NCBI GenBank assembly: GCA_963663385.2
Contig: CAXXXD010000003.1
Span: 192,001-256,000 of the forward strand
Source: Oceanispirochaeta sp.
Lineage (GTDB): Bacteria; Spirochaetota; Spirochaetia; DSM-2461
Length of the DNA: 64,000 bases
Direction of reading: 5' to 3'
Shown here: in pieces, positions 1-64,000 of the stretch
Position numbering within the stretch: the stretch's first letter is position 1
How the letters are laid out: the number at the start of each line of letters is the position of its first letter
Program-made: the position numbers and the translations under genes
Notes under the pieces: model-generated
Seen by the model: only the letters and a program-made list of their open reading frames with translations
What the model was told of the DNA's origin: nothing
Database searches by the model: none

Positions 1-1220
1 CTGTTATCCTCAAGGTAGCAGGAAACTTTCTGTTCCTGGGCTTTATTGTATTTGCCCAAAAGCAGACCTGCAACGGAAGGATCTTTAATACGGCTGTTCA
101 GTCTGGCGATCATCTCTTTTCTGTTGTGACTGATTCCGGTAATAAACTGTATGGCTTCTTCGTACTCTTCCAGCTGTATCAGTCCGGATATGGTATGGAG
201 TTTATTCAGAAACTCATGATTCTGGGCCCTCAGACCTTCATTAATCTGACGGATTCCGGTTATTTCCTCCGCCCGGGCACGCACTTCCGTCAGATCTTCC
301 ATCAGGGCTGTCGCCCCCAGCACAGCCGTACCGTGATCATCCAGAATCGGTTCAAAACGGCATTGGAGGGCCAGGCCGGAAGGGGATACCAGGTCTGTAT
401 GCAGGGCCTTTTTCAGCTCGAGGCACTGATTAAATTCTTCTTTAAAATAGTAGAGATCTACAGGCTGATTCATATCGGAACTGTTCAGCCCCGTCAGAAA
501 CCGGGCTGCCGCGTTAAAATAGACAATCCGGGCATTCTGATCTATGGTAATAATCCCTTCCTTAAGATTTTCCAGGGTCATGGCTCTCTGCCCCAGCAGA
601 CGGGATATCTCTTCCGGTTCCATACCATGCATGGACTTTTTTATATTGTAGGAGAGGATCCCGGATGAATAGATACTGATGAAAACCGCAAGGATAATAA
701 AAAGGATAAACGTATCCAGGTTAAGTCTGATATCCTGATAGATCCTGCCGTTGAGCATACCCGCAATGACAAGTCCCGCCAGTTCGCCCTGATAGTAGAC
801 CGGAGCGATGGCTTCGATGGAAGGAAGCGGGGATGAATCCAGGTGTCGTATTACCATCTCGGGATAGGGGGTCTTCAGCTGATCCAGTATAAATGGATCT
901 TTTTCACGGGTATTAAGAAAACCGGGGTAGGTATGGGCATAGTAAATCCCTTCTGCATTTATGATATGAATATACTGCGTGCGGGTTGCCAGCTTCAGTT
1001 CTTCCGCTTTCCTCTGAATGGGAATACTGCCGTTGGAGCGTGTCAGATTGAATTGAACAGCTTCCATCCCGGAAATGGTTATGGCCAGGTCCCTTGCAGA
1101 AAACTCCAGTTGTGTTTCCAGGGTGCTGAACCACTGTTTGAATACGAGTAAGCCGATCATAAGGATCATGACGGTTGTAAATAAACTGGTAGCCAGGGAT
1201 ATTTTCCGATTCAGTTTCAT
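1..1220 (-). CDS. CitA/DcuS-family sensor histidine kinase (3' part runs off the window start)
   Basis: Read by hand: ATG at 1220 (MKLNRKISLATSLF...). Two TM segments flank a Cache-like domain, then a PAS-like segment (ENLKEGIITID) and the CitA-type H-box LRAQNHEFLNKLHTISGLIQL. Absent from the ORF track because it has no stop codon in the window. Confidence 0.9.
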   Translation of the reverse strand, partial: MKLNRKISLATSLFTTVMILMIGLLVFKQWFSTLETQLEFSARDLAITISGMEAVQFNLTRSNGSIPIQRKAEELKLATRTQYIHIINAEGIYYAHTYPGFLNTREKDPFILDQLKTPYPEMVIRHLDSSPLPSIEAIAPVYYQGELAGLVIAGMLNGRIYQDIRLNLDTFILFIILAVFISIYSSGILSYNIKKSMHGMEPEEISRLLGQRAMTLENLKEGIITIDQNARIVYFNAAARFLTGLNSSDMNQPVDLYYFKEEFNQCLELKKALHTDLVSPSGLALQCRFEPILDDHGTAVLGATALMEDLTEVRARAEEITGIRQINEGLRAQNHEFLNKLHTISGLIQLEEYEEAIQFITGISHNRKEMIARLNSRIKDPSVAGLLLGKYNKAQEQKVSCYLEDN

Positions 1221-1256
1221 TTGATCTCAGTATAGGCTCAGGACATCAAAATATAA

Positions 1257-1286
1257 AGGGGGCGGCCCGGTTACAGGCTGCCCCCT
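1257..1286 (-). terminator. Probable intrinsic terminator after the flavoprotein gene
   Basis: Stem AGGGGGCGGCC/GGCTGCCCCCT followed by a T-rich tract on the minus strand. Confidence 0.6.
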
Positions 1287-1307
1287 GAAAATTACAGGGA
1301 TTGGAAG

Positions 1308-3029
1308 TTATTTGATATAGGCTGCAGCCTGAATTCCGGCAATTCTACCGAAGGTTGTAATATCAGCCATGGCATTTCCACCTAATCTGTTGGCGCCATG
1401 AACGCCGCCGGTAACTTCACCTGCAGCAAAGAGGCCTTTTACCCATTCGCCTGACTCATTGATAACTTTTGTTTCCGTATTAATTTTGAGTCCGCCCATG
1501 GTATGGTGAACGGCAGGTCCGACTTCTACCGCATAGAAGGGCGCCGTCGCCAGTTTCCGGGGCATATCAGGTCTGTTGAAATCAGGATCATTTCCCGCTT
1601 CTACATAAGTATTGTACTGACTTACTGTGGTTTCCAGCGCTGCTCCGTCAAGTTCCATGGCAGCTGCCAGTTCAGTCAGAGAGGCTGCTTCGGTCAGAAG
1701 CCCGGCTTTTGCATAGCTTTCAATAGCCGAGAGTGACTCCCGTACTCCCTGATCAAAAACCAGGAAGGCAGTCTTTCCGGTCTGCTCCAGCTCGGCCGCG
1801 GATACAACATCACGGGTCTGCAGCTCGGATACAAATCTTGCAGCATCCCTGTTTACAAGAATGGCGCCATTTCCGCGAACCGCTTCTGTAATCATCGTGT
1901 TCTTGACAGGCACTACTGTGGGGTGGGTCTGAATCTGTTCAATATCCACCAGCGCAACATTAAAAGGAGCAACCAGGTCAAGGGCGTCACCTGTAGCGCC
2001 GGGATGGTTTGTTGTTCCAAAGCCTTCCAGTTCAGGTTTGAAACGGACAACCTTTTCCTGACTGGCGCCGAATCCTCCGGTTGCCACTATGACAGCTTTT
2101 GCTGTGATATGATAGGTTCCTTCAGCTGTTTCAACATCAACACCATTTACACCGTTCTCATCAGCTGTAATGGCAACAACTTTACTGCCTGTGCGGATGT
2201 CCGCCACTTCTTCGGCCACTTTATCCAGAACACCGGCAACATGAGCGCCAACGCCGGCTCCGCCGGTCGGTCTGTGTGTTCTGTTATTGGATGAGCCTCC
2301 CATTCTTCCCACATCGTTAAGGTCCGCACCGAGAGATACAAGCCAGTTTACAGTCTCGGCCGATTTGGATGCCAGGACCTTTACCAGTTCGGGATCGTTC
2401 AGGTTTTTTCCACCCTTCATGGTATCATTGAAAAACTGTTCAACCGAGTCTTCGATACCCTTGGCTTTCTGCTGAGATGTTTCTGCGGCATTCAGTCCGC
2501 CTGTGGCATAGTTTGTATTACCGCCGACCAGGGGCATTTTTTCCAGCACAATAACTTTAGCGCCCGCATCGGCTGCGGCTTTTGCGGCAGAAAGACCGGC
2601 GCCCCCTGCTCCGATAATGACAACATCTGCCGAATCATCTTCCAGTTTGACTGCTGCTTCAGTTTTTGCTGAAGCGGCGCCGGCTTTTCCTGTGGAAGCC
2701 TTGGCAAGAGCGGCTTGAATGGCGGTAATCATACCGGCTGAGGTTTCGGAAGCGCCGCTGACAGCGTCAATATCACCGCTGTTGGCCTTGATGGCTTTTT
2801 CAATGAGAGTGTTCATGGGTTTGAGGCTGAATTCAGACTCGGGGTTTTCTGTTACCTCAATAGACTGGATGGCCTTTTTATCCACAGTAACGGAAACAAC
2901 GATTGTTCCGCCGTGACCCTGACCTTCTCCCAGGTAGGTTCCGGGAGTGTAAGCATCTTTGGCTCCGCAGCTCATAAAGAGGAGTGCAACCGCAGCCAGC
3001 GCACTCAAAAGGGGAATCATTTTTTTCAT
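1308..3029 (-). CDS. Lipoprotein flavocytochrome-c-family reductase (fumarate reductase-like) with N-terminal FMN-bind domain and no heme motifs
   Basis: Lipobox LFMSC, FMN-bind domain with DAVSGAS, FAD motif GAGGAG, and FccA/FrdA-type catalytic motifs QTHPT, TEAVRGNG, RD, HHTMGG and NRLGGN. Confidence 0.9.
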   Translation of the reverse strand: MKKMIPLLSALAAVALLFMSCGAKDAYTPGTYLGEGQGHGGTIVVSVTVDKKAIQSIEVTENPESEFSLKPMNTLIEKAIKANSGDIDAVSGASETSAGMITAIQAALAKASTGKAGAASAKTEAAVKLEDDSADVVIIGAGGAGLSAAKAAADAGAKVIVLEKMPLVGGNTNYATGGLNAAETSQQKAKGIEDSVEQFFNDTMKGGKNLNDPELVKVLASKSAETVNWLVSLGADLNDVGRMGGSSNNRTHRPTGGAGVGAHVAGVLDKVAEEVADIRTGSKVVAITADENGVNGVDVETAEGTYHITAKAVIVATGGFGASQEKVVRFKPELEGFGTTNHPGATGDALDLVAPFNVALVDIEQIQTHPTVVPVKNTMITEAVRGNGAILVNRDAARFVSELQTRDVVSAAELEQTGKTAFLVFDQGVRESLSAIESYAKAGLLTEAASLTELAAAMELDGAALETTVSQYNTYVEAGNDPDFNRPDMPRKLATAPFYAVEVGPAVHHTMGGLKINTETKVINESGEWVKGLFAAGEVTGGVHGANRLGGNAMADITTFGRIAGIQAAAYIK

Positions 3030-3313
3030 TATAAAAAATCTCCTGCATGTTTTTGATAAAAAAATAGCGATAAAAAAATAACGATTAAAAGTTACAATGT
3101 TAAAGTGAAAACCGCAATGTTTAGAAAGATAATGAGCTTTTAGATCTTATTGGTCGCAAAGGCGGGTGAAATCTCCTATAATATTTAAGAAATATAAGAC
3201 CAAAATAATAGGAAATCTTGATTTATAGAGTTTTAACTGATAAAAGTAGAATCGGTAAATATTGCACGATTTCTGGCTAATTATTTATGCGTTAACATAT
3301 AAAGGACTGGATT

Positions 3314-5332
3314 ATGAGAAAGATAGTTATTTTGGGCGGAGGATACGCAGGTGTCCATGCGGCAAAGCACTTCCATAAAGCTTTTAAAAAGAATCAGGAT
3401 GTGAAGATTACCCTGATTGACAAAAACCATCATCATACTTTGATGACAGAACTGCACGAAGTGGCGGGAGATCGGGTTCCCGATGACAGCGTCCGCATTT
3501 CCTTTGACCGGATTTTTGCCGGGACCACTGTAAATGTCGTACAGGACGAGATTGTAAAACTGGATCCTGAAGCAGGAAAACTCTATTCCGAAACTGCCGA
3601 ATACGGGTATGACTATCTGCTTATGGGAACCGGAGCCGAAACAACCGATTTCGGAATCCCCGGAATTAAAGAGCACTCCCTGCCTCTGTGGAGTTTCAAC
3701 CATGCCATCCACATCCGGGAACATGTGCGGGAGATGTTTTTCAAAGCCGCTCATGAAAAAGATGCGGAAAAACGGAAACAGTATCTGACATTTGTTGTAG
3801 CCGGATCCGGATTCACCGGAGTCGAGATGGTGGGTGAACTGATTGAGAATATCCCTGTTCTTTCTGCTGAGTATAAGGTGGATCCTGCAGAGGTTCAGCT
3901 GATCAATGTTGAGGGACTGGGGAATATTCTGAGTATGATTCCCGAAAAGCCCCGTGCCAAGGCTCAGCGTTATATGGAGAAGAAGGGTGTAAAAATCATG
4001 CTGAATTCTCTCTGTGTAAAAGCGGACGAAGGCTCCCTGACTTTGAAAGACGGTACGGTCATCAAATGCGGTACCCTGATATGGACCTGCGGAATCAAGG
4101 GCGGTTCCTTCGGGGCCTCCACAGGGCTGACTATCGGCCATGTGGACCGTCTGCAGGTTGATAAAACCATGAAGTGTCCCGACTTTGATAATATCTACCT
4201 GGCGGGGGATGCCATCTGGTTTCTGGAGGATGAACGGCCTGTTCCCCAGATTGTGGAAGCGGCAGAACAGACTGCTGCCGTTGCGGCTCACAATATTATC
4301 CGTGAAATAACAGGCAGGGGAGAAGTCAAATCATTTAAATCCAATTTTCACGGTTTTATGGTATCCATCGGCGGGCGTTACGCTGTTTCCTATACAGGCG
4401 GGGTCGCTCTGTCCGGAAAACCAGCTATGGCTCTGAAGCATCTGGTTAATGTTTACTACCTTCAAACCGTAGCGGGCGTAAATGCGTGGTGGAAGTATCT
4501 GGAACATGAAATATTCAATATCAAAAACAAACGTTCCTTTCTGGGCGGTCTGGTTGCCGGAAAGATCAACGGTTTATGGGCCGTCCTTCTGAGACTCTGG
4601 CTTGGCCTTATGTGGGTTATAGAAGGGGTGAACAAAATCGGTGAAGGCTGGTTTAACTTTGATAAGGGTTCCAGCTCCTCCTGGATGTTTTCCCAGGGGG
4701 TCATCCAGGCCGGTCTGCCTGTCGCTGATGCCGGATCAGCAGCATCGGAAGCTGCTGTGGAAACTGTTGCAGAACCTGTGACTGAAGCGGTGAGCGCGGC
4801 AAGCGGTGCGGTAGGTGAGGCTGCCCATGCCGCAGCGGAAACAGCGGCTGATGTCGTCAGCGCCGCTTCGGGAGCGGCTGACGCTGTTGTCGAGACTGTC
4901 GCCCGTACATGGGGACCTGTCTGGGATACTTCTTTAAGCATCCTGTCCTGGGATAATCCTCTGGTAACCTGGTTCCGGCAGACCTTTATGGATGGTATGG
5001 CAGCCTATATACCCTTCCAGTTCTTTCAGGTAATGGTTGTCTCTGTGGAAGTCGCACTTGGTCTTGCACTGATGGGAGGCCTTTTTACATTTCCTGCTGC
5101 GGGCGTTTCCATTATTATGTGTCTGGTCTTTATCCTTTCCGGTCTATTCAGCTGGAGTCAGCTCTGGTTTATCTTTGCGGCTATTGTGATGCTGGGCGGA
5201 GCCGGACGGAATACCGGCCTTGACTACTGGGTCATGCCCTGGCTGAAGAAATGGTGGAATGGGACATCCCTTGCCCATAAGACGTACCTGTATAAGGGTG
5301 AACCGAAAATCCGAAAAAGAAAACAGGGGTAA
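3314..5332 (+). CDS. ndh: Type II NADH dehydrogenase fused to a C-terminal DoxX-like membrane domain (Listeria Ndh2-like)
   Basis: GGGYAG and GSGFTGVE dinucleotide motifs, GD...PQIVEAAEQ, a hydrophobic C-terminal domain (LRLWLGLMW ... GAGRNTGLD) and an Ala-rich insert. Confidence 0.9.
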   Translation: MRKIVILGGGYAGVHAAKHFHKAFKKNQDVKITLIDKNHHHTLMTELHEVAGDRVPDDSVRISFDRIFAGTTVNVVQDEIVKLDPEAGKLYSETAEYGYDYLLMGTGAETTDFGIPGIKEHSLPLWSFNHAIHIREHVREMFFKAAHEKDAEKRKQYLTFVVAGSGFTGVEMVGELIENIPVLSAEYKVDPAEVQLINVEGLGNILSMIPEKPRAKAQRYMEKKGVKIMLNSLCVKADEGSLTLKDGTVIKCGTLIWTCGIKGGSFGASTGLTIGHVDRLQVDKTMKCPDFDNIYLAGDAIWFLEDERPVPQIVEAAEQTAAVAAHNIIREITGRGEVKSFKSNFHGFMVSIGGRYAVSYTGGVALSGKPAMALKHLVNVYYLQTVAGVNAWWKYLEHEIFNIKNKRSFLGGLVAGKINGLWAVLLRLWLGLMWVIEGVNKIGEGWFNFDKGSSSSWMFSQGVIQAGLPVADAGSAASEAAVETVAEPVTEAVSAASGAVGEAAHAAAETAADVVSAASGAADAVVETVARTWGPVWDTSLSILSWDNPLVTWFRQTFMDGMAAYIPFQFFQVMVVSVEVALGLALMGGLFTFPAAGVSIIMCLVFILSGLFSWSQLWFIFAAIVMLGGAGRNTGLDYWVMPWLKKWWNGTSLAHKTYLYKGEPKIRKRKQG

Positions 5333-5335
5333 TCA

Positions 5336-6304
5336 TTGTCCATCCATCCCATCTGGAAGGATTTCCCTTCTCTCCGGACTGATCTTGCAGCTGTATCGGA
5401 TCAGATCAGGAGGGTTGTGGAACAGAGTCCTGAAGCAATTAAGAATGATCTGGCCCGCCTCCTCCTGAGCAAGGGTAAAATGCTGCGTCCCGTTTTTGTC
5501 ATTTTATCTTCGGGCTGGGGAGAGGAACAGAACGAGAATCTTCCTGCTGTAGCTGCTGCTGTTGAACTGCTTCATCTTGCCTCTCTGGTACACGATGATG
5601 TTCTGGATGAGGCTGTTTCCCGCAGGGGGGTCGCCACACTTCATCAGACAATGGGCATTAAAAAGGCGGTCCTTACAGGAGATTATCTTCTGGGGGTCGC
5701 CATGAAGCTGGGGATGAGCGAATTCCGTAAAGAAAACGTTCCTGTCATGATGGAAAGCCTCAATCGTCTTCTGGAAAGTGAGATCGATCAGGATTTTTCC
5801 GGAAAGAGCATGAACATAGACCGTGAATCCTATCTAAAGCGTATTAAAGGAAAAACCGCCGAGCTTTTCGGTCTGGCCTGTATGATCGGGGCAATCGTCA
5901 GCGGATGTGAAGATGTTCTGGTCGAGAACCTTCAGAAACTGGGAATCCTTTTCGGGATGGCCTTTCAGATAGATGACGATATTCTGGACTATACGGGATC
6001 GGAAGGTCTGCTCGGAAAAAATACCGGAAAAGACCTGAAAGAGGGAATCCCGACTCTGCCTTTTATTCTGGCATTGGAAGAGGGGGATAAAAAAGTCCTG
6101 GCCTATACCGGGTCCTCTTTTCGGCGTATCTTCCCGGGATCTCTTCAGAGGTACCTTATCCGCAAGGGGTATGTGGAAAAAGCAGTAGTAATTTCAGACT
6201 CCTATAAAAAGGAAGCGGAGGAGCTTCTGCTCTCCCTGCCGGAATGCGCTTCAAAAGAGATTTTTCTCAGAGTCCTTAAGACGTTTCAGAAGCGGGACTG
6301 CTGA
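5336..6304 (+). CDS. Polyprenyl (heptaprenyl-like) diphosphate synthase catalytic subunit
   Basis: GKMLRP, first DDxxD (HDDVLD...RRG), KTA, and second DDxxD (FQIDDDILD). TTG start. Confidence 0.92.
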   Translation: MSIHPIWKDFPSLRTDLAAVSDQIRRVVEQSPEAIKNDLARLLLSKGKMLRPVFVILSSGWGEEQNENLPAVAAAVELLHLASLVHDDVLDEAVSRRGVATLHQTMGIKKAVLTGDYLLGVAMKLGMSEFRKENVPVMMESLNRLLESEIDQDFSGKSMNIDRESYLKRIKGKTAELFGLACMIGAIVSGCEDVLVENLQKLGILFGMAFQIDDDILDYTGSEGLLGKNTGKDLKEGIPTLPFILALEEGDKKVLAYTGSSFRRIFPGSLQRYLIRKGYVEKAVVISDSYKKEAEELLLSLPECASKEIFLRVLKTFQKRDC

Positions 6305-6333
6305 TTTATATTTATACTTTTCAGATGTTATCA

Positions 6334-6370
6334 GATCCGGCAGCTGTTTCAAAGCATAAGCTGTCGGATC
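6334..6370. terminator. Hairpin between convergent genes (possible bidirectional terminator)
   Basis: 12-bp stem GATCCGGCAGCT/AGCTGTCGGATC. Confidence 0.5.
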
Positions 6371-6420
6371 ATCATGTTCCGGGGACCTGCTGGAGAGAGA
6401 ATCGAACTGCAGCAGATCCT

Positions 6421-7035
6421 CTAGAAAAATCTCTCCAGTAATACCGACCCCCATACCAGTATTTCCAGAGGCAGAATATAGAGAAAGGCCAGAGGATAGG
6501 ATCTGCCGGTATCTGCCTCCGGCAGTTCCGGATCAGAGAGAGCTTCAGGCGGGAATATTTCCATCAGGATCCTGTCCAGACTGCCTATGAAATCCCTGGC
6601 TTTTACATGCTTTCTGCCGTCCAGTATCTCTTCAAAGTAGTAGAACATTCTGCCGAGCAATCCGCCCAGCTTTCCCGGGAATTGCAGGGACGGGGTTACT
6701 GTAAAGAGTGAGAGAAACACCAGTCCCATCAGGGTTATCCCTTTCAGGATCCCCGTTTCCAGTGAACCGTCTGTTATTGTTAAGGGACCTATCTCCCAGA
6801 GGATGCGCCCTGCGGGAGTCAGAAGATGGAAAAAGGTTATGGAGCCGGTCATCATCAGAAAGTAGATGTATCGAATCCTTTTGCCCGCAAGGGTTACCAT
6901 AATAGCAAATACAGCTACAAGAAGCAGTTTTATAATCAGCCAGTCTATAAGAAAGTATCCTGGTATCAGACTCAGTCCTGTCCAGAAACGGGCTTTGGGA
7001 GAAATGATCCGTCCCAGTTTGTCGACTTTTCTCAC
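6421..7035 (-). CDS. EcfT-like (energy-coupling factor T component-like) membrane protein
   Basis: Multi-TM protein with motif GRILWEIGPLTITDGSLETG. The likely GTG start overlaps the upstream stop (GTGA). The ORF-track extension to 7266 overlaps the upstream gene. Confidence 0.6.
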   Translation of the reverse strand: MRKVDKLGRIISPKARFWTGLSLIPGYFLIDWLIIKLLLVAVFAIMVTLAGKRIRYIYFLMMTGSITFFHLLTPAGRILWEIGPLTITDGSLETGILKGITLMGLVFLSLFTVTPSLQFPGKLGGLLGRMFYYFEEILDGRKHVKARDFIGSLDRILMEIFPPEALSDPELPEADTGRSYPLAFLYILPLEILVWGSVLLERFF

Positions 7036-7580
7036 AGGGACTCCCTCATCTGCGCCCACCAGAGGGACTTTTCGGAAAACCGCTGGGCAAACAGACCGAT
7101 AAACAGTCCCGACACGAGTCCGATTCCCAGAAACAGCGGAAGGATACGCCAGGCGGACATCCCGAAGATGAATGTTATGGAGAGTGTTATCTGGGCCATG
7201 TTGCTGACAAGGGCCCCCAGTACGCTTATGCCTATAAAGGAGATATACGGAGTCAGATAATGCCACGCCAGGAACATTATAATCCCGCTTGCTAACGATC
7301 CGCTCAGGGAAAACAGAAAAATATAGGAAGCCATAGTCCCGTTAACCATTCCCTGGCCGAGCACCTTGAGCAGTATCAGCAGAAAATAGGAAGCCATCGG
7401 CAGCACGTGGGGATCCCCCTTTTTACGGGGAAGGAGATCCAGCGCCAGGATAACAGGCAGGTTGGCCAACCCCAGACGCATAAAGGGAATGGGACGGGGA
7501 AAAAGGTACTCCACTGTGGATAGGAAGAGACTGAGGGAACCCAGCATGGCAATACGGTTCAGCTGTTTTTCAGTAAACAT
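7032..7580 (-). CDS. Gx transporter / heptaprenyl diphosphate synthase component I family membrane protein (EetB-like)
   Basis: Signature EYLFPRPIPFMRLGLAN and SVLGALVSNMAQ. AGGAGG RBS lies upstream of ATG 7580 (alternative start 7586). Confidence 0.85.
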   Translation of the reverse strand: MFTEKQLNRIAMLGSLSLFLSTVEYLFPRPIPFMRLGLANLPVILALDLLPRKKGDPHVLPMASYFLLILLKVLGQGMVNGTMASYIFLFSLSGSLASGIIMFLAWHYLTPYISFIGISVLGALVSNMAQITLSITFIFGMSAWRILPLFLGIGLVSGLFIGLFAQRFSEKSLWWAQMRESL

Positions 7581-7935
7581 CGGCATCCACCTCCTGTTTC
7601 TCTCCGCCGTCAATATACAGGAATACCTCATTGGGCAGACAGGCTGCCCACTCCCCCGATTCTGAGATCTGTCCCATGTGGACACAGAGGTTGTCGTCAC
7701 AGTCTGAATGGATAAAGGCTGCCTTTCCTTCGGAAATCTGAATAACCGATTCCCCGACAGGGCCCCGTACATGAATCTCCCTGTCTTCCGAGAGAGGGTA
7801 GAGGGCTACCCCGTCTCTGTCTTCAATGTATAAATAACCGCTGTCGCCGGATCTGTTCCACCCATACCAGGTAAAAACGGAAAAGATCAGAAGCGAAAGT
7901 AGTATAGCGGCAATATCATATCTGCGTATCTTCAT
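7570..7935 (-). CDS. NusG domain II-containing (DUF1312, EetA-like) membrane-anchored protein
   Basis: N-terminal TM followed by SDCDDNLCVHMGQIS...ACLPNEV. Confidence 0.88.
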   Translation of the reverse strand: MKIRRYDIAAILLSLLIFSVFTWYGWNRSGDSGYLYIEDRDGVALYPLSEDREIHVRGPVGESVIQISEGKAAFIHSDCDDNLCVHMGQISESGEWAACLPNEVFLYIDGGEKQEVDADVY

Positions 7936-8199
7936 AATTTGTGCCCCTAAACTAACATTTTTATAGGGAGACTGGGAATAGAAATCCCCTTCAAAAGCAC
8001 CGGAAAATCCTTATCCTCTTCACTTGAAACAGCAATGTAATAAGGAGATTCACTCTTTGAGGGCTGGAATCGATCCCGACAGAACTTTTTCTCTTGCCAT
8101 ATGTTCGAAAAAAGCCAACCATTAAAAAAATAGTGATATACTGTATATACCCGATACATTGTACTTGCAGATCCTATATTTCTGGAAAAGGAGATATTG

Positions 8200-8367
8200 A
8201 TGTTATCTGAAAGTGAAAAACAGGCTGAGATTCAGCAGTGGGGAATCATCTATCGCATGGCACTTCAAAGAAAGAGTCTTTCAGAATTGAAGTTCTCTCA
8301 GGAGGAGCGCGTTATTAAACGTGTTTTGGATAAGATCGAAAAACACATTAACGATATTCGAAGATAG
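8200..8367 (+). CDS. Small hypothetical protein, 55 aa (below ORF-track cutoff)
   Basis: AAGGAG RBS precedes ATG 8200. Translation MLSESEKQAEIQQWGIIYRMALQRKSLSELKFSQEERVIKRVLDKIEKHINDIRR*. Confidence 0.6.
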   Translation: MLSESEKQAEIQQWGIIYRMALQRKSLSELKFSQEERVIKRVLDKIEKHINDIRR

Positions 8368-8642
8368 AAGAGGATTTTTTTCCTCAATAACCTCCAACCG
8401 GTTGCCATCGCGCCAGTTCATCTCCTTTTGAAATAAACATAAGCTGTCCTATGAACCAGAACGGGCGAAACAAATACTCCTTTTCCTATCGGACAGTGAA
8501 AAATATCAGTGACGAATCAGAACAGATCATTCGCAGACTCCTATTTTTAAAATATTCCAGTAACATCTGTTCTTTTTTATTTGAAATCCCGGTGGTCCGG
8601 ATATTATCCTTAATACTAGGCAAAAAGAAACGGAGGATCATT

Positions 8643-10619
8643 ATGGTTAAACAGGTAAAGATAAGGACCAAGATGCTGGGGAGTTTTTCCCTTTTGGTTA
8701 TTTGTACGATTATCGTCGGACTGATGGGGATACGAGGGATTAATCAGATCAATTATCAGAATGAGATAAATGCCCTGGCCAACCGCTGTCTGGTGGATGC
8801 CCAGGATGTTCAGGCCGGATCGCTGCGCTATATTATCTATAAGGACGACAGCTATATAGATGTGGCTTCCGAAGAAGCGGAAAATGTCATAACCCAGGCC
8901 GGAGCCGCGGAAGAACTGATGCTGAGCGAAGAGAATAAACAATACACTCAGGCTCTTATTGCGGCAATGAAAAGCTATCACTCCCATAATCTATCCTACC
9001 GGGATATTCAGGAGGAAATCTATACTTCCTCTGCGGAAAGATCTGCCGCAGCGGATGATGTCCTTGAAAAGATAAAAAATCTGATTGCCAATGTATCTTC
9101 CGAAATGAATAAAAAATCTGTCAACGGCCTGGTTTCCCAAAGGAATGTGAACAGTCTGATGCATCTGCAGGAGATCCGGAACGCTACAAACCGGTTCAGA
9201 ATCAGTTCTCAAAAATTCCAGCTTGCTAAAACGGCAGACGAGAAGGCGTCTTATGGTGAAGCCTGGAATCTGGGGATAGATACGGTGCGGAACCTTCTGG
9301 TTGAAGGGAAAGCTCTGTTTACCGATGCGGCCATTCTGGGGTACTTCGATCAGAGTCTGAGGGATATCGATATCTATAAAGAACATGTGGAGGCATACAA
9401 AAAGCTGGAGAACGCCCAGAACGAACTGCTGGACCTGCAGCGGGAAGAAGCTGCTCTGGTAATGGCCAGCGCCCGCTCCGTACGGGACGGTGTTAACCGT
9501 GTTATTGAGCAGGTAACCAGAACCAATACAATGATTGCTGTTATTCTGGCTGTTCTGTCGGCGGTTATAGGTCTGACGGTTGCCGTATTTTTGACAAAAT
9601 CCATTACTTCCCAGCTTGGGGGTGAACCCTATGAAATCGTGGATATCACATCACGCATTGCCAGAGGAGATCTGAATATTCAGTTTCCCGATAGAAAACT
9701 GACCGGCGTATACTCATCCATGAAGGATATGACAGGCCAGCTTATAAATATCGTAAATGATATAATCAGTGCGGCCGATCAGGTTACCAGCGGAAGCGAA
9801 CAGATATCCTCTTCGGCTCAGCAGATATCCTCCGGAACCAGCGAGCAGGCTTCCAATATGGAAGAGGTGTCCGCTTCAATCGAAGAGCTGAATGCCAATA
9901 TTCAGCAGAATACGGACAATGCCCAGCAATCAAATGTCATGGCTCAGAAAGTTACCGAGGATTCCCAGGAGGGCAGCATTGCCGTTGCCGAAACTGTCAG
10001 CGCCATGAAAGAGATTGCAGAAAAAATCTCTGTTATTCAGGAGATTGCCAGGAGTACCAATATGCTGGCGCTGAATGCTGCTATTGAAGCCGCCCGGGCG
10101 GGTGATGCGGGAAAAGGATTTGCCGTTGTGGCCTCTGAGGTCAGAAAACTGGCCGAGTCCAGCGGGTCCGCCGCCAAGGATATTACGGAAATCACTCAAA
10201 ACAGTGTTCACCGGGCTATAACGGCTCAGGAAAAAATAGAACAGGTCGTGCCTTCCATGAAAAAAACCGCAGACCTTGTGGAAGAGATCACCATGGCCAG
10301 TCAGGAGCAGAACAAAGGATCCGAGCAGATAAACTCCGCAGTTGTCCAGCTTGATTCGGTTATCCAGCAGAATGCTTCCGCTTCGGAAGAACTGGCATCC
10401 ATGTCAGAAGAGCTGCTCTCCCAGGCTACCTCCATGAAAGAGACGATCAGTTTCTTTAAACTGTCAGGGAGAGATAAAACGGAAAAGATAAAACCCGTCA
10501 GCTATGAAACAAAAGAGGAGACTCCCCGTTTTGCCCTTCATAAAGCCGATATCCCGGCACCGCAGGATATCCATACCGGTGAGTCCTATGCAGACGACCA
10601 GGAGTTTATTGATTTCTGA
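8643..10619 (+). CDS. Methyl-accepting chemotaxis protein
   Basis: TM1, large helical periplasmic domain, TM2, HAMP, then the signalling hairpin [42 protein letters not shown] precedes ATG 8643. Confidence 0.96.
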
Positions 10620-10649
10620 CAGTGCCTTACGCCTTTATCCCCTTAAAAA

Positions 10650-10695
10650 GGTATGAGGCTGTCCCCCTTCGAAGGGGGCAGTCTCATACCGTTTT
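10650..10695 (+). terminator. Intrinsic terminator
   Basis: Long stem GGTATGAGGCTGTCCCCCT/AGGGGGCAGTCTCATACC followed by TTTT. Confidence 0.8.
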
Positions 10696-10828
10696 ACAGC
10701 CTGTCGCAGGGCTGTCCGGATTCTCTCCCCAGACTGGAATATAAATATATTAAATAAAACATATATAGTTCATATTTTATTTATATGTATACTCTAATTT
10801 TAAAACATCTGATAGATGGAGGTTCATT

Positions 10829-11341
10829 ATGAACAGTAAATACTTTTTGATAGTTATGATTGCCCTTTTAAGCGCTGGAATATTTGCGGATGATTTCGGA
10901 TCGGCAGGAGCTCTGGATAAGAGAAACTTTGATCTTGAGGAGATGATGCGTTACGCCTGGGAAGATGAGCATATGGCTCTGGCGGAATATGAGGCTATTA
11001 TGGATAAATTCAAGGTTGACCGTCCTTACGCCAATATCGCCCGGTCTGAGGAGACTCATATCGCTCTGCTGACCGAACTGTATGAAGCCCATGGTCTGCC
11101 CCTTCCTTCAGTTAATGTAAAAGGTCATATGGTTCTGCCTTCCAGTCTGGAGGAAGCTGCTGAAATCGGCGTTAAGGCCGAGATTAACAATATTGATATG
11201 TATGAGCTTTTTCTGAAGAACGATCTGCCTGCCGATGTAGCCGAAGTATTTGAACTGTTAAAGGCAGGATCGGAGAAGCATCTGGACGCCTTTGAAAGAC
11301 AGCTGGAAAACCCCGCCGGCAGCGGACGCCGGCGCAGTTGA
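10829..11341 (+). CDS. Exported ferritin-like (DUF2202-type) protein
   Basis: Signal peptide and paired ExxH motifs (EDEHMA..EY, SEETH, EINNIDMY, SEKH). GGAGG RBS. Confidence 0.75.
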   Translation: MNSKYFLIVMIALLSAGIFADDFGSAGALDKRNFDLEEMMRYAWEDEHMALAEYEAIMDKFKVDRPYANIARSEETHIALLTELYEAHGLPLPSVNVKGHMVLPSSLEEAAEIGVKAEINNIDMYELFLKNDLPADVAEVFELLKAGSEKHLDAFERQLENPAGSGRRRS

Positions 11342-11366
11342 ATAGAAATATTTTTTCTGACCACGG

Positions 11367-11416
11367 GGGAGCTGATGCAGAAATACGGGATTCTGTATCA
11401 GCTCCCTTGTTTTTTT
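11367..11416 (+). terminator. Intrinsic terminator
   Basis: Stem GGGAGCTGATGCAGAA/TTCTGTATCAGCTCCC followed by a T run. Confidence 0.8.
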
Positions 11417-11555
11417 ACTGGAGAACTTCCGGAAAAACTGGCTAATCTGTTTTCCATAAAGAAGGGAAAGCGGTAGAGCCTGTTCATAATTGACTGAAAA
11501 ACCAATTTAATCATAGGATAATGTTGTCCATGACAAGGATTAAAGGAGTTGTCTC

Positions 11556-11954
11556 ATGATTCAGTATAAGAAGAGAAGAAAGTACAAGTATAATCTCCAT
11601 TCGGTCTGTACCTATCATACAGGCATTAAGGTCGAGAAAGAGCATAAATCCGCGTTCATCGAAATAGGAACTGACGGGCTTTTAACGATACGCAAAGGAT
11701 ATGCCTGGGACGGACCCAGCGGTCCGACCATTGACACTAAGGACTTCATGCGGGGGTCCCTTGTCCATGACGCCCTTTACCAGCTGCTGAGAGAGGGTGT
11801 TCTGGATCAGAAATACAGAAAACGGGCCGACGAGATTATCCGTGAAATCTGTGTGGAAGACGGGATGTGGAAGCCCGTTGCCTGGCTGGTGTACCAGGGG
11901 GTTCACCTTTTCGGCGGGAAACACGCCAAACCGGATATGATTAAAGCTCCCTGA
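11556..11954 (+). CDS. DUF1353-family protein
   Basis: GYAWDGPS...SLVHDALY...RKRAD motifs. AAGGAG RBS. Confidence 0.75.
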   Translation: MIQYKKRRKYKYNLHSVCTYHTGIKVEKEHKSAFIEIGTDGLLTIRKGYAWDGPSGPTIDTKDFMRGSLVHDALYQLLREGVLDQKYRKRADEIIREICVEDGMWKPVAWLVYQGVHLFGGKHAKPDMIKAP

Positions 11955-11985
11955 AAAGGGAACTGCAAACGGGACTTAATACCGG

Positions 11986-12018
11986 CCCTCATACCAGCCT
12001 TCTCCCGGAGGGAGAAGG
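11986..12018. repeat. REP-like palindromic element between convergent genes
   Basis: CCCTCATACCAG followed by CCTTCTCCC-GGA-GGGAGAAGG. A related hairpin lies at 28319-28341. Confidence 0.5.
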
Positions 12019-12048
12019 AGTAAGATTCGGTTATCTGCTTTGCCTGTA

Positions 12049-13446
12049 TCAGCCTATTTCCGTGGCCGGTTTAAGCTTCTCTTCCGCCGCTATCCGGCCT
12101 TTTGCTGCTGTCTGAAAAATAATGGCGCTCAGCGAAATAAGGGCAATCAGGTTGGGGATGGCCATCAAGCCGTTGAAGGTATCCGAAAGATCCCATACTA
12201 TTCCGATTTTCATTATAGAGCCAAGGAGTGTAACCCCAAGGAATACCCATTTATACAGGGCAATGGATTTTGTTCCGGCAATATATTCCAGGCATTTGGA
12301 ACCGTAATAGAACCATCCCAGGATGGTAGAGAAGGCAAAGAATATCAGGCCGATTGATACCAGGTACTTCCCGAATCCTGGCAGAGCCATATCAAAAGCG
12401 CTGGTTGTCAGAGACGCCCCGTTAAGACCTCCGGTAACAACCATGAGACCATCGCTCCCGAAACTGATCAGACCCGAAACCATAATCACCAGAGCTGTCA
12501 TGGTACAGATAACCAGGGTATCGATAAAAGATCCGAGGGAAGCAATCAGCCCCTGTGTATAGGGGTTGTCGTTAGTGGAGGCCGCATGGGCGATCGGGGC
12601 GCTTCCCAGACCTGCTTCATTTGAAAAAACACCTCTGGCTACACCAAGGCGGATGACAGTTCCGATCAGACCGCCCTTGACCGCTGTGCTTGAAAACGCA
12701 TGGGAAAATATAAGCTGGAATGCTGCAGGAACAGTGGATAACCTGCTGATCAGGATGATCAGAGAACCGCCAACGAAAAAAAGGGCCATAAAAGGGACAA
12801 TTTTCGATGTTACCCCGGCTATGGATTTGATACCGCCGATAATTACCAGCCCCGTAAGCACTGTTATGATTATTCCCGAAACATATAAGGGGATCCCGAA
12901 GCTGAGCTGAAGGGCATCGGCAACAGAATTGGACTGAACCATACTCCCTATCCCGAAGGAGGCAAAGACCCCGAAGAAGGCGAACAGCCATCCCAGCCAG
13001 GACCAGTTCCCGCCGAAACGTTCCTTCATTCCGTTTTTAATGTAGTACATGGGGCCGCCGGATTGTTCTCCTTTTTCATTTACTTCCCGGTAGCGGATAG
13101 CCAGAACAGCTTCTCCGAATTTGGTCGCTCCTCCGAAGGCTGCAGTAACCCACATCCAGAAAACGGCTCCCGGTCCGCCCAGGGCTACAGCTGTAGCGAC
13201 TCCGGCGATATTGCCCGTTCCGATTGTGGCGGACAGGGAGGTCATCAATGCCTGAAAAGGTGTAATATCCCCGCTGCCGCTATGGTCTTTGGAAAAAAGC
13301 AGTTTAAAAGCAAGTCCCAGTTTTCTGAACTGGATAAACCTTGTTCCAAGCGACAGGAGTATCCCGGTCCCCACCAGGAAGATAATCATCACAGGTCCCC
13401 AGGCAAAACTATTGATCTTTGAAACCATTGAGGTGAATAATTCCAT
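12049..13446 (-). CDS. Sodium:alanine/glycine symporter (AGCS/AlsT family)
   Basis: ATIGTGNIAGVA..GGPGAVFWMW, GGPMYY, RGVFSNEAGLGS and GLMAIPNLIAL. AAGGAG RBS precedes ATG 13446. Confidence 0.96.
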   Translation of the reverse strand: MELFTSMVSKINSFAWGPVMIIFLVGTGILLSLGTRFIQFRKLGLAFKLLFSKDHSGSGDITPFQALMTSLSATIGTGNIAGVATAVALGGPGAVFWMWVTAAFGGATKFGEAVLAIRYREVNEKGEQSGGPMYYIKNGMKERFGGNWSWLGWLFAFFGVFASFGIGSMVQSNSVADALQLSFGIPLYVSGIIITVLTGLVIIGGIKSIAGVTSKIVPFMALFFVGGSLIILISRLSTVPAAFQLIFSHAFSSTAVKGGLIGTVIRLGVARGVFSNEAGLGSAPIAHAASTNDNPYTQGLIASLGSFIDTLVICTMTALVIMVSGLISFGSDGLMVVTGGLNGASLTTSAFDMALPGFGKYLVSIGLIFFAFSTILGWFYYGSKCLEYIAGTKSIALYKWVFLGVTLLGSIMKIGIVWDLSDTFNGLMAIPNLIALISLSAIIFQTAAKGRIAAEEKLKPATEIG

Positions 13447-13720
13447 TTTATGCTCCTTTTTTTTATGTATAAGAACTGAATCAGTCACCATTGATAATGG
13501 AAAGAAGAACCTTTTTCAAGGAGGTCCTTTCAGGGTAAGACTTTATGGGAGACCGGAAATCTTAGGGATAGGGGAAACTTTTTATCCATACTTTCGCAGA
13601 TGGATAATTTCCCGATCCATTTTTCATGAATAGAGTATTTTCTATAAAAATGATATTTTCTTCGAATATTTCACAATCGCTTCCCGGTCGTCCGCATCAA
13701 GCCGGTCCTGACCCGGCTTA

Positions 13721-15682
13721 TTACTGATCCGAACTGGAATTGTCCGTGATCTGACGGGAACAGGCTGACAGCATCTGAAACTCTTTCTGATAATCTCCCG
13801 GGGTACGGCCATACTCCTTTTTAAAAAGACGGAAAAACGTTCCCATACTGGCAAAGCCCGATTCCTCGGCAATTTCCTTTACAGAATCATCGGATGTATG
13901 AAGTCTAAGTTCTGCCTTTTTCAGACGGCAGTGATTTATATATCCTGCGATACTGTATGAACTATGCTGCTTGAAGAGCCTGTTCAGATAACCGGAAGTC
14001 AATTGAAATCGGTCTGCAATTGTATCTGCCGATAGATTAAAATCATTGAGTTCCGTCTCTATAATCTCCTTTACCTGTAAAACCGTCGTATCATGTTTTG
14101 CTTCCTTTTTTCTGCTGCATTCAAGCAGCACTTTCCGGATGATTTCAGCAAGCAGTTCTTTTACTCCTTCTATTGTTTCCGGATTCTGTATTCTCAGGAT
14201 CATGGGGGTTACATTTTCAATGGAAGGAATATGCCAGGTCCTTTCAAGGGCTTCTACAGTTGTCATCAGGGTTGCTGTAAATCTGATTATAAGTCTCCGC
14301 ATATTACGGGGACCGTAAACAAAGCCGGACGAGATAAGATCGTTGAGTATTTTCCATGATTCTGATTCATTGAGCGTATGCATCGCCTCTACAAAACGCT
14401 TCTCCTTTTCCAGAGGATAATGAAATTTCTCCTGACTGTTCAGATAGGATGATCCTGAACTGATAAAGGAACCTTTTCCTGACAGAAAGCGGTACTCTGC
14501 AATCTGAAGCAAACGGGAGAAGTCCTGATCCAGATCAATGGCTTCGGTATTAAGCAAACCGAAGGTCATGGTGACGGAAACATCATTTTTTTCCAGCAGT
14601 ATTCCATGATTCAATTCAAACCACTCTTTCAACTCCTCCTGTTCATCAACATGGGAAAGATTTACAAGAAATACAATCATATCGTCACTGTAGCGGAATG
14701 ATTCAAAAACCATCCCTCTGTTTCTGATGATTCCTTCCATGTATTCCGTAAGGTTTTCCATAATGCCTGTCTGTTCCCCGATGTTGTACTGATGGGAAAA
14801 TGAGGAGTAGTCATCAAGCTGCAGAGCAACGGGCTGTATGGGGGCGGATAAACTCAGATCTATCCCCAGTTCTCCTTTTCTGCTGTTAAAACGTTCAAGG
14901 TTTTCATCGCAGCTGTTATAGACAAGTTTCTTGAAAAGCCGATTCTTCTGGTCTTTCAGATAAAGGATGCGGTTGATTTGAGATGTTTTCAGCTGTTTCT
15001 GAATCAGAAACAGAAGGCCGAGGGTTATCAGAACAGTGAATGACAATATGACGGAGATGATTCGAACCTTTTTCAGATACAGTGTTCCGGCCTGCTCAAG
15101 ATCCGTCATAACTGAAGTAAAGAGGGTGTCAAACTCCTTCGTGGCATTGTCCAGGGATTCCAGGGCATAAACCGTATCATCCAGCAGGAATATTTCACTG
15201 ACCGTCAGCTGATCGGTCATTCTGAGTTTATACATGGTGTGAAGAAAACCATTTACCATAACTTTTTCTCCCAGTCCTGTCTGCAGGATCTGCAGAAAGA
15301 AATGGTCAGCGTTATTAAGCTGAACTTCTGTGAAACGCCAGACCCGGATAATCCCTTCCAGTTTTTCCGGTATGCTGTCCAGTTTCTGAATCTGCCGGTT
15401 CTCTGCAAAGCTGTCCAGTGCTTTTGAAAAACTCCTGTAATGGTCCGACCATTCCACTATCCCGGAGGGGGGGCCGTCGCCCCTGAGTGTATAGCGGTCC
15501 AGAAGTATCTGGTTTGTCTCATTCTGAAGTTTATTCCAGTCTGCCAGGAGTTTTACAGATTCCAGAGCCAGTGACTGTACCCGGTTGGAATGTGTATTAT
15601 AAAAAACAATCCCCGCTGTCAGCAGGGCAAGTGTCAAAAATACTGCCGTAAACAGAACGAAAAAACGATGGATTTTTAGCAT
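13721..15682 (-). CDS. Membrane-anchored AraC-family regulator (YesS-like)
   Basis: Two TM segments flank an extracytoplasmic domain. C-terminal double HTH (GYLNRLFKQ ... IAEESGFASMGTFFRLFKKEYGRTPGDY). Confidence 0.88.
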   Translation of the reverse strand: MLKIHRFFVLFTAVFLTLALLTAGIVFYNTHSNRVQSLALESVKLLADWNKLQNETNQILLDRYTLRGDGPPSGIVEWSDHYRSFSKALDSFAENRQIQKLDSIPEKLEGIIRVWRFTEVQLNNADHFFLQILQTGLGEKVMVNGFLHTMYKLRMTDQLTVSEIFLLDDTVYALESLDNATKEFDTLFTSVMTDLEQAGTLYLKKVRIISVILSFTVLITLGLLFLIQKQLKTSQINRILYLKDQKNRLFKKLVYNSCDENLERFNSRKGELGIDLSLSAPIQPVALQLDDYSSFSHQYNIGEQTGIMENLTEYMEGIIRNRGMVFESFRYSDDMIVFLVNLSHVDEQEELKEWFELNHGILLEKNDVSVTMTFGLLNTEAIDLDQDFSRLLQIAEYRFLSGKGSFISSGSSYLNSQEKFHYPLEKEKRFVEAMHTLNESESWKILNDLISSGFVYGPRNMRRLIIRFTATLMTTVEALERTWHIPSIENVTPMILRIQNPETIEGVKELLAEIIRKVLLECSRKKEAKHDTTVLQVKEIIETELNDFNLSADTIADRFQLTSGYLNRLFKQHSSYSIAGYINHCRLKKAELRLHTSDDSVKEIAEESGFASMGTFFRLFKKEYGRTPGDYQKEFQMLSACSRQITDNSSSDQ

Positions 15683-15737
15683 CCTGTCAGTCTATCATGT
15701 ACTTATCGTTTTCGCTATCAAGGATTGGAGCCCAATT

Positions 15738-17009
15738 ATGTCCGGACGTTTTCTTTTATACCTGTTTCTGGTTCTCAGCTCCTTAACTCTTTCTGCAGAA
15801 TCCGTTTCTACCGAATCAAAAGAGACTTTGACTGTCTGGGATTTTAAATTTACGGATCTGCGGACCAACAGGGCTATGAACCGTGTAGATAATCTCTTCC
15901 GGGAAGAGAATCCCGGGATTATCCTGGAACATAAGGGATTCTATGATCAGCAGTATATACCATCTCTCCGGACCTCTCTGTTAGCGGGCACAGGTCCGGA
16001 TATACTCTGGCTGCATAACGGTATTGAATTTACCGAGTTTCAATCCTACCTTGAAGTTCTGGATCCCTATCTGGCAGCTTCGGAAATAAAATTCCGTAAT
16101 GAGTCCATTGAGGCCTGCAGAGCCGGGAATGGCAGGCTGATGGGATTCCCCCTGACTTTTCAGGGGATGGGATGGTATTACAATAAGGATCTGTTCAGGC
16201 AGGCCGGGCTTGACCCGGAAAAAGCTCCAGTCGACTGGAATGATTTCCTTGAAAGTTGTGAAGTTTTAAAAAACAACGGCATTATTCCCATCGCAGCAGG
16301 CAACAACCGGCCCCTGACGACGGAGTTTATACGCAGGAGCCTGATCTCGGCTTTCTTTACGGATGATGAAATCAGAACATTCTATAAACAGGCCAGAGGC
16401 GTCAGATCACCCCGCTACAGGCTTATAATAGAATTCTGCAGGACATTGAGAGAAAGGGGATATTTTCATGAGGAAGGCCTTTTCCGGCCCTATTTCAGTT
16501 TTGCTCCGGATACTTTCAGTGAAGGTCGTGCAGCCTTTATCCCCGGACTGTTATCCGATATTGCTCACTGGAAAAACTTCTCTGATGCTCTGGGAGGAAA
16601 TTCCGTGGGGTATTTCCCGAATCTTCATTATCCGGATATGGCAAGGCCGGGAGTACAGCTGCTGCAGGATGCGGGTATCCTGATCTGTATGAACAGGAAA
16701 TCGGACAGTAAAGAGGCGGCATTCAGATATATGGAGCACCTTTATTCCGACAGTTCTCAAAGAATACTTATGGAGGATCTCGGAATGCTCCTGCCTGTTG
16801 AGAACCATAGTTTTAATACGGATAAATATCCCGTATTGAATTCAATCAGGAAGGCCCTGGACTGCACGGGAGAAGATCCCGAGCGTTACATCCCCTCTAC
16901 TTATGTTTCAGATATACAATACAGGCTGGATGATCTGCTGATAAATACGCAGGAAATAACAACAGATGAATATCTCCTTAAGATTATCGATGAGCTGAGG
17001 CTGTATTAA
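15738..17009 (+). CDS. Sugar ABC-type extracellular solute-binding protein (paralog 1)
   Basis: Signal peptide, GPDIL and YYNKDLF. Clearly similar to the next gene. Confidence 0.88.
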   Translation: MSGRFLLYLFLVLSSLTLSAESVSTESKETLTVWDFKFTDLRTNRAMNRVDNLFREENPGIILEHKGFYDQQYIPSLRTSLLAGTGPDILWLHNGIEFTEFQSYLEVLDPYLAASEIKFRNESIEACRAGNGRLMGFPLTFQGMGWYYNKDLFRQAGLDPEKAPVDWNDFLESCEVLKNNGIIPIAAGNNRPLTTEFIRRSLISAFFTDDEIRTFYKQARGVRSPRYRLIIEFCRTLRERGYFHEEGLFRPYFSFAPDTFSEGRAAFIPGLLSDIAHWKNFSDALGGNSVGYFPNLHYPDMARPGVQLLQDAGILICMNRKSDSKEAAFRYMEHLYSDSSQRILMEDLGMLLPVENHSFNTDKYPVLNSIRKALDCTGEDPERYIPSTYVSDIQYRLDDLLINTQEITTDEYLLKIIDELRLY

Positions 17010-17178
17010 ATACTTGCTTTTTTGTGTAAAAAATTATGTTTATTTTACAGTTTTCAGTACTTTTTACATAATTTAAGATTCCTGTTTCACTGCTTTTAAG
17101 AGTACTTAGGCGTATTGGAACTTTTCAGATTTCAACTTTCTCCCTCACACTGAATTCATTCCAAGAGGAGGGACCTGA

Positions 17179-18474
17179 ATGAAAAAAAAAGGTTTCATGT
17201 TATGTATTGCATTAGTATCAAGTTCACTATTTCTAATGGCCGGAGGACAGAAAGACTCCGATTCCGGTAGTTCTGAAGAACCAGTTAAACTGACTGTATG
17301 GGACTTTAAATACAGTGAAGAAGTTGTAGGATCCGCTTTAAAGGATATGGATTCCCTGTATCTGGCTGCAAATCCCGGTGTGGAAATTGAGCACATTGCC
17401 CAGCCTCATGACAACTATTATGAAATCCTGGCTGCGGCAGTCGGTTCCGGTCAGGTTCCGGATGTCATCATGGCTCACACGGATCAGAGAATCTGGAATA
17501 TGGAAGAGTTTCTTCTGAACCTTGATCCGTATATAGCAGACTGGAAGGATGATATTGCCGATTCAGCCTGGGCTGCCTGTTCCTCGACAAAGGAGAGCAG
17601 TAAAAATATCAAAATCGTTCCTTTAACCGCTCAGGGGCTGGGAATCTATTACAACAAGGCAAACATGGCGAAAGCCGGTGCTGATATGACCCGGGACCTC
17701 AGTGAATGGGATAATTTCCTCGGAGCATGTGAAAAACTGAAATCCGCAGGGATTCCCCCGGTCGTTATGGGCAACGGCGGTCAGCCCTATGGAATCGATT
17801 TTGCCTACAGAACCCTGCTCGCCAACTTTTACGGTCCTGATCTGACAGGATTCCGTGATGGTTCCGCCGGTTTTACCGATGATGCCTTTGTCGAAGCATC
17901 CCGTATGCTGAAAACTCTCTTCACAAAGGGATATGTCATTACAGAAAACAGTACCATGCCCTATTTCATGGATGCCATCGAAGTATTCAAATCCGGAGAA
18001 GGCGGCTTTTTCTTTGGCCTGACATCGGATATTGCCCACTGGAAGGATTTTGGAGATGCCTTCGGTTATGAAAACCTGGGATACATGCCCAGCATTAATG
18101 CCTCAGGTGCTGCCTACAGGAACAGACAAAGTTCCCAGGGGGCAGGTATCGGTTTTGCCGTTATGAAAGATTCCGGGAATATCGATACGGCGGTGGATTA
18201 TCTATATGAGTATGTTCATGGTGAATCAGCCAACCTTTTTCTCGCCAGAACAGGCGCTATTGTTCCCAATAAAAATCTGCCGATCGAAAACGAGACGCTT
18301 GCCGAGGTCGTCGGTTTTATGAGTAAAAATGCCGTTCCCGACTTCTATGTACAGCTTGATGCCGGTTTCGGTGCGGAAATGTATAACTATTTTCAGCTTT
18401 TCTTTCTGGCAGATGAAATCAGTCTGAACGAATACATTGACAGCCTCCAGAAGGCATATGAAATGAATCTCTAA
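17179..18474 (+). CDS. Sugar ABC solute-binding protein (paralog 2)
   Basis: Signal peptide ...MAGGQKD, VPDVI and IYYNK. Strong GGAGG RBS. Confidence 0.92.
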   Translation: MKKKGFMLCIALVSSSLFLMAGGQKDSDSGSSEEPVKLTVWDFKYSEEVVGSALKDMDSLYLAANPGVEIEHIAQPHDNYYEILAAAVGSGQVPDVIMAHTDQRIWNMEEFLLNLDPYIADWKDDIADSAWAACSSTKESSKNIKIVPLTAQGLGIYYNKANMAKAGADMTRDLSEWDNFLGACEKLKSAGIPPVVMGNGGQPYGIDFAYRTLLANFYGPDLTGFRDGSAGFTDDAFVEASRMLKTLFTKGYVITENSTMPYFMDAIEVFKSGEGGFFFGLTSDIAHWKDFGDAFGYENLGYMPSINASGAAYRNRQSSQGAGIGFAVMKDSGNIDTAVDYLYEYVHGESANLFLARTGAIVPNKNLPIENETLAEVVGFMSKNAVPDFYVQLDAGFGAEMYNYFQLFFLADEISLNEYIDSLQKAYEMNL

Positions 18475-18548
18475 TCCCGATATTTCAAAAAAAATCCATA
18501 TTCGGCAGGCATAAATCCTGCCGATTTCAACTAATCCGAGAGGAAAAA

Positions 18549-19445
18549 ATGTTCAAGAAAAGATTAATGAAGCAGCAGGAAGAACGGGATGCCTTTATTC
18601 TGCTGGCACCTCTACTGACTCTGATGCTTGTTTTTACAGTTTATCCGGTTCTCGCCAACTTCTATTACAGTATGACAGAATGGAAAGGATTCGGCACTGC
18701 CCGTTGGGTTGGATTCCAGAACTATATCCGTATGTTCCAGGATGTGAAATTCTGGCACTCCCTGAAAAACCTGGGAGTACTTGTTCTCTATATCCCGGCT
18801 GGTGTTTTTATACCTCTCCTTATTGCCGCCATCTTGAGGGACGGCCTGAAAGGATGGACTTTCTTCCGGTCGGTGATCTACCTGCCTACAATTCTGGGGT
18901 ATGTCATTCTGGGAACCCTGTTCAGTATTATTCTCAGTCAGACCGGCTCCATGGTTGAAGTTCTGACAGCTCTGGGAGTTCAAAGCGCCAACACAATCAA
19001 CCTGCTGGGTAAATCCGGATCGGCTATACACACGGTAGCCATGATCTTTGTTATTTTTACAAAAATGGGATTCGGCTGCATCTATTTTCTATCCGCCATG
19101 AGCGGTATTGATGCGGGTATGTACGACGCAGCCGGAATTGACGGCGCCAGCTGGTGGCAGAAGTTTCTTCATATAACAGTTCCCAGTATCAGTTTTTCCA
19201 TTCAGTTTTTTCTGGTTCTCTCTTTTATTGAAGTTTTTGCCAGAATGTACAGCTTCATTTATACCCTGACCTACGGGGGACCGGGATTTGCAACATTCAC
19301 CCTTGAATTCGGTATATACAGGCAGGGGTTTCAGGCTTTCAAGATGGGCTATGCGTCCAGCTGGGCTGTGGTGCTTTTTCTCTTCTGTTCAGTTATCGCA
19401 GCGGCTCAGATTCAGGTGCTCGGAAAGGGAGACCAGCTGTCATGA
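18549..19445 (+). CDS. Carbohydrate ABC transporter permease
   Basis: EAA-loop YDAAGIDGASWWQKFLHITVP. Confidence 0.94.
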   Translation: MFKKRLMKQQEERDAFILLAPLLTLMLVFTVYPVLANFYYSMTEWKGFGTARWVGFQNYIRMFQDVKFWHSLKNLGVLVLYIPAGVFIPLLIAAILRDGLKGWTFFRSVIYLPTILGYVILGTLFSIILSQTGSMVEVLTALGVQSANTINLLGKSGSAIHTVAMIFVIFTKMGFGCIYFLSAMSGIDAGMYDAAGIDGASWWQKFLHITVPSISFSIQFFLVLSFIEVFARMYSFIYTLTYGGPGFATFTLEFGIYRQGFQAFKMGYASSWAVVLFLFCSVIAAAQIQVLGKGDQLS

Positions 19446-20281
19446 ACAGGGTATTAAAACGTTTTATTGTTAACCGCTTTCCGGTATATCTCTTTTTACT
19501 TTTTATAACATTCATCAGTCTGTATCCTGTTTTTTTCTCATTCATCTCCAGTTTTAAAACTGTTCAGGAGTATACATTCAGCAAGTGTGCTCTTCCTGCA
19601 TCCTGGGTGATGGAGAATTACGCGTATGTTTTCAGAAATCTTAATTTTCTATCCTATCTTTTAAACTCTGTTATTCTGGTTTTCGGGGGAATGATCCTGT
19701 ATCTGTTTGTTTGCAATGCCGCGGGTTTTGCTCTAGGGATGCTCAGGTTCCGGTTTAAACTGCCCGTTTTTTCATTTATTCTGTTTTTTCAGATATTCCC
19801 CCAGATGGTCATTGCCTCGCAGGTCTACAGAATCTGTTCAAAAATCGGTCTGATGAATTCCCATATGGGACTGATTCTGGTCTGGGTTGCCTACTTTGCT
19901 CCCTTCGGGACATATATCATGTCCACCTATTATTCCTCCATGCCCCGGTCCATGATTGAGTCGGCCAGAATCGATGGTGCTGGAGTCTTCCGTCAATTGT
20001 TCAGAATAATGATCCCCATGGCTGCGCCCATGATAGGCACCGTCAGTATAGTCGGCTCTCTCGCCATGTGGACGGAACTCCCGTTTTCCCTGCTTCTGAT
20101 TCAGGATCCTTCCAAACGGCCTCTGTCTCTCGGGATTGCCATTATGAAGGGCGAGCACGGGATTCCTGTTCCCATTCTGACTGCAGCAATTCTGGTATCA
20201 GCAGTGGTTCCTCTGATTTTCTATTTTTTCTTCCAGAAAAAAATACATATGGGTTCTACAACCGGAGCCGTAAAGGGGTAA
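19442..20281 (+). CDS. Carbohydrate ABC transporter permease
   Basis: EAA-loop IESARIDGAG. ATGA overlap with the previous gene. Confidence 0.94.
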   Translation: MNRVLKRFIVNRFPVYLFLLFITFISLYPVFFSFISSFKTVQEYTFSKCALPASWVMENYAYVFRNLNFLSYLLNSVILVFGGMILYLFVCNAAGFALGMLRFRFKLPVFSFILFFQIFPQMVIASQVYRICSKIGLMNSHMGLILVWVAYFAPFGTYIMSTYYSSMPRSMIESARIDGAGVFRQLFRIMIPMAAPMIGTVSIVGSLAMWTELPFSLLLIQDPSKRPLSLGIAIMKGEHGIPVPILTAAILVSAVVPLIFYFFFQKKIHMGSTTGAVKG

Positions 20282-20359
20282 AGCATTAAATGAACCAAAG
20301 AGAACGAATTCCGGCTCTCTATGAAGAGGCGGGATCTTACAAACACCAAGGACTGAACA

Positions 20360-21439
20360 ATGAGTATTGAATGGAAAACAAACTGGCCTGAAACAAGGCA
20401 GCATCTGCTGGACTGGTGGGATCATAAGGGATTTGTCCTGAGTCACTGGGGAACCGGAATGGATACGGGCGGCAGCCTCTACGGCATTGATGCTGTGGAA
20501 GAACCTGCCAGTCCTGTCCAGAGGCATACGGATGTGGAATGGATCGGCAGAAATGAGGTTTACCGGCTCTCGCGGAACTGGCAGGGGGCGGATTTCCTGC
20601 CCATTGCCTATCCCGATTACGGCACCGTTTCACTGGCTACTTTTATGGGAGTGGAACCCCGTTTCGAGGATGAGTATATTCTCTATCATCCCACCGGTCT
20701 GAGTCCTGAAAACAACAGAACTCTGACTCTGGACAGGGACGGGAAGAGTTACAGAACCATAAGGAATGCCGCTTTGAATCTCCGGGACAGGTCGGAAGGA
20801 CGGTATTTTGTCAGTTATCCGGCCTTTATGCCGGGGTTGGATGTGCTTGCCGAACTTCGGGGCACCCAGGAGCTGCTGATGGATCTTATCCTGAACCCTG
20901 AATGGGTCAAGGAGAAGCAGGCTGAAATCAACACCTGTTTTTTTGACTGCTACAACGAGTTCTATAATGAACTGAAGGGGAGTGACGGCGGCAGTATGAA
21001 CGGCTGGTTCATGATCTGGGGGCCCGGGAAGACCTCCCTGGCCCAGTGCGATTTCTGTGCCATGATCAGTCCAGATATGTTTGAAGAGTTCGAGGCACCC
21101 TATCTGAGGGAGCACTGTGATACTCTGGACAACACTCTTTTTCATCTGGACGGTCCTGATGCCCTGAACAAGCTGGATATCCTGCTGGAAATCGAAAGCC
21201 TGGATGCCATACAGTGGACCCCCGGTCCCCAGCGCCCCCAGGGAGGCGATCCCTGCTGGTACGATATGTACAAGCGTATCAAAGCGGCGGGGAAGTCCGT
21301 ACAGGCTCCCTGGGTCAGGCCGGAAGAGGCTCTGCCCCTGCTGAACGAGGTGGGTCCCGAGGGAATGTATGTCATGGTGGATTTCAAAAACCGGAAAGAG
21401 GTGGATGAAGTGATGAAACAGCTGGAACAATTCAGATAG
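20360..21439 (+). CDS. UroD/MtaA-fold (corrinoid methyltransferase-like) protein
   Basis: LRGTQELLMDL..PEWVK, QCDFCAMISPDMFEEF, FHLDG and IQWTPG, typical of UroD/methylcobamide methyltransferase-like TIM barrels. Confidence 0.7.
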   Translation: MSIEWKTNWPETRQHLLDWWDHKGFVLSHWGTGMDTGGSLYGIDAVEEPASPVQRHTDVEWIGRNEVYRLSRNWQGADFLPIAYPDYGTVSLATFMGVEPRFEDEYILYHPTGLSPENNRTLTLDRDGKSYRTIRNAALNLRDRSEGRYFVSYPAFMPGLDVLAELRGTQELLMDLILNPEWVKEKQAEINTCFFDCYNEFYNELKGSDGGSMNGWFMIWGPGKTSLAQCDFCAMISPDMFEEFEAPYLREHCDTLDNTLFHLDGPDALNKLDILLEIESLDAIQWTPGPQRPQGGDPCWYDMYKRIKAAGKSVQAPWVRPEEALPLLNEVGPEGMYVMVDFKNRKEVDEVMKQLEQFR

Positions 21440-21448
21440 GAAAAGAAT

Positions 21449-23731
21449 ATGAAACAACTCAATGATTTTTTAACGGATATGGCAGATCTGGACCAGCATC
21501 CCGGCGCCGTCCTCTGGAGAGCGGAATCCCCGCAGTCTCTTTCGGTCCGGGATGGTCTTGTCGAAATAGTCATCCCCTTTGCCCCCTATACCCTGCAGGG
21601 CAGTCTGAAACCTTCATCGGGACTGAAAACACGCCTGCAAACTCTGAAGCTTGCCTGCCCCGACAGGGATATTCTCCATCTTTACTCGAATCATGATCCG
21701 GAGAGCCCTATGCTCAGTGTGCAGGAGGATAGGCAGGCCCGGCCCCTCTCGCTCAGGGAAGAGAGGCACTTCTGGTCCATACTGGACGGCTCCGGCGTCT
21801 GCCGGGCCAGATTCCACAAAAAAAGGAAGACCCCCGATGGATGGAGCAATCAGATTACTCCCGCTTTCGATTCTCTGAAAGCGGATTTTTTCCCTTCTGA
21901 TGGAACATCCCTTTCGTTCAGTTCCCACGACCAGTTTTTTCCCGAGAAGGTGGAATCCCTGCCTCTGGCATTTCTGACCTGGAGCGAAGAGGGGGAGGAC
22001 CGGGAATCGGTACTCTTTTCATTCGAGGCGGAATACGATGAACATTTTGCCGGGACAGGAGAGCGTTTCGCTCCCCAGGATCTGCGGGGCAGAACCCTGA
22101 ATCTGGAAAATACCGATGCCATGGGAGTGAACAGCCGCAGAGCCTATAAAAATGTCCCCTTCTACCTTTCCAGCCGGGGATTCGGCGTCTTTATACACAG
22201 TTCCCGGCATATGCGCCTTTCCCTGGGGGATATCTCCACAAGGGCGGCTCAGGGAAGGATCGAGGACAGGGAACTGGATCTGTTTCTTATCGGAGGCGGA
22301 AGCCCCGAGAGGATTCTGAACAACTACAGGCGTCTAAGCGGTTATCCTCCCCAGCTTCCCCTGTGGAGCTACGGCACATGGATGAGCCGCATGACCTATT
22401 TCTCCGCTGGTGAAATCGACGATATCTGCAAACGCCTCAGGGAGGAGGAGTATCCCTGTGATCTGATCCATATCGATACGGGCTGGTTTGAAAAAGACTG
22501 GGTCTGTGAGTGGACTTTCAGCAGGGAACGTTTTCCCGACCCTTCCGGATTTATGAAGAGGCTGCGGGAGAAGGGCTTCAGAGTCTCCCTCTGGCAGACC
22601 CCGAATATAGGTGAAGGGAACAAACTGCTGGAAGAGGCTTTGAAGAACCGCTATCTGGCGCCTCCCCGGGGTAAAGCCGTCAGTTCCTCCTCCGATTTTT
22701 CGGGTCAGGATTTTGGAGGTCAGATTGATTTTACCAATCCCGAGGCTGTAGAGTGGTATCAGTCCATGATCCGGGATCTCCTCAAAAAGGGTGCCTCGGT
22801 TATTAAAACAGATTTTGGCGAGCGGATACAGATGAATGCGGACTATCTGAATATGCCCCCTGATGCGCTGCATAATCTCTATGGTCTTCTATATCAGAAA
22901 GCGGCTTTTGAGGAGACGGAAAGAAGTACGGGCGAGGGAATCATCTGGGCCCGGGCCGGCTGGGCGGGCTGTCAGCGTTATCCCCTTCACTGGGGGGGCG
23001 ATGCTGCCGCCACCTGGGACGGGATGGCCGGTTCTCTTAGAGGGGGACTTCATCTGGGACTCTCGGGATTCGGGTACTGGAGTCATGATGTTCCCGGTTT
23101 TCACGGTCTGCCGGAGTTTATGAATACGCCTCCTGCGGATGATCTGTATCTGCGCTGGACCCAGTTCGGTGTTTTCAGCTCCCACCTGCGTTATCATGGA
23201 ACATCAGCCCGGGAACCCTGGCATTTTCCGGGGATTGCCGGAGCTGTCCGCAAGTGGCTGAGGCTGCGCTACTATTTTATCCCGTATTTCCTGAAGCAGG
23301 CTGAATCGGTTTCGGAAACGGGATTTCCTCTGCTCAGGGCAATGATTTTTCATTATCCCGAGGACTCTGTATGCTGGAACAGGGATGATCAGTTTTTCTG
23401 CGGCAGCGATATTCTTGTCTGTCCTGTGATGAACAGTCGAAACGAGAGGGACGTCTATGTTCCGGAAGGGGAGTGGGTTGATTTCTGGACAGGGGAAAGC
23501 ATCCGGGGACCGCAGAATCTGTTCCTTGAGAATATCGATCTGGAAAGCATGCCCCTGTATATCCGGAAGGGGGCGGATATTCCCGTTTATCCGGAAGCCG
23601 TTCTGTCTACAGATGAAATGGAAAGGGAGAAGGTTGAAATCCTCCATGTAGGCAGTAATTTTCCCGGTTGGCTGAAACTGCCTGCCGCAGCTGCTCTGGG
23701 TTGGACCTCCGGTATTCCCGTAAAAACCTGA
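21449..23731 (+). CDS. GH31 glycoside hydrolase (YicI-like alpha-xylosidase)
   Basis: YKNVPFY, IHIDTGW, nucleophile motif IKTDFGE, acid/base HWGGD and WSHDVPGF. Confidence 0.92.
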   Translation: MKQLNDFLTDMADLDQHPGAVLWRAESPQSLSVRDGLVEIVIPFAPYTLQGSLKPSSGLKTRLQTLKLACPDRDILHLYSNHDPESPMLSVQEDRQARPLSLREERHFWSILDGSGVCRARFHKKRKTPDGWSNQITPAFDSLKADFFPSDGTSLSFSSHDQFFPEKVESLPLAFLTWSEEGEDRESVLFSFEAEYDEHFAGTGERFAPQDLRGRTLNLENTDAMGVNSRRAYKNVPFYLSSRGFGVFIHSSRHMRLSLGDISTRAAQGRIEDRELDLFLIGGGSPERILNNYRRLSGYPPQLPLWSYGTWMSRMTYFSAGEIDDICKRLREEEYPCDLIHIDTGWFEKDWVCEWTFSRERFPDPSGFMKRLREKGFRVSLWQTPNIGEGNKLLEEALKNRYLAPPRGKAVSSSSDFSGQDFGGQIDFTNPEAVEWYQSMIRDLLKKGASVIKTDFGERIQMNADYLNMPPDALHNLYGLLYQKAAFEETERSTGEGIIWARAGWAGCQRYPLHWGGDAAATWDGMAGSLRGGLHLGLSGFGYWSHDVPGFHGLPEFMNTPPADDLYLRWTQFGVFSSHLRYHGTSAREPWHFPGIAGAVRKWLRLRYYFIPYFLKQAESVSETGFPLLRAMIFHYPEDSVCWNRDDQFFCGSDILVCPVMNSRNERDVYVPEGEWVDFWTGESIRGPQNLFLENIDLESMPLYIRKGADIPVYPEAVLSTDEMEREKVEILHVGSNFPGWLKLPAAAALGWTSGIPVKT

Positions 23732-23819
23732 AAGGGGACTGGTATCAGCACGGAAAGGCTGTATTTCCAAAAAAGTATTTGACCGGAAGATCCTGATCCT
23801 CTAATATGAAAGTCTATAC

Positions 23820-23890
23820 GCGGCTGTCGTATAATGGTATTACCCCAGCTTCCCAAGCTGGAGAAGCGGGTTCGATTCCCGTCAGCCGCT
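23820..23890 (+). tRNA. tRNA-Gly (CCC)
   Basis: Acceptor stem GCGGCTG/CAGCCGC, anticodon arm CCAGC-TT-CCC-AA-GCTGG, T-loop TTCGATT. CCA is not encoded. Confidence 0.96.
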
Positions 23891-23962
23891 GTACCCCCTC
23901 CAGCAAAAGTTATATACTCTGCCTATCTCGGTAAATTATTACTTAGTCAGGCGGTTTTTCCT

Positions 23963-25123
23963 TTGAGCAAATCCTTTAATAAGGCGGACGTTGTAACTCT
24001 CTCTGCCGCACACCTTATGCACGATACTTTCTCTGCTTTTCTGGCTCCCATTCTTCCTCTGCTTATTGCCAAACTGGGGATGTCTCTCTCTGTCACGGCC
24101 TTTCTGGATATTACCCGCCGGCTTCCCTCTCTTCTAAATCCTTTTCTGGGGTTACTGGCCGAACGGACCGGAACCAAGTTTTTTGTTATTCTAACTCCGG
24201 CTGTTACCGCTGTCAGTATGTGTCTGCTGGGGCAGGCCAATTCGGTTGTTATGCTCATTATCCTGTTATTTGCCGCCGGTATTTCAGCCACCCTGTTTCA
24301 CATTCCCTCCCCGGTGCTGGTTAAAGAGGCTTCGGGAGATAAAATCGGTACGGGGATGAGTTTTTTCATGGTCGGCGGAGAGCTGGCCAGAACGCTGGGG
24401 CCTCTGCTTATTACGGCAGCCGTATCCTGGTGGTGCCTGGAAGAGATCTACAAGCTGATTCCCCTGGGAGTTCTGGCTTCATTGATCCTTTATGTTAAAT
24501 TGAAAGATCTGGATGTTCAGCGGCCTCCCAAAAAAGATAAAGAGCTGGGAGATACGGGACGGATTCTGAAGGAGAACGGTTCATTTCTGGCGGTCATCGG
24601 CGGATTCATTCTGTTTCAGGCCGCCATGAAAAGTTCCCTTACCCTTTATCTGCCTGTATACCTTACCGGCCAGGGAGCTTCCTTGTGGTTTGCCGGGGGG
24701 TCCCTCTCTGTGCTTCAGCTGTTCGGCGTTCTGGGTGCCTTTTTTTCGGGTAATCTTTCAGACCGTATCGGACGCCGCAATACCCTTCTGATCTCTTCCG
24801 CCGGTTCGATTGTCTTCATGGCCCTCTTTATTCTGACTCATCATATTGTTGTTCTCGCTTTTCTCGGGCTGTTTCTGCTTTCCACCGGACCCGTATTGAT
24901 GGCCTGTGTTCAGGATACCAGCTCCTCCATGCCCACCTTTATGAACAGTATGTATATGACGGTGAATTTCGGTGTCGGTTCTCTGGTTGTTTTTTTTGTC
25001 GGATTGTCAGGGGATCATCTGGGGCTGGAACGGACCTATATAATCAGCGGTTTTTTTGCGGTGGGAATGATTTTTATGGCCCTGCTGCTTCCGCGGGTGA
25101 TGAAGGTTAAAAAGGCATCCTAG
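23963..25123 (+). CDS. MFS transporter (Fsr-like)
   Basis: About 12 TM segments, AHLMHD, LFHIP and GNLSDRIGRR. The TTG start was chosen downstream of the tRNA. Confidence 0.88.
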   Translation: MSKSFNKADVVTLSAAHLMHDTFSAFLAPILPLLIAKLGMSLSVTAFLDITRRLPSLLNPFLGLLAERTGTKFFVILTPAVTAVSMCLLGQANSVVMLIILLFAAGISATLFHIPSPVLVKEASGDKIGTGMSFFMVGGELARTLGPLLITAAVSWWCLEEIYKLIPLGVLASLILYVKLKDLDVQRPPKKDKELGDTGRILKENGSFLAVIGGFILFQAAMKSSLTLYLPVYLTGQGASLWFAGGSLSVLQLFGVLGAFFSGNLSDRIGRRNTLLISSAGSIVFMALFILTHHIVVLAFLGLFLLSTGPVLMACVQDTSSSMPTFMNSMYMTVNFGVGSLVVFFVGLSGDHLGLERTYIISGFFAVGMIFMALLLPRVMKVKKAS

Positions 25124-25135
25124 AGAGAGAATTCC

Positions 25136-26035
25136 CTAGCGCCAGTTTAAACGGTAGATCGGGATCCTTTCTTTAATCCCCTTTAATTTGGCAGATCCGC
25201 ATAGATCAAATAGTTCTTTCTTCCTGCGGGTTTTCTTCTGGTAATCATCGTAAAAGGTTTTGGATGCAAGGATCCTGTTCTGTTCCCCGATTGCTTTTCT
25301 GACAGATGTAAAAGCTGTCTTTTTCAGCCCTTCGATACGGAAAGTAATATTGATATCTATGCCATGAATATCCTCGGTTGCCGGATCTATAACATAGGTT
25401 CGGCCCTTATGCAGGCCGATGCGGACATTGATGGGAGGATTTTTAGTTTTTTTATTCCTTTTTTCCAGAACCTTCAGGATTTCCATGGCCGTATTGACAG
25501 CCTGTGTCGAACTGGCAAAGGTCGCCAGAAAACCGTCTCCCGTATTTTTATAGAACTGAATACCTGCTCCGTAGAGTATCGGTTTGGTTATATTGCTCAG
25601 ACGCTGTTTTGAATGAAAGGCTATCTGTTCGTCTTTCCGGGCCTGTGTGGTGGAATCGCAGAGATCCAGCACCATAATTGATGATTCGTTTTCCACTTCG
25701 GACAGAGAGATAATCTGAGACTCTCCCGATTGAATCGTTACAACCACCGCCTCTGCCAGCTTGATCTGGACGGGAAGGTGAAACTTCATCTGCCTGCCTT
25801 TCAGGGGATTCCAGCGGTAATCCATATAAACCTCGGTTCCGTTGGAGGATCTTTCATCTTTAATATAGAGGTTGTTGTCCTTTATAATCAGGGAGGCGTG
25901 GGTGTCTGATATATATTTGTTTTGAATGGTAATATCGTGTTCGGAATTTCTTCCCAGAAAAATTCTGTCCTGTTTGAAAGAATAAAACTGACTGGTGTGG
26001 GAGAGTATATCCTTTACTTCGATTCGCAATTCCAT
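25136..26035 (-). CDS. FHA domain + class III adenylate/guanylate cyclase
   Basis: FHA motifs GR..., ISDTHA and SSNGT. Cyclase motifs VLDLCDST, KNTGDGF, RIGLHKG and N..FRIE. Confidence 0.88.
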   Translation of the reverse strand: MELRIEVKDILSHTSQFYSFKQDRIFLGRNSEHDITIQNKYISDTHASLIIKDNNLYIKDERSSNGTEVYMDYRWNPLKGRQMKFHLPVQIKLAEAVVVTIQSGESQIISLSEVENESSIMVLDLCDSTTQARKDEQIAFHSKQRLSNITKPILYGAGIQFYKNTGDGFLATFASSTQAVNTAMEILKVLEKRNKKTKNPPINVRIGLHKGRTYVIDPATEDIHGIDINITFRIEGLKKTAFTSVRKAIGEQNRILASKTFYDDYQKKTRRKKELFDLCGSAKLKGIKERIPIYRLNWR

Positions 26036-26184
26036 AAGCTGATTTTTTCATACAAATCCCTTATTGGCAAGATTCTCCCTGGCATATCGGGTTCTATATT
26101 TCTCAATAACTTGAATTATTCCGGAACAGAAACTCTTGTTCTATCGGCCTGATAGGGCTATTGTAAAATTCTGAGAGGAATTCC

Positions 26185-26667
26185 ATGTACTACACAAGAT
26201 TCAATTCGATACTATGCGAAATTACCCTGGCCGGAGACGAACAGGGCCTCAGAAATCTTCATCTGGATACGGGAGAAGGGAAGGGATCCTTTGAGATCTC
26301 TTCTGAATGGAAACGGGATGACCGTTTTTTTGCAGATACCGTAAAACAGCTGATGGAGTATTTCAGGGGAGAACGCCGGGTCTTTGATGTAAAACTGGCT
26401 CCTGAGGGTACAGATTTTCAAAAGAGAGTCTGGACCGGATTGCAGGATATCCCCTACGGGGAGACCCGCAGCTACGGAGAACTGGCTGCCGCCTTCGGGA
26501 ATCCCAAAGCTTCCCGCGCTGTGGGCGGAGCCAGCGGCCGAAACCCCATTCCTGTTATTATCCCCTGCCACAGGGTTATAGGGAGTTCCGGGAAGCTGAC
26601 GGGATTCGCTTATGGAATCAATATAAAAAGAAAACTCCTGGAACTGGAAAACCCGGAACATTTTTAA
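26185..26667 (+). CDS. ogt: Methylated-DNA--protein-cysteine methyltransferase
   Basis: GTDFQKRVW, IPYGETRSY and active site IIPCHRV. Confidence 0.96.
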   Translation: MYYTRFNSILCEITLAGDEQGLRNLHLDTGEGKGSFEISSEWKRDDRFFADTVKQLMEYFRGERRVFDVKLAPEGTDFQKRVWTGLQDIPYGETRSYGELAAAFGNPKASRAVGGASGRNPIPVIIPCHRVIGSSGKLTGFAYGINIKRKLLELENPEHF

Positions 26668-26689
26668 TTTTCGGGTTTTCCGGACAGCG

Positions 26690-27727
26690 CTACATCAGTG
26701 TAATGCTGTTTTCAGAGCAATCTTTGCGGACGTTTTCGGGCCACAGACTTGCCTGAACCTCCCCGATATGAGCTTTTCTAAGCAGAAACATACACAGACG
26801 GGACTGACCGATTCCACCGCCCACGGATTCGGGGAAATCTCCGGCCAGAAGCCTTTTATGAAAGGTCAGCTCTTTTCTCTCCTCACAGTCCCGGATGGAC
26901 AGCTGGCGGAGAAGGGCTTCCCTGTCTACTCTGATACCCATGGAGGAAATCTCGAAGGTTCTTCCCAGAACGGGGTTCCAGAGGATTATATCCCCATTCA
27001 ATCCCTTTGTACCGGCGCTGTTTTCCGTACTCCAGTCATCATAGTCGGGCGCTCTGCCGTCATGTTCCTTCCCGTCCGAGAGGGCTGCTCCTATTCCGAT
27101 AATAAACACGGCTCCGTATTTTTCGGCAACCTTCGATTCCCTTTCCACGGGGCTCAGGTCGGGGTACATTCTGCATAATTCCTCGGACTGAACAAAGGTT
27201 ATATCTTCGGGGAGGATCGGTTCAATTTCAGGATAACTCTCATAAACCATAAACTCCGTGGCTTTCAGTGTGGCATATATCTTCTTTACCACGGATTTAA
27301 GAAAACCGAGGTTTCTATCCTCTTTCCGGATTGCCTTTTCCCAGTCCCACTGATCAACATAGTAGGAGTGGAGGTTATCCGGTTCCTCATCGGGACGGAT
27401 AGCATTCATATCCGTATAGAGGCCGTAACCCAGGCTTATCTTGTAATCCCCCAGCATCATCCTTTTCCATTTGGCCAGGGACTGAGGTATCTCTGCGGAA
27501 CCGCCCATCCCTTTGGGAGTAAAGGATACGGGCTTTTCAATTCCGTTCAGATCGTCGTTGATACCGGTACCCGCTTCGATAAACAGGGGCGCTGTTACAC
27601 GGCGCAGCCGGAGCTGGGCGGAAAAATAGGTTTGAAAGAATGCCTTGATGTCGGCAATGGCTTTTTCTGTTTCTTCCAGTGTCAGAATGGATTTATAATG
27701 GGGGGGATAATAGTATTCAGCGCTCAC
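26690..27727 (-). CDS. asnA: Aspartate--ammonia ligase (asparagine synthetase A)
   Basis: SLAKWKR, HSYYVDQWDWE, RAPDYDDW, SSMGIRV and GGGIGQSR. Confidence 0.97.
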   Translation of the reverse strand: MSAEYYYPPHYKSILTLEETEKAIADIKAFFQTYFSAQLRLRRVTAPLFIEAGTGINDDLNGIEKPVSFTPKGMGGSAEIPQSLAKWKRMMLGDYKISLGYGLYTDMNAIRPDEEPDNLHSYYVDQWDWEKAIRKEDRNLGFLKSVVKKIYATLKATEFMVYESYPEIEPILPEDITFVQSEELCRMYPDLSPVERESKVAEKYGAVFIIGIGAALSDGKEHDGRAPDYDDWSTENSAGTKGLNGDIILWNPVLGRTFEISSMGIRVDREALLRQLSIRDCEERKELTFHKRLLAGDFPESVGGGIGQSRLCMFLLRKAHIGEVQASLWPENVRKDCSENSITLM

Positions 27728-27908
27728 AATTCCTTCCTTTTTGCAATCAATCTCTTATATATGGGAATCATTCCCTGAAATAAAGCTGATTGAACTGTTT
27801 TGCTGTCTGTCAGAAGCCGGACGAGGCAGCATTGAGTTTTAATATACAGAAAAACTACCATCTTCGTGCCGAGAAGACAAGGGGAATCTTTTTTTGGTTG
27901 ATCCTGTT

Positions 27909-28250
27909 TCAGCAGGCAACAATTTCCTTAATCATAAATTCCTTTCCGCTGATAATTTCCCACTCCCTGCTGCTGCAGTGGGGGCATACGCTTTTGTTCC
28001 TGATTATATTAAAAACTTTACTGCATCTGCCGCACAGGGCATTGCCCGGGAGTATTTCAATTTCCAGTTTTGTATTTTCCATTGCAGTACCGTCAACCGC
28101 TGCGGGATAGCAGTCCCTGAGGAATTGGGGAATCATGGATGACAGTTCCCCCACCTGCAGGATAATTGTATCCACTTTGGTCAGACCATTCTTCAGGGCA
28201 AAGTCCTCAACGGTTTTAATGATTTCTATTACAACACCTAATTCATGCAA
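27909..28250 (-). CDS. hypA: HypA/HybF nickel metallochaperone
   Basis: N-terminal MHE Ni motif, VGELS, two CxxC (CGRC, CPHC) and SGKEF. TTG start. Confidence 0.93.
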   Translation of the reverse strand: MHELGVVIEIIKTVEDFALKNGLTKVDTIILQVGELSSMIPQFLRDCYPAAVDGTAMENTKLEIEILPGNALCGRCSKVFNIIRNKSVCPHCSSREWEIISGKEFMIKEIVAC

Positions 28251-28275
28251 ATATTCTATCCTCTAATAATATTAA

Positions 28276-28390
28276 TCCCCTTGGTCACAAACTTCGTTTG
28301 TTGCTCAGGTATGCATCCGGCCTCTCCCCCTGGGAGAGGCCTCATTTCCCTAATCAGAATCGAACATTGCTCCTGAGCGAAGTTGAGGGA
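28276..28390. repeat. Nested palindromic REP-like element within the operon
   Basis: Outer arms AACTTCG..GCTCAGG / CCTGAGCGAAGTT enclose the perfect hairpin GGCCTCTCCC-CCT-GGGAGAGGCC. Confidence 0.5.
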
Positions 28391-31087
28391 TTACTCCCCC
28401 GCAAAGGCTTTCTTGAGCTTTCTGATAGGGGTTTTTACCGCTATTTTTGCTTTTCGCTTCAGTATGTGTTTGATGACCTTCGGTTTCATCTCACTGAGAT
28501 CAACACCTTCCGCATCGTATTTCCGTACAAGGGAGATGGCGTCAAACTTACAAACGGTGGTACAGGACCCGCAGCCGATGCAGGCATACTCGTCTACAAC
28601 AGTGGCGCCGCATCCAAGGCATCGTTCCGTTTCTTTTCTGATCTGTTCTTCCGTCAGGATCCCTCTCAAATCGTCAAAGGTTTCGGTTGATTTTCTGTCC
28701 GTGCTGATATTGGCGGCTTTTTCTCTCGGAAGACGATCGTATCCGGCCAGATCCAGGTTTGTCTTGTCCAGAGGTCGGTAATCCCGATTCAGTCGCCCCA
28801 GGGTCAGGCTCTGACCGTTTTGAACATAACGGTGAATGGATATGGCTCCTTCCTTGCCCAGGGCAATGGCATCAATGGCAAACTTCGGCCCTGTCAGGGC
28901 GTCACCGCCGGCAAAGATATCCGGTTCGCCGGTCTGGAATGTCACCGGATCGGCTTTCACGGTCCGGTTGGGGTTGAGCTCAACTTTTGAACTTTCCAGC
29001 AGATTTCCCCAGTCCATCCCCTGTCCGACAGAGAGCAGAACATTGTCCGCTTCGACGATTTTTGTGCTGCTTTCATCATAGCGGGGACTGAATCTCCCGT
29101 CTTCATTAAAAACGGAGAGGCATTTTCTGAATTCGACGCCTGTCACTCTGCCATTTTCCGAAATAATCCGTTTGGGTCCCCAGGAGTTATTGATCGCGAT
29201 CGCTTCCTCTTCGGCCTCTTCAATCTCTTCATCCAGAGCAGGCATTTCTTTTCTGCTTTCAAGGCAGTACATATCCACCTTTTCCGAACCGGTTCGGGCA
29301 GCAGTTCTGGCAACGTCTATAGCGACATTTCCCCCGCCGATAACAACGGTCTTTCCGCTCATCTTATCTGCCCTGCCGAGGTTTACATCCCGGAGAAAAT
29401 CAACTCCGGTTACAACGCCTTCCGCATCTTCGTTTTCAAGACCGAGGCTTCTTCCCGTCTGGGCTCCGATGGCAAGATAGAAGGCTTTATAGTCCTGGCC
29501 CCTCAGTTCGTTCAGGGTAATATCCCTGCCGACTTCAACGCCCGTTTTAAACTCGACACCCATCTCCCGGAGTATCTCGATCTCTGCCCTGATCACATCT
29601 TTTTCCAGTCTGTAAGAGGGGATCCCCAGAGTAAGCATTCCTCCCAGGGCTTCCTGTTTTTCAAATACAGTCACCTTGTACCCGTCAATTGCCAGGTAGA
29701 AGGCGCAGGACAGACCGGCCGGACCGGCCCCTACAATGGCAATCTTTTTGCCGTATTCATGCTTCTGGCGGGGAATGAAGCGGGTTTCGCTGTGAAGGTC
29801 CTTTTCGGCGATAAATTTTTTGATATCATCAATGGCAATGGGATCGTCAATATCCCCTCTGGTACAGGCGGATTCACAGTTCCGGGGGCAGATACGCCCG
29901 CAGACGGCGGGAAAGGGATTCTCTTTCTTGATCAGTTCGAGGGCTTCCGTATATTTGCCCTGGGCTGCCAGTTTGATATAACCCTGAATCCCTATATGCG
30001 CAGGGCATTCCGCCTTGCAGGGACTGGAGCCGGTTTCAACAACAACCTCCCGGTTTGTTCTGTAATCGGTGTTCCACTTCTCTTCTGTCCACTCCGTATC
30101 ACGGGGCGTTTCTTTTCGTTCGGGTAGGGCAACGGGGTTCTTTTCACAGATCTTCTGTCCCAGTTTAAGGGCATTGGTGGGGCAGGTTTCAACACACTCT
30201 CCGCATCCCACACAATTGTCCCTGTTTACCTCAGCCACATAATTGGAGCGGACCATATCGTGGTTGTCCCACATGTTGGCCAGTCTCATATTAAAACAGC
30301 CGCACCCGCAGCAGTTGCAGATAGCATGGGTTTTTCCGGAACCGTCCAGGTTGGGGATGGAGTGCATCAAGCCGTTTGCTTCGGCTCTCTTGATTACTTC
30401 AAAGGCTTCTTCCCGTGTTATTTCCTTACCGCGGCCTGTTTTTATATAATATTCGGCGGCATGACCCAGCTGGATACAGATATCCTCTTTCAGGTGGCCG
30501 CACCCTTCCCCGACCGCTTCCCGGGACGTCCGGCAGGCACAGTCGGAAACGGAAAAAACTGTATTATCATTAAGGTATTTTGACACTTCCTCGTAGGAGG
30601 CATGCCTTGTTTTACCGTCAATGGCTGTTTCTATGGGGATAACGCGCATGGGTCCCATTCCCACCGGGATATTCCCGGCCGCCATAGGTCCTTTCCTCTT
30701 CCCGTATTCATCAAAGAGCTCTCCCAGAATGGGAAGCCGCTCTACCTGTTCCTTATTGTTAACGATCATTTCCATATGACCGGGGACCCATATTTCATTC
30801 CAGTACTTATTAACCCCGTCGATTTCGTTGACAAAGGCCAGACCCACCATAGCCAGCTCCCATAGAAGCTCTTCGGTTTTTTCAGCGGTTTTTCCGCATT
30901 GGGGCGCAATATCCTCTGCGCTCAGGGGTTCCCTCAGTTTCAGACAGAGGGCCACATCTGCCATCTCGTCAGAACAGATCGGTTCCAGAATCCTGTATTC
31001 AGGGTATTCGGGTTTGATCTCCATTCTGCTTCCGCGTTTTGTTCTGCTAATTTTATTTGCCAGATCCAGAAGTTTTTCATTAACCAT
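28391..31087 (-). CDS. Large Fe-S flavoprotein: Cys-rich N-terminal domain + ferredoxin + GltD/NfnB-like NAD(P)-dependent oxidoreductase + C-terminal ferredoxin
   Basis: CACR..CGH..C..CNCCGCGC, CVGCGECVETCP, GltD-type PCKAECPAH/CGRICPRNCESAC, GAGPAG, GGGNVA and C-terminal CIGCGSCTTVC. Alternative start GTG 31117. Confidence 0.9.
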   Translation of the reverse strand: MVNEKLLDLANKISRTKRGSRMEIKPEYPEYRILEPICSDEMADVALCLKLREPLSAEDIAPQCGKTAEKTEELLWELAMVGLAFVNEIDGVNKYWNEIWVPGHMEMIVNNKEQVERLPILGELFDEYGKRKGPMAAGNIPVGMGPMRVIPIETAIDGKTRHASYEEVSKYLNDNTVFSVSDCACRTSREAVGEGCGHLKEDICIQLGHAAEYYIKTGRGKEITREEAFEVIKRAEANGLMHSIPNLDGSGKTHAICNCCGCGCFNMRLANMWDNHDMVRSNYVAEVNRDNCVGCGECVETCPTNALKLGQKICEKNPVALPERKETPRDTEWTEEKWNTDYRTNREVVVETGSSPCKAECPAHIGIQGYIKLAAQGKYTEALELIKKENPFPAVCGRICPRNCESACTRGDIDDPIAIDDIKKFIAEKDLHSETRFIPRQKHEYGKKIAIVGAGPAGLSCAFYLAIDGYKVTVFEKQEALGGMLTLGIPSYRLEKDVIRAEIEILREMGVEFKTGVEVGRDITLNELRGQDYKAFYLAIGAQTGRSLGLENEDAEGVVTGVDFLRDVNLGRADKMSGKTVVIGGGNVAIDVARTAARTGSEKVDMYCLESRKEMPALDEEIEEAEEEAIAINNSWGPKRIISENGRVTGVEFRKCLSVFNEDGRFSPRYDESSTKIVEADNVLLSVGQGMDWGNLLESSKVELNPNRTVKADPVTFQTGEPDIFAGGDALTGPKFAIDAIALGKEGAISIHRYVQNGQSLTLGRLNRDYRPLDKTNLDLAGYDRLPREKAANISTDRKSTETFDDLRGILTEEQIRKETERCLGCGATVVDEYACIGCGSCTTVCKFDAISLVRKYDAEGVDLSEMKPKVIKHILKRKAKIAVKTPIRKLKKAFAGE

Positions 31088-31101
31088 ATAATTTTCCCTT
31101 T

Positions 31102-31776
31102 TTATGCCTTGTTCCACTCTTTTATTTCATGGCGGAGCCAGTCCGCCCAATCGTCAATTCCCTCGCCCGTTTTGGCGGAGATGGGGATGATTGTAATTTC
31201 CGGATTCAGTTTTTTTACATACTCCGTAAGTTTTTCCATATCAAAATCAAAGAAATCCATGGCATCAATTTTATTCACCAGGAGTACATCCACCATTCTG
31301 AACATAACAGGATATTTGAGGGGTTTGTCATGTCCTTCCGGAACACTCAGAATCATGGCGTTCCTTGCGGCTCCCGTATCGAATTCGGCTGTACAGATCA
31401 GGTTGCCGATATTTTCCAGGATCACAAAATCCGTTCCTTCGGTTCCCATGGAAGCCAGACCCTGTCTGGTCATATCCGCATCAAGGTGACACATCCCGCC
31501 CGAGTGGAGTTGAATTACTTTCGTCCCTGTATCTGCCACAGTGTGGGCGTCTACATCCGAATCGATATCGGCCTCCATCACACCTATGCTCATTTCATTC
31601 CCGAGAGCCGCAATGGTTTTTAAAACCGTTGTTGTTTTTCCGGAACCGGGAGAGGACATCAGATTCAGCAGAAATACCTTGTCTTCCTTAAGCTGAGACC
31701 TTAAGGCTTCAGCCTGTCTGTCATTCCCTTCGTAAACACTCTTTTTAATTTCGATAACTTTATATTTTTCATTCAT
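31102..31776 (-). CDS. hypB: HypB nickel-insertion GTPase
   Basis: SSPGSGKTT, GGMCHLDA, ENIGNLIC.AEFDTG, SVPEGHDKPLKYP, NKID and SAK. Confidence 0.95.
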   Translation of the reverse strand: MNEKYKVIEIKKSVYEGNDRQAEALRSQLKEDKVFLLNLMSSPGSGKTTTVLKTIAALGNEMSIGVMEADIDSDVDAHTVADTGTKVIQLHSGGMCHLDADMTRQGLASMGTEGTDFVILENIGNLICTAEFDTGAARNAMILSVPEGHDKPLKYPVMFRMVDVLLVNKIDAMDFFDFDMEKLTEYVKKLNPEITIIPISAKTGEGIDDWADWLRHEIKEWNKA

Positions 31777-31873
31777 TTCTGCATTACCACCTATAACATC
31801 AGGCTTTCAGCCCGTATCTGAACCTTTTTATATCTGTACCGCTGTACAGAGAATAAAAAATCGAACATAATTC

Positions 31874-31890
31874 ACCGAACAATGTTCGGT
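31874..31890. promoter_or_regulatory. Palindromic operator, probably for the divergent TetR regulator
   Basis: Perfect inverted repeat ACCGAACA-A-TGTTCGGT in the hypB/tetR intergenic region. Confidence 0.7.
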
Positions 31891-32036
31891 AATTATAATA
31901 GGCGGCAGCACAGGATTTTGTCAATAAAATTTTATCTATAAAAAAAGATATCCGTATTATGGAAAATCGATCGGTTCTGCAGTATTCTAGAGGCAGAATC
32001 AGTTTCGGGCGGAAGCATATCGAAAGAGGTTATTGT

Positions 32037-32633
32037 GTGGAGAAACTTACCCCCAGACAGCGGCAGGGTATTGAAACCAAGCTCAAAATTACAAAGATAG
32101 CAACAGATCTGTTCAAGAATAAGGGATTCAGCGATGTGACCATCAGGGATATCTGTGAAGAAGCCTCCATCTCTGTCGGGACATTCTACCATCACTTCGT
32201 TTCAAAGGATGAGATTGTCAATACGGCCTATACGCAGATTGATATGCTATGGGACGAACGGATTTCAGATTACCGGAGTAAAAATTCCGAAGAAGATATT
32301 CTGTTCCTTTTTGAGGAGGCGGCAGATCAGGTTGCGGGAATAGGCTGGGAGCTGGCTTCCCAGAGTTATCAGCAGCTTTTATCGGCTAAAAACAAATACA
32401 CATTCAACCCGGAAAGACCCATTTATAAAAAAGTCCGGAAAGCCATTGAATCGGGGATTCAGGAAGGAACCTTTCACGCGGATACGGATGTACTGGATCT
32501 GACGGATACCCTTATCCGCACATCCCGGAGCGCTATCTTTGACTGGTGCCTGAGGGAAGGAGAGCCCGATCTCAGAAGCTGCATGCGCCATGATATCTCC
32601 CTGATATTATCCAATTTCTGTGACTGCCGGTGA
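32037..32633 (+). CDS. TetR/AcrR-family transcriptional regulator
   Basis: HTH ATDLFKNKGFSDVTIRDICEEASISVGTFYHHFVSKDE. Likely GTG start after GAGG. Confidence 0.93.
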   Translation: MEKLTPRQRQGIETKLKITKIATDLFKNKGFSDVTIRDICEEASISVGTFYHHFVSKDEIVNTAYTQIDMLWDERISDYRSKNSEEDILFLFEEAADQVAGIGWELASQSYQQLLSAKNKYTFNPERPIYKKVRKAIESGIQEGTFHADTDVLDLTDTLIRTSRSAIFDWCLREGEPDLRSCMRHDISLILSNFCDCR

Positions 32634-32783
32634 ATCCGGCGGCAGGTTCCCGAGGCCTGTTTCTCTCCTGGTCTGTTCTTCCATCAAGGTCTCCCTGAAG
32701 ATTTTCGAAAGGTCCGTACAAAAAAAAATCCTGTTTCCGTTGACAAAAAAAGGGGTCTTATATATTATCACGATTACCAATTC

Positions 32784-32867
32784 GCGGTAGTGGTGGAATT
32801 GGTAGACACGCCAGCTTGAGGGGCTGGTGGCCGCAAGGTCGTGGAGGTTCAAGTCCTCTCTACCGCA
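32784..32867 (+). tRNA. tRNA-Leu (GAG)
   Basis: Acceptor stem GCGGTAG/CTACCGC, anticodon arm CCAGC-TT-GAG-GG-GCTGG, long variable arm, T-loop TTCAAGT. Confidence 0.96.
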
Positions 32868-32871
32868 TAAT

Positions 32872-32911
32872 AAAAAAACCCGGAATACGAAAGTATTTTG
32901 GGTTTTTTTTT
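32872..32911 (+). terminator. Terminator after tRNA-Leu
   Basis: A-tract, CCCGGAATAC-GAAA-GTATTTTGGG hairpin, then a T-tract. Confidence 0.75.
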
Positions 32912-33137
32912 ATTAAATCCAAGAGAACTTGAAGCGGAAATACGGTCCGAAAGGGATTCGTACCGTGTCATCAATAGCCTTCATCCTCAGCCCTTGCACG
33001 ATTCAAGAAGACGGCAAGGGAGTCGTGGAGTGTAATTCCACTAATTGCTAAATTAATTCCATGTTTTTTATTGTTGGATATGATATATTGCTTTTTATAA
33101 TATCCGCTTATAACAACACAGGAGGTCTATCCAGAAT

Positions 33138-34214
33138 TTGAGCGCTTCTGTAATCATTGTCACAGTGAATATCTCTTTTATCGTATCTGTCATTTTTTTC
33201 TTTTTCTCACTGATTCAGTTAATACATAAAAAGATCCAAAGGTCACATTATTTACTTTCCATAACCTTTTTTGCAGTAGCTGTTCAGTATTTGTCTTTCT
33301 GGTTGTATTTCAGGGTCAGTCCGATTTTTGAAAAGTATTTCTACTTTTCCGACAGTGCCTTCCTTTTTCTGATCGGTCCTTTTCTATATATGTATTTTCT
33401 TGAAATTACCGCGGAGTCTCAAGTCTCACGAACAAGAACAGTGTTGAATGCGTCTCCTTTCTTCCTGGCTCTGATTCTCATAGAAGGGATCAATCTTGCT
33501 TACCCTTCTTTGGATGATAAGGCTGGTCTTGGTATTATCAACTTCCTGGAACCATTGTCTTATCTCTCTATGTCCTTATATATAGTAATGATATTCAGAA
33601 TCCTTTACTCTTATTACTGGAAGAAGAATAAATCAACTGAAATTAAAACGCTGCTTTATATTATTGTATGCTGTGTTATTTTTTCTTTCGTACTAATGCT
33701 TTCTGCCCTCTGGCGTGACTTGCAATTAGTAGGCCATATTGCTTTTTTCTGTATTCCTATGGTTTTTATCTTTTTCCTGATTCGTTACCCCGATTTCTTC
33801 GTTAATGCCCAAAAGGAGTCCCAAGAGTTAAGGTATCTTAATTCCCAGCTAGGGAGTATTAACAAGGAATCTGTTATTGCCCAACTGGATTCTCTTATGG
33901 ATCGGGAAAGAATATATCGGGACAGTACCCTCTGTTTGAAACAGTTAAGCAGCAAGCTTGGCATCACGTCTTCTCAGCTTTCGGAGCTGTTGAACAGCCA
34001 TTATAAGACTAGCTTTAATAACTATGTTAACTTCCACAGAGTCGAAGAAGTTAAAAAGGCTTTGAGAGAGTCTCCCGACATTAGTATCCTTCAAACAGCC
34101 TTCGATAACGGATTTAATTCAAAAACAACCTTCAACACGGCTTTTAAAAAGTTTTCCGGCCTTTCCCCCTCCCAATATCGTGGAAAAAAGCATAAAAAAC
34201 GTTCGGATTTATAA
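33138..34214 (+). CDS. Multi-TM AraC-family regulator
   Basis: About 7 hydrophobic helices, then LSELLN...SFNNYVNFHRVEE...AFDNGFNSKTTFNTAFKKFSGLSP. Confidence 0.9.
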   Translation: MSASVIIVTVNISFIVSVIFFFFSLIQLIHKKIQRSHYLLSITFFAVAVQYLSFWLYFRVSPIFEKYFYFSDSAFLFLIGPFLYMYFLEITAESQVSRTRTVLNASPFFLALILIEGINLAYPSLDDKAGLGIINFLEPLSYLSMSLYIVMIFRILYSYYWKKNKSTEIKTLLYIIVCCVIFSFVLMLSALWRDLQLVGHIAFFCIPMVFIFFLIRYPDFFVNAQKESQELRYLNSQLGSINKESVIAQLDSLMDRERIYRDSTLCLKQLSSKLGITSSQLSELLNSHYKTSFNNYVNFHRVEEVKKALRESPDISILQTAFDNGFNSKTTFNTAFKKFSGLSPSQYRGKKHKKRSDL

Positions 34215-34223
34215 ATCCGAACG
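34200..34223. promoter_or_regulatory. Perfect 24-bp palindrome at the AraC 3' end, upstream of the lipoprotein gene
   Basis: CGTTCGGATTTA/TAAATCCGAACG. Confidence 0.55.
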
Positions 34224-34292
34224 CCTCTCTGTTCAATTGCGGGTACTATAATGGCTGGTAGAATTCACAAATCCAGAAGAGGTTATTTATTT

Positions 34293-35954
34293 ATGAGAAA
34301 GTCTGCACCATTCATCCCTTTTTTTTGGGGCCTTATAGTCCTTTTTCTGTTAACCGCCTGTCCGTCGGCCAACGACTCGGTGGAAAACAGTGACAACGCA
34401 CTGACCTCCTTTGGTTTCAGCGCTGATTTAAATGAAGCTCTTTTCAGTGATGTCTCGGTAATTATTAGCGGACCGGATATTACCCTGACTGTACCTTTCG
34501 GGACGGATGTTACAGCCCTGATCGCAAGCTTTTCCATTTCCGGTGTTTCCTTAAGTGTAAATGATACGGAACAGATCAGCGGGTTAAGCGCCAATGATTT
34601 TTCAACCCCCGTAATCTACCAGGTAAGCGCCGAGGATGGCAGCTCACGGGATTATTCGGTTAGTGTAGAGATAGCTCCGCAGCAGGAAAGTAAAAAAGGG
34701 ATTATTGCCTTCAGTTTTACCTCAGCGGCGAATCCGGTGCTTTCAAGTGATGTCGCAGGCACGATCAGCGGTTCGTCTATTGCCGTTCTCCTTCCTAATG
34801 GTACGGATCTTACAAATCTGATAGCGAGTTTTACAATTACCGGTGAATATGTTTCTGTGGGAGAGACCATTCAGAACAGCGGAATAAGTGTAAATGACTT
34901 TTCAAGCCCCCTCAATTATCAGGTAAGCGGAGAGGACGGTAGTACTCAGGATTATACGGTAAGCCTGGCCTTTGCAACAGAGAACTCAGGGTTTGACAGT
35001 GCGACCGCTACAGGAGATACCGGTGTTTTAACACTGAATGAATCATCTCAAACCATTACCATGGTCTGCGCCAATAATTCTGACAGCATCACTTTTCCCA
35101 CAGGACTGGATGACAGCGGTACAGCGTCTATAACTACACGGTTCTGGATGGGAGAAACTGAAGTTACCAACGCTGTTATAGCTGCCGTACTTCAGTGGGC
35201 CTATGGATATGGCAGATTCAGTAATAATTTGACAGATCATAATGCCCTTGATGTCTCTACAGTAAAACAGGGCGGTCAGGAGCTACTAAATCTTGCTCAC
35301 GCAGACTGCCGTATTGATTATGACGGGAACGGCAATTTTACGGCCGAAAGCGGCTATGAGAATCACCCCATTACCAATGTTACATTGTACGGTGCGGTAA
35401 TGGTTTGCAATTGGCTAACCGAAATGCGGGATGGAAATAGCAATAATCTTGTTTATACAGGTATCGATACAACCTGGATAGGCAGCGAGACTTTAGAAGA
35501 CACAAGCAAAAACGGTTATCGCCTGCCCTCAATTGATGAATGGGAACTGGCCGCACGCTATATAAATGATATCAACAGTGATGGTGATATTTCAGATAGT
35601 GATGAATACTATCCCGGAAATTTTGCCAGCGGGGCAGATGCCAAATACGATACCATATCGGGAGCTGATGATTACGATGGTGATGGTGATATTGAATACA
35701 GCACTGATGTTGCGGTCTTTGATAGCTCATCTGCTGCTGCCGTAGCCGGTAAAAGTGCCAATGCTTTGGGGCTCTATGATATGAGTGGGAATGTTTGGGA
35801 GTGGTGTTTTTCTAATAATGGATCAATGTGGGATATTAAAAGCTGTGGTTGGGGGAGCCCTGCGGGAGGTATGCAAATTGGAGTCGGAGATAATGCTAAT
35901 CCGGATAATGAGTACTATAATCTGGGCTTCCGTTTTTGCAGGACCGCAGATTAG
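34293..35954 (+). CDS. Lipoprotein with two Ig-like (DUF5018/cadherin-like) repeats and a C-terminal FGE-sulfatase/C-type-lectin-fold domain
   Basis: Lipobox LLTAC. Repeats NDFSTPVIYQVSAEDGSSRDY and NDFSSPLNYQVSGEDGSTQDY. FGE motifs MGETEVTN, HPITNV, YRLPS..EWE.AAR, NALGLYDMSGNVWEW and LGFRF. Confidence 0.88.
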   Translation: MRKSAPFIPFFWGLIVLFLLTACPSANDSVENSDNALTSFGFSADLNEALFSDVSVIISGPDITLTVPFGTDVTALIASFSISGVSLSVNDTEQISGLSANDFSTPVIYQVSAEDGSSRDYSVSVEIAPQQESKKGIIAFSFTSAANPVLSSDVAGTISGSSIAVLLPNGTDLTNLIASFTITGEYVSVGETIQNSGISVNDFSSPLNYQVSGEDGSTQDYTVSLAFATENSGFDSATATGDTGVLTLNESSQTITMVCANNSDSITFPTGLDDSGTASITTRFWMGETEVTNAVIAAVLQWAYGYGRFSNNLTDHNALDVSTVKQGGQELLNLAHADCRIDYDGNGNFTAESGYENHPITNVTLYGAVMVCNWLTEMRDGNSNNLVYTGIDTTWIGSETLEDTSKNGYRLPSIDEWELAARYINDINSDGDISDSDEYYPGNFASGADAKYDTISGADDYDGDGDIEYSTDVAVFDSSSAAAVAGKSANALGLYDMSGNVWEWCFSNNGSMWDIKSCGWGSPAGGMQIGVGDNANPDNEYYNLGFRFCRTAD

Positions 35955-36190
35955 GGAAGAAGGGGACATCTGGTAAAAAAGAACAAGGAAAGGCATTAAT
36001 AAGGTAATCTTTTCTTGTATTTGAGCCTCCGTCCCCATACAACAGTTAAAACAGGATCTTATACAACCATGCATCTATTCCTGCATTTCCCAGTAGATTC
36101 TATTTCCGGGGACGCTAAATCGTTTTATTCTATGATAAAAGTCTGAACCCAAGTTGACAGAGAACCCCATAAATACTTGAATGAATTATA

Positions 36191-38023
36191 ATGAAATCCC
36201 GAATATATTTATTTTTAATACTGTCATCGATCAGTTTTCTTTTTGCAGAAGAGGTAAAGCCACGGATCCTCAGCCTCCCCATAGAGAATACGGTGAAAAA
36301 TGAATCCTATGATATCCTGGCCGGAACCATCCGGGATATTCTGCAGCTTTCCCTTAAACTGATTGGAAGGTACGACGTGATCAGTTCGGAACTTTCAGGT
36401 GAGGAACTTTTTGCCGGATCCACTGTTACTGAATATGCGAATACACATGCCGTCGATAATATCATCTGGGGTTCCCTCAGCCTGAATGAATCGGGAAAGC
36501 TGGTTATGAGCCTTTATCTCTTTGAGAGAGCTTCAGCCTCGGTCGTTTCATCTCCCGAGGAGACGGCCGAAAATGCCCTTGGGGTTTTTGATGCTACCGA
36601 TAATCTTGTTGTAAAAATCCTGGGATCTCTGAGTGATGAACACATTGCCTTCGGCTCACTGAATTTCCTGAACACAGGAGAAAAGGGGCGTTACCAAATC
36701 TATTTTGATAATACAGCGGTGGCTGAAAACAGTGAGAGAATCGACCGGGTATTAAATGGAAGTTATGATCTTGAAATCAGGCAGATCCGCTTCGGGCTTG
36801 AAACAGTTCTTTACAGGGAAAATATTCAGGTGCTGGAAGGCGAGGAGAAGGTCATTGAATTTGCTGTCCCCTACCTGACGGATAAAGAGAGGGAGCGTCT
36901 GGCAGCCCTGGCGCCGGCAATCGACACTGTTATCAGTACTGGCTCCTATACCGGCGACCTGCGGAAAGAAATCGACATCCTTCTCTCCGAATCGAAAGAT
37001 CTCTCCTTCTGTCCGGCTGTGGCATCCGAAATCCCTGTCATTTCTCTGGCCGACTATCGCCTCTCCCTGGAAGAGAATCTGAGAGAGGGGATAAAACGCT
37101 TTAATCTCAGGCTGCCTATGGATCCCTGCTGGTTTTCCCGGAAAATGGTTATTCCGGAAGAACTCAAAACGGCGGAACTGCAGGATGAAGCAGAGGGCGT
37201 TCTGGAATCCCTCTACCTTCTGCAGCGTTTGGAGGAGGTTTCATTTTTTGAAAAAAAATATTACACGCGCTATCCCCCATCCCGTATGGATATCACTCAG
37301 CTTGCTCAGCTGACAAGTAACAGATTCGCCGATTTATACAGCCGGGACAGGCACTACATTGACAGCCTCTATAAAGCTCATCTCGAAGAAGAGGCTGCCG
37401 GGGATCAGTACCAGTTCAATCGTATTATGGAGAAGTATTACAGGGTTTTCTGGAAGATCCTGGGGAAACATAATAAGGGCAGGCTGGAAATCAGCCGGGA
37501 GGATATTCCCGAGCTGATGGCAAAATATCAGACTCTTAAGCCCGCCTCCAATTATACCTATAAATATAATCGAAGGCGTACTCTGCTGGGGCGGGTGGAT
37601 CTTTTCGGCGGCACTCTTGTAACAGGCGGTTTTCAGTGGCGTCCGGGTAACAGCTGGTTTGCTCTGCGTTCGGGAGTCAGTACCTATTGGGACTTCTCAG
37701 ATACTGCTTTTTTCTCCATCCCTATTGAGCTGGATTTATGTCAGACAGTTGATATTGTTACCATGTATACCGGATTTGTACTTGATCTGCCTCTGTCCTA
37801 TTACGGCAATGGCATTGAAGAATTGAATAAATATCAGGCTGTAAGTGACGACAGTCTGCCAACGGCATTCGGATTTAATATCGGAATGGATCTGAATCTG
37901 GGCAGGATAAGTCTGACCCTGAATAACTACCTTTATATGATGGCCAGAGACCTGGCCGACAGTTATACCGACAGCAGCTCTCCGGCTTTTGTCTACTCTC
38001 CCTCCATAGGAGTCCTGTTTTGA
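36191..38023 (+). CDS. Exported hypothetical protein (TolB-N/CsgG-like N-terminus, possible PEGA-like segment and beta-rich C-terminus)
   Basis: 610-aa ORF with a signal peptide. The C-terminus has alternating hydrophobic strands ending in F. Domain calls are tentative. Confidence 0.65.
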   Translation: MKSRIYLFLILSSISFLFAEEVKPRILSLPIENTVKNESYDILAGTIRDILQLSLKLIGRYDVISSELSGEELFAGSTVTEYANTHAVDNIIWGSLSLNESGKLVMSLYLFERASASVVSSPEETAENALGVFDATDNLVVKILGSLSDEHIAFGSLNFLNTGEKGRYQIYFDNTAVAENSERIDRVLNGSYDLEIRQIRFGLETVLYRENIQVLEGEEKVIEFAVPYLTDKERERLAALAPAIDTVISTGSYTGDLRKEIDILLSESKDLSFCPAVASEIPVISLADYRLSLEENLREGIKRFNLRLPMDPCWFSRKMVIPEELKTAELQDEAEGVLESLYLLQRLEEVSFFEKKYYTRYPPSRMDITQLAQLTSNRFADLYSRDRHYIDSLYKAHLEEEAAGDQYQFNRIMEKYYRVFWKILGKHNKGRLEISREDIPELMAKYQTLKPASNYTYKYNRRRTLLGRVDLFGGTLVTGGFQWRPGNSWFALRSGVSTYWDFSDTAFFSIPIELDLCQTVDIVTMYTGFVLDLPLSYYGNGIEELNKYQAVSDDSLPTAFGFNIGMDLNLGRISLTLNNYLYMMARDLADSYTDSSSPAFVYSPSIGVLF

Positions 38024-38526
38024 AAAGGAATATATTCATTCTATTAATAATATTAATATTAGCTTTGGCAACAGCATGCTCCGTCTATTTCGAACCTCTC
38101 AATAAATTTGACAGGAACGATCCTCTGGTGGATTTTGATATAAGTGATCCGGAGAGTGAAGGGGCATCCGATGAAATCGCCCTTGGTACGGTTACCCCTA
38201 ATTCCGGTTTAATAAATGGTGATACCTACACTTTTACTATAGAAGTTACCTATAATCTTACCAGTCTTGAGGACGGGGCCGTTCTGATTACTTTTAATTA
38301 TAGCGCTGTCAACTCCCGGGACAGTCCGGAATCCGGCAGTGCCGTACAGCTGGTTTCCAATGGAGCTGATACAATTACTTTTACTGTTGAACAGACAGCC
38401 AGAGACTGGGGAAACGACGGAGACTTTATGGTTGCGGCAACCCTGTCCTCTGCCGTATACGATGAAACAGAGGGTAGTTATTCCTATAACGGTATAATAA
38501 CGGACTATGAAATCCTTACCTTTTAA
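38020..38526 (+). CDS. Hypothetical lipoprotein
   Basis: Lipobox LATAC. TTG start overlaps the previous stop. Acidic, beta-rich body. Confidence 0.7.
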   Translation: MKRNIFILLIILILALATACSVYFEPLNKFDRNDPLVDFDISDPESEGASDEIALGTVTPNSGLINGDTYTFTIEVTYNLTSLEDGAVLITFNYSAVNSRDSPESGSAVQLVSNGADTITFTVEQTARDWGNDGDFMVAATLSSAVYDETEGSYSYNGIITDYEILTF

Positions 38527-38580
38527 AGCTTAAGGGCCTGGAATAAAATCAGGTAAATAACTCAAGGCCGATTCCTTGGA

Positions 38581-39741
38581 TTAGATTCTGTTGATAAACC
38601 TTTCAATCTGCACCAGCGCTGCCCCCAGTGCGGATGACTCCACATTGTAGGTACACACCGTTACATAGGAGGCGTCATTTTCAAAGGTATTCCTATGGGA
38701 TACTCTCTCCTTCAGCTGTTCCAGATAGGGACTGATAAAGCAGCCTACTTCTCCCCCGATTATTACCTTTGAATCGTACAGCATTCTCAGATTGTTTATA
38801 ACAATGGACAGGTTATTTAAATATTCCTCCCATATAGGCTGCATCTGGCTGTCTCCGGATGCCAGTTTTTTAAAGAAAGCTTCCAGATCTCCCTTTGTTT
38901 CCCGGGAAAGAACCTTGGAGGAGCAGTAGGAATCGGCGCAGCCGGATTTTCCGCAGTAACAATTCAGTCCTCCCGGGAAGAGGGTCATATGCCCGAACTC
39001 GCAGCTGCGGTTGTTATCTCCCATATATAGAGTATCTCCCAGCGGTTCATCGCTTAGAATTTCATTGTTTTCCCGGATAAAGGTTCCTCCCATGCTCTGG
39101 CTGAGAAGTAGGTAGATGGCATTCTCGAAATGGGATTCATGGTATATTTCGGCAAATCCCGCCGAATTGGCATCGTTTATAAACACGCAGGGATCCTGGA
39201 TGAACTGAGACACAGTTGAGCAGGGGAGGTTGCTGAGGTTAAGCGCATGAGAGTAAAGGATGGTTTTATTTTCCTTGTCGATAATACCGGGAACAGACAA
39301 GCCGTATCCCAGGAACCTGGTTCCTTCCGGAATATATTTAACTTTAAACTGCTGTACCCGCTGGGCCATCTCTTTATAATAGGTGCTGTGGTTTTCAAAC
39401 AGTTTGTAGAACCTTTCATGAATGAGGATCCTGCCGGAGAGATCCGTAAGGACCAGTCCTATATGATGCCTTGTTATATCTATGCCAATAGCCGTATAGG
39501 CATCTTTTACAATAGTGATGGCTGATGCTTTTCTTCCGCCAGTAGACTGGAATTCTCCCGCTTCCTGAACAAGACCGAGGGATATAAGGTCTTTTGTATT
39601 CTGGAGTACTGTGGGTAGGCTGATGCCGAGGGCTGCGGCAATCTCCGGTTTGGAGATCCTGTCGAATTTACTTATATAACGGAATGTTCTGTTCCTGTTT
39701 ATCTTTTTTACTTCAATATTACTGGCTCTCTTATTCTTCAC
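38581..39741 (-). CDS. ROK-family transcriptional repressor
   Basis: N-terminal HTH, STGGRKA, GIDI, NDANS and EFGH...CYCGKSGC. Confidence 0.94.
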   Translation of the reverse strand: MKNKRASNIEVKKINRNRTFRYISKFDRISKPEIAAALGISLPTVLQNTKDLISLGLVQEAGEFQSTGGRKASAITIVKDAYTAIGIDITRHHIGLVLTDLSGRILIHERFYKLFENHSTYYKEMAQRVQQFKVKYIPEGTRFLGYGLSVPGIIDKENKTILYSHALNLSNLPCSTVSQFIQDPCVFINDANSAGFAEIYHESHFENAIYLLLSQSMGGTFIRENNEILSDEPLGDTLYMGDNNRSCEFGHMTLFPGGLNCYCGKSGCADSYCSSKVLSRETKGDLEAFFKKLASGDSQMQPIWEEYLNNLSIVINNLRMLYDSKVIIGGEVGCFISPYLEQLKERVSHRNTFENDASYVTVCTYNVESSALGAALVQIERFINRI

Positions 39742-39902
39742 TTTATTCCTTTATTACAGCGGGGGAATCCTCATAAAATTATATTCTTCCCGATTATATT
39801 TATCAAGCTGAGCCCCGCCATATCCTCCTGCCTATTAATGATCCATACAGTGCCGAAGAATTCATTTGACAGCTGTCTGTATAGATGATATTGTATATTC
39901 AT

Positions 39903-39929
39903 TACTTTACTAAACTATTTAATAAAGTA
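39903..39929. promoter_or_regulatory. Probable ROK (XylR/NagC-type) operator
   Basis: TACTTTA-N13-TAAAGTA inverted repeat between the ROK gene and the divergent dehydrogenase. Confidence 0.6.
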
Positions 39930-39995
39930 TTTAATAAACTGTCAATGCCTTATGGGCAGATTGATTCTAAACTATAAAACAGTAAGGAAATAAAT

Positions 39996-41030
39996 ATGAG
40001 AAAAACCATGATACAGCAGGTAATGACAAGCCCCGGGATTATTGAATTCAGGGATATACCCGTTCCGGAGCCGAAAGAAAATGAAGTGCTTGTACAGATT
40101 CAGCGGATCGGAGTATGCGGCAGCGATATCCATGTTAATCACGGGAAACACCCTTATACTTCCTACCCTGTTACGCAGGGGCACGAAGTTTCTGCCCTTA
40201 TTGAAAAATGCGGCTCCCAAGTTCAGACATTTAAAGTCGGGGACCATGTAACCATTCAGCCTCAGGTTGTCTGCGGGAGATGCTACTCCTGTACACACGG
40301 GAAATATCATATTTGTGACAGCCTGAAGGTTATGGGGTTTCAGACAACGGGAATGGCTTCCGAGTATTTTTGCTGCGATGCGGACAGGGTTCTTAAACTG
40401 CCGGAAGGAATGACCCCTGATGAAGGCGCAATGATAGAGCCTGCTGCCGTTGCCTGCCATGCCCTCTCCCGGATTCCGGACCTTAAAGGAAAGAAGATTC
40501 TTGTCATAGGCGCCGGTCCCATCGGCAACCTGGTTGCCCAGACTGCAAAGGGAAAGGGCGCCGAATCCGTTATGATAACGGATCTGAGCGATTTCAGACT
40601 GAATATAGCCTCCCGAGTCGGTATAGACCATGCTGTTAATGCAGGCAGGGGAAACCTGAATGATGCGGTTATTAAGGCTTTCGGCAGGGATAAAGCGGAT
40701 GCCATTTTTGAATGCGTCGGAGCTCAGGGAACGATTGACAATGCCATTGGTTGTGCCAGGAAAGGTACTGATATTGTAATCGTCGGTGTTTTCGGGGATA
40801 AGCCTATGGTGGACCTGGGGCTTCTGCAGGACAGGGAGCTCAGGATTATCGGTACAGCTATGTATCAGACCGGGGATTACAGGGACGCCATTCGTCTTGT
40901 GCAGGAAAAAAAAGTACTGCTTGATCCTCTGATGACCGATCACTTTGCATTTGAAGAGTATGAAAAAGCTTACTCCTACATTGATGAGCGAAAAGACCGG
41001 GCTATGAAAGTTTTTATTGATATTAACTGA
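39996..41030 (+). CDS. Zinc-binding (sorbitol/polyol-type) alcohol dehydrogenase
   Basis: GVCGSD, GHE, structural Zn CGRCYSC..C and GAGPIG. Confidence 0.94.
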   Translation: MRKTMIQQVMTSPGIIEFRDIPVPEPKENEVLVQIQRIGVCGSDIHVNHGKHPYTSYPVTQGHEVSALIEKCGSQVQTFKVGDHVTIQPQVVCGRCYSCTHGKYHICDSLKVMGFQTTGMASEYFCCDADRVLKLPEGMTPDEGAMIEPAAVACHALSRIPDLKGKKILVIGAGPIGNLVAQTAKGKGAESVMITDLSDFRLNIASRVGIDHAVNAGRGNLNDAVIKAFGRDKADAIFECVGAQGTIDNAIGCARKGTDIVIVGVFGDKPMVDLGLLQDRELRIIGTAMYQTGDYRDAIRLVQEKKVLLDPLMTDHFAFEEYEKAYSYIDERKDRAMKVFIDIN

Positions 41031-41037
41031 GGTGATA

Positions 41038-41940
41038 ATGGATAAACTGAAAACCCTCTGTTTCGGAGAGATTCTGTTTGATCGCATTGATGGGGATTAT
41101 CACTTTGGAGGGGCACCTGTCAATGTGGCTATTCATTTGGCCAGGCTGGGCGCCCGGAGCAGTATACTGAGCGCTGTCAGCAGGGATGAACTGGGTCTGA
41201 AGGCCCTGTCTGTTCTGGAGAAGGAGGGGGTTGTTACAAATTTCCTCCATACCGATTCTTCCAAACCCACAGGTACTGTAGATGCTGTTATCCGGGATGG
41301 TATGCCTTTTTATGATATAAAGGAAAATGTTGCCTGGGACTCTATCCAAATAGCGAATAAAGCGGCTATTGAGAATCACCAGTGGGATCTCCTGTATTGC
41401 GGCACCCTGGCACAGAGAACGGAAGAGAACAGGAATACCCTGAAATACCTTATGGAAAACCTGTGTTACAGGCAGCTTTTCTTTGATGTAAACCTGAGGC
41501 AGCACTATTTTTCAAGGGAAATTATCGAAGAAACCCTGGCCTATACCACGATTCTGAAGCTCAGCGTTCAGGAGCAGCCGGTTCTCAGTCGCCTGCTTTT
41601 TGAAAAGGAACTGGATGATATCTCCTTTTTTGCAGAGTTAATCGCCCTGTATCCTTTGGAACTGATGATCCTGACCAGGGGAGCCGAGGGTTCTGATTTC
41701 TACTTCCAGGCTATACCGGATGAAGTGTTCTCCTGTAAAACGGGGAGTGTGGACGTAGTTGATACAGTCGGGGCGGGAGACAGTTTTTCCGGAACTTTCC
41801 TGTACTTTTTTCTGAATGGGGATCGTCTGTATAAGGCTGCCGAAAAGGCTTCTTTAATGGCTGACTATATTGTCAGCCATTCCGGAGCGCTTCCGGTACT
41901 GGACTCCAGGATTAAAAGAGAACTGGGGCTATTGGCATAG
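41038..41940 (+). CDS. PfkB-family carbohydrate kinase (fructokinase-like)
   Basis: GGAPVNVA, DVNLR and DTVGAGDSF. ATG 41038 follows GAGGTG. Confidence 0.94.
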   Translation: MDKLKTLCFGEILFDRIDGDYHFGGAPVNVAIHLARLGARSSILSAVSRDELGLKALSVLEKEGVVTNFLHTDSSKPTGTVDAVIRDGMPFYDIKENVAWDSIQIANKAAIENHQWDLLYCGTLAQRTEENRNTLKYLMENLCYRQLFFDVNLRQHYFSREIIEETLAYTTILKLSVQEQPVLSRLLFEKELDDISFFAELIALYPLELMILTRGAEGSDFYFQAIPDEVFSCKTGSVDVVDTVGAGDSFSGTFLYFFLNGDRLYKAAEKASLMADYIVSHSGALPVLDSRIKRELGLLA

Positions 41941-41984
41941 GGGAGGAGTCAATACTGTTTCTGAATTTCGAAGGGGCTTCTCAT

Positions 41985-42926
41985 CTAAAAAAAGTGAAAC
42001 TCAGATGAATTGTGTCTCTCCGCTTCCATAAAATGTCCCTTTTTATTTCTGAATCTGTAAATCTCCTGGCTTTTAAAATGCCGTTTCCTTTCCAGTCTGT
42101 ATGCGGTGGGAGAGAGTCCGATATGAACCTTGAATGCTCTGCTGAGGGAAAAGACGTTTTCATATCCCACGAGTTCGGCAATTTCCGTAATGGATTTATC
42201 CGATGTGGACAAGTAGAACATGGCATCAGTCAGGCGAACTTCAATCATATACTGTCCCAGTGCAATTCCCATAACCTTCCTGAACGATTTTCGAAGGTAG
42301 CTTTCAGAATAACCGACTTCGCAGCTCAATTCCTTTATAGTTAATGATTTGTTTTTGTAAATGCGGCGGCAAAGGTCTCCGACCAGCTGGGAGCTCTTCA
42401 TTTTTTTATACAGATCATCCTCTATAATTCTCTTTTGTCCGGCCAGATTGGCCATTAACGCACCAACCTGGAAGGGGAGTTCCATTGTTCTGTTTTCCGT
42501 AAAGGCTGTATAGCAGGATTCCAGCAGTTTGATTGAACCGGAATCAAACTGACGCGCCATGTACCGGAAGGTTTCCCAGTACAGGTTATCAGTCATTTCA
42601 AATGTGATTAATGTCAGGGAGAGCCCCTTCTCCTGCTCTATAATAAAACGGTGATACTGATAGGGCAGTATCAGTATATAGCAGTGATGGTCCAGGTATA
42701 TATGTTTACTGTCCAGCTGCATCCTTATGGGAACCCCCGTATTCATAACAAGAACATTCCTGTAATGGAAATCCGTATACAGCTGAAGTTCTGTTGCCGA
42801 TACGGTGTCACGGTAAAACATCAGGATATTCCGGGGAGGGGAGAAATAGGGTTCTCCGTACCCCTGAAAATAATCTTCAGGATTTTTAAGTTCTCTGAAT
42901 TTTTCCAGCAGTTTTTCGTATGTCAT
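41985..42926 (-). CDS. AraC-family transcriptional regulator
   Basis: Cupin-like N-terminus. HTH SITEIAELVGYENVFSLSRAFK..IGLSP. Confidence 0.92.
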   Translation of the reverse strand: MTYEKLLEKFRELKNPEDYFQGYGEPYFSPPRNILMFYRDTVSATELQLYTDFHYRNVLVMNTGVPIRMQLDSKHIYLDHHCYILILPYQYHRFIIEQEKGLSLTLITFEMTDNLYWETFRYMARQFDSGSIKLLESCYTAFTENRTMELPFQVGALMANLAGQKRIIEDDLYKKMKSSQLVGDLCRRIYKNKSLTIKELSCEVGYSESYLRKSFRKVMGIALGQYMIEVRLTDAMFYLSTSDKSITEIAELVGYENVFSLSRAFKVHIGLSPTAYRLERKRHFKSQEIYRFRNKKGHFMEAERHNSSEFHFF

Positions 42927-43041
42927 TCCTTATTTATGTCCCGGATTTGTTAAAAATACAAGTGTTTTTTGCTATTCCTTTTTCAAAAGAACAGCAAGAT
43001 AATACCTTCATAATCTATAAATAAAATAAGGATATAAAAAA

Positions 43042-44286
43042 ATGCAACCAATTACTGCAGTCATAATCGGAGCGGGTTCGCGTGGTAACGTCTATGCTTC
43101 CTATGCTGAAAAATATCCTCAGGAATTGAAAATTACAGCCCTGGCGGACAGGGATCCGCAAAGACGAAACAGTATGGCGGTAAAGCATGATATACCGGAA
43201 AACAGGTGCTTTGATTCATGGGAAAGCCTTCTGAAACAGGATAAAATGGCAGATGTAGCCTTTATCTGTACTCAGGATGCCATGCATGTGGAACCGGCTG
43301 CAGCCGCCATGAACAAAGGCTATGATCTGTTTCTGGAAAAACCGATCGCACCGGATGAAGAGGGTTGCAGAACCCTTTTCAGGGAATATCAGAAGCATGA
43401 CAGGGTTGTGGCAGTTGCCCATGTTCTCAGGTACACCCCTTTTTTTATGACATTGAAAGACTTAATCAACAAGGGTGTTCTAGGAAGAATCTGTGGTATT
43501 CAGCACAACGAAAATGTGGGACACATCCATTACTCCCACAGCTTTGTCAGGGGCAACTGGCGCCGGAGGGACGAATCCTCCCCCATGATTCTGGCCAAAA
43601 GCTGTCATGATATGGATATCCTCCTTTATCTGGCCGGATCGGACTGTCTCAAACTGTCATCCTATGGCGCCCGTAATATATTCCGCCCGGAAAACAGGCC
43701 GGAAGGTGCTCCCGACCGCTGTCTGCAGGGGTGTCCTCACCGTGTAAGCTGCCCTTATTTCGCACCCAAAATCTACCAGAGCGGATCAAAAAACTGGCCA
43801 GTTGACGTGATCACCGCGGATCTCAGTGCAGAGGGGATCAGCAAGGCTTTGAAAGAAGGGCCTTACGGACGCTGTGTCTATGCCTGTGACAACGATGTGA
43901 TAGAGCATCAGACTGTAAATCTGGAATTTGAAAACGGGATACCCGCCGTATTTACCATGAGCGCTTTTACGGGAGAAACCTGCCGTACCATTAAAATCCT
44001 GGGCGATAAAGCGGAGCTGCGGGGGCATATGGAAAAAAGGGAGATAGAGATCTTCGACTTCTCTACACGTCAGACCCGAAAAATAGAGCTGGGTGATTTT
44101 GCAGAAGGTCATGGCGGCGGTGATACGGGCATTGTCAGGGATTTTTTGATCCACTTGAATGACCGTTCGGTCGAACTTCCCAGCAGCCTGGACAAGGCAT
44201 TTCAGAGCCATATGATGGCGTTTGCTGCAGATCATTCCAGGCTGGAAGACCGGTCTGTGAGTATGAAGGATTTTAACAGGAATTGA
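43042..44286 (+). CDS. Gfo/Idh/MocA-family oxidoreductase
   Basis: IIGAGSRG, EKP, HVLRY, AKSCHDMD and GHGGGD. Confidence 0.94.
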   Translation: MQPITAVIIGAGSRGNVYASYAEKYPQELKITALADRDPQRRNSMAVKHDIPENRCFDSWESLLKQDKMADVAFICTQDAMHVEPAAAAMNKGYDLFLEKPIAPDEEGCRTLFREYQKHDRVVAVAHVLRYTPFFMTLKDLINKGVLGRICGIQHNENVGHIHYSHSFVRGNWRRRDESSPMILAKSCHDMDILLYLAGSDCLKLSSYGARNIFRPENRPEGAPDRCLQGCPHRVSCPYFAPKIYQSGSKNWPVDVITADLSAEGISKALKEGPYGRCVYACDNDVIEHQTVNLEFENGIPAVFTMSAFTGETCRTIKILGDKAELRGHMEKREIEIFDFSTRQTRKIELGDFAEGHGGGDTGIVRDFLIHLNDRSVELPSSLDKAFQSHMMAFAADHSRLEDRSVSMKDFNRN

Positions 44287-44321
44287 AAACTGCGGTTTTT
44301 AAAATAAAGAGGAGAACGGAT

Positions 44322-45587
44322 ATGAAAAGATTCTGTTGTGTGTTATTTATTGTGTCGGCCTGCTTTACCCTTGCGGCTAACGGGCAGGGGGAAGACGGAG
44401 GAAAGGATGTATCCCTGAATATGATGTATTGGGATAATGTGCAGAAACCGGTTATAGACAAAACTCTGGAAGAGTTTGAAGCGGCTAATCCGGGTGTAAC
44501 GGTTAATACGACCGTAGTTCCCTGGGGACAATACTGGGAGAAGCTTCAGACAACAGCTGTTGCCGGAACCGCTCCCGATGTATTCTGGATGAATGTGCCC
44601 AATTTTCCGAAATATTCATCCAATAAGCTGCTGCTTAACCTTCAGCCCTACCTGGATCAGGATGGAATCGACACTTCCGTTTATCCTCAGGCTCTTATTG
44701 AAAAATACTCATACAATGGTGATATCCAGGTTATTCCCGAGCAGTTCGACACAATCGCCCTGGCTTTCAATAAAGCTATGTTCGACCAAGCCGGAATGGC
44801 GTACCCCGATGATTCCTGGGACTGGGAAGACCTGAGAAATGCCGCTGTTCAGCTGACAAAAGAGACTCCCGACGGAAAACAGTTCGGTTTTGTTTCAACC
44901 CATGAGAGTCAGAGCGGCTATTATAACTTTATGGTCATGAACGACGGCGATATTATATCCGCTGACTGGAAAAAGTCCGGTTTTGACAGAAAAGGGAGTA
45001 TTGAAGCCATACAGTTTCTGGTGGATATGATGTATAAGGACAAGTGCGCTCCCGAAGGACAGCAGATTCTCGAACTGAATAATCCGGCAGATATGTTCAG
45101 CTCCGGAAAGGCTGCCATGATCACCATCGGTTCCTGGTATGTTCCCGTTGTCTATCAGGCTCTGGGGGACAAGGTCGATGTAGCGCCTCTGCCTATGAGT
45201 CCTTCAACAGGCGAGCGGAAAACCATTATTCACGGTCTGGGCTGGGCCGGTTACAGCAACAGCAAGGCAAAGGATACAACCTGGAAACTGCTGAAAGCAA
45301 TGACTTCGAGGGAATTCAGCGCCGATCTGGCGGAATCCGGTATTACCATTCCCAGTTATGAAGGGATGGCGGAAGACTGGGTACAGGCTATACCCTCCAT
45401 GAATCTGCAGATTTTTGTGGATGCTCAGTCCTACTCTCACCCCTATCCTGTATCCCATAAAACATCTGAATGGATGGCAGTGGAGACCAGAGAACTGAAG
45501 GACGTCTGGCTTGGATACAAATCACCGGAAGAAGCCATGATGACCATTGCCCGAGAGATGAATAAAATCCTGGAAACAGAAAAATAA
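44322..45587 (+). CDS. Sugar ABC solute-binding protein
   Basis: Signal ...AANGQGE, APDVFW and FNKAMFD. ATG 44322 follows GGAG. Confidence 0.93.
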   Translation: MKRFCCVLFIVSACFTLAANGQGEDGGKDVSLNMMYWDNVQKPVIDKTLEEFEAANPGVTVNTTVVPWGQYWEKLQTTAVAGTAPDVFWMNVPNFPKYSSNKLLLNLQPYLDQDGIDTSVYPQALIEKYSYNGDIQVIPEQFDTIALAFNKAMFDQAGMAYPDDSWDWEDLRNAAVQLTKETPDGKQFGFVSTHESQSGYYNFMVMNDGDIISADWKKSGFDRKGSIEAIQFLVDMMYKDKCAPEGQQILELNNPADMFSSGKAAMITIGSWYVPVVYQALGDKVDVAPLPMSPSTGERKTIIHGLGWAGYSNSKAKDTTWKLLKAMTSREFSADLAESGITIPSYEGMAEDWVQAIPSMNLQIFVDAQSYSHPYPVSHKTSEWMAVETRELKDVWLGYKSPEEAMMTIAREMNKILETEK

Positions 45588-45657
45588 TCTAACATATTGT
45601 ATAAATACCAAGGGCCCCGCAGGGCCCTGTTTACTGCACGGGGGAGGAATGTAAATC

Positions 45658-46554
45658 ATGAATATCAAGTTTTGGCAGAAGGATTCGGTTCAGGGGTATC
45701 TGATGATTGCTCCCAACTCAATCGGTCTGATAGTTTTTTACATCTTTCCTATTCTGGTTTCCATATTCTTAGGGCTTTTTGAATGGAACGGCTTATCTTC
45801 TCCGGTCTGGACAGGTCTGGGTAACTACTCTGCCATATTCAGGGATGAATTGTTTTACCACTCCCTGAAGAATACCTTTATCTACACTGTTACGGTTGTA
45901 CCTGTTATTGTCGTTTTTACAATTCTTTTCGGTGTTCTGCTGGTCAGTGAAGAGAGTCGGAGCCGCGAATATATGCGTCTGCTATATCTGCTGCCTGTAA
46001 TGACAATGCCCGCTGCGGCGGCACTGATCTGGAAGTGGATGCTGAATCTTGAATTCGGTCTGGTGAATACAGTTATTAAAACTCTTGGCTTTCATGCGGT
46101 CCCCTGGCTGTCCAGTCCCGATTATGTCTTGATCTCCGTCATGTTTATCGGGATCTGGCTGGGTTTCGCTTTTAATCTGATTATTGTCATTTCCGGGTTG
46201 AGAGGGATTCCCGAAACCTACTATGAAGCGGCCAGGATAGACGGAGCTTCCATTTTCCGGCGCTTTTTCTCAATAACACTGCCCATGCTGACTCCGACGA
46301 TTTTCTTTGTGGTTGTAACCCAGCTGATTGCCTGTTTTCAGGTTTTTGATACAGCCTTCATTATTCTCGGCGCTTCTCCTTCGGGAGTGCTGAAAAACGC
46401 CGCCAATACACTGGTTATAAGTATCTATGAGAACGGATTCATTTTCTTTAAAATGGGATATTCCGCTGCTCAGGCATTTGTTCTTTTTCTGATTATCCTG
46501 ATTATTACGGTTATACAATTCAGAGGCCAGAAGAAATGGGTCCATTACAGTTAG
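45658..46554 (+). CDS. Carbohydrate ABC permease
   Basis: YYEAARIDGA...ITLPMLTP. Confidence 0.94.
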   Translation: MNIKFWQKDSVQGYLMIAPNSIGLIVFYIFPILVSIFLGLFEWNGLSSPVWTGLGNYSAIFRDELFYHSLKNTFIYTVTVVPVIVVFTILFGVLLVSEESRSREYMRLLYLLPVMTMPAAAALIWKWMLNLEFGLVNTVIKTLGFHAVPWLSSPDYVLISVMFIGIWLGFAFNLIIVISGLRGIPETYYEAARIDGASIFRRFFSITLPMLTPTIFFVVVTQLIACFQVFDTAFIILGASPSGVLKNAANTLVISIYENGFIFFKMGYSAAQAFVLFLIILIITVIQFRGQKKWVHYS

Positions 46555-46566
46555 GAGTAATTCATT

Positions 46567-47388
46567 ATGAATAATACAAAGAAAAAATATATGCTCGATA
46601 CGATTATTCTGTTTTTCGGTTTGATAATGGCCATGCCCTTTATCTGGATGATTCTATCATCTTTTAAAACAGAAACGGAACTTATGCAGGTACCGCCCAG
46701 CTTTTTCCCCGAAATATTGAACTGGCAGAATTACGGGGATATTATGTATAACATCCCTTTTCTGCTGTTCTACCGGAATACAATCATCATTACCCTGATG
46801 AGAACGGCAGCACAGGTTCTGTTCTGTTCCATGGCGGCCTTCGCCTTTGCAAAAATCCCTTTCAAGGGGAAGGAGATCATCTTTCTGAGCCTTCTTTCGG
46901 TTCTTATGATACCGCCCCAGATGATCCTCGTTCCCAATTATATGATTATGAGAAATCTCGGACTGATTGATACCCTGACCGGGGTGGCTCTTCCTGGGAT
47001 GTTCAGCGCCTTCGGGATGTTTCTGCTCAGACAGTTCTATATGACCCTTCCGGATGAACTGATGGATGCAGGAAAGATTGACGGGTGTTCCTACTTTATG
47101 ATATTCAGAAAACTGCTTTTCCCCTTAACAAAGGCAGCTGTTATGGCTCTGGTTATTTTTACTGTCATGTACTCCTGGAATGATCTTCTGTGGCCTCTTA
47201 TTATCAGTTCCTCCGACGAAACCCGTGTCCTTTCCGTAGGGATTGCCCTGATGCAGGGACAGAACAGAATATTCTATAATCAGATTATGGCGGGGGCTGT
47301 TATGGCTACCCTTCCGGTACTTCTTATTTTTACGCTGTTACAGAAGTATTTTGTCGCCGGGATTGCCATGACCGGTCTGAAGGGGTAG
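46567..47388 (+). CDS. Carbohydrate ABC permease
   Basis: LMDAGKIDGC, WNDLLWPL and AMTGLKG. Confidence 0.94.
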   Translation: MNNTKKKYMLDTIILFFGLIMAMPFIWMILSSFKTETELMQVPPSFFPEILNWQNYGDIMYNIPFLLFYRNTIIITLMRTAAQVLFCSMAAFAFAKIPFKGKEIIFLSLLSVLMIPPQMILVPNYMIMRNLGLIDTLTGVALPGMFSAFGMFLLRQFYMTLPDELMDAGKIDGCSYFMIFRKLLFPLTKAAVMALVIFTVMYSWNDLLWPLIISSSDETRVLSVGIALMQGQNRIFYNQIMAGAVMATLPVLLIFTLLQKYFVAGIAMTGLKG

Positions 47389-47465
47389 TTCCTACTGAAA
47401 GAGGGCCGGTTTTCTAATGAGGGACATTGAAGGGAAGGATAAAAAAAATATACTATACTTTAACT

Positions 47466-48248
47466 ATGAATAAAGTCCTGTTTTTTCTATTAATTGCCCT
47501 GATATACGTTTCCTGTACCACCGGTTCCCCCCGCAACAGGGGAAGCCTCAGTGACGCCATGGATAAGTCCCGGGATGATTATGAGGATGAACGGACTGTG
47601 CCGGACGAGCAGGATGAGTGGTACTACGATGCGCCCGAAGAAGAACCGGAATATGAAGACTCTGAGGAAGGCGCTCCCGATTATTACTATTCATCCTATC
47701 CTACGGAAGCCCAGGATGTTTTTATCCTGCTGAGGGGCGGGGCTTCCCTGGTCAGCGATCCCTATTTTGATAATCCCCTGGATGGAGAAGTGCTGATCGG
47801 CAGCAGCAGCGAAGGCAACTTCGGATTTTTCCTTTTTGCCGGATTTAAAGCCCTGACAGTTCAAAAAGACGATGATATTTACGAGAGCATAGAGAATAAG
47901 CCTTTTATCCTTCATTGCGGTCTGGAAACCCGGTTCTATCCGCTGAAAGACTGGACCCTGTTTTCTCCCTATCTGACCGGGCGTGTCTCTGCATTTGTTC
48001 TGGCCTGGTCCTATAAGAACGCTTTGATCGCCGGTGATGATACCATCTACACAGACTTTCTCAGCGGATTCGGGTTCGATGCCGGTGCGGGGGTCGACCT
48101 GATTCAGACAGAACAGTTCCGGGCCGGAGTACTGCTCCTGCCTCAGGGGTTCCTGTTCGGTGTGGAAACGGCGGAAGGGTTTAATAACGATGTATTTGAT
48201 GCCTACGGAACCGTACGCTGGTCGGCAGAAGCCGGTTTCCGGATCTGA
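47466..48248 (+). CDS. Hypothetical lipoprotein with acidic linker and beta-barrel-like C-terminus
   Basis: Lipobox IYVSC, a D/E/Y-rich segment and amphipathic strands ending AGFRI. Confidence 0.65.
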   Translation: MNKVLFFLLIALIYVSCTTGSPRNRGSLSDAMDKSRDDYEDERTVPDEQDEWYYDAPEEEPEYEDSEEGAPDYYYSSYPTEAQDVFILLRGGASLVSDPYFDNPLDGEVLIGSSSEGNFGFFLFAGFKALTVQKDDDIYESIENKPFILHCGLETRFYPLKDWTLFSPYLTGRVSAFVLAWSYKNALIAGDDTIYTDFLSGFGFDAGAGVDLIQTEQFRAGVLLLPQGFLFGVETAEGFNNDVFDAYGTVRWSAEAGFRI

Positions 48249-48390
48249 ATCCGAATGCTGTTCGGCGGGTTGTATTCTATCCTTTCCGTTCCCTGATTTT
48301 TATTGCAACTATGTCTCTGCGGGGGGGGAAAACCTGAAATCTCCCGAAATAATCCGAAAATGCCAAAACAGGCTCCTTTCAGTTAGTAAT

Positions 48391-48419
48391 TTAACCGTAA
48401 TCTAACAATTCTTTTAATA
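48391..48419 (+). promoter_or_regulatory. Putative Pho box upstream of pstS
   Basis: TTAACC-N5-CTAACA-N6-TTAATA repeats. The same pattern recurs upstream of pstC. Confidence 0.6.
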
Positions 48420-48497
48420 AATCCTGATGTTTAAACAGGATTATGAGCTCAACTTAAATAGCCTGATGTTAATGATTATTACAAGGAGTTTTAAATC

Positions 48498-49349
48498 ATG
48501 AAGAAAATTATTGCTGTACTTATGGTACTGTTTGTTGCTGCCTTCGCTTTTGCCGGAGGACAGCAGGAATCTGCTTCTCCCGCTGCAGAAGCTTCTTTTG
48601 CCGGAGATTACGCTTTCGGCGGATCAACCACTGTTGAGCCCATTGTCAGAGCGGCTGCCGAAGCTTTCCAGGAAATGTACCCCGATGTAAAGATTTCCTA
48701 CGATGCTCCCGGTTCTTCCGCCGGTGTTAAAGGCGCTCTTGCCGGAACATACTCCCTCGGAGCTGCCTCCCGTTCTCTGAAATCTTCCGAAGTGGAAGCC
48801 GGTGCTGTACCCTATGCTATCGCCAAAGACGGTGTGGCTGTTGTGGTAAACAAGAGCACTGTTCCCATGGATGATATTTCCAGAGACCAGATCATTGCCA
48901 TCTATTCCGGTGAAGTGACCAACTGGAGTGAAATCGGCGGACCCGATGCGGAAATCGTCGTATTCAACAGAGATGAAGCTTCCGGAACCAGATCCTGTTT
49001 TGCAGATGCCACTGTTAAAAAAGCTAAAAAAGATTTTACCGAAAAAGCTGCTATCGTAACCTCCAACGGAGACATGGTTGCCAAAGTCGGATCCACTCCC
49101 TATGCCATCGGTTACTGCGGATTCGGTTACATCGGAAAAGATGCCGGAACCAAGGCTACCACTGTGGACGGTGTTGTTCCCACAGCTGAGAATGTGCTTT
49201 CCGGTTCCTATCCTGTTATGAGAGACCTGATCCTGATCACCAGGGGGGAAGTCGTTGCCGGTTCTCTGGAAGAAGCTTTCATCGACTACATCCTATCTGA
49301 TGAAGGACAGGAAATTGTTGCTGAAGAGAAGTTCATTCCCATGAACTAG
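48498..49349 (+). CDS. pstS: Phosphate ABC transporter substrate-binding protein
   Basis: GGSTTV, PGSSAG, ASR, RDEASGT and AIGY. First gene of the pst cluster. Confidence 0.95.
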   Translation: MKKIIAVLMVLFVAAFAFAGGQQESASPAAEASFAGDYAFGGSTTVEPIVRAAAEAFQEMYPDVKISYDAPGSSAGVKGALAGTYSLGAASRSLKSSEVEAGAVPYAIAKDGVAVVVNKSTVPMDDISRDQIIAIYSGEVTNWSEIGGPDAEIVVFNRDEASGTRSCFADATVKKAKKDFTEKAAIVTSNGDMVAKVGSTPYAIGYCGFGYIGKDAGTKATTVDGVVPTAENVLSGSYPVMRDLILITRGEVVAGSLEEAFIDYILSDEGQEIVAEEKFIPMN

Positions 49350-49376
49350 TCCTTGCCTCCGGAGGTAAAAAAGATC

Positions 49377-49402
49377 AGGGCTGCCGAATGGCAGCCCTTT
49401 CT
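49377..49402 (+). terminator. Hairpin/terminator after pstS
   Basis: AGGGCTGCC-GAAT-GGCAGCCCT followed by TTCT. Confidence 0.65.
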
Positions 49403-49416
49403 GTTGTGTTATGAAT

Positions 49417-49444
49417 TTAACGGAACTCTAACATTTCTTTAACA
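49417..49444 (+). promoter_or_regulatory. Putative Pho box upstream of pstC
   Basis: TTAACG-N5-CTAACA-N5-TTAACA with exact 11-bp periodicity. Confidence 0.65.
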
Positions 49445-49502
49445 AAGTTACAGCTTTCTATCTTTAAATTGTGAGTAAATTAGTTTTCAGGAGATTAAAG
49501 AA

Positions 49503-50381
49503 TTGAAATCTTCCAAAAGTTTTATGGAGTCAACAGTGGAGAAAGTCCTTCTCATCAGCGCACTGCTTTCTGTTATCAGCGTTGTTTTTATCACTGTTTT
49601 TATCTTTAAGGAGGGATTGCCGCTGTTCAGAGCTGTAAACCCTCTGGAATTCCTTTTTTCCAGCAAATGGGCTCCTACGGGAGAGCCCCCTCAGTACGGT
49701 ATTCTTCCTTTTATCATGGGATCAATATGGATTACCATCGGCGCCCTGATCATTTCTGTTCCCATCGGGCTGGCCGTAGGTATTTTCATGGCCGAAATGG
49801 CCATTGGGAAAATGGCTGAAATCCTTCGTTCCGTTGTGGAACTGCTGGCCGGCATTCCTTCCGTAATCTACGGTTTGTTCGGATACATCGCAATCTCCCC
49901 TGTTGTAAGGAGACTGTTTGACAGCCCGACCGGTCTGGGGGTTTTAACGGCAAGTATCGTGCTGGCCATTATGACCCTGCCTACCATTATCAATATAACA
50001 GAGGTCTCACTGCGGGCGGTTCCCTATGAGCTGAAGGAAGCCTCTCTGGCTCTGGGAGCAACCCACTGGATGACAATTTACAGGGTGATGGTACCGGCCG
50101 CACGCTCAGGAATCCTGGCCGGTATCGTTCTTGGTATGGGGCGTGCCATCGGGGAAACAATGGCGGTCCTGATGGTTGCAGGAAATGCGGTTACCATGCC
50201 GAAAGGCCCCCTGTCTCTGGCAAGAACACTGACAATGAATATTGCAACCGATATGAAATATGCAGCGGATGACCATGCGGTCAGCCTTTTTACCACAGGT
50301 ATCGTTCTTTTTATCTTTATTCTGGGTATCAACATGCTGGTGCAGTATCTCATGAAAAAAGCTGTAAACGAAGGATCTTGA
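49503..50381 (+). CDS. pstC: Phosphate ABC permease
   Basis: ELLAGIPSVIYG, EASLALGAT and GRAIGETMAV. Confidence 0.95.
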   Translation: MKSSKSFMESTVEKVLLISALLSVISVVFITVFIFKEGLPLFRAVNPLEFLFSSKWAPTGEPPQYGILPFIMGSIWITIGALIISVPIGLAVGIFMAEMAIGKMAEILRSVVELLAGIPSVIYGLFGYIAISPVVRRLFDSPTGLGVLTASIVLAIMTLPTIINITEVSLRAVPYELKEASLALGATHWMTIYRVMVPAARSGILAGIVLGMGRAIGETMAVLMVAGNAVTMPKGPLSLARTLTMNIATDMKYAADDHAVSLFTTGIVLFIFILGINMLVQYLMKKAVNEGS

Positions 50382-50382
50382 G

Positions 50383-52047
50383 ATGACAGGAATTGAAACA
50401 TTGAAAAACAGGGGCTGTATTTCTGTAAAGACTTCTCCCCAATCGAGAAAGATTACAAGGCAGGAAACTGTTGCCAAGGCTGTCATCTGGTTTCTGGCCG
50501 GTTTAACCATTGCCATTCTGGCCTGGATTATCGGATACCTGATGATAAAAGGTCTCAGGTATAACAACGATGTTGTCTACGATGTAACCAATCAGGTGGA
50601 AAGGGAACTTTCCCTTCCGGACAGCGATGAAAGTGTTGTTTTTATCATAAACAGCAGGATCCGTTCGGAGGATATTCCTGTTGACGGTTTAAGAAAGCTC
50701 TATAATAAAGTGCGCAATGAAAACTGGGGATTCTATAACCAGCAGAATCTGAAAGTTCAGCCTTTTGCCTATGAGGGGGACGGTTCATTTTCCGATAGCA
50801 TTAAGGACTTTATTCTAACCGGAACGGATCTGGAAGACTACAGGAAGAATGTCAACAAGACCAGTTCCTGGGAAGATATGATTGCCAGGATAGGCAAGAC
50901 CCCCGGTGGACTCGGTTTCATCCCGGCCGACAGGGCGGATAACCTGCCCGGGAATGTTAAAGTGCTTGGAGTCCGGAGGATGTCTCTGGTCGTGAATCCC
51001 TCTGTTCTTGAAATACAGAACGGAAAGATGCTGCGGGAACTTGCCCAGGCTGATTCCGACAGACTTCTTGCCGGAGAGATTTCAAACTGGAAGGAAATAG
51101 GCGGTATTGATCTTCCGGTTACCCTGATTCAGTGGGATTCCGGTCAGTTGACAGGTTCCCTGAAAAAGGGGAGCGGTGCTCAAGCCGAAATCCTTACAGC
51201 CCGCAGCGAAGACGAGTTCTACAGTTTGATCAGGAACACCGAAGGGGCCGCCGCTCTAGGCAGCTATGGAAGCCTGGAAGCCGGCGCTCTTGATTATATT
51301 CCCGTGCTCCGGAATGAGAAAGGCTGGAATCTTACCTGGCACTTTATATTTGAAGCGCCTGCCCGGTCGGGGCAGTGGGGCGGTATTTCCTATATTATTA
51401 TCAATACCTTCTTTCTGATTCTTTTTACAATCCTCTTTTCCACGCCTGTGGGAATCATGGCGGCCATCTTTCTGGTGGAATATGCCAGACAGGGGCGGCT
51501 GATGCGGATCCTCCGTATGGGAACGGAAACCCTGGCAGGGATTCCTTCGATTGTATTCGGGCTTTTCGGTTTTATCTTCTTTGTTCAGATCTGCGGTTTC
51601 GGAATCGGATTTATATCCAGTACCCTTACTATAACCCTGATGGTTCTGCCCACGATTATCCGGACATCCGAAGAGGCCCTGAAATCTGTACCCCAGTCCT
51701 TCAGGGAAGGGAGCCTGGCTCTGGGCGCAACCAAACTGCAGACCATTCTCAAGGTTGTTCTCCCGGCTGCCTCCCCTGGTATCCTTACGGGAATCATCCT
51801 GGCAATAGGACGGACAGTCGGTGAAACAGCCGTTCTGATATACACCCTGGGATCAAACTATGATCTTGTAAGAGGGCCTACCTCTTCAGCCCGTGTACTG
51901 TCTCTGCATCTGTACATGCTGTTTTCCGAAGCCCTGTCCTTTGACCGGACCTTTGCCACGGGAGCGATCCTGGTCATCATCGTCCTTATTACAAACCTGT
52001 CCACCACGCGGATTATCAAGCGGGTGAATAAAAACACCGGCGCCTGA
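50383..52047 (+). CDS. pstA: Phosphate ABC permease with large extracytoplasmic insertion
   Basis: [24 protein letters not shown] and GRTVGETA. An insert of about 260 aa follows TM1. Confidence 0.92.
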
Positions 52048-52066
52048 GCCAAGGAGTTTAAGAAAA

Positions 52067-52822
52067 ATGGAAACAAATAAAATTACAGTCAATAACCTGA
52101 ACCTGTTTTATGGGGATTTTCAGGCGCTTCATGACATAAATATTGAAATAAAAGAGAAGGAAGTTACAGCCCTGATCGGGCCCTCGGGATGCGGAAAATC
52201 CACCTTTATCCGGACCCTGAACAGAATGAATGATCTGATTGATATCGTGCAAATTGACGGAGATATCCATTACGATGCGCGGAATATCTACAATGAGTGG
52301 GATCTGATTGAGCTGCGGAAAAAAGTGGGGATGGTATTTCAGAAACCGAACCCCTTTCCCATGTCAATCTTTGACAATATCGCCTACGGACCCCGGACTC
52401 ACGGGATTAAAAGCCGTCAGAAGCTGAATGACATTGTAGAAAAGAGCCTGTATCAGGCATCTCTTCTGGATGAGGTGAAAGACAGGCTTCACAAGCCTGC
52501 TCCGGGGCTTTCCGGAGGTCAGCAGCAGAGACTCTGCATTGCCCGGGTTCTGGCCGTAGAGCCCGATGTGGTACTGATGGATGAACCTACTTCCGCCCTG
52601 GATCCCATTTCGACTTCCAGAATAGAAGATTTGATTGATGAACTGAAAAAAAATTATACTATTGTTATTGTTACCCATAATATGCAGCAGGCCGGTCGTA
52701 TTTCAGATAAAACAGCATTTTTCCTCCATGGAAAGATTGAGGAGTTCGGTGCGACAGATCAGATCTTTTTCAATCCGGCCAGCAGCAAGACCGAAGCCTA
52801 TATTTCCGGAAAATTCGGTTGA
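52067..52822 (+). CDS. pstB: Phosphate ABC ATPase
   Basis: [34 protein letters not shown] and DEPTSALDP. Confidence 0.97.
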
Positions 52823-52871
52823 GCCGGAAAATAAAATGAAATCTATCCGATAAGAACTGAAGGAGAAAATA

Positions 52872-53522
52872 ATGATCAGACAGCACTTTGTAGATGACCT
52901 GGCCGAATTGAACAGAGCCATAATGAAAATGGGCCTTAAAGTGGAAGAGGCTATAACCCAATCCGTTGAAGCGTTAAAAAACAAAGATACGGATTTAGCC
53001 CGGAAAATTATTGAAGAAGATAGTATTATAGACGATATGGAGAAATCTCTGTGTGATCAGTGCGCCCTTATCATAGCAAGGGAACAGCCTGTCGCAGGAG
53101 ACCTGAGGCACCTGATAAGCGGAATCAAGATTATTACCGACCTTGAGAGAATCGGAGACCATGCTGTTCATATTGCCAAGGGTACCATTAATAATGCCGG
53201 AGAAGAGTATATCAAGCCTCTTATTGACATCCCCCGGATGGGAACTTTGAGCTGCAGTATGCTGTCCCGGGCTATCACCGCGTTTGTTGAGCAGGACGCT
53301 GATATTGCCGTTGCCATCGCAAAAGAGGATGAGGAGATTGATAATCTTCACAAACAGATTGTACGGGAACTGCTGACATACATGATGCAGGATCCAGGGA
53401 AAATCGAAGGGGGAATGTCCCTGATGTATATGAGCCGTTTCCTCGAAAGAACCGGTGATCATGTCAGGAACATCTGTGAATGGGTTGTATTCGATGAAAC
53501 CGGAGAACACGAAAACCTGTAA
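52872..53522 (+). CDS. phoU: Phosphate signalling protein PhoU
   Basis: QPVAGDLR, DLERIGDHA and LERTGDH repeats. Confidence 0.96.
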   Translation: MIRQHFVDDLAELNRAIMKMGLKVEEAITQSVEALKNKDTDLARKIIEEDSIIDDMEKSLCDQCALIIAREQPVAGDLRHLISGIKIITDLERIGDHAVHIAKGTINNAGEEYIKPLIDIPRMGTLSCSMLSRAITAFVEQDADIAVAIAKEDEEIDNLHKQIVRELLTYMMQDPGKIEGGMSLMYMSRFLERTGDHVRNICEWVVFDETGEHENL

Positions 53523-53531
53523 GGACTGAAT

Positions 53532-54218
53532 ATGGCTAAATTACTGATTGTTGAAGATGAAGCTGATATTAGAGAACTAATCTCTTTTAACCTGGAAATG
53601 AGCGGGTATGAAGTGCTGAAAGCCCGGGACGGAGAAGAAGGACTGGCCATGGCCCGTTCAGAAATGCCCGATCTGATTATACTTGACCTGATGCTCCCCG
53701 GAATGGACGGTATCAAAGTCTGTTCCCATCTGAAAAAGGACCCTGAGGCGAAGAATATTCCCATCATAATGCTCACGGCCCGCTCGGAAGATGATGATAT
53801 TGTGAATGGGCTGGAAACCGGAGCGGATGATTATATAACCAAACCCTTCAGTCCCCGTATACTGATCGCCCGGGTAAAGGCCGCTCTCAGAAGGGTTAAG
53901 ACCGAATCCGGTGAAAAAACCTCCAGCAGGATAACCATTCATGATCTTGTGATTGATGTAGCCAGGCATGAGACCCTTCTGGAGGGAGAGCCTTTGAACC
54001 TTTCGGCCACAGAGTTCTCAATCCTGCGTTTCCTGGCGGAGAATCCCGGCTGGGTATTCTCACGGAATCAGATTATTGACTCCGTAAAAGGGGAGGACTA
54101 CCCCGTTACCGCCCGTTCTGTGGATGTTCAGATACTCGGCATACGGAAAAAGCTGGGGAATCAGGGGAATATTATCGAAACTGTGCGGGGAATCGGTTAC
54201 AGAATGAAAGGAGAGTAG
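53532..54218 (+). CDS. phoB: OmpR/PhoB-family response regulator
   Basis: REC domain (LDLMLP, KPF) plus winged helix (ETVRGIGY), in the pst operon. Confidence 0.9.
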   Translation: MAKLLIVEDEADIRELISFNLEMSGYEVLKARDGEEGLAMARSEMPDLIILDLMLPGMDGIKVCSHLKKDPEAKNIPIIMLTARSEDDDIVNGLETGADDYITKPFSPRILIARVKAALRRVKTESGEKTSSRITIHDLVIDVARHETLLEGEPLNLSATEFSILRFLAENPGWVFSRNQIIDSVKGEDYPVTARSVDVQILGIRKKLGNQGNIIETVRGIGYRMKGE

Positions 54219-54219
54219 A

Positions 54220-55980
54220 GTGAACCGTACATTTTTTCAGCAGCTCTTTTACACCATATTTTTACTGATGCTGCTTTCGGTCGTTCTGTATATAGCTTTG
54301 ACTGTAGGAATCGTTAAACAGGCTCTGAACCGGGAAACCCGGCAGCGGCAGATGGATATGACCTGTGCAGTGGCCAATATGGTGCCGGATGAAGGTTTTT
54401 TCAGTGATGAAGAAGCCCTGATTTTCAGTAACAGGATCGTATCCGATACGATTTCCCGTTTAACCCTGATTGACAGGAACGGAAGGGTTGTGGCGGATAC
54501 CTCCAAAGATAAGGACCTGCTCAGCGATCATTCGGACAGACCCGAGATCAGGCAGGCCTGGTTCCGCGGGACAGGAATGGCAACCCGTTTCAGCACAAGC
54601 GTATCCAAAATGATGCTTTACACGGCTGTTTACCGGGAGGATCTGGAGCTTGTAATCCGTCTGTCCCAGTCCGTGGAGGAAGTCCGTCAGGACCTGGATC
54701 GCATCTACATCCAGATCCTTGTAATTTTCCTTGTTATTCTGTGCCTCGGTACTGTCCTATCAGTGTTGATAGCCCGCAAGATGTCCGGTAATCTGACCGC
54801 GGTCCGGGAAGTTGCCGTTGAGTATGCCAAGGGGAATTTTGAAACTGAGCTGGATCTGTCCGGATCCCGCGAGGCTGTCATCCTCAGCCGTTCTGTCAAT
54901 GCCATGGGCAGGCAGCTTCAGGATAAGATCAGTACTGTCACCTATCAGAAGAATGAACTGCAGGGTATGCTCAACAGCATGCGGGAACCTGTTATCCTCC
55001 TGAATCACCGTCTTGAGGTCAGGGAGATGAACCCTGCAGCGATAAAGATGCTTATCCGTGATGACAGTACTCCCTTTATAGGCAAAGGGATTCTGCAGAT
55101 TATGCGGAGCGTCGAAGTGTGCGACCTGGCGGAACTGACCCTGAAGTCAGAAGAAGACCAGGAAGATCTTATCCGTTTTAAAGAGATGGATCTGTACCTT
55201 CAGGTGTACGGTAACTATCTCTTTCGTGACGAGGATACCCCTCCTTCAGTTTTACTGGTTATGAATGATATAACAAGGATCAAGAAACTGGAGGAGATGC
55301 GGAAGGATTTTGTGGCTAATGTTTCCCATGAGCTCAGAACGCCCGTTACCTCAATTATGGGGTATGTGGAAACCCTTAAGGCCGGTGCCCTGGATCATCG
55401 GGAGAAGGCGGAAGAGTTTGTGGATATTATTCTGCGTCAGACACGTAATCTGAATGCCCTTATTGCAGATCTGTTGACATTGTCCCGGATTGAAGACGGA
55501 AGAAGCCGTTTTAAAATGGAAGTGTTTCCCCTTGGGGATCTGCTGTCCAGTGCCATATCTGTCTGCCTGCATAAAGCGGAAAAGAAGGGAAGCTGTGTCG
55601 ATCTTTTCTGTGACAACGATGCCATGATCAAGGCTCATCCGGTCCTTCTGGAGCAGGCCGTGACGAACCTGATCGAAAATGCCGTAAAGTACTCGCCCGA
55701 AGGAGCCCGGATTTCCGTCAGAGGAATTCAGGAAGAGGACACTCTGCAGATCATAGTCCAGGATAATGGACCCGGGATCCCTCCCAAAGATCAGGAACGT
55801 ATCTTTGAGCGTTTCTATCGGGTAGACAAAGCCCGCAGCCGTGACATGGGGGGCACAGGACTGGGGCTGGCTATTGTTAAACACATAGCGCTAATCCATA
55901 ACGGTGCTGTTACGGTTCACAGCCGGGAAGGACAGGGGTGTGAGTTTACAATAATCCTTCCGGCCATGGCATCGGTTTAA
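54220..55980 (+). CDS. phoR: Phosphate regulon sensor kinase
   Basis: TM-Cache-TM-HAMP-PAS architecture, FVANVSHELRTP and FYRVDKARSRDMGGTGLGLAIVKH. Confidence 0.9.
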   Translation: MNRTFFQQLFYTIFLLMLLSVVLYIALTVGIVKQALNRETRQRQMDMTCAVANMVPDEGFFSDEEALIFSNRIVSDTISRLTLIDRNGRVVADTSKDKDLLSDHSDRPEIRQAWFRGTGMATRFSTSVSKMMLYTAVYREDLELVIRLSQSVEEVRQDLDRIYIQILVIFLVILCLGTVLSVLIARKMSGNLTAVREVAVEYAKGNFETELDLSGSREAVILSRSVNAMGRQLQDKISTVTYQKNELQGMLNSMREPVILLNHRLEVREMNPAAIKMLIRDDSTPFIGKGILQIMRSVEVCDLAELTLKSEEDQEDLIRFKEMDLYLQVYGNYLFRDEDTPPSVLLVMNDITRIKKLEEMRKDFVANVSHELRTPVTSIMGYVETLKAGALDHREKAEEFVDIILRQTRNLNALIADLLTLSRIEDGRSRFKMEVFPLGDLLSSAISVCLHKAEKKGSCVDLFCDNDAMIKAHPVLLEQAVTNLIENAVKYSPEGARISVRGIQEEDTLQIIVQDNGPGIPPKDQERIFERFYRVDKARSRDMGGTGLGLAIVKHIALIHNGAVTVHSREGQGCEFTIILPAMASV

Positions 55981-56000
55981 ACCGGATTGTTCAATGAATA

Positions 56001-57044
56001 TCAAGCCTGTTTCGTTGAGAATCTGTAGACGCTGGTATGGGTGTAAACCTGACCCGGATTGATTACCGGCGAGGGAAAGTGGGGCTGATTCATACAGTCC
56101 GGAAAGAGCTGGGTTTCCAGACAGAAACCCCAGTTCTTAATGTACTTGACATTTTCCCTGCCCTGAACCCCGTCCAGAAAGTTCCCTGTATAAAACTGTA
56201 CCCCCGGCTGGTCGGTTTCCACTTCCATAACCCGGCCCGATACGGGTTCTTCCACGCGGGCAAAGAGGCGGAGCCCCTGAGCCGGAGTAAGAACATAACA
56301 GTGATCGTACCCGCCCCGGACTTCTTCTATCCTGCTGCCTATTCTCTGCCGTTTCGTAAAGTCCATCGGGGTTTCTTTTACAGACAGGATCTCTCCTGTG
56401 GGAATCTGGCTTTCATCGACCGGGAGGAACCAGGGACAGTCCATCTGTATCATATGATCAAGGATTGAGGCGTTTTTAACCCCGGCCAGGTTGAAGTAGG
56501 TATGGTTTGTCAGATTGACAGGTGTCGGTTTATCCGTTACGGCTTTATAGTCAAATTTCAGTTCGTTTTTATCTGTTACCGTATAGATCATGGTGACATT
56601 CAGGTTCCCCGGGTACCCCTCTTCTCCATCGGGGCTGAAAGCAGTCAGAACCAGGCCGGCTTCCCTGTCTGACTGAAAGGGGGTTACCATCCAGTTTTTA
56701 CGGTCAAAAGCCATTTCCTCTCCCCCGTGCAGATGATTGGGACCGTTATTAATAGCCAGGGTATATTTTTTGCCGTCCAGCTGAAACTGTCCTCCCTCAA
56801 TCCTGTTTCCGAAACGCCCGATAGCCGCACCGAAGTAGTAGCGGGAATGAACATACTCTTCGAGTGTTTCAAATCCCAGGGTTATCTCTTCGGATTTTCC
56901 GTTCCGGTCCGGTGCCTTTATGGATGTTACAATCCCCCCGAAACTGCTTGCCTGTACAGTAAAACCCTTATCTCCTTCTATTGTATAAAGATCTGCTGCT
57001 GTTCCGTTGGGAAGTGTTCCGTAATTCTCTTTACTTACCTTCAT
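56001..57044 (-). CDS. galM: Aldose 1-epimerase (mutarotase)
   Basis: GRFGNRI, HLHGG, NLTNHTYFNL, YDH and CLETQ. ATG 57044 follows GGAGGA. Confidence 0.94.
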   Translation of the reverse strand: MKVSKENYGTLPNGTAADLYTIEGDKGFTVQASSFGGIVTSIKAPDRNGKSEEITLGFETLEEYVHSRYYFGAAIGRFGNRIEGGQFQLDGKKYTLAINNGPNHLHGGEEMAFDRKNWMVTPFQSDREAGLVLTAFSPDGEEGYPGNLNVTMIYTVTDKNELKFDYKAVTDKPTPVNLTNHTYFNLAGVKNASILDHMIQMDCPWFLPVDESQIPTGEILSVKETPMDFTKRQRIGSRIEEVRGGYDHCYVLTPAQGLRLFARVEEPVSGRVMEVETDQPGVQFYTGNFLDGVQGRENVKYIKNWGFCLETQLFPDCMNQPHFPSPVINPGQVYTHTSVYRFSTKQA

Positions 57045-57078
57045 TCTATCCTCCGACCTTTTCAAACTGAATCTCGAT

Positions 57079-57105
57079 TAAAAAAATCCAGCCCGGAAGC
57101 TGGAT
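57079..57105 (-). terminator. Intrinsic terminator after the corrinoid protein gene
   Basis: ATCCAGC/GCTGGAT stem followed by a T run on the minus strand. Confidence 0.6.
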
Positions 57106-57142
57106 CTTAATTTTAATCAATAAGTATTTTTTAGAACAGGGT

Positions 57143-57790
57143 CTAGGCGGTGCAAACCTCAAGGGCCCTGTCGGCTGCTGTCGCGGCATCAGGAGTATAA
57201 ATATCGGCTCCAATGGATTCACAGAAAGACTGGGTTACAGGGGCTCCGCCGATCATGATTGTTACTTTATCCCGGATTCCCGCATCCTGTGCTGCCTTAA
57301 CAACGTTTTCCATCTGAGTCATGGTTGTTGTCAGAAGAGCGGATACGGCAATGATGTTGGCATTATGCTCTTTGGCTGTTTCCACATACTTCTCGGGGGA
57401 TACGTCGGTACCCAGGTCGATAACTTCCAGCCCCTTTCCTTCCAGCATGATTTTTACCAGATTTTTACCGATATCGTGGAGGTCTCCTTTAACTGTGCCA
57501 ATTACAGCTGTACCTTTTCCTTCTGTACCCTCTGATTCCAGATGGGGTTTGAGAATCTCCAGACCGGCATTCATGGCACGGGCGGCAATCAGTACTTCCG
57601 GTACAAACACCTGATTGTTCTTGAATTTTTCTCCTACAATACTCATGGCGGCCAGCAGGGCATTGTCCAGTATGTTCTGTGCTTCGGCTCCCTTGTCGGA
57701 TGCGGCATCCACACTGGTTTGACACAGTTCTTTTACATCTGCTGCTTTACCCTTCTGCATCATTTCAGAAATTTTTTCCAGATCTGCCAT
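57143..57790 (-). CDS. Corrinoid (B12-binding) protein of a methyltransferase system (MtaC/MttC-like)
   Basis: Cap domain FVPEVLIAARAM and B12 motif GDLHDIGKNLV...SALLTTT...IGGAP. AAGGAG RBS precedes ATG 57790. Confidence 0.94.
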   Translation of the reverse strand: MADLEKISEMMQKGKAADVKELCQTSVDAASDKGAEAQNILDNALLAAMSIVGEKFKNNQVFVPEVLIAARAMNAGLEILKPHLESEGTEGKGTAVIGTVKGDLHDIGKNLVKIMLEGKGLEVIDLGTDVSPEKYVETAKEHNANIIAVSALLTTTMTQMENVVKAAQDAGIRDKVTIMIGGAPVTQSFCESIGADIYTPDAATAADRALEVCTA

Positions 57791-57880
57791 TTTTGTCTCC
57801 TTAAGTTTAAATCGTAATAGTTGCTGTATTACATTCGACTTAATCCTCGAAGTGCGAAATGCGATCCACCTGACAGTGGG

Positions 57881-58023
57881 GTTCAAGACGAGTATCCTGA
57901 CTTGCAGATCATTCTTGCCTGAGCCTTCCCGATGGTTTAGTATCAGTGGCATTTTCAGGTTTGTCCCTGCTCACAGTGACGGGTTCGTGGAGGAGTTTCA
58001 CCTCGCTTCCTCGCTTGTTGAAC
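57881..58023 (-). ncRNA. Cobalamin riboswitch
   Basis: Minus strand reads AGGAAGCGAGGTGAAACTCCTCCACGAACCCGTCACTGTGA ... GCCACTG ... GGGAAGGC ... AAGTCAGGATAC (B12-box-like), closed by a GTTCAA/TTGAAC stem. Confidence 0.9.
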
Positions 58024-58160
58024 TGATAACAGTATCCCTCTGAAAATACCGGGTCGTATTGGAAAATCTTGTTTTATTATGTAAAAATAAGACCAATTTC
58101 AGGGGGAAAATACTAGTTTTTTTCTCATAAATACAGATTGTAACAGATCAGGCAGGATAA

Positions 58161-59474
58161 TCAGCTATGGATTTCAGAGTTCTCCCGGTCAATCCGGCCC
58201 CTTTTTTCCCTGTATTTTCCAGGGGAAAGTCCGGCAATTTTCTTGAATACCTTTGTAAAATAGCTCTGATCTTCATAACCGACCATACCCGCAATTTCAA
58301 CCAGAGAGAATTTGCTGTTTAACAGGAGGTTTTTGCTTTTCTCAATCCGAACCTGATTCAGGTAGGTATTGAAGTTGCATTTCATCTCCTCTTTAAAAAT
58401 TTTACTGAAGTAAGCGGGACTCAGGTAAACCGATGATGCCACTTCATCCAGAGAGACTTTTTCGGCGAAATTCCTGTTGATATACTGAATGGCCTGGAAG
58501 ATGGCATCCGCGTGTTTGACATCCCTTAAATCAAATACAAGGTCGGCAAAGCGGACAATCACTTTTGCCAGCCAGCCGGCAATCCCCTCGATGGATGTGT
58601 AATAATTAATCTCTTTAAGGTAGTTGAAGTTCATACCGAATATCTGTTCCGCATCGGCTCCGCCTTCAACAGCTGCCCTGGAAAGCAGGACAAGGAGTTC
58701 CAGAACCCGGGCTTTGACAACATCAAAATTCCCGCCGGAGGAGAAGAAAATAACTCCGAGAATTTCGTTCAGGATCCGTCTGGCATTCTGGGAATCACCA
58801 ATCTGAATCAGGTGAAGCAGTTCCCTTTCTTTTTCTACAGGGTACTGGGATATTTCAATCTCCGAATGTTCCATCCGTTTAATGTATTGGATATACTCGG
58901 ATATCTGGGCCTGCTGATCCATGGTATCTTTTTTGGAAACCAGTTCGGAGGTCTGCCCCTCCGTCAGATAGCTGGCGGATATAAGGAGCATTTCGGAGAG
59001 GGCCTTGGCCCTTTCCGTGGTAAGTGTCGGTATTCGGGACAGTTCCCGCCGGAAATCCTCTGAATCCGGCAGATCACGGCCGTATTTCATTCTGAGTTCA
59101 TCAACCAGTTCATCCGGCTCTATTATAAGGGCGGGACCGGCCACCAGGGCTCCGGACATCAGCCCCTCTTCCATCAGGGGCGAAGACCAGTGAAGCAGGG
59201 ATACCGGGCAGAAATACATATAGCTGCCCCCGAATCTTTCGGACTGATACCCGCCGTAAAGGTGTGACTGGCGGCAGTTCAGGCGGGTGCCGGTAATCTC
59301 TACCATACGGCTGCAGACAGGACAGAAGGAGTCAATGACACCCTCTCTGGAAAGGCGGTTTCCCTTGTTATTTATAACAAAACATTCTATCCCTGTTGCC
59401 CGGGTGTAGGTTTCAGCCATCTCTATGGCCTTTTCAAAAAAGGGAGAAATATAATCTCTTGCTTTGTTACTCAT
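58161..59474 (-). CDS. PocR-sensor AraC-family regulator
   Basis: PocR cysteines (FCPVC, NC, YFCPVSL) and a C-terminal HTH (IAGMVGYEDQSYFTKVFKK). Confidence 0.92.
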   Translation of the reverse strand: MSNKARDYISPFFEKAIEMAETYTRATGIECFVINNKGNRLSREGVIDSFCPVCSRMVEITGTRLNCRQSHLYGGYQSERFGGSYMYFCPVSLLHWSSPLMEEGLMSGALVAGPALIIEPDELVDELRMKYGRDLPDSEDFRRELSRIPTLTTERAKALSEMLLISASYLTEGQTSELVSKKDTMDQQAQISEYIQYIKRMEHSEIEISQYPVEKERELLHLIQIGDSQNARRILNEILGVIFFSSGGNFDVVKARVLELLVLLSRAAVEGGADAEQIFGMNFNYLKEINYYTSIEGIAGWLAKVIVRFADLVFDLRDVKHADAIFQAIQYINRNFAEKVSLDEVASSVYLSPAYFSKIFKEEMKCNFNTYLNQVRIEKSKNLLLNSKFSLVEIAGMVGYEDQSYFTKVFKKIAGLSPGKYREKRGRIDRENSEIHS

Positions 59475-59478
59475 TAGT

Positions 59479-61320
59479 TCATTTTATACATAAAAGGGAT
59501 TCTGGAAAATACATATTCATAATATATTCGTCCTGGAAACCCTTGTGAGAGGATAATTCCAGGTATTCCGCGGTATTCTGGATCTCTTCACAATGTTTCA
59601 GGTCATCCCTGTTCAGCGCCGTGCAGATAACTCCGGAACCGCAGGAGTTCCCCACGGTCACAATCCTGTCTTTCAACTCTTCAGGGAGCAGCCCGATTTC
59701 AAGAGCGCTTTTCTTATTGATGAAGGATCCGAACCCGCCTGCAAGGAAAACATGTTTGATTTCATCCATGGAGTGGCCTGATTCCTTGATAAGGGTTTGT
59801 ATCCCCGCTGCAATGGAGCCTTTGGCCAGCTGCACTTCCCTCAGGTCCTTCTGACTGAAAAAGACTTCCTTATTATCCCTTGTTATTATAAAGCGGCTGT
59901 TATTCTCATCGGATTCAAGGAAACCCAGATTCTCCGGAGGAGTATCTCCCCAGTCCGATTCATCCTGAAACCGGCCTGTATAGTCGGCGATTCCTGTTCT
60001 GAGAAGATAGGCTGTCATATCGATGATACCGGATCCGCAGATGCCCGTTGCAGGCTGGTCCTGAATAGTCTCCCATTCCAGAACCCCGTCTTCTCCGCAG
60101 ACTTTGCTGATAGCCCCGGGGATGCCTCCGGTTCCGCACTGTATATTCGCTCCCTCGAAAGCCGGACCGGCTGCGGTAGAGCAGGTAAGGATACGGTCCC
60201 TGTTGCCGAGGGCTATCTCTCCATTGGTTCCGATATCCACCAGAAGAGATATATCGTCGGATACGCTCATGCCGGTTGAAAGTATACCGGCAACAATATC
60301 GGCGCCGATATAGGCCGACAGGGAGGGCAGCAGGATAAAACGGATCTGCCGGGGCAGCCGGGAACCCAGCTCTCCGGGAGTCAGTATCATTTTCTCTGTT
60401 GAAGCCGGGATAAAGGGTGCCACGGCCAGGTGCCGGGGATTCAGACCGCTGAAAATATGCATCATTGTGGTATTCCCCGCCAGAAAAATCCCCTGTATAT
60501 CATTTTCTTCCAGGTCCGCATCCATCAGGGCGTCCGTATAGAGTGTTTCTATCTGTTTGAGGATCCGGTCCTGCAGTTTTTTCAGTTTTTCAGGATCTTC
60601 ACCGATATAATCGATCCGGGAAATAACGTCTCCGCCAAAACTCTTCTGTCTGTTCAATCCGGATTCTGTAGCGGCAACTTCTCCTGTTTTTAAATTCAGC
60701 AAATAGGCAACAACCGTTGTTGTCCCTATATCTACAGCCAGGGCATATTGCTTTTCCGATGTATCTCCGGATTCCAGGGCTGTTATTTCACTGCCGCAGA
60801 GGGTTGCCGTAATCAGCTCACTTTCTCTGATTACAAAGGGCAGCTGTTTTCTGATACTATGATCTTGTATACGGGATCCTTCCGGGAGCTTTTCAAGAAG
60901 CCTCTGTTCATCCGGTCTCTGATCTTCCAGAGTCGGTTCTTCAGTCTGAAGGCATACTTTTTTTATAAGAGGATCGACGGGACCCTGATAAGCCCTGCCT
61001 TCGGTCTGAATATTCCCGGATTCCAGAGTGTTGATAAAGGCCAGTTCCACCGGTCCCATCGCTCTTGCCTGACAGGCCAGACGAACTCCCCTGCTGATTT
61101 CATTTTCATCCAGGAGTTTCTTCTCTTCCGGGGTGAGGGGAGAAATGTCTCCTCCTATGATTTTTATCCGGCACTTGCCGCAGGTCCCCTTTCCGCCGCA
61201 GGGCGCATCCAGGGTGATCTCCGGAATATGATTAAGCGCCTCTAGCAAATTCATATCTTTCCGAATCGTTTCATTGATAATACGGCTTCCATCATGTAAA
61301 GTTAAATGTACGGTTTCCAT
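59479..61320 (-). CDS. Reductive activator of corrinoid proteins (RACo/ASKHA, DUF4445) with N-terminal 2Fe-2S domain
   Basis: CGGKGTCGKC..RLACQ, DIGTTT, GGDVISRI, DIGTNGE, AAGPAFEG, GICGSG and LAGGFG. Confidence 0.94.
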   Translation of the reverse strand: METVHLTLHDGSRIINETIRKDMNLLEALNHIPEITLDAPCGGKGTCGKCRIKIIGGDISPLTPEEKKLLDENEISRGVRLACQARAMGPVELAFINTLESGNIQTEGRAYQGPVDPLIKKVCLQTEEPTLEDQRPDEQRLLEKLPEGSRIQDHSIRKQLPFVIRESELITATLCGSEITALESGDTSEKQYALAVDIGTTTVVAYLLNLKTGEVAATESGLNRQKSFGGDVISRIDYIGEDPEKLKKLQDRILKQIETLYTDALMDADLEENDIQGIFLAGNTTMMHIFSGLNPRHLAVAPFIPASTEKMILTPGELGSRLPRQIRFILLPSLSAYIGADIVAGILSTGMSVSDDISLLVDIGTNGEIALGNRDRILTCSTAAGPAFEGANIQCGTGGIPGAISKVCGEDGVLEWETIQDQPATGICGSGIIDMTAYLLRTGIADYTGRFQDESDWGDTPPENLGFLESDENNSRFIITRDNKEVFFSQKDLREVQLAKGSIAAGIQTLIKESGHSMDEIKHVFLAGGFGSFINKKSALEIGLLPEELKDRIVTVGNSCGSGVICTALNRDDLKHCEEIQNTAEYLELSSHKGFQDEYIMNMYFPESLLCIK

Positions 61321-61432
61321 TTGCCGGGCTCCTATATTATGGTTTTTACTATATTAGAAAGTTAAACCTCACTGTAAGGGAAATCTTGTACAATTCTATA
61401 ATATTTTTGTATTTTTCTGTGACGGAGTTAAA

Positions 61433-62623
61433 ATGAAAAAGACAGCTCTTCTTACACTCTTCTTCCTTCTGCCTATGCTGTTGACAGCCACACCTCAGGA
61501 GGATTTTATGACAGCTCTGAGGGAATCCCGTCTGGCTGATGCGGGAGTGTATCTCCGAAACGGCGGCAATATTAATGAAGCCATAGAGAACGGTCGTACG
61601 GCTCTTCAGATAATGTGCGGCGAACAGCGCAGTTCTGTGGTCCGCTGGATTCTGGATCAGGGAGCCGATCCCGATCTGGTGGGATCTGACGGGAGGACGC
61701 CCCTTATGCAGGCTGCCCTCATCGGCAGCAGGGATATTGCGCAGATCCTTATTTTGAGGGGAGCAGAAATTAACTGGCAGGATTCCTTCGGGAATACCCC
61801 TCTTCAGATAGCTGTCAATTCGGGGCATTGGGAGCTTGCTTCCTACCTGGAAGACAAAGGCGGCCGTATCCTGGAAGGGTATTTTGAACACCCTGTCCTG
61901 AGTGAGATCTGGACGAGGAGGCAGCATTATAAAGAGGCACTCAGGCTTCCTGAAAAACGCTGGGAAGGCTATGCCTTTTTGTATGAGGTGCTGCAGGGGA
62001 ACTACAGGACGGTTAAATCCCTGCTTGATGGCGGGGTATCTCCGGATACCGCCGATACGGAAGGTGTTTCCGCCCTGATGATGGCTGCGTCGCTGCCGGA
62101 TCATTACCTTTCTGACCTGCTCCTGAACAGGGGAGCGGATTATAAACGCCGTGATTCCATGGGACTGGATTGTCTGTGGTATGCGTCCTTTGAGGGCAGG
62201 GCGGATCTGGTTGAGCGGTTGATTGAGTCTGGAGTATCCCTTCAGGGGAATTTTCTGGAAAACTCGCCGCTCTTTGCCGCTTTTGCAGGGGGACGGCATA
62301 AGGTTATGGAGACCCTTCTGAAAGCCGGGGCGGACCCGCGGCAGAGCGGGAGGCTCGGGGCCTGTCTGGTTCACTATGCCGCCTTTACGGGAGATATGAG
62401 AACCCTCCGTATTCTGGATGAGCACGGGGCGGATCCGGATTCATCCGACGGGGATGGGAAAAAAGCCCTGGATTACCTTGTCCTGGGATTTAATTTAAGC
62501 GAAAACGAAGGGCTTTACCTTGAGCCGGCCCGGTTTCTCAAGGAGAAAAAAGTCGGATATACCATTGACCCTTATATAAGCGGAAATGATAAACTCTCTA
62601 AAATAATAGCATCCAACTGGTAA
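61433..62623 (+). CDS. Exported ankyrin-repeat protein
   Basis: Signal peptide and repeated G.TPL..AA / LL..GADP units. Confidence 0.9.
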   Translation: MKKTALLTLFFLLPMLLTATPQEDFMTALRESRLADAGVYLRNGGNINEAIENGRTALQIMCGEQRSSVVRWILDQGADPDLVGSDGRTPLMQAALIGSRDIAQILILRGAEINWQDSFGNTPLQIAVNSGHWELASYLEDKGGRILEGYFEHPVLSEIWTRRQHYKEALRLPEKRWEGYAFLYEVLQGNYRTVKSLLDGGVSPDTADTEGVSALMMAASLPDHYLSDLLLNRGADYKRRDSMGLDCLWYASFEGRADLVERLIESGVSLQGNFLENSPLFAAFAGGRHKVMETLLKAGADPRQSGRLGACLVHYAAFTGDMRTLRILDEHGADPDSSDGDGKKALDYLVLGFNLSENEGLYLEPARFLKEKKVGYTIDPYISGNDKLSKIIASNW

Positions 62624-62654
62624 TACTGTTCGAAAGCTTTTATGGGAGGATTTA

Positions 62655-63134
62655 ATGATCGATTTTATAGCAGATAATTTTTACTATGTTTTTCTGGCAT
62701 GGATTGTACTGAGCCTTATGCAGCGGCGGCATCGCGGCAGAGGGGATAAGAAAAGAACTGCGACACTTATTCAGAGTGTTATGATTTTTATTGTCTACAT
62801 AGGCGCCATGGTCATCCGGGAAGAGGGACTGGAGGAGAAGTGGATTGTGATTCCCCTTGCCATTGTGGCGGGTATCCTCTATTTTTTCCGTTCCAAAGTG
62901 CTGCCCTATGAACGCAGATGCCGTAACTGCGGTGCCAAACTTAATATGAATCAGATTTTTATGTTTGATGCCAACCTTTGCGCCGATTGTGATCCTGATG
63001 AAAAAGGGGAGGATCCCCAAACTGCCCCGGGAGAAGCTGAGGATACAGACGAGGATAGCTCAGACGAAACAGGGGAATCCGATTTGAATCTCCCGGAGGG
63101 GGATGTTAGAATTGAAGAGGAATCTGACAAGTAA
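62655..63134 (+). CDS. Hypothetical membrane protein with CxxC..CxxC zinc-ribbon and acidic tail
   Basis: Three TM segments, CRNC...CADC, and GGAGG RBS. Confidence 0.7.
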   Translation: MIDFIADNFYYVFLAWIVLSLMQRRHRGRGDKKRTATLIQSVMIFIVYIGAMVIREEGLEEKWIVIPLAIVAGILYFFRSKVLPYERRCRNCGAKLNMNQIFMFDANLCADCDPDEKGEDPQTAPGEAEDTDEDSSDETGESDLNLPEGDVRIEEESDK

Positions 63135-63155
63135 CTGAATGAACAGGAGGGAGCT

Positions 63156-63494
63156 ATGGATTTACAGGAAAAACTTGCCGATCTGATTATTTTGGATGAC
63201 CCCGCTGTCATCAGCAAAACCGCAGAAGTGCTGGAAGGATTGAAATACTCACCTGTTCTCCTCAGTGATTTTCCGGATTTCCTCAGAGTAGACAGCAAAC
63301 GCTTCTTTTCTGAAGTGGAACGTATGATCCAGGGTGGCTCTTCCTTAACTGAACTTCCGGAAGGGGAAACAGCCGAATCCTTCCTGGAGAAACAGGTATC
63401 CCTCCTTGTTTACCATTATAAACTGCTGAACCGTCTGCGCCGTGATGATACGGCCGCCTGGGATGAAATCAACGAGCTGATGGAAGATGATTAA
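63156..63494 (+). CDS. Hypothetical protein
   Basis: AGGAGG RBS and a 112-aa ORF in an apparent operon. Confidence 0.7.
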   Translation: MDLQEKLADLIILDDPAVISKTAEVLEGLKYSPVLLSDFPDFLRVDSKRFFSEVERMIQGGSSLTELPEGETAESFLEKQVSLLVYHYKLLNRLRRDDTAAWDEINELMEDD

Positions 63495-64000
63495 AATCAG
63501 AAAACTGGCGGGGAAGCTTCTGCTTCCCCTCTATTTTTATTTCACACTGTCCCTTATCCTGAGCAGTATTGTATCGGGATTTTTCGAACATTTTTCCTTT
63601 ATGCCTTTTGCTGAGATTACTGAGCTGATAAAGGATAACAGGAGCAATATCGAAACCATATTCAAAGCCGGTGAAGAGATGGAAGATTCCCCGGAAGTTC
63701 TGCAGAGTGAAATGAAGCTGGAAGAGGAGATTGCAAGCCGTTTCGGCGAAGAGGGACGGATGTCGGTGGAACATATCCTTTATGATAAATATCCCCTTTA
63801 CAGGACAAAATCCCCTGTTTTTTTTCTTTATCTTCTGATCCTGATATGGTTGTGGCCTGTATACAGGCATATTTTCAGCAGGGATACGGATACCCCCGAT
63901 CGGGCGGCCCGACGGGTGCTTAACCTTTCCCTTGTCCTTTTTATTCTTCCCTGGATAAGTGGTTTATGGGGATTGTTTGTCAAACTCCATTTCCGTTCTC
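63487..64000 (+). CDS. Membrane protein, partial (runs off the window end)
   Basis: ATG 63487 overlaps the previous stop. MIKIRKLAGKLLLPLYFYFTLSLILSS... stays open to the end with several hydrophobic segments. Confidence 0.65.
   Translation, partial: MIKIRKLAGKLLLPLYFYFTLSLILSSIVSGFFEHFSFMPFAEITELIKDNRSNIETIFKAGEEMEDSPEVLQSEMKLEEEIASRFGEEGRMSVEHILYDKYPLYRTKSPVFFLYLLILIWLWPVYRHIFSRDTDTPDRAARRVLNLSLVLFILPWISGLWGLFVKLHFRS

Follow-up and report, generated by a model that had tools for sequence, protein, structure and literature searches.

In flavin-based extracellular electron transfer (EET), the carrier between reduced demethylmenaquinone (DMK) and the extracytosolic flavoproteins is without assignment. 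The locus described here raises the question of whether the dehydrogenase itself could supply that step. Within a 64,000-nt stretch of an Oceanispirochaeta genome (the window), an ndh2-type gene encodes a protein with three short motifs that resemble ApbE flavinylation sites, all in one loop between membrane helices. A reading made from the sequence alone (the sequence-only reading) had proposed that these motifs form a flexible multi-FMN wire, built into the dehydrogenase, that stands in for a separate PplA and passes electrons to a neighbouring reductase. In the current study, we examined the protein, its homologues and its gene neighbourhood, and we put at about 0.55 the probability that the loop motifs are covalent FMN sites allowing Ndh2 to pass quinol electrons outward.

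Results

Architecture and topology of the Ndh2 protein

The protein (P0001) consists of an NDH-2 catalytic domain with a four-helix DoxX-like membrane domain fused to its C-terminus, which is the arrangement of FLEET-type Ndh2 (Table 1). Listeria Ndh2 reportedly carries an extra C-terminal membrane domain as well, as Light et al. are said to have described in 2018. Residues 3-320 match Pyr_redox_2 (Pfam, E 1.8e-33) and residues 3-391 align with the solved NDH-2 structure 4NWZ (E 4.5e-64). The protein has four transmembrane (TM) helices and exceeds the Pfam gathering cut-off for DoxX (PF07681) with 26.9 vs. 23.6 bits, a score to which individual stretches, the best being residues 563-608, each contribute less than the cut-off. 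Many homologues have recorded DoxD and DoxX matches. A Pfam search of the protein gave no match to FMN_bind (PF04205), and the motif sites lie outside any FMN_bind fold. The AlphaFold2 model has a pTM of 0.81 and a mean pLDDT of 88.

Table 1. Features of the ndh2 locus, in positions of the window.
Feature	Position	Strand	Basis
Lipoprotein-type flavocytochrome-c-family reductase, N-terminal FMN_bind domain	1308..3029	-	Pfam, NCBIfam
ndh2-type gene, P0001, 672 aa	3314..5332	+	ORF and translation
TM1, residues 422-443	4577..4642	+	Hydropathy; AlphaFold2 helix 422-443
TM1-TM2 loop, residues 444-567, predicted periplasmic	4643..5014	+	Charge counts, positive-inside reasoning
Motif copy 1, DAGSAAS, residues 472-478, candidate FMN-acceptor Ser478	4727..4747	+	Translation
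Motif copy 2, EAVSAAS, residues 491-497, candidate FMN-acceptor Ser497	4784..4804	+	Translation
Motif copy 3, DVVSAAS, residues 513-519, candidate FMN-acceptor Ser519	4850..4870	+	Translation
TM2-TM4, residues 568-632, Pfam DoxX-matched part	5015..5209	+	Hydropathy; AlphaFold2 helices 568-588, 592-608, 618-626
Basic C-terminal tail, predicted cytoplasmic	5210..5329	+	9 K+R in 40 residues
Polyprenyl diphosphate synthase, DmkB-like position	5336..6304	+	Pfam polyprenyl_synt, E 4.7e-57
Possible ECF-T (FmnA-like) membrane protein, weak match	6421..6966	-	CbiQ, E 0.01, 15.9 bits vs. cut-off 25
EetB-like protein, PF07456 Hpre_diP_synt_I	7032..7586	-	Pfam, E 5.7e-30
EetA-like NusG_II-domain protein	7570..7935	-	Pfam NusG_II, E 1e-21

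The TM1-TM2 loop is acidic (15 D+E vs. 3 K+R) and the segment ahead of TM1 (residues 395-421) contains 4 K+R. Since the NDH-2 domain is cytoplasmic, the tail is basic (positive-inside rule) and four helices cross the membrane, the acidic loop is placed outside. Hydropathy, the AlphaFold2 model and charge all predict a periplasmic location, as a multi-FMN loop would need, and the sites would be exposed where ApbE acts.

In the model, the loop flanks reach pLDDT 84-92 and residues 473-531 fall below 50. Despite this low confidence, the periodicity of the insert is very strongly that of an amphipathic alpha-helix: across 46 low-redundancy loops, the hydrophobic moment peaks at 100 degrees with a value of 45.7 vs. 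6.2 in shuffles (z = 50), which weakens the notion of a flexible wire. Additionally, the spacings between motif sites in homologue loops cluster at 11, 14/15, 18, and 22 residues. Periodicity and spacings together point to a helical structural element, which could explain part of the conservation described below.

Three motif copies in one loop

Translation confirmed the three motifs between the membrane helices, and the terminal Ser residues of successive copies are 19 and 22 residues apart, in agreement with the spacing of about 20 residues noted from the sequence. Counting from the candidate acceptor at position 0, each copy has an acidic residue at -6 (D, E, and D in copies 1-3), Ser at -3, and Ala-Ser at -1 and 0. 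At -2, where the published motif is defined by Gly, all three have Ala. The resemblance claimed to the ApbE motif, D-x-x-[S/T]-G-A-[S/T], thus extends to all positions except this one, where Gly is replaced by Ala. The codons differ among copies 1 (GAT GCC GGA TCA GCA GCA TCG), 2 (GAA GCG GTG AGC GCG GCA AGC), and 3 (GAT GTC GTC AGC GCC GCT TCG), with Ser therefore drawn from both the TCN and AGY classes. Tandem Repeats Finder detected no DNA repeat with a score of at least 30 in positions 4600-5000. Both results uphold the argument against DNA slippage that had been drawn from the codons.

All six Ser residues of the 67-aa variable core fall within the three SAAS. When the region was shuffled with its composition preserved, none of 100,000 shuffles contained three copies of [DE]xxSAAS or [DE]xx[ST][GA]A[ST], and the maximum was two (50 of 100,000); chance is therefore no explanation of the motifs. 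Indeed, in a six-frame scan of the 5.3-Mb genome, in which open stretches of at least 100 aa were counted as ORFs, P0001 was the sole ORF with at least two [DE]xx[STA]AA[ST] within 120 aa.

Conservation in homologues

The broad motif [DE]-x-x-[STA]-[AGS]-A-[ST] was found in 119 of 120 close homologues, 10 of the 120 having as their sole matches sites with Ala at -3 (D..AAA[ST]), a point against flavinylation. The loops vary otherwise in sequence and in length (87-205 aa). The 120 homologues contain 357 copies, whereas 200 shuffles gave a mean of 19.3 and a maximum of 34. Copy number varies, up to seven, so that the motif proved both conserved and variable in number, the outcome that an alignment of homologues had been suggested to check.

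We derived a sequence logo from 335 occurrences in the 120 homologues, anchored only on [ST][AGS]A[ST], which fixes the 100% S/T at -3 and the 100% A at -1. Position -6 is D in 59% and E in 32% of copies (background D+E, 14%), -2 is A in 96%, G in 2%, and S in 2%, position 0 is S in 75% and T in 25%, and +1 is Gly, Asp, or Glu in 86%. Judged by sequence, the homologue consensus is the ApbE motif with Gly replaced by Ala. Copies of the SGAS, TGAT, or SGAT type are rare in spirochaete loops (7/335); one loop (L051) contains GDASGAT and EEVSGAT.

In more distant relatives, the equivalent loop has one site, mostly of the canonical SGAS type. In one group of Clostridia, the motif occurs in this loop in 112 of 120 cases, mostly as a canonical site (DAVSGAS, 17; DATSGAS, 10; DSGASAS, 56). 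Among Halanaerobiales, L[VI]SGAS was present in all 20 loops recovered from 23 proteins. Both helix anchors could be placed in 39 of 149 representatives, and 32 of these 39 have the 7-mer motif. Loops of the related loci were taken by regular expression in 15 of 20 loci, with L037, L039, and L046 added and L043 and L047 left out; a related-locus scan made with a single protein yielded seven loci.

Gene neighbourhood

A DmkB-like, an EetA-like, and an EetB-like gene cluster with ndh2 and with a putatively flavinylated extracytosolic reductase inside the window, as in FLEET loci. The reductase gene encodes an N-terminus (...LLFMSCGAK) of the lipoprotein type and matches FMN_bind (E 3e-11), FAD_binding_2 (E 3.7e-85), and TIGR01813 (NCBIfam, 488.7 bits). 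Its DAVSGAS, to which the loop motifs had been compared, was verified at residues 88-94 (nt 2748-2768). The polyprenyl synthase gene adjoins ndh2 in 22 of 22 related loci (tblastn synteny). The start codon of the EetB-like gene was picked so as not to overlap the upstream ORF. A homologue of the possible ECF-T protein adjoins EetA-like and EetB-like genes in L044. The NusG_II domain, which we take to be the counterpart of EetA, recurs in L039 and L037, where its gene is a neighbour of apbE and ndh2. Listeria EetB has been described as the substrate-binding subunit of an FAD exporter that feeds ApbE (PMC9973259).

Neither apbE/fmnB nor pplA is present in the window. The genome has a single ApbE match, with the N-terminus MKKNFRIISLYISILLLAVSCGK, a lipoprotein signal; its gene lies ~1.4 Mb from ndh2 on the same contig, near an FMN_bind open frame that was taken for a putative RnfG, and its absence from the locus counts against flavinylation of the loop. 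A PplA-like protein, secreted and with two FMN_bind-type sites, is encoded elsewhere (C2:879466-880248), and the suggestion that the loop stands in for a separate PplA loses ground accordingly. Of 22 related loci, five have apbE beside the pair formed by ndh2 and the polyprenyl synthase gene, which favours the multi-FMN proposal. In L046, the genes for UbiA, UbiD, ApbE, polyprenyl synthase, and Ndh2 are all co-directional. Among ORFs scanned within ~6 kb in four of these five loci (L012, L037, L039, and L046), none matched FMN_bind, and six-frame ORFs of at least 60 aa across these whole loci contained no canonical Dxx[ST]GA[ST]. ApbE was found in 16 of 16 sampled genomes of the phylum that have this Ndh2 domain vs. 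293 of 401 sampled genomes overall; this co-occurrence is weak evidence, given that 73% of the sample has ApbE and that genomes related to one another do not count as independent.

Discussion

A covalent-FMN loop as the preferred reading

The outer position of the loop, the conservation of the motif and its match to the ApbE consensus, the canonical sites in relatives, and the adjacency of apbE all argue for a multi-FMN loop; the parts of the sequence-only reading that lose support are the replacement of PplA and the flexible wire. P0001 is probably an EET-type Ndh2, whose cytoplasmic NDH-2 domain would move electrons from NADH via FAD to DMK. Its DoxX-like four-helix domain would be quinone-associated, a role at the quinone site that we presume from the family name and from thiosulfate:quinone oxidoreductase. 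Three further steps are our inference: that FMN is attached, that the DoxX-like domain oxidises quinol, and that the reductase receives the electrons. In the periplasmic TM1-TM2 loop, an acidic, Ala/Val/Glu-rich insert with the periodicity of an amphipathic helix would present its three D/E-x-x-S-A-A-S sites to ApbE, a periplasmic lipoprotein, which would attach FMN through a phosphoester to Ser478, Ser497, and Ser519. The EetB-type transporter, whose gene is a near neighbour of ndh2, could export the FAD for this reaction. Once attached, the flavins would take quinol electrons at the DoxX-like domain and may pass them on to flavinylated reductases of the periplasm, for example the FMN_bind/FAD_binding_2 neighbour.

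Published work on flavinylation tags bears on the departure from the consensus. According to a review (PMC12052999), about 50% of flavinylation remains after a Gly-to-Ala exchange in the ApbE motif, an Asp-to-Ala exchange has only a minor effect, Ser is accepted, the 7-residue motif is enough for flavinylation, and tags function when placed at a terminus or in a surface loop, with no need of an FMN_bind fold. A complex prediction for mature ApbE with FAD, Mg, and loop residues 462-535 gave a score of 0.00, run without controls, and weighs on neither side of the binding question.

Other explanations of the motifs

In the strongest rival, no flavin is attached and the insert is a structural amphipathic helix, for instance one that forms a coiled-coil stalk in an NDH-2 dimer, lies on the surface, or docks periplasmic partners. 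Its D-A-V-S-A-A-S-G unit would then join or cap helices, bind proteins, or be modified in some other way, such as by O-glycosylation or phosphorylation. The helical periodicity and the preferred spacings are as this explanation would have them, as are the residues at +1 and the lack of an FMN_bind fold in P0001. Moreover, the FMN_bind proteins of this genome all retain Gly at their sites (DSISGAT, DTITGAT, DAVSGAT, DAISGAS, DAVSGAS, DTVSGAT, and DGITGAS); Ala in the loop is therefore systematic and could signal a different function. However, the positions kept in the loops (Asp/Glu at -6, Ala at -1, and Ser/Thr at 0) are those of ApbE recognition, short-loop relatives that lack the repeat array have one canonical SGAS-type site in the same place, and apbE stands beside ndh2 in loci with no other candidate substrate. 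Helicity, for its part, is compatible with flavinylation. We consider a purely structural helix a serious but rather unlikely explanation.

It is also conceivable that the Ala sites are relics. On this view, flavinylation would have taken place at an ancestral canonical loop site and may persist in Clostridia and Halanaerobiales, and the Gly-to-Ala duplicates of spirochaetes would be modified poorly or not at all, leaving the insert mainly as a spacer. The distribution of sites, canonical in distant groups and with Ala in spirochaetes, fits such a history, as does the lowered flavinylation of the Gly-to-Ala motif in one published mutational test (PMC12052999). Relics would be expected to drift, yet -6, -1, and 0 are nearly invariant over 335 copies in diverging loops, Ser is kept while its codons switch between TCN and AGY, and the copy number has grown to as many as seven; this explanation thus appears improbable. 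An origin by chance in a low-complexity Ala/Ser/Val/Glu region, to which a content of 37% Ala around the motifs would lend itself, or by recent DNA slippage was rejected as extremely improbable on the strength of the shuffles, the lone cluster in the genome, the differing codons, the lack of a tandem repeat, and the conservation in homologues.

Implications for extracellular electron transfer

If the covalent-FMN reading is true, the flavinylated outer loop of Ndh2 would be the missing carrier step, and a membrane dehydrogenase would join the substrates of ApbE. The recognition motif would widen to Ala or Ser at -2, and motif-based surveys would therefore need revision. No earlier description of a flavinylation site in Ndh2 was found in the literature searched, which comprised the main texts of open-access articles, and the term "Ndh2" does not occur in the text of PMC8238504 or PMC11334425.

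More tentatively, EET-type Ndh2 may be a self-contained transmembrane conduit, in which electrons reach DMK from NADH via FAD at the cytoplasmic face, quinol is oxidised again by the DoxX-like domain, and covalent FMN on the outer loop links the quinol to extracytosolic flavoproteins and acceptors. The number of FMN sites would be one in Clostridia and Halanaerobiales, and spirochaetes would have arrays of as many as seven along a helical stalk. We regard this wider scheme as possible but doubtful. If true, it would explain reports that an FAD exporter is needed for EET and that some organisms can dispense with PplA. In these reports, EetB and FmnA are given a new role in FAD export (PMC9973259), the proteins that follow reduced DMK in Enterococcus faecalis are stated to be unknown, with EetB required and PplA not (PMC9864754), and anode reduction by Lactiplantibacillus plantarum needs Ndh2 and not PplA (PMC8837199).

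Comparison with known systems

By domains and synteny, the protein resembles the FLEET Ndh2 of Listeria monocytogenes and L. plantarum and the Ndh3 of E. faecalis, with which it shares both architecture and gene neighbours (polyprenyl synthase, DmkB-like; EetA-like; EetB-like; and a nearby flavinylated extracytosolic reductase). In contrast, its host is a spirochaete with a periplasm, and apbE and the PplA-like gene lie outside the locus. Four TM helices are common to P0001 and the quinone-associated DoxX/DoxD proteins (PF07681/PF04173), but in P0001 this domain is fused to NDH-2 and has a periplasmic loop of ~124 residues between TM1 and TM2.

The loop sites share the seven-residue register of ApbE/FmnB sites in FMN_bind domains (NqrC, RnfG, PplA, and extracytosolic fumarate/urocanate reductases). 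ApbE/FmnB substrates also include DUF2271, DUF3570, Flavodoxin_4, and FMN_red, and the loop sites are likewise predicted to be extracytosolic, with a lipoprotein ApbE. Unlike the known sites, which have Gly at -2 and lie in a soluble flavin-binding fold, the sites of Ndh2, for which flavinylation is a prediction, mostly have Ala and are multiple, in an acidic, amphipathic-helical loop of a membrane domain. A precedent is FMN_red, which is flavinylated on an unstructured extension (PMC11334425). Meheust et al. (2021, PMC8238504) show that DUF2271 and DUF3570 were discovered by the guilt-by-association logic used here, and that several FMN sites per polypeptide prompt the idea of a multi-cofactor electron relay. 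The multi-flavinylated proteins of that study, as described there, have in common with Ndh2 several candidate covalent-FMN sites on one extracytosolic polypeptide; theirs sit in repeated, folded PF04205 domains ("beads on a string"), whereas those of Ndh2 lie outside any folded FMN-binding domain, as 7-residue sites 19-22 residues apart.

Results

The Pfam Pyr_redox_2 match (E 1.8e-33) covers residues 3-320 of P0001, the Ndh2 under study, and the solved NDH-2 structure PDB 4NWZ matches residues 3-391 (E 4.5e-64); residues 392-672 are covered by no solved structure. The C-terminal part scores 26.9 bits against Pfam DoxX (cut-off 23.6), and precomputed DoxX or DoxD matches are present in homologues. 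Hydropathy and an AlphaFold2 model (108 input sequences; mean pLDDT 88, pTM 0.81) place four transmembrane helices at residues 422-443, 568-588, 592-608 and about 612-632. Since the NDH-2 domain must be cytoplasmic, a periplasmic position is predicted for the 124-residue TM1-TM2 loop. The charge counts (four K+R in the segment before TM1 and nine in the 40-residue C-tail; 15 D+E and three K+R in the loop) point the same way, in keeping with the extracytoplasmic location expected by the sequence-only reading. The loop flanks are modelled confidently, and the motif-bearing insert (residues 473-531) lies below pLDDT 50.

The heptads DAGSAAS, EAVSAAS and DVVSAAS were found where they had been reported, and their codons do differ between copies, with Ser encoded by both TCN and AGY classes; Tandem Repeats Finder detected no DNA repeat there. 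The 67-aa core has six Ser residues, every one of them inside the three SAAS; three heptad copies were reached in none of 100,000 shuffles of that core, and no ORF in the 5.3-Mb genome other than ndh2 has at least two such heptads inside 120 aa. The heptads are real, non-random and conserved across phyla. Among the best 120 of 607 matches, which include Oceanispirochaeta, Sediminispirochaeta, Marispirochaeta, Treponema and Spirochaetales MAGs, the loops are variable in sequence and 87 to 205 aa long. Comparison of these homologues bore out that the motif is kept while its copy number varies: 109 of the 120 have [DE]xx[ST][GA]A[ST] (302 copies vs. a shuffle mean of 5.0; 0 to 7 per homologue) and 119 have the broader [DE]xx[STA][GAS]A[ST] (357 copies vs. 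a mean of 19.3 and a maximum of 34); 10 homologues match the broader form alone, having Ala at -3 (D..AAA[ST]). A logo of 335 occurrences, anchored solely on [ST][AGS]A[ST], so that Ala at -1 (100%) and the acceptor Ser/Thr at 0 lie within the anchor, showed D/E at -6 (91%), Ala at -2 (96%) and Gly/Asp/Glu at +1 (86%). Trp is frequent at +3 (16% of copies, e.g., SAASGAW, AAATEW).

When 1.84 billion representatives were searched exhaustively without a profile, 175 clusters came out at E <= 1e-3 and no more. Many distant members carry a motif in the same loop, often in canonical form (DTTSGAS, EATSGAS, DAASGAT, EAVTGAT, DATTGAS). A Clostridia group (Clostridium paraputrificum, Romboutsia, Peptostreptococcaceae) has it in 112/120, canonical for most, and Halanaerobiales (Halanaerobacter, Orenia metallireducens, Halobacteroides; 23 proteins) have L[VI]SGAS in 20/20 extractable loops. 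Some distant representatives, e.g., P0133, P0193 and P0196, have no motif at all.

The genome has a single ApbE match, whose open frame starts with a lipoprotein signal, and six PF04205 matches, one with two sites; the FMN_bind-type sites all have Gly at -2. Of 401 sampled phylum genomes, 16 have the Ndh2 C-terminal domain, and all 16 have ApbE vs. a background of 293/401, which is weak support for a link because the sampled genomes are related. Polyprenyl synthase adjoins ndh2 in 22/22 related loci, the reductase in one (L008), and apbE adjoins the ndh2/synthase pair in five (L012, L037, L039, L044, L046). In a Pfam scan of 49 ORFs from these five, an FMN_bind protein was present in L044 and none was found among the scanned ORFs of the other four, nor did any six-frame ORF of at least 60 aa in those four whole loci contain canonical Dxx[ST]GA[ST]. 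By listed coordinates, the apbE copy that adjoins ndh2 or the neighbouring synthase is the single match of genomes G332, G371 and G225; that of G380 is not among the matches listed. The L046 arrangement would appear to join quinone biosynthesis, ApbE and Ndh2 in one operon, and its Ndh2 loop has seven x-x-V-T-A-A-S-G-A units.

Features of the window, source genome (contigs C2, C3) and related loci
Feature	Location	Strand	Remarks
Sensor histidine-kinase-like ORF	window 3-1220	-	sCache_3_2, PAS, SPOB_a; adjoins reductase gene
Lipoprotein-type reductase	window 1308-3029	-	FMN_bind + FAD_binding_2; DAVSGAS site
ndh2-type gene, product P0001	window 3314-5332	+	672 aa; ORF and translation
Polyprenyl synthase	window 5336-6304	+	
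ORF with weak CbiQ (ECF-T) match	window 6421-7266 (longest form)	-	E 0.01, below cut-off
EetB-like (PF07456) and NusG_II genes	window about 7032-7935	-	
Small protein	window 10829-11341	+	DUF2202/rubrerythrin-like match; hydrophobic N-terminus
Secreted protein	C2:879466-880248	-	261 aa; DAVSGAT, DAISGAS
Paralogous FMN_bind/FAD-type reductase	C3:284966-286738	-	about 29 kb past window end
L012			ApbE <-> Ndh2 - polyprenyl synthase; NusG_II-like stretch upstream (tblastn only)
L037, L039			NusG_II - ApbE <-> Ndh2 - polyprenyl synthase
L046	4903-11680	-	UbiA-UbiD-ApbE-polyprenyl synthase-Ndh2, all co-directional

Discussion

The motif's most likely function, to which we give a probability of roughly 55%, would be ApbE-dependent covalent attachment of FMN to the outer loop in an Ndh2 of the EET type; we propose that electrons could flow through the loop flavins. 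The parts of the literature searched yielded no description of a flavinylation site in Ndh2. As reviewed in PMC12052999, a seven-residue motif is enough for flavinylation, and tags function in surface loops too, if less well than at termini; the reaction is lost with Thr-to-Ala, Asp-to-Ala has a minor effect, Gly-to-Ala or Ala-to-Val leaves about 50%, and Ser is tolerated as acceptor, less well than Thr. The paralogous reductase on C3 has a canonical DTVSGAT in its FMN_bind domain and, in the linker directly ahead of the GxGxxG of the FAD domain, DAVSAAT, the same Ala variant as in the Ndh2 loop.

The main rival, a structural or other-modification role for a helical insert, seems to us rather unlikely. 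It draws on the amphipathic periodicity of the insert (window 4727-4906) and of homologue loops, and on a hydrophobic stripe at -8, -4, -1 and +3, counted from the acceptor. In the loops, 238 site-to-site spacings (median 18) peak at 11, 14/15, 18 and 22, and 46 low-redundancy loops give a mean hydrophobic-moment spectrum with a sharp peak at 100 degrees per residue (height 45.7 vs. 6.2 in shuffles, z = 50). The spacings and the 100-degree peak indicate an insert built as an amphipathic alpha-helix, which would suit a role as stalk or coiled coil, perhaps within a dimer; such a helix is nevertheless compatible with flavinylation.

Under the flavinylation reading, the loop had also been thought to replace PplA. 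No PplA-like gene lies at the ndh2 locus, but the secreted protein encoded on C2, away from that locus, is by its two FMN_bind-type sites a candidate PplA-like carrier, which weakens that idea. In L. plantarum, Ndh2 is required and PplA needed only conditionally (PMC8837199); in E. faecalis, EetB is required and PplA is not, and the carriers past reduced DMK are described as unknown (PMC9864754).

In Listeria, the FAD used in ApbE-type flavinylation is exported by EetB with FmnA (PMC9973259). In the window, the EetB-like and NusG_II ORFs share about 200 nt, and the longest minus-strand ORFs at 6421-7266 and 7032-7772, which lie in different frames, share 235 nt; translation of these ORFs probably starts at internal positions. 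L008, the nearest relative (61% identity), also has the kinase and reductase genes side by side. The small DUF2202/rubrerythrin-like protein has, as far as can be told, no relation to the Ndh2 finding.

Follow-up and report, generated by a model that had tools for sequence, protein, structure and literature searches.

The window, by which we mean the whole stretch of 64,000 nucleotides that was analyzed, carries a short operon in which the genes of two metallochaperones, HypB and HypA, enclose the gene of an Fe-S flavoprotein. With a probability of about 0.6 we read it as a TetR-repressed operon of an IsrA-family flavoprotein of "clade 9" that has its own private nickel chaperones. The more basic part of this reading, that the repressor-controlled operon hypB, isrA-like gene, hypA is real and that the flavoprotein is a clade 9 member, is close to certain.

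The window's open reading frames and the family matches (HypA, HypB, flavoprotein, TetR) confirm the four genes where the preliminary description had placed them. On the minus strand, head to tail, hypB (31102..31776, 224 aa), coding for the GTPase nickel chaperone, comes first and is followed by the flavoprotein gene (28391..31087, 898 aa, identified with Pfam and NCBIfam) and, as the last gene, by hypA (27909..28250, 113 aa, TTG start), coding for the nickel metallochaperone. The gene of the TetR-family regulator (31959..32633, plus strand, 224 aa as the frame reads) is divergent. The most likely start of the flavoprotein is ATG 31087, 14 nt past the hypB stop, and not GTG 31117, because a public protein collection holds the 898-aa form, identical letter for letter, and the alignments of homologs begin at about residue 8–16. 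The GTG start would give 908 aa, and residue numbers in this text refer to that form.

Both chaperones are recognized by family models and by motifs. HypB reaches 236.9 bits with TIGR00073 (cut-off 121.2); it is without an N-terminal metal-binding extension, and its P-loop (G44-x-G46-K47-T48), C96-H97 and C128 show no variation among 77 cassette HypBs. HypA matches PF01155 (E 4.5e-31, 107.6 bits, cut-off 28.9) and gives 77.7 with the TIGR00100 equivalog, which is below the cut-off of 88.1. It begins with MHE and has two CxxC pairs; M1-H2-E3 and the four zinc cysteines C73, C76, C89, and C92 are invariant in 27 cassette HypAs. According to section 9 of Kronen et al. (2023, mSystems, PMC10134865), the motifs found invariant here are nickel and zinc sites. 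Compared with the proteins that serve hydrogenases and the Helicobacter urease, HypA shares the M-H-E N-terminus and the Zn(Cys)4 site, and HypB shares the P-loop GTPase fold and the CH...C metal site. Nevertheless, the cassette HypAs form a group of their own: nine of them are 52–58% identical to the window HypA, as against 33–36% for three hydrogenase-linked copies from two genomes. Such a separate HypA adjoins hydrogenase-type genes in six of the ten genomes having these genes.

How constant is this arrangement across the different taxa? The flavoprotein gene is immediately preceded by hypB and followed by hypA, all on one strand and with gaps of few bases, at 69 of 80 related loci (69 of the 74 in which the flavoprotein gene is complete); the 69 span Spirochaetota, Bacillota, Bacteroidales, Ferrimonas, and Mycoplasmatota. 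The other 11 include one locus with both genes downstream and six cut by a contig end; among those with full flanks, two have hypA only, being without hypB, and two have neither chaperone. The [NiFe] large subunit, HypC and urease gave no match over the cut-off in 37 of 50 host genomes and no match at all (E <= 0.001) in 33; completeness figures are not stated for the 50 comparison genomes, many of which are MAGs.

Unlike in hydrogenase or urease maturation, the classical clients are absent from the genome of the window itself. The preliminary description had noted no hydrogenase, urease or CODH in the window, and this holds for the whole 5.3-Mb genome (98% complete): urease, CODH, HypC, HypD and the [NiFe]-hydrogenase large subunit are all missing from it, and the sole Prismane match is Hcp. 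It encodes the N-domain, HypA and HypB once each. Nickel enzymes do occur there, with four Lar_N (LarA-type) matches, one LarC and one CbiM, the last two together at C4:450–454 kb. The dedication of HypA and HypB to the enclosed flavoprotein, as proposed earlier, gains support from the synteny, from the client-free hosts and from the separate, divergent HypAs of hydrogenases.

The regulator matches PF00440 (E 6e-14), and among solved structures KstR2 (4w97_A, E 8.3e-10) is the closest full-length match. Its true start may be later than that of the reading frame, since orthologs align from residue 23–33. Orthologs 42–44% identical to it are divergent from hypB in three relatives (L097, L098, and L099). 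The candidate operator (31874..31890) is a perfect 17-bp 8-1-8 palindrome, ACCGAACA-A-TGTTCGGT, which occurs once in the genome even when two mismatches are allowed. Its 15-nt core is found unchanged in L097 and L099 and with one mismatch in L098, each time in the tetR–hypB spacer directly after the −10 box; this conservation favors the earlier reading of a TetR with a perfect operator. A consensus scan places a promoter-like site of the hypB operon at 31895..31924 on the minus strand (TTGACA, 18 nt, TATTAT; 11/12). The −35-like and −10-like blocks of this site are kept in the four-way alignment, and the candidate operator begins 5 nt downstream of it. For tetR, a promoter-like site known from the consensus scan only (31871..31899, plus strand; TTCACC, 17 nt, TATAAT; 10/12) overlaps the palindrome. 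Both sites would function as promoters.

Residues 1–290 of the flavoprotein matched no Pfam family. In the AF2 model, residues ~12–142 (30692..31084; this and the following segments on the minus strand) are predicted to form a winged-helix subdomain (pLDDT 83.2) resembling ArsR/MarR-type winged-helix proteins at VIA-align Z 6–7, a modest score. A Cys9/His-rich alpha/beta subdomain comes next (residues 150–295, 30233..30670), the candidate for a special metallocluster and nickel site, and then a first ferredoxin-type [4Fe-4S] motif (residues 296–335, 30113..30232; PF00037 at 296–318) with C302, C305, C308, C312, and C324. Fer4_20 (residues 364–442, 29792..30028; PF14691, E 2.1e-23) corresponds to two [4Fe-4S] clusters of the GltD/NfnB/DPD type, with 9bov_A, 8oh5_C, 9n5u_A, and 5jca_L as the nearest solved chains. 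The FAD/NAD(P)H-binding module (Pyr_redox_2, residues 458–752, 28862..29746; PF07992, E 2.4e-30) and a C-terminal ferredoxin-type motif (residues 840–871, 28505..28600; Fer4_21 and Fer4_7 matches; C833, C836, C846, C849, C852, and C856) complete the protein.

Residues ~360–770 align at E 1e-53 to 1e-107 with chains of the NfnB, GltD and dihydropyrimidine dehydrogenase N-terminal-module type (5jca_L, 4ylf_B, 6s6s_G, and 1gt8_A) and with the GltD-like modules 9bov_A, 8oh5_C, and 9n5u_A, sharing two [4Fe-4S] clusters and the FAD and NAD(P)H sites. However, all of these chains lack the N-terminal winged-helix and Cys9/His domain, and the flavoprotein stays below every cut-off of the NCBIfam models of the named enzymes; with PRK12771 it gives 480.7 bits (cut-off 516).

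The Cys/His cluster picked out earlier by its motifs CACR, CGH, and CNCCGCGC is borne out in the protein sequence: these residues are C193, C195, C206, H208, C214, C267, C269, C270, C272, and C274, and H219, H252, and H264 are further histidines of the subdomain. Modelled alone it has pLDDT 81.6. No structural relative of it was found in the PDB (best VIA Z 4.1, best Foldseek E 0.41), and a profile search against the PDB matched the ferredoxin part only. Conservation within the flavoprotein is highest in the N-domain (72–93% identity in the 120 best matches, from several phyla). Three histidines, H208, H219, and H264, are invariant (at least 0.99) among 80 cassette-linked flavoproteins, whereas 44%, 4%, and 4%, respectively, of 50 distant N-domain homologs, most of them stand-alone, retain them. 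Stand-alone N-domain proteins without HypAB neighbors also keep the nine cysteines; we found neither HypA nor HypB near these genes at four of four loci, and section 10 of PMC10134865 likewise describes stand-alone homologs with the cysteines kept and HypA/HypB absent nearby. Since the cysteines persist in such homologs, where the CGC stretch is common too (C270 0.82, C272 0.70), the Cys site, taken alone, may bind an Fe-S cluster, ordinary or unusual, instead of nickel.

The Cys-Gly-Cys sequence is part of the nickel site of acetyl-CoA synthase. With the A-cluster of this enzyme and with double-cubane cluster proteins, to which section 10 of PMC10134865 likens the IsrA "cluster V", the subdomain has in common a Cys-dense site with Cys-Gly-Cys (C270-G271-C272) and an implied nickel delivery, whereas no similarity of fold or sequence to them was detected.

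The family was described by Kronen et al. as IsrA "clade 9", with the name "putative isoprene reductase". The sections of their paper that concern it give, for a neighborhood network of 988 homologs, 0.73 for HypA, 0.56 for HypB, and 0.21 for TetR, and propose nickel insertion at a Cys6 "cluster V"; sections 8 and 10 report that the operon proteins are induced by isoprene in A. wieringae. In a Pelotomaculum enrichment with isoprene, hypA was ~373-fold and hypB ~585-fold up, as given in a preprint (10.64898/2026.02.25.708027). In the literature searched we found no IsrA-family member with a metal analysis or an enzyme assay, and we therefore infer the nickel content. The novelty claimed in the preliminary description stands in one respect, as no characterized enzyme with this arrangement appeared in that literature; the family and the nickel idea had already been published.

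As far as the published description of IsrA (A. wieringae ISORED-2 / strain Y) goes, both proteins have the ~900-aa architecture: an unannotated N-domain of ~270–290 aa, a Cys-rich site with two CxC motifs, and then Fer4, Fer4_20, FAD/NAD(P), and a C-terminal Fer4. Adjacent hypA and hypB, a TetR neighbor in part of the family, and a host without [NiFe] hydrogenase and HypCDEF are also common to both. In contrast to the five-gene isr operon, the window operon has three genes, and its genome contains no second HypA or stand-alone N-domain ferredoxin anywhere. The flavoprotein is 60% identical over 884 aa, with four gaps only, to the homolog of Acetobacterium malicum DSM 4132. PMC10134865 places the A. 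malicum homologs in clade 9, states that isoprene is not reduced by A. malicum or by the strains whose Acetobacterium homologs fall outside the IsrA subclade, and in section 8 calls a 26-residue insert unique to IsrA. Because there are so few gaps in the alignment with the A. malicum homolog, used here in place of IsrA, our protein probably is without this insert.

Could the chaperones carry something else? HypA and HypB might deliver zinc, iron or cobalt, or aid an unusual Fe-S assembly, the enzyme being an Fe-S/FAD protein without nickel. The CobW/HypB/UreG GTPase superfamily (PF02492), to which HypB belongs, includes zinc and cobalt chaperones; HypA is under its equivalog cut-off, and cysteines common to HypAB-free homologs could simply bind Fe-S clusters. 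We consider this improbable, as HypB is far over its own equivalog cut-off with C96-H97...C128 invariant, and the invariant M-H-E N-terminus of HypA is a Ni-binding element according to section 9 of PMC10134865. Still less likely is that both proteins are general nickel handlers for a LarA-type or unrecognized nickel protein and share the operon incidentally. The LarA-type matches and the nickel/cobalt uptake component CbiM would suit such a role, but the Lar system has a nickel insertase of its own, LarC, next to CbiM, the tight gene order recurs over several phyla, and hydrogenase-type genes tend to have a second, divergent HypA beside them.

The flavoprotein could also be a plain Nfn/GltD-like NAD(P)H:ferredoxin oxidoreductase or electron-bifurcating module without a small-molecule substrate of its own, its N-domain being a regulatory or docking extension of winged helix and Fe-S site. 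The C-terminal 540 residues do match NfnB/GltD/DPD-type chains (5jca_L 1.8e-70, 4ylf_B 5.3e-69), residues 12–142 are modelled as a winged helix, and bifurcation is raised as a possibility in section 10 of PMC10134865. However, named NCBIfam equivalogs are all missed widely (e.g., gltA, 290 versus 472), the N-domain is the best conserved part, and dedicated nickel chaperones and TetR control would be left unexplained, which makes this improbable as well.

In the preferred reading of a flavoprotein with private nickel chaperones, TetR would repress at the palindrome over the promoter. The GTPase HypB would load HypA, and HypA would probably supply the flavoprotein and no other client. The metal delivered is likely nickel; more tentatively, it would be placed in or next to the Cys9/His site of this protein's N-terminal subdomain, forming the catalytic center. 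From the domain order and the published IsrA model we infer that electrons would pass from NAD(P)H to FAD, to the two [4Fe-4S] clusters of Fer4_20, to the ferredoxin-type clusters, to the N-domain center, and to the substrate. This substrate need not be isoprene; our guess, a doubtful one, is that the molecule is small, unsaturated and probably hydrophobic, and that it would also relieve the TetR repression.

New in this analysis are the Cys-rich subdomain without a solved structural relative and the three histidines invariant in the HypAB-linked form only. The IsrA-type family probably represents a novel type of nickel enzyme.

The gene order hypB, flavoprotein gene, hypA on the minus strand, with a divergent tetR, which the preliminary description had read from the DNA, was borne out by the coordinates and by Pfam and NCBIfam matches. 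The hypB gene (31102-31776, minus strand) encodes 224 aa and matches the TIGR00073 equivalog with 236.9 bits (cut-off 121.2). The P-loop residues G44, G46, K47, and T48 and the CH...C site C96, H97, C128 of HypB are invariant in 77 sequences. The hypA gene (27909-28250, minus strand) encodes 113 aa and scores 107.6 bits with PF01155 (cut-off 28.9) and 77.7 bits with TIGR00100, which is under the cut-off of 88.1. Its N-terminal Met-His-Glu (M1, H2, E3) and two CxxC pairs (C73, C76, C89, C92) are invariant in 27 sequences, and all 71 full-length HypAs from such cassettes have 112-115 aa and start with (M)HE. The tetR gene (31959-32633, plus strand) carries the TetR_N HTH domain (PF00440).

The flavoprotein gene occupies 28391-31117 (minus strand) as an open reading frame and encodes 908 aa from GTG or 898 aa from ATG 31087. 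The ATG, which is probably the true start, lies 14 nt past the hypB stop, and the 898-aa form is present letter for letter in a public protein collection. In the 908-aa numbering used here, Pfam domains are Fer4 (296-318), Fer4_20 (364-442), Pyr_redox_2 (458-752), and a last Fer4 (840-871), while the first ~290 residues gave no Pfam match. The Cys/His motifs listed earlier for this protein are all in the sequence (C193, C195, C206, H208, C214, C267, C269, C270, C272, C274), and 17 other cysteines fit four ordinary [4Fe-4S] clusters. The flavoprotein could be taken for a named enzyme of the NfnB/GltD small-subunit type, since the module is homologous, but every equivalog score is under its curated cut-off (PRK12771, the best, 480.7 against 516; gltA 290 against 472; GOGAT_sm_gam 234 against 448), and we rejected this assignment.

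If HypA and HypB serve another nickel protein, where is its gene? The genome (5.3 Mb, 4 contigs, 98% complete) gave no matches in profile searches for the [NiFe] large subunit (PF00374), HypC (PF01455), HypD (PF01924), or urease alpha (PF00449). CODH was rejected as a client because the only Prismane gene of this genome codes for hydroxylamine reductase (Hcp; 862.8 bits against 30.6 for CO_DH_cata). This hcp gene adjoins an IS110-family transposase gene (contig C2, 1102610-1107226). The lack of hydrogenase, urease, CODH, HypC, and HypD, stated in the preliminary description for the window, thus extends to the whole genome. HypA, HypB, and the N-terminal domain of the flavoprotein (N-domain) are each present in one copy, and no nickel-related gene besides the cassette was found in the 64-kb window. 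There are four Lar_N (LarA-type) matches in the genome, and the Lar and CbiM genes lie at C4:435350-454321, C2:1838460, C3:506204, and C3:923255; the gene for the LarC nickel insertase is next to one for a component of the CbiM transporter (C4:450-454 kb). The organism therefore appears to import nickel and to have nickel-pincer enzymes that are independent of HypAB.

The same arrangement was traced across other taxa in 80 loci, which were fetched with the N-domain as query from genomes that represent their species; these belong to Spirochaetota, Bacillota (many of them), Bacteroidales, Ferrimonas, and Mycoplasmatota. Open reading frames were called in the loci and searched with profiles made from the window proteins. 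In 69 loci hypB lies directly upstream and hypA directly downstream on the same strand, and the intergenic gaps of the cassettes are mostly a few bases. One locus has both genes downstream, two have hypA alone, and two have neither chaperone in full flanks; in the remaining six the flavoprotein gene runs off the contig end, so that hypA cannot be judged.

Other genes accompany the cassette less regularly. A gene for DUF5692, a polytopic membrane protein of ~310 aa whose function is not known, adjoins it on the same strand in 50 of the 80 loci (for example, L007:3777-5003). The Oceanispirochaeta genome has two DUF5692 copies away from the operon (C2:623447-624382 and C3:786471-787472), one of them neighbouring genes for a GntR/FCD regulator and for a PPDK_N-domain protein of 1531 aa. 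A sequence search of the PDB gave no relative of DUF5692, which might transport nickel or the substrate. GntR/FCD regulators were also seen upstream of the cassette in 16/80 loci and PEP-utilising enzymes downstream in 3/80. In six loci the next gene after hypA on its strand, at a median gap of 127 nt, codes for an arylamine N-acetyltransferase (PF00797, E 1e-64; for example, L058:9091-9951), which may be a clue to the reactions of part of the family.

The search for other clients was repeated in the genomes of 50 of the 80 loci, many of which are MAGs of unstated completeness. The [NiFe] large subunit was found above cut-off in nine (ten at E <= 0.001), HypC in nine, and urease alpha in three (six at E <= 0.001). 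None of the three was above cut-off in 37 of the 50 hosts and no match whatever was seen in 33, many of these genomes being MAGs. Where hydrogenase-type genes are present, an extra HypA lies a few kb from them in six of ten genomes. Among 12 HypA loci fetched, the nine beside an IsrA-like gene (that is, a gene of the flavoprotein family) code for HypA with 52-58% identity to the window HypA, and the three beside hydrogenase-type genes for HypA with 33-36%; two of these three also have their own HypB, at 35-37%. The cassette chaperones are thus a lineage of their own, which accompanies the flavoprotein. The earlier supposition that HypA and HypB are dedicated to the enclosed protein is well supported by this comparative genomics: synteny is kept in 69/80 loci, including genomes that lack NiFe-hydrogenase and urease, and six of the ten genomes with hydrogenase-type genes have an extra HypA near these. 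The synteny check proposed beforehand has thus come out for dedication.

The operon was described as having no characterised counterpart, but both the arrangement and the nickel hypothesis were already in print in 2023 (Kronen et al. 2023, mSystems, PMC10134865). According to the available text of that paper, IsrA of Acetobacterium wieringae ISORED-2 is an isoprene-induced oxidoreductase of 901 aa with the same architecture as the window flavoprotein, and its homologs over the full length, from Firmicutes, Spirochaetes, and further phyla, constitute 'clade 9', in which the A. malicum homologs are also placed. The neighbourhood network of 988 homologs gave values of 0.73 for HypA, 0.56 for HypB, 0.21 for TetR, and 0.4 for DUF5692. 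The IsrA host is described in this text as having neither [NiFe] hydrogenase nor HypCDEF, and it was proposed that HypA/HypB put nickel into IsrA, possibly at the Cys6 'cluster V' (PMC10134865). The available text of two Pelotomaculum preprints (10.64898/2026.02.25.708027 and 10.64898/2026.02.19.706888) restates the nickel idea without biochemistry, and our literature search on the IsrA family brought up neither a metal analysis nor an enzyme assay for any of its proteins.

The window flavoprotein resembles clade 9 in its full-length ~900-aa architecture (N-domain, Fer4, Fer4_20, FAD/NAD(P), C-terminal Fer4), in the Cys-rich site of the N-domain ('cluster V'), which contains two CxC motifs, and in the direct adjacency of both hypA and hypB. 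The isr operon proper, as far as it is described in PMC10134865, has five genes, among them one for another HypA and one for a stand-alone 4Fe-4S ferredoxin of the N-domain type. In contrast, the window genome with its single HypA and single N-domain lacks both of these. According to the same source, a 26-residue insert (IsrA 756-782) is found in IsrA and its Pelotomaculum relatives alone. The window flavoprotein is 60% identical to the homolog from A. malicum DSM 4132, which has no such insert, over 884 of 898 aa with only four gaps, and therefore it probably also lacks the insert; IsrA itself was compared through its published description and this homolog.

The N-domain is widespread. We found 3259 homologs, of which the best 120 have 71-93% identity, and the matches at E <= 0.001 fall into 1707 clusters (50% identity). 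Both fused proteins, like the present one, and stand-alone ones of ~350-430 aa with two ferredoxin motifs contain it. Its distribution is patchy, with a match in 6/10 further congeneric genomes and in 13/40 relatives sampled. Identities are 54-76% within the genus and 74-76% for Clostridium and Ferrimonas homologs, which suggests several subtypes and horizontal transfer. One genome (G059) has three N-domain matches and another (G008) two cassettes. A family variant of 882-883 aa, 40% identical in the N-domain, belongs to a 90%-identity cluster of 1353 members (that of protein record P0132); one member was met on 255 contigs, so this form is very abundant in public data.

The AlphaFold2 model of residues 1-340 (pLDDT 83.2) has a winged helix at ~12-142 followed by an alpha/beta Cys-rich subdomain. 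Fold searches with the entire N-domain model matched winged-helix regulators over residues 12-142 alone, with a modest VIA-align Z of 6-7 against ArsR/MarR-type proteins. The Cys-rich part was therefore folded alone (pLDDT 81.6), and gave weak GNAT/CheC-like alpha/beta matches among solved structures (best VIA Z 4.1, best Foldseek E 0.41). ACS, CODH, Hcp, HdrB, and double-cubane proteins were absent among its fold matches, an absence that does not exclude likeness. The N-domain profile matched PDB sequences in the ferredoxin part and in no other; ACS A-cluster-like and double-cubane domains are missing from these matches, which again does not exclude likeness. In the ESM Atlas residues 130-290 retrieved nothing beyond ferredoxin clusters and fragments from their own family. 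Complex prediction for the N-domain (1-340) with HypA scored 0.00 in both of two runs, which speaks neither for nor against binding.

Which residues distinguish the cassette-linked proteins? We compared the 80 of them with 50 distant, mostly stand-alone homologs. Both CxC motifs (C193-A-C195 and C267-N-C269) and C206, C214, C270, C272, and C274 are conserved at at least 0.99 in the 80 loci, and these nine cysteines are common to the distant set as well (0.70-1.00). H208, H219, and H264 are invariant among the cassette-linked proteins, and 44%, 4%, and 4% of the distant set keep them. In four stand-alone N-domain loci from relatives neither HypA nor HypB was found in flanks of 2-7 kb, in agreement with PMC10134865, where the stand-alone ferredoxin is not HypAB-associated. 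Judging from these alignments, the cysteines may be an Fe-S scaffold common to the superfamily, and whatever requires HypAB would be confined to the fused clade, with a possible part for the three histidines.

The spacer between tetR and hypB contains a perfect 8-1-8 palindrome, ACCGAACA-A-TGTTCGGT (31874-31890), which begins 5 nt past a hypB promoter-like site (TTGACA, 18 nt, TATTAT; 11/12) and overlaps a tetR promoter-like site. This is its sole occurrence in the genome, with two mismatches tolerated. We fetched 11 IsrA-like loci from 40 relatives' genomes and looked for TetR in the 1.5-kb flanks. Three of them (L097, L098, and L099) have a divergent TetR ortholog with 42-44% identity, and in all three the palindrome core stands at the same place, exact in two and with one mismatch in the third, while the rest of the spacer has diverged. 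There is good comparative evidence, therefore, for the palindrome as a candidate TetR operator, and the perfect operator noticed beforehand holds as a conserved palindrome. The nearest solved full-length relative of the TetR is KstR2 (E 8.3e-10). KstR2 senses a CoA thioester, and this likeness is a weak lead to the inducer.

Three other places in the window may be mentioned. At 57143-61320 (minus strand) there is a cluster of genes for a corrinoid protein with B12-binding domains, for a PocR/AraC regulator, and for a RACo-type protein, a reductive activator of corrinoid enzymes; it is probably part of a corrinoid methyltransferase system. The segment 1308-7772 codes for a 573-aa flavoprotein with FMN_bind and FAD_binding_2 and a Pyr_redox_2 protein of 672 aa, together with a polyprenyl synthetase and component I of a heptaprenyl diphosphate synthase. 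In a 299-aa protein (25136-26035, minus strand) an FHA domain at the N terminus is followed by a C-terminal part with a weak adenylate/guanylate cyclase-like match (E 1.3e-3). A look-up of sequencing runs for the window DNA listed five runs from two studies, with no RNA run.

We infer nickel in the flavoprotein, its site, and its substrate from the evidence of gene order and conserved residues. The flavoprotein family could represent a new class of nickel enzymes, a tentative reading to which we give a probability of about 0.4. The Ni-Fe-S catalytic centre would be located on a fold without a solved relative, with the scaffold of nine cysteines and with H208, H219, and H264 of the HypAB-linked clade only. 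It would be matured by HypA and HypB without HypCDEF and would hydrogenate a chemically inert bond with NAD(P)H. Because the best 120 N-domains are so similar across several phyla, the substrate of such an enzyme would not be isoprene but a widespread metabolite, for example, a lipid or a molecule of the acyl-CoA type that has an unactivated C=C bond and is recognised by the KstR2-like TetR. To the published proposal the present analysis adds the absence test over 50 hosts, a HypA lineage distinct from the hydrogenase-linked copies, the conservation of the candidate operator, the finding of no solved relative for the Cys-rich subdomain, and the three clade-specific histidines as candidate ligands.

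The Oceanispirochaeta genome is a clean test bed for these questions, having a single cassette and no hydrogenase, urease, or CODH that would confuse nickel accounting. Its TetR with a defined and conserved candidate operator could be used to find the inducer, and so the substrate, and the clade-specific histidines are concrete targets for mutagenesis. If nickel is present, the family would extend the few known nickel enzymes by a new class, would be the first HypA/HypB client outside hydrogenase and urease, and would provide a biological route for hydrogenating unactivated double bonds, an idea that dates from the 2023 paper.
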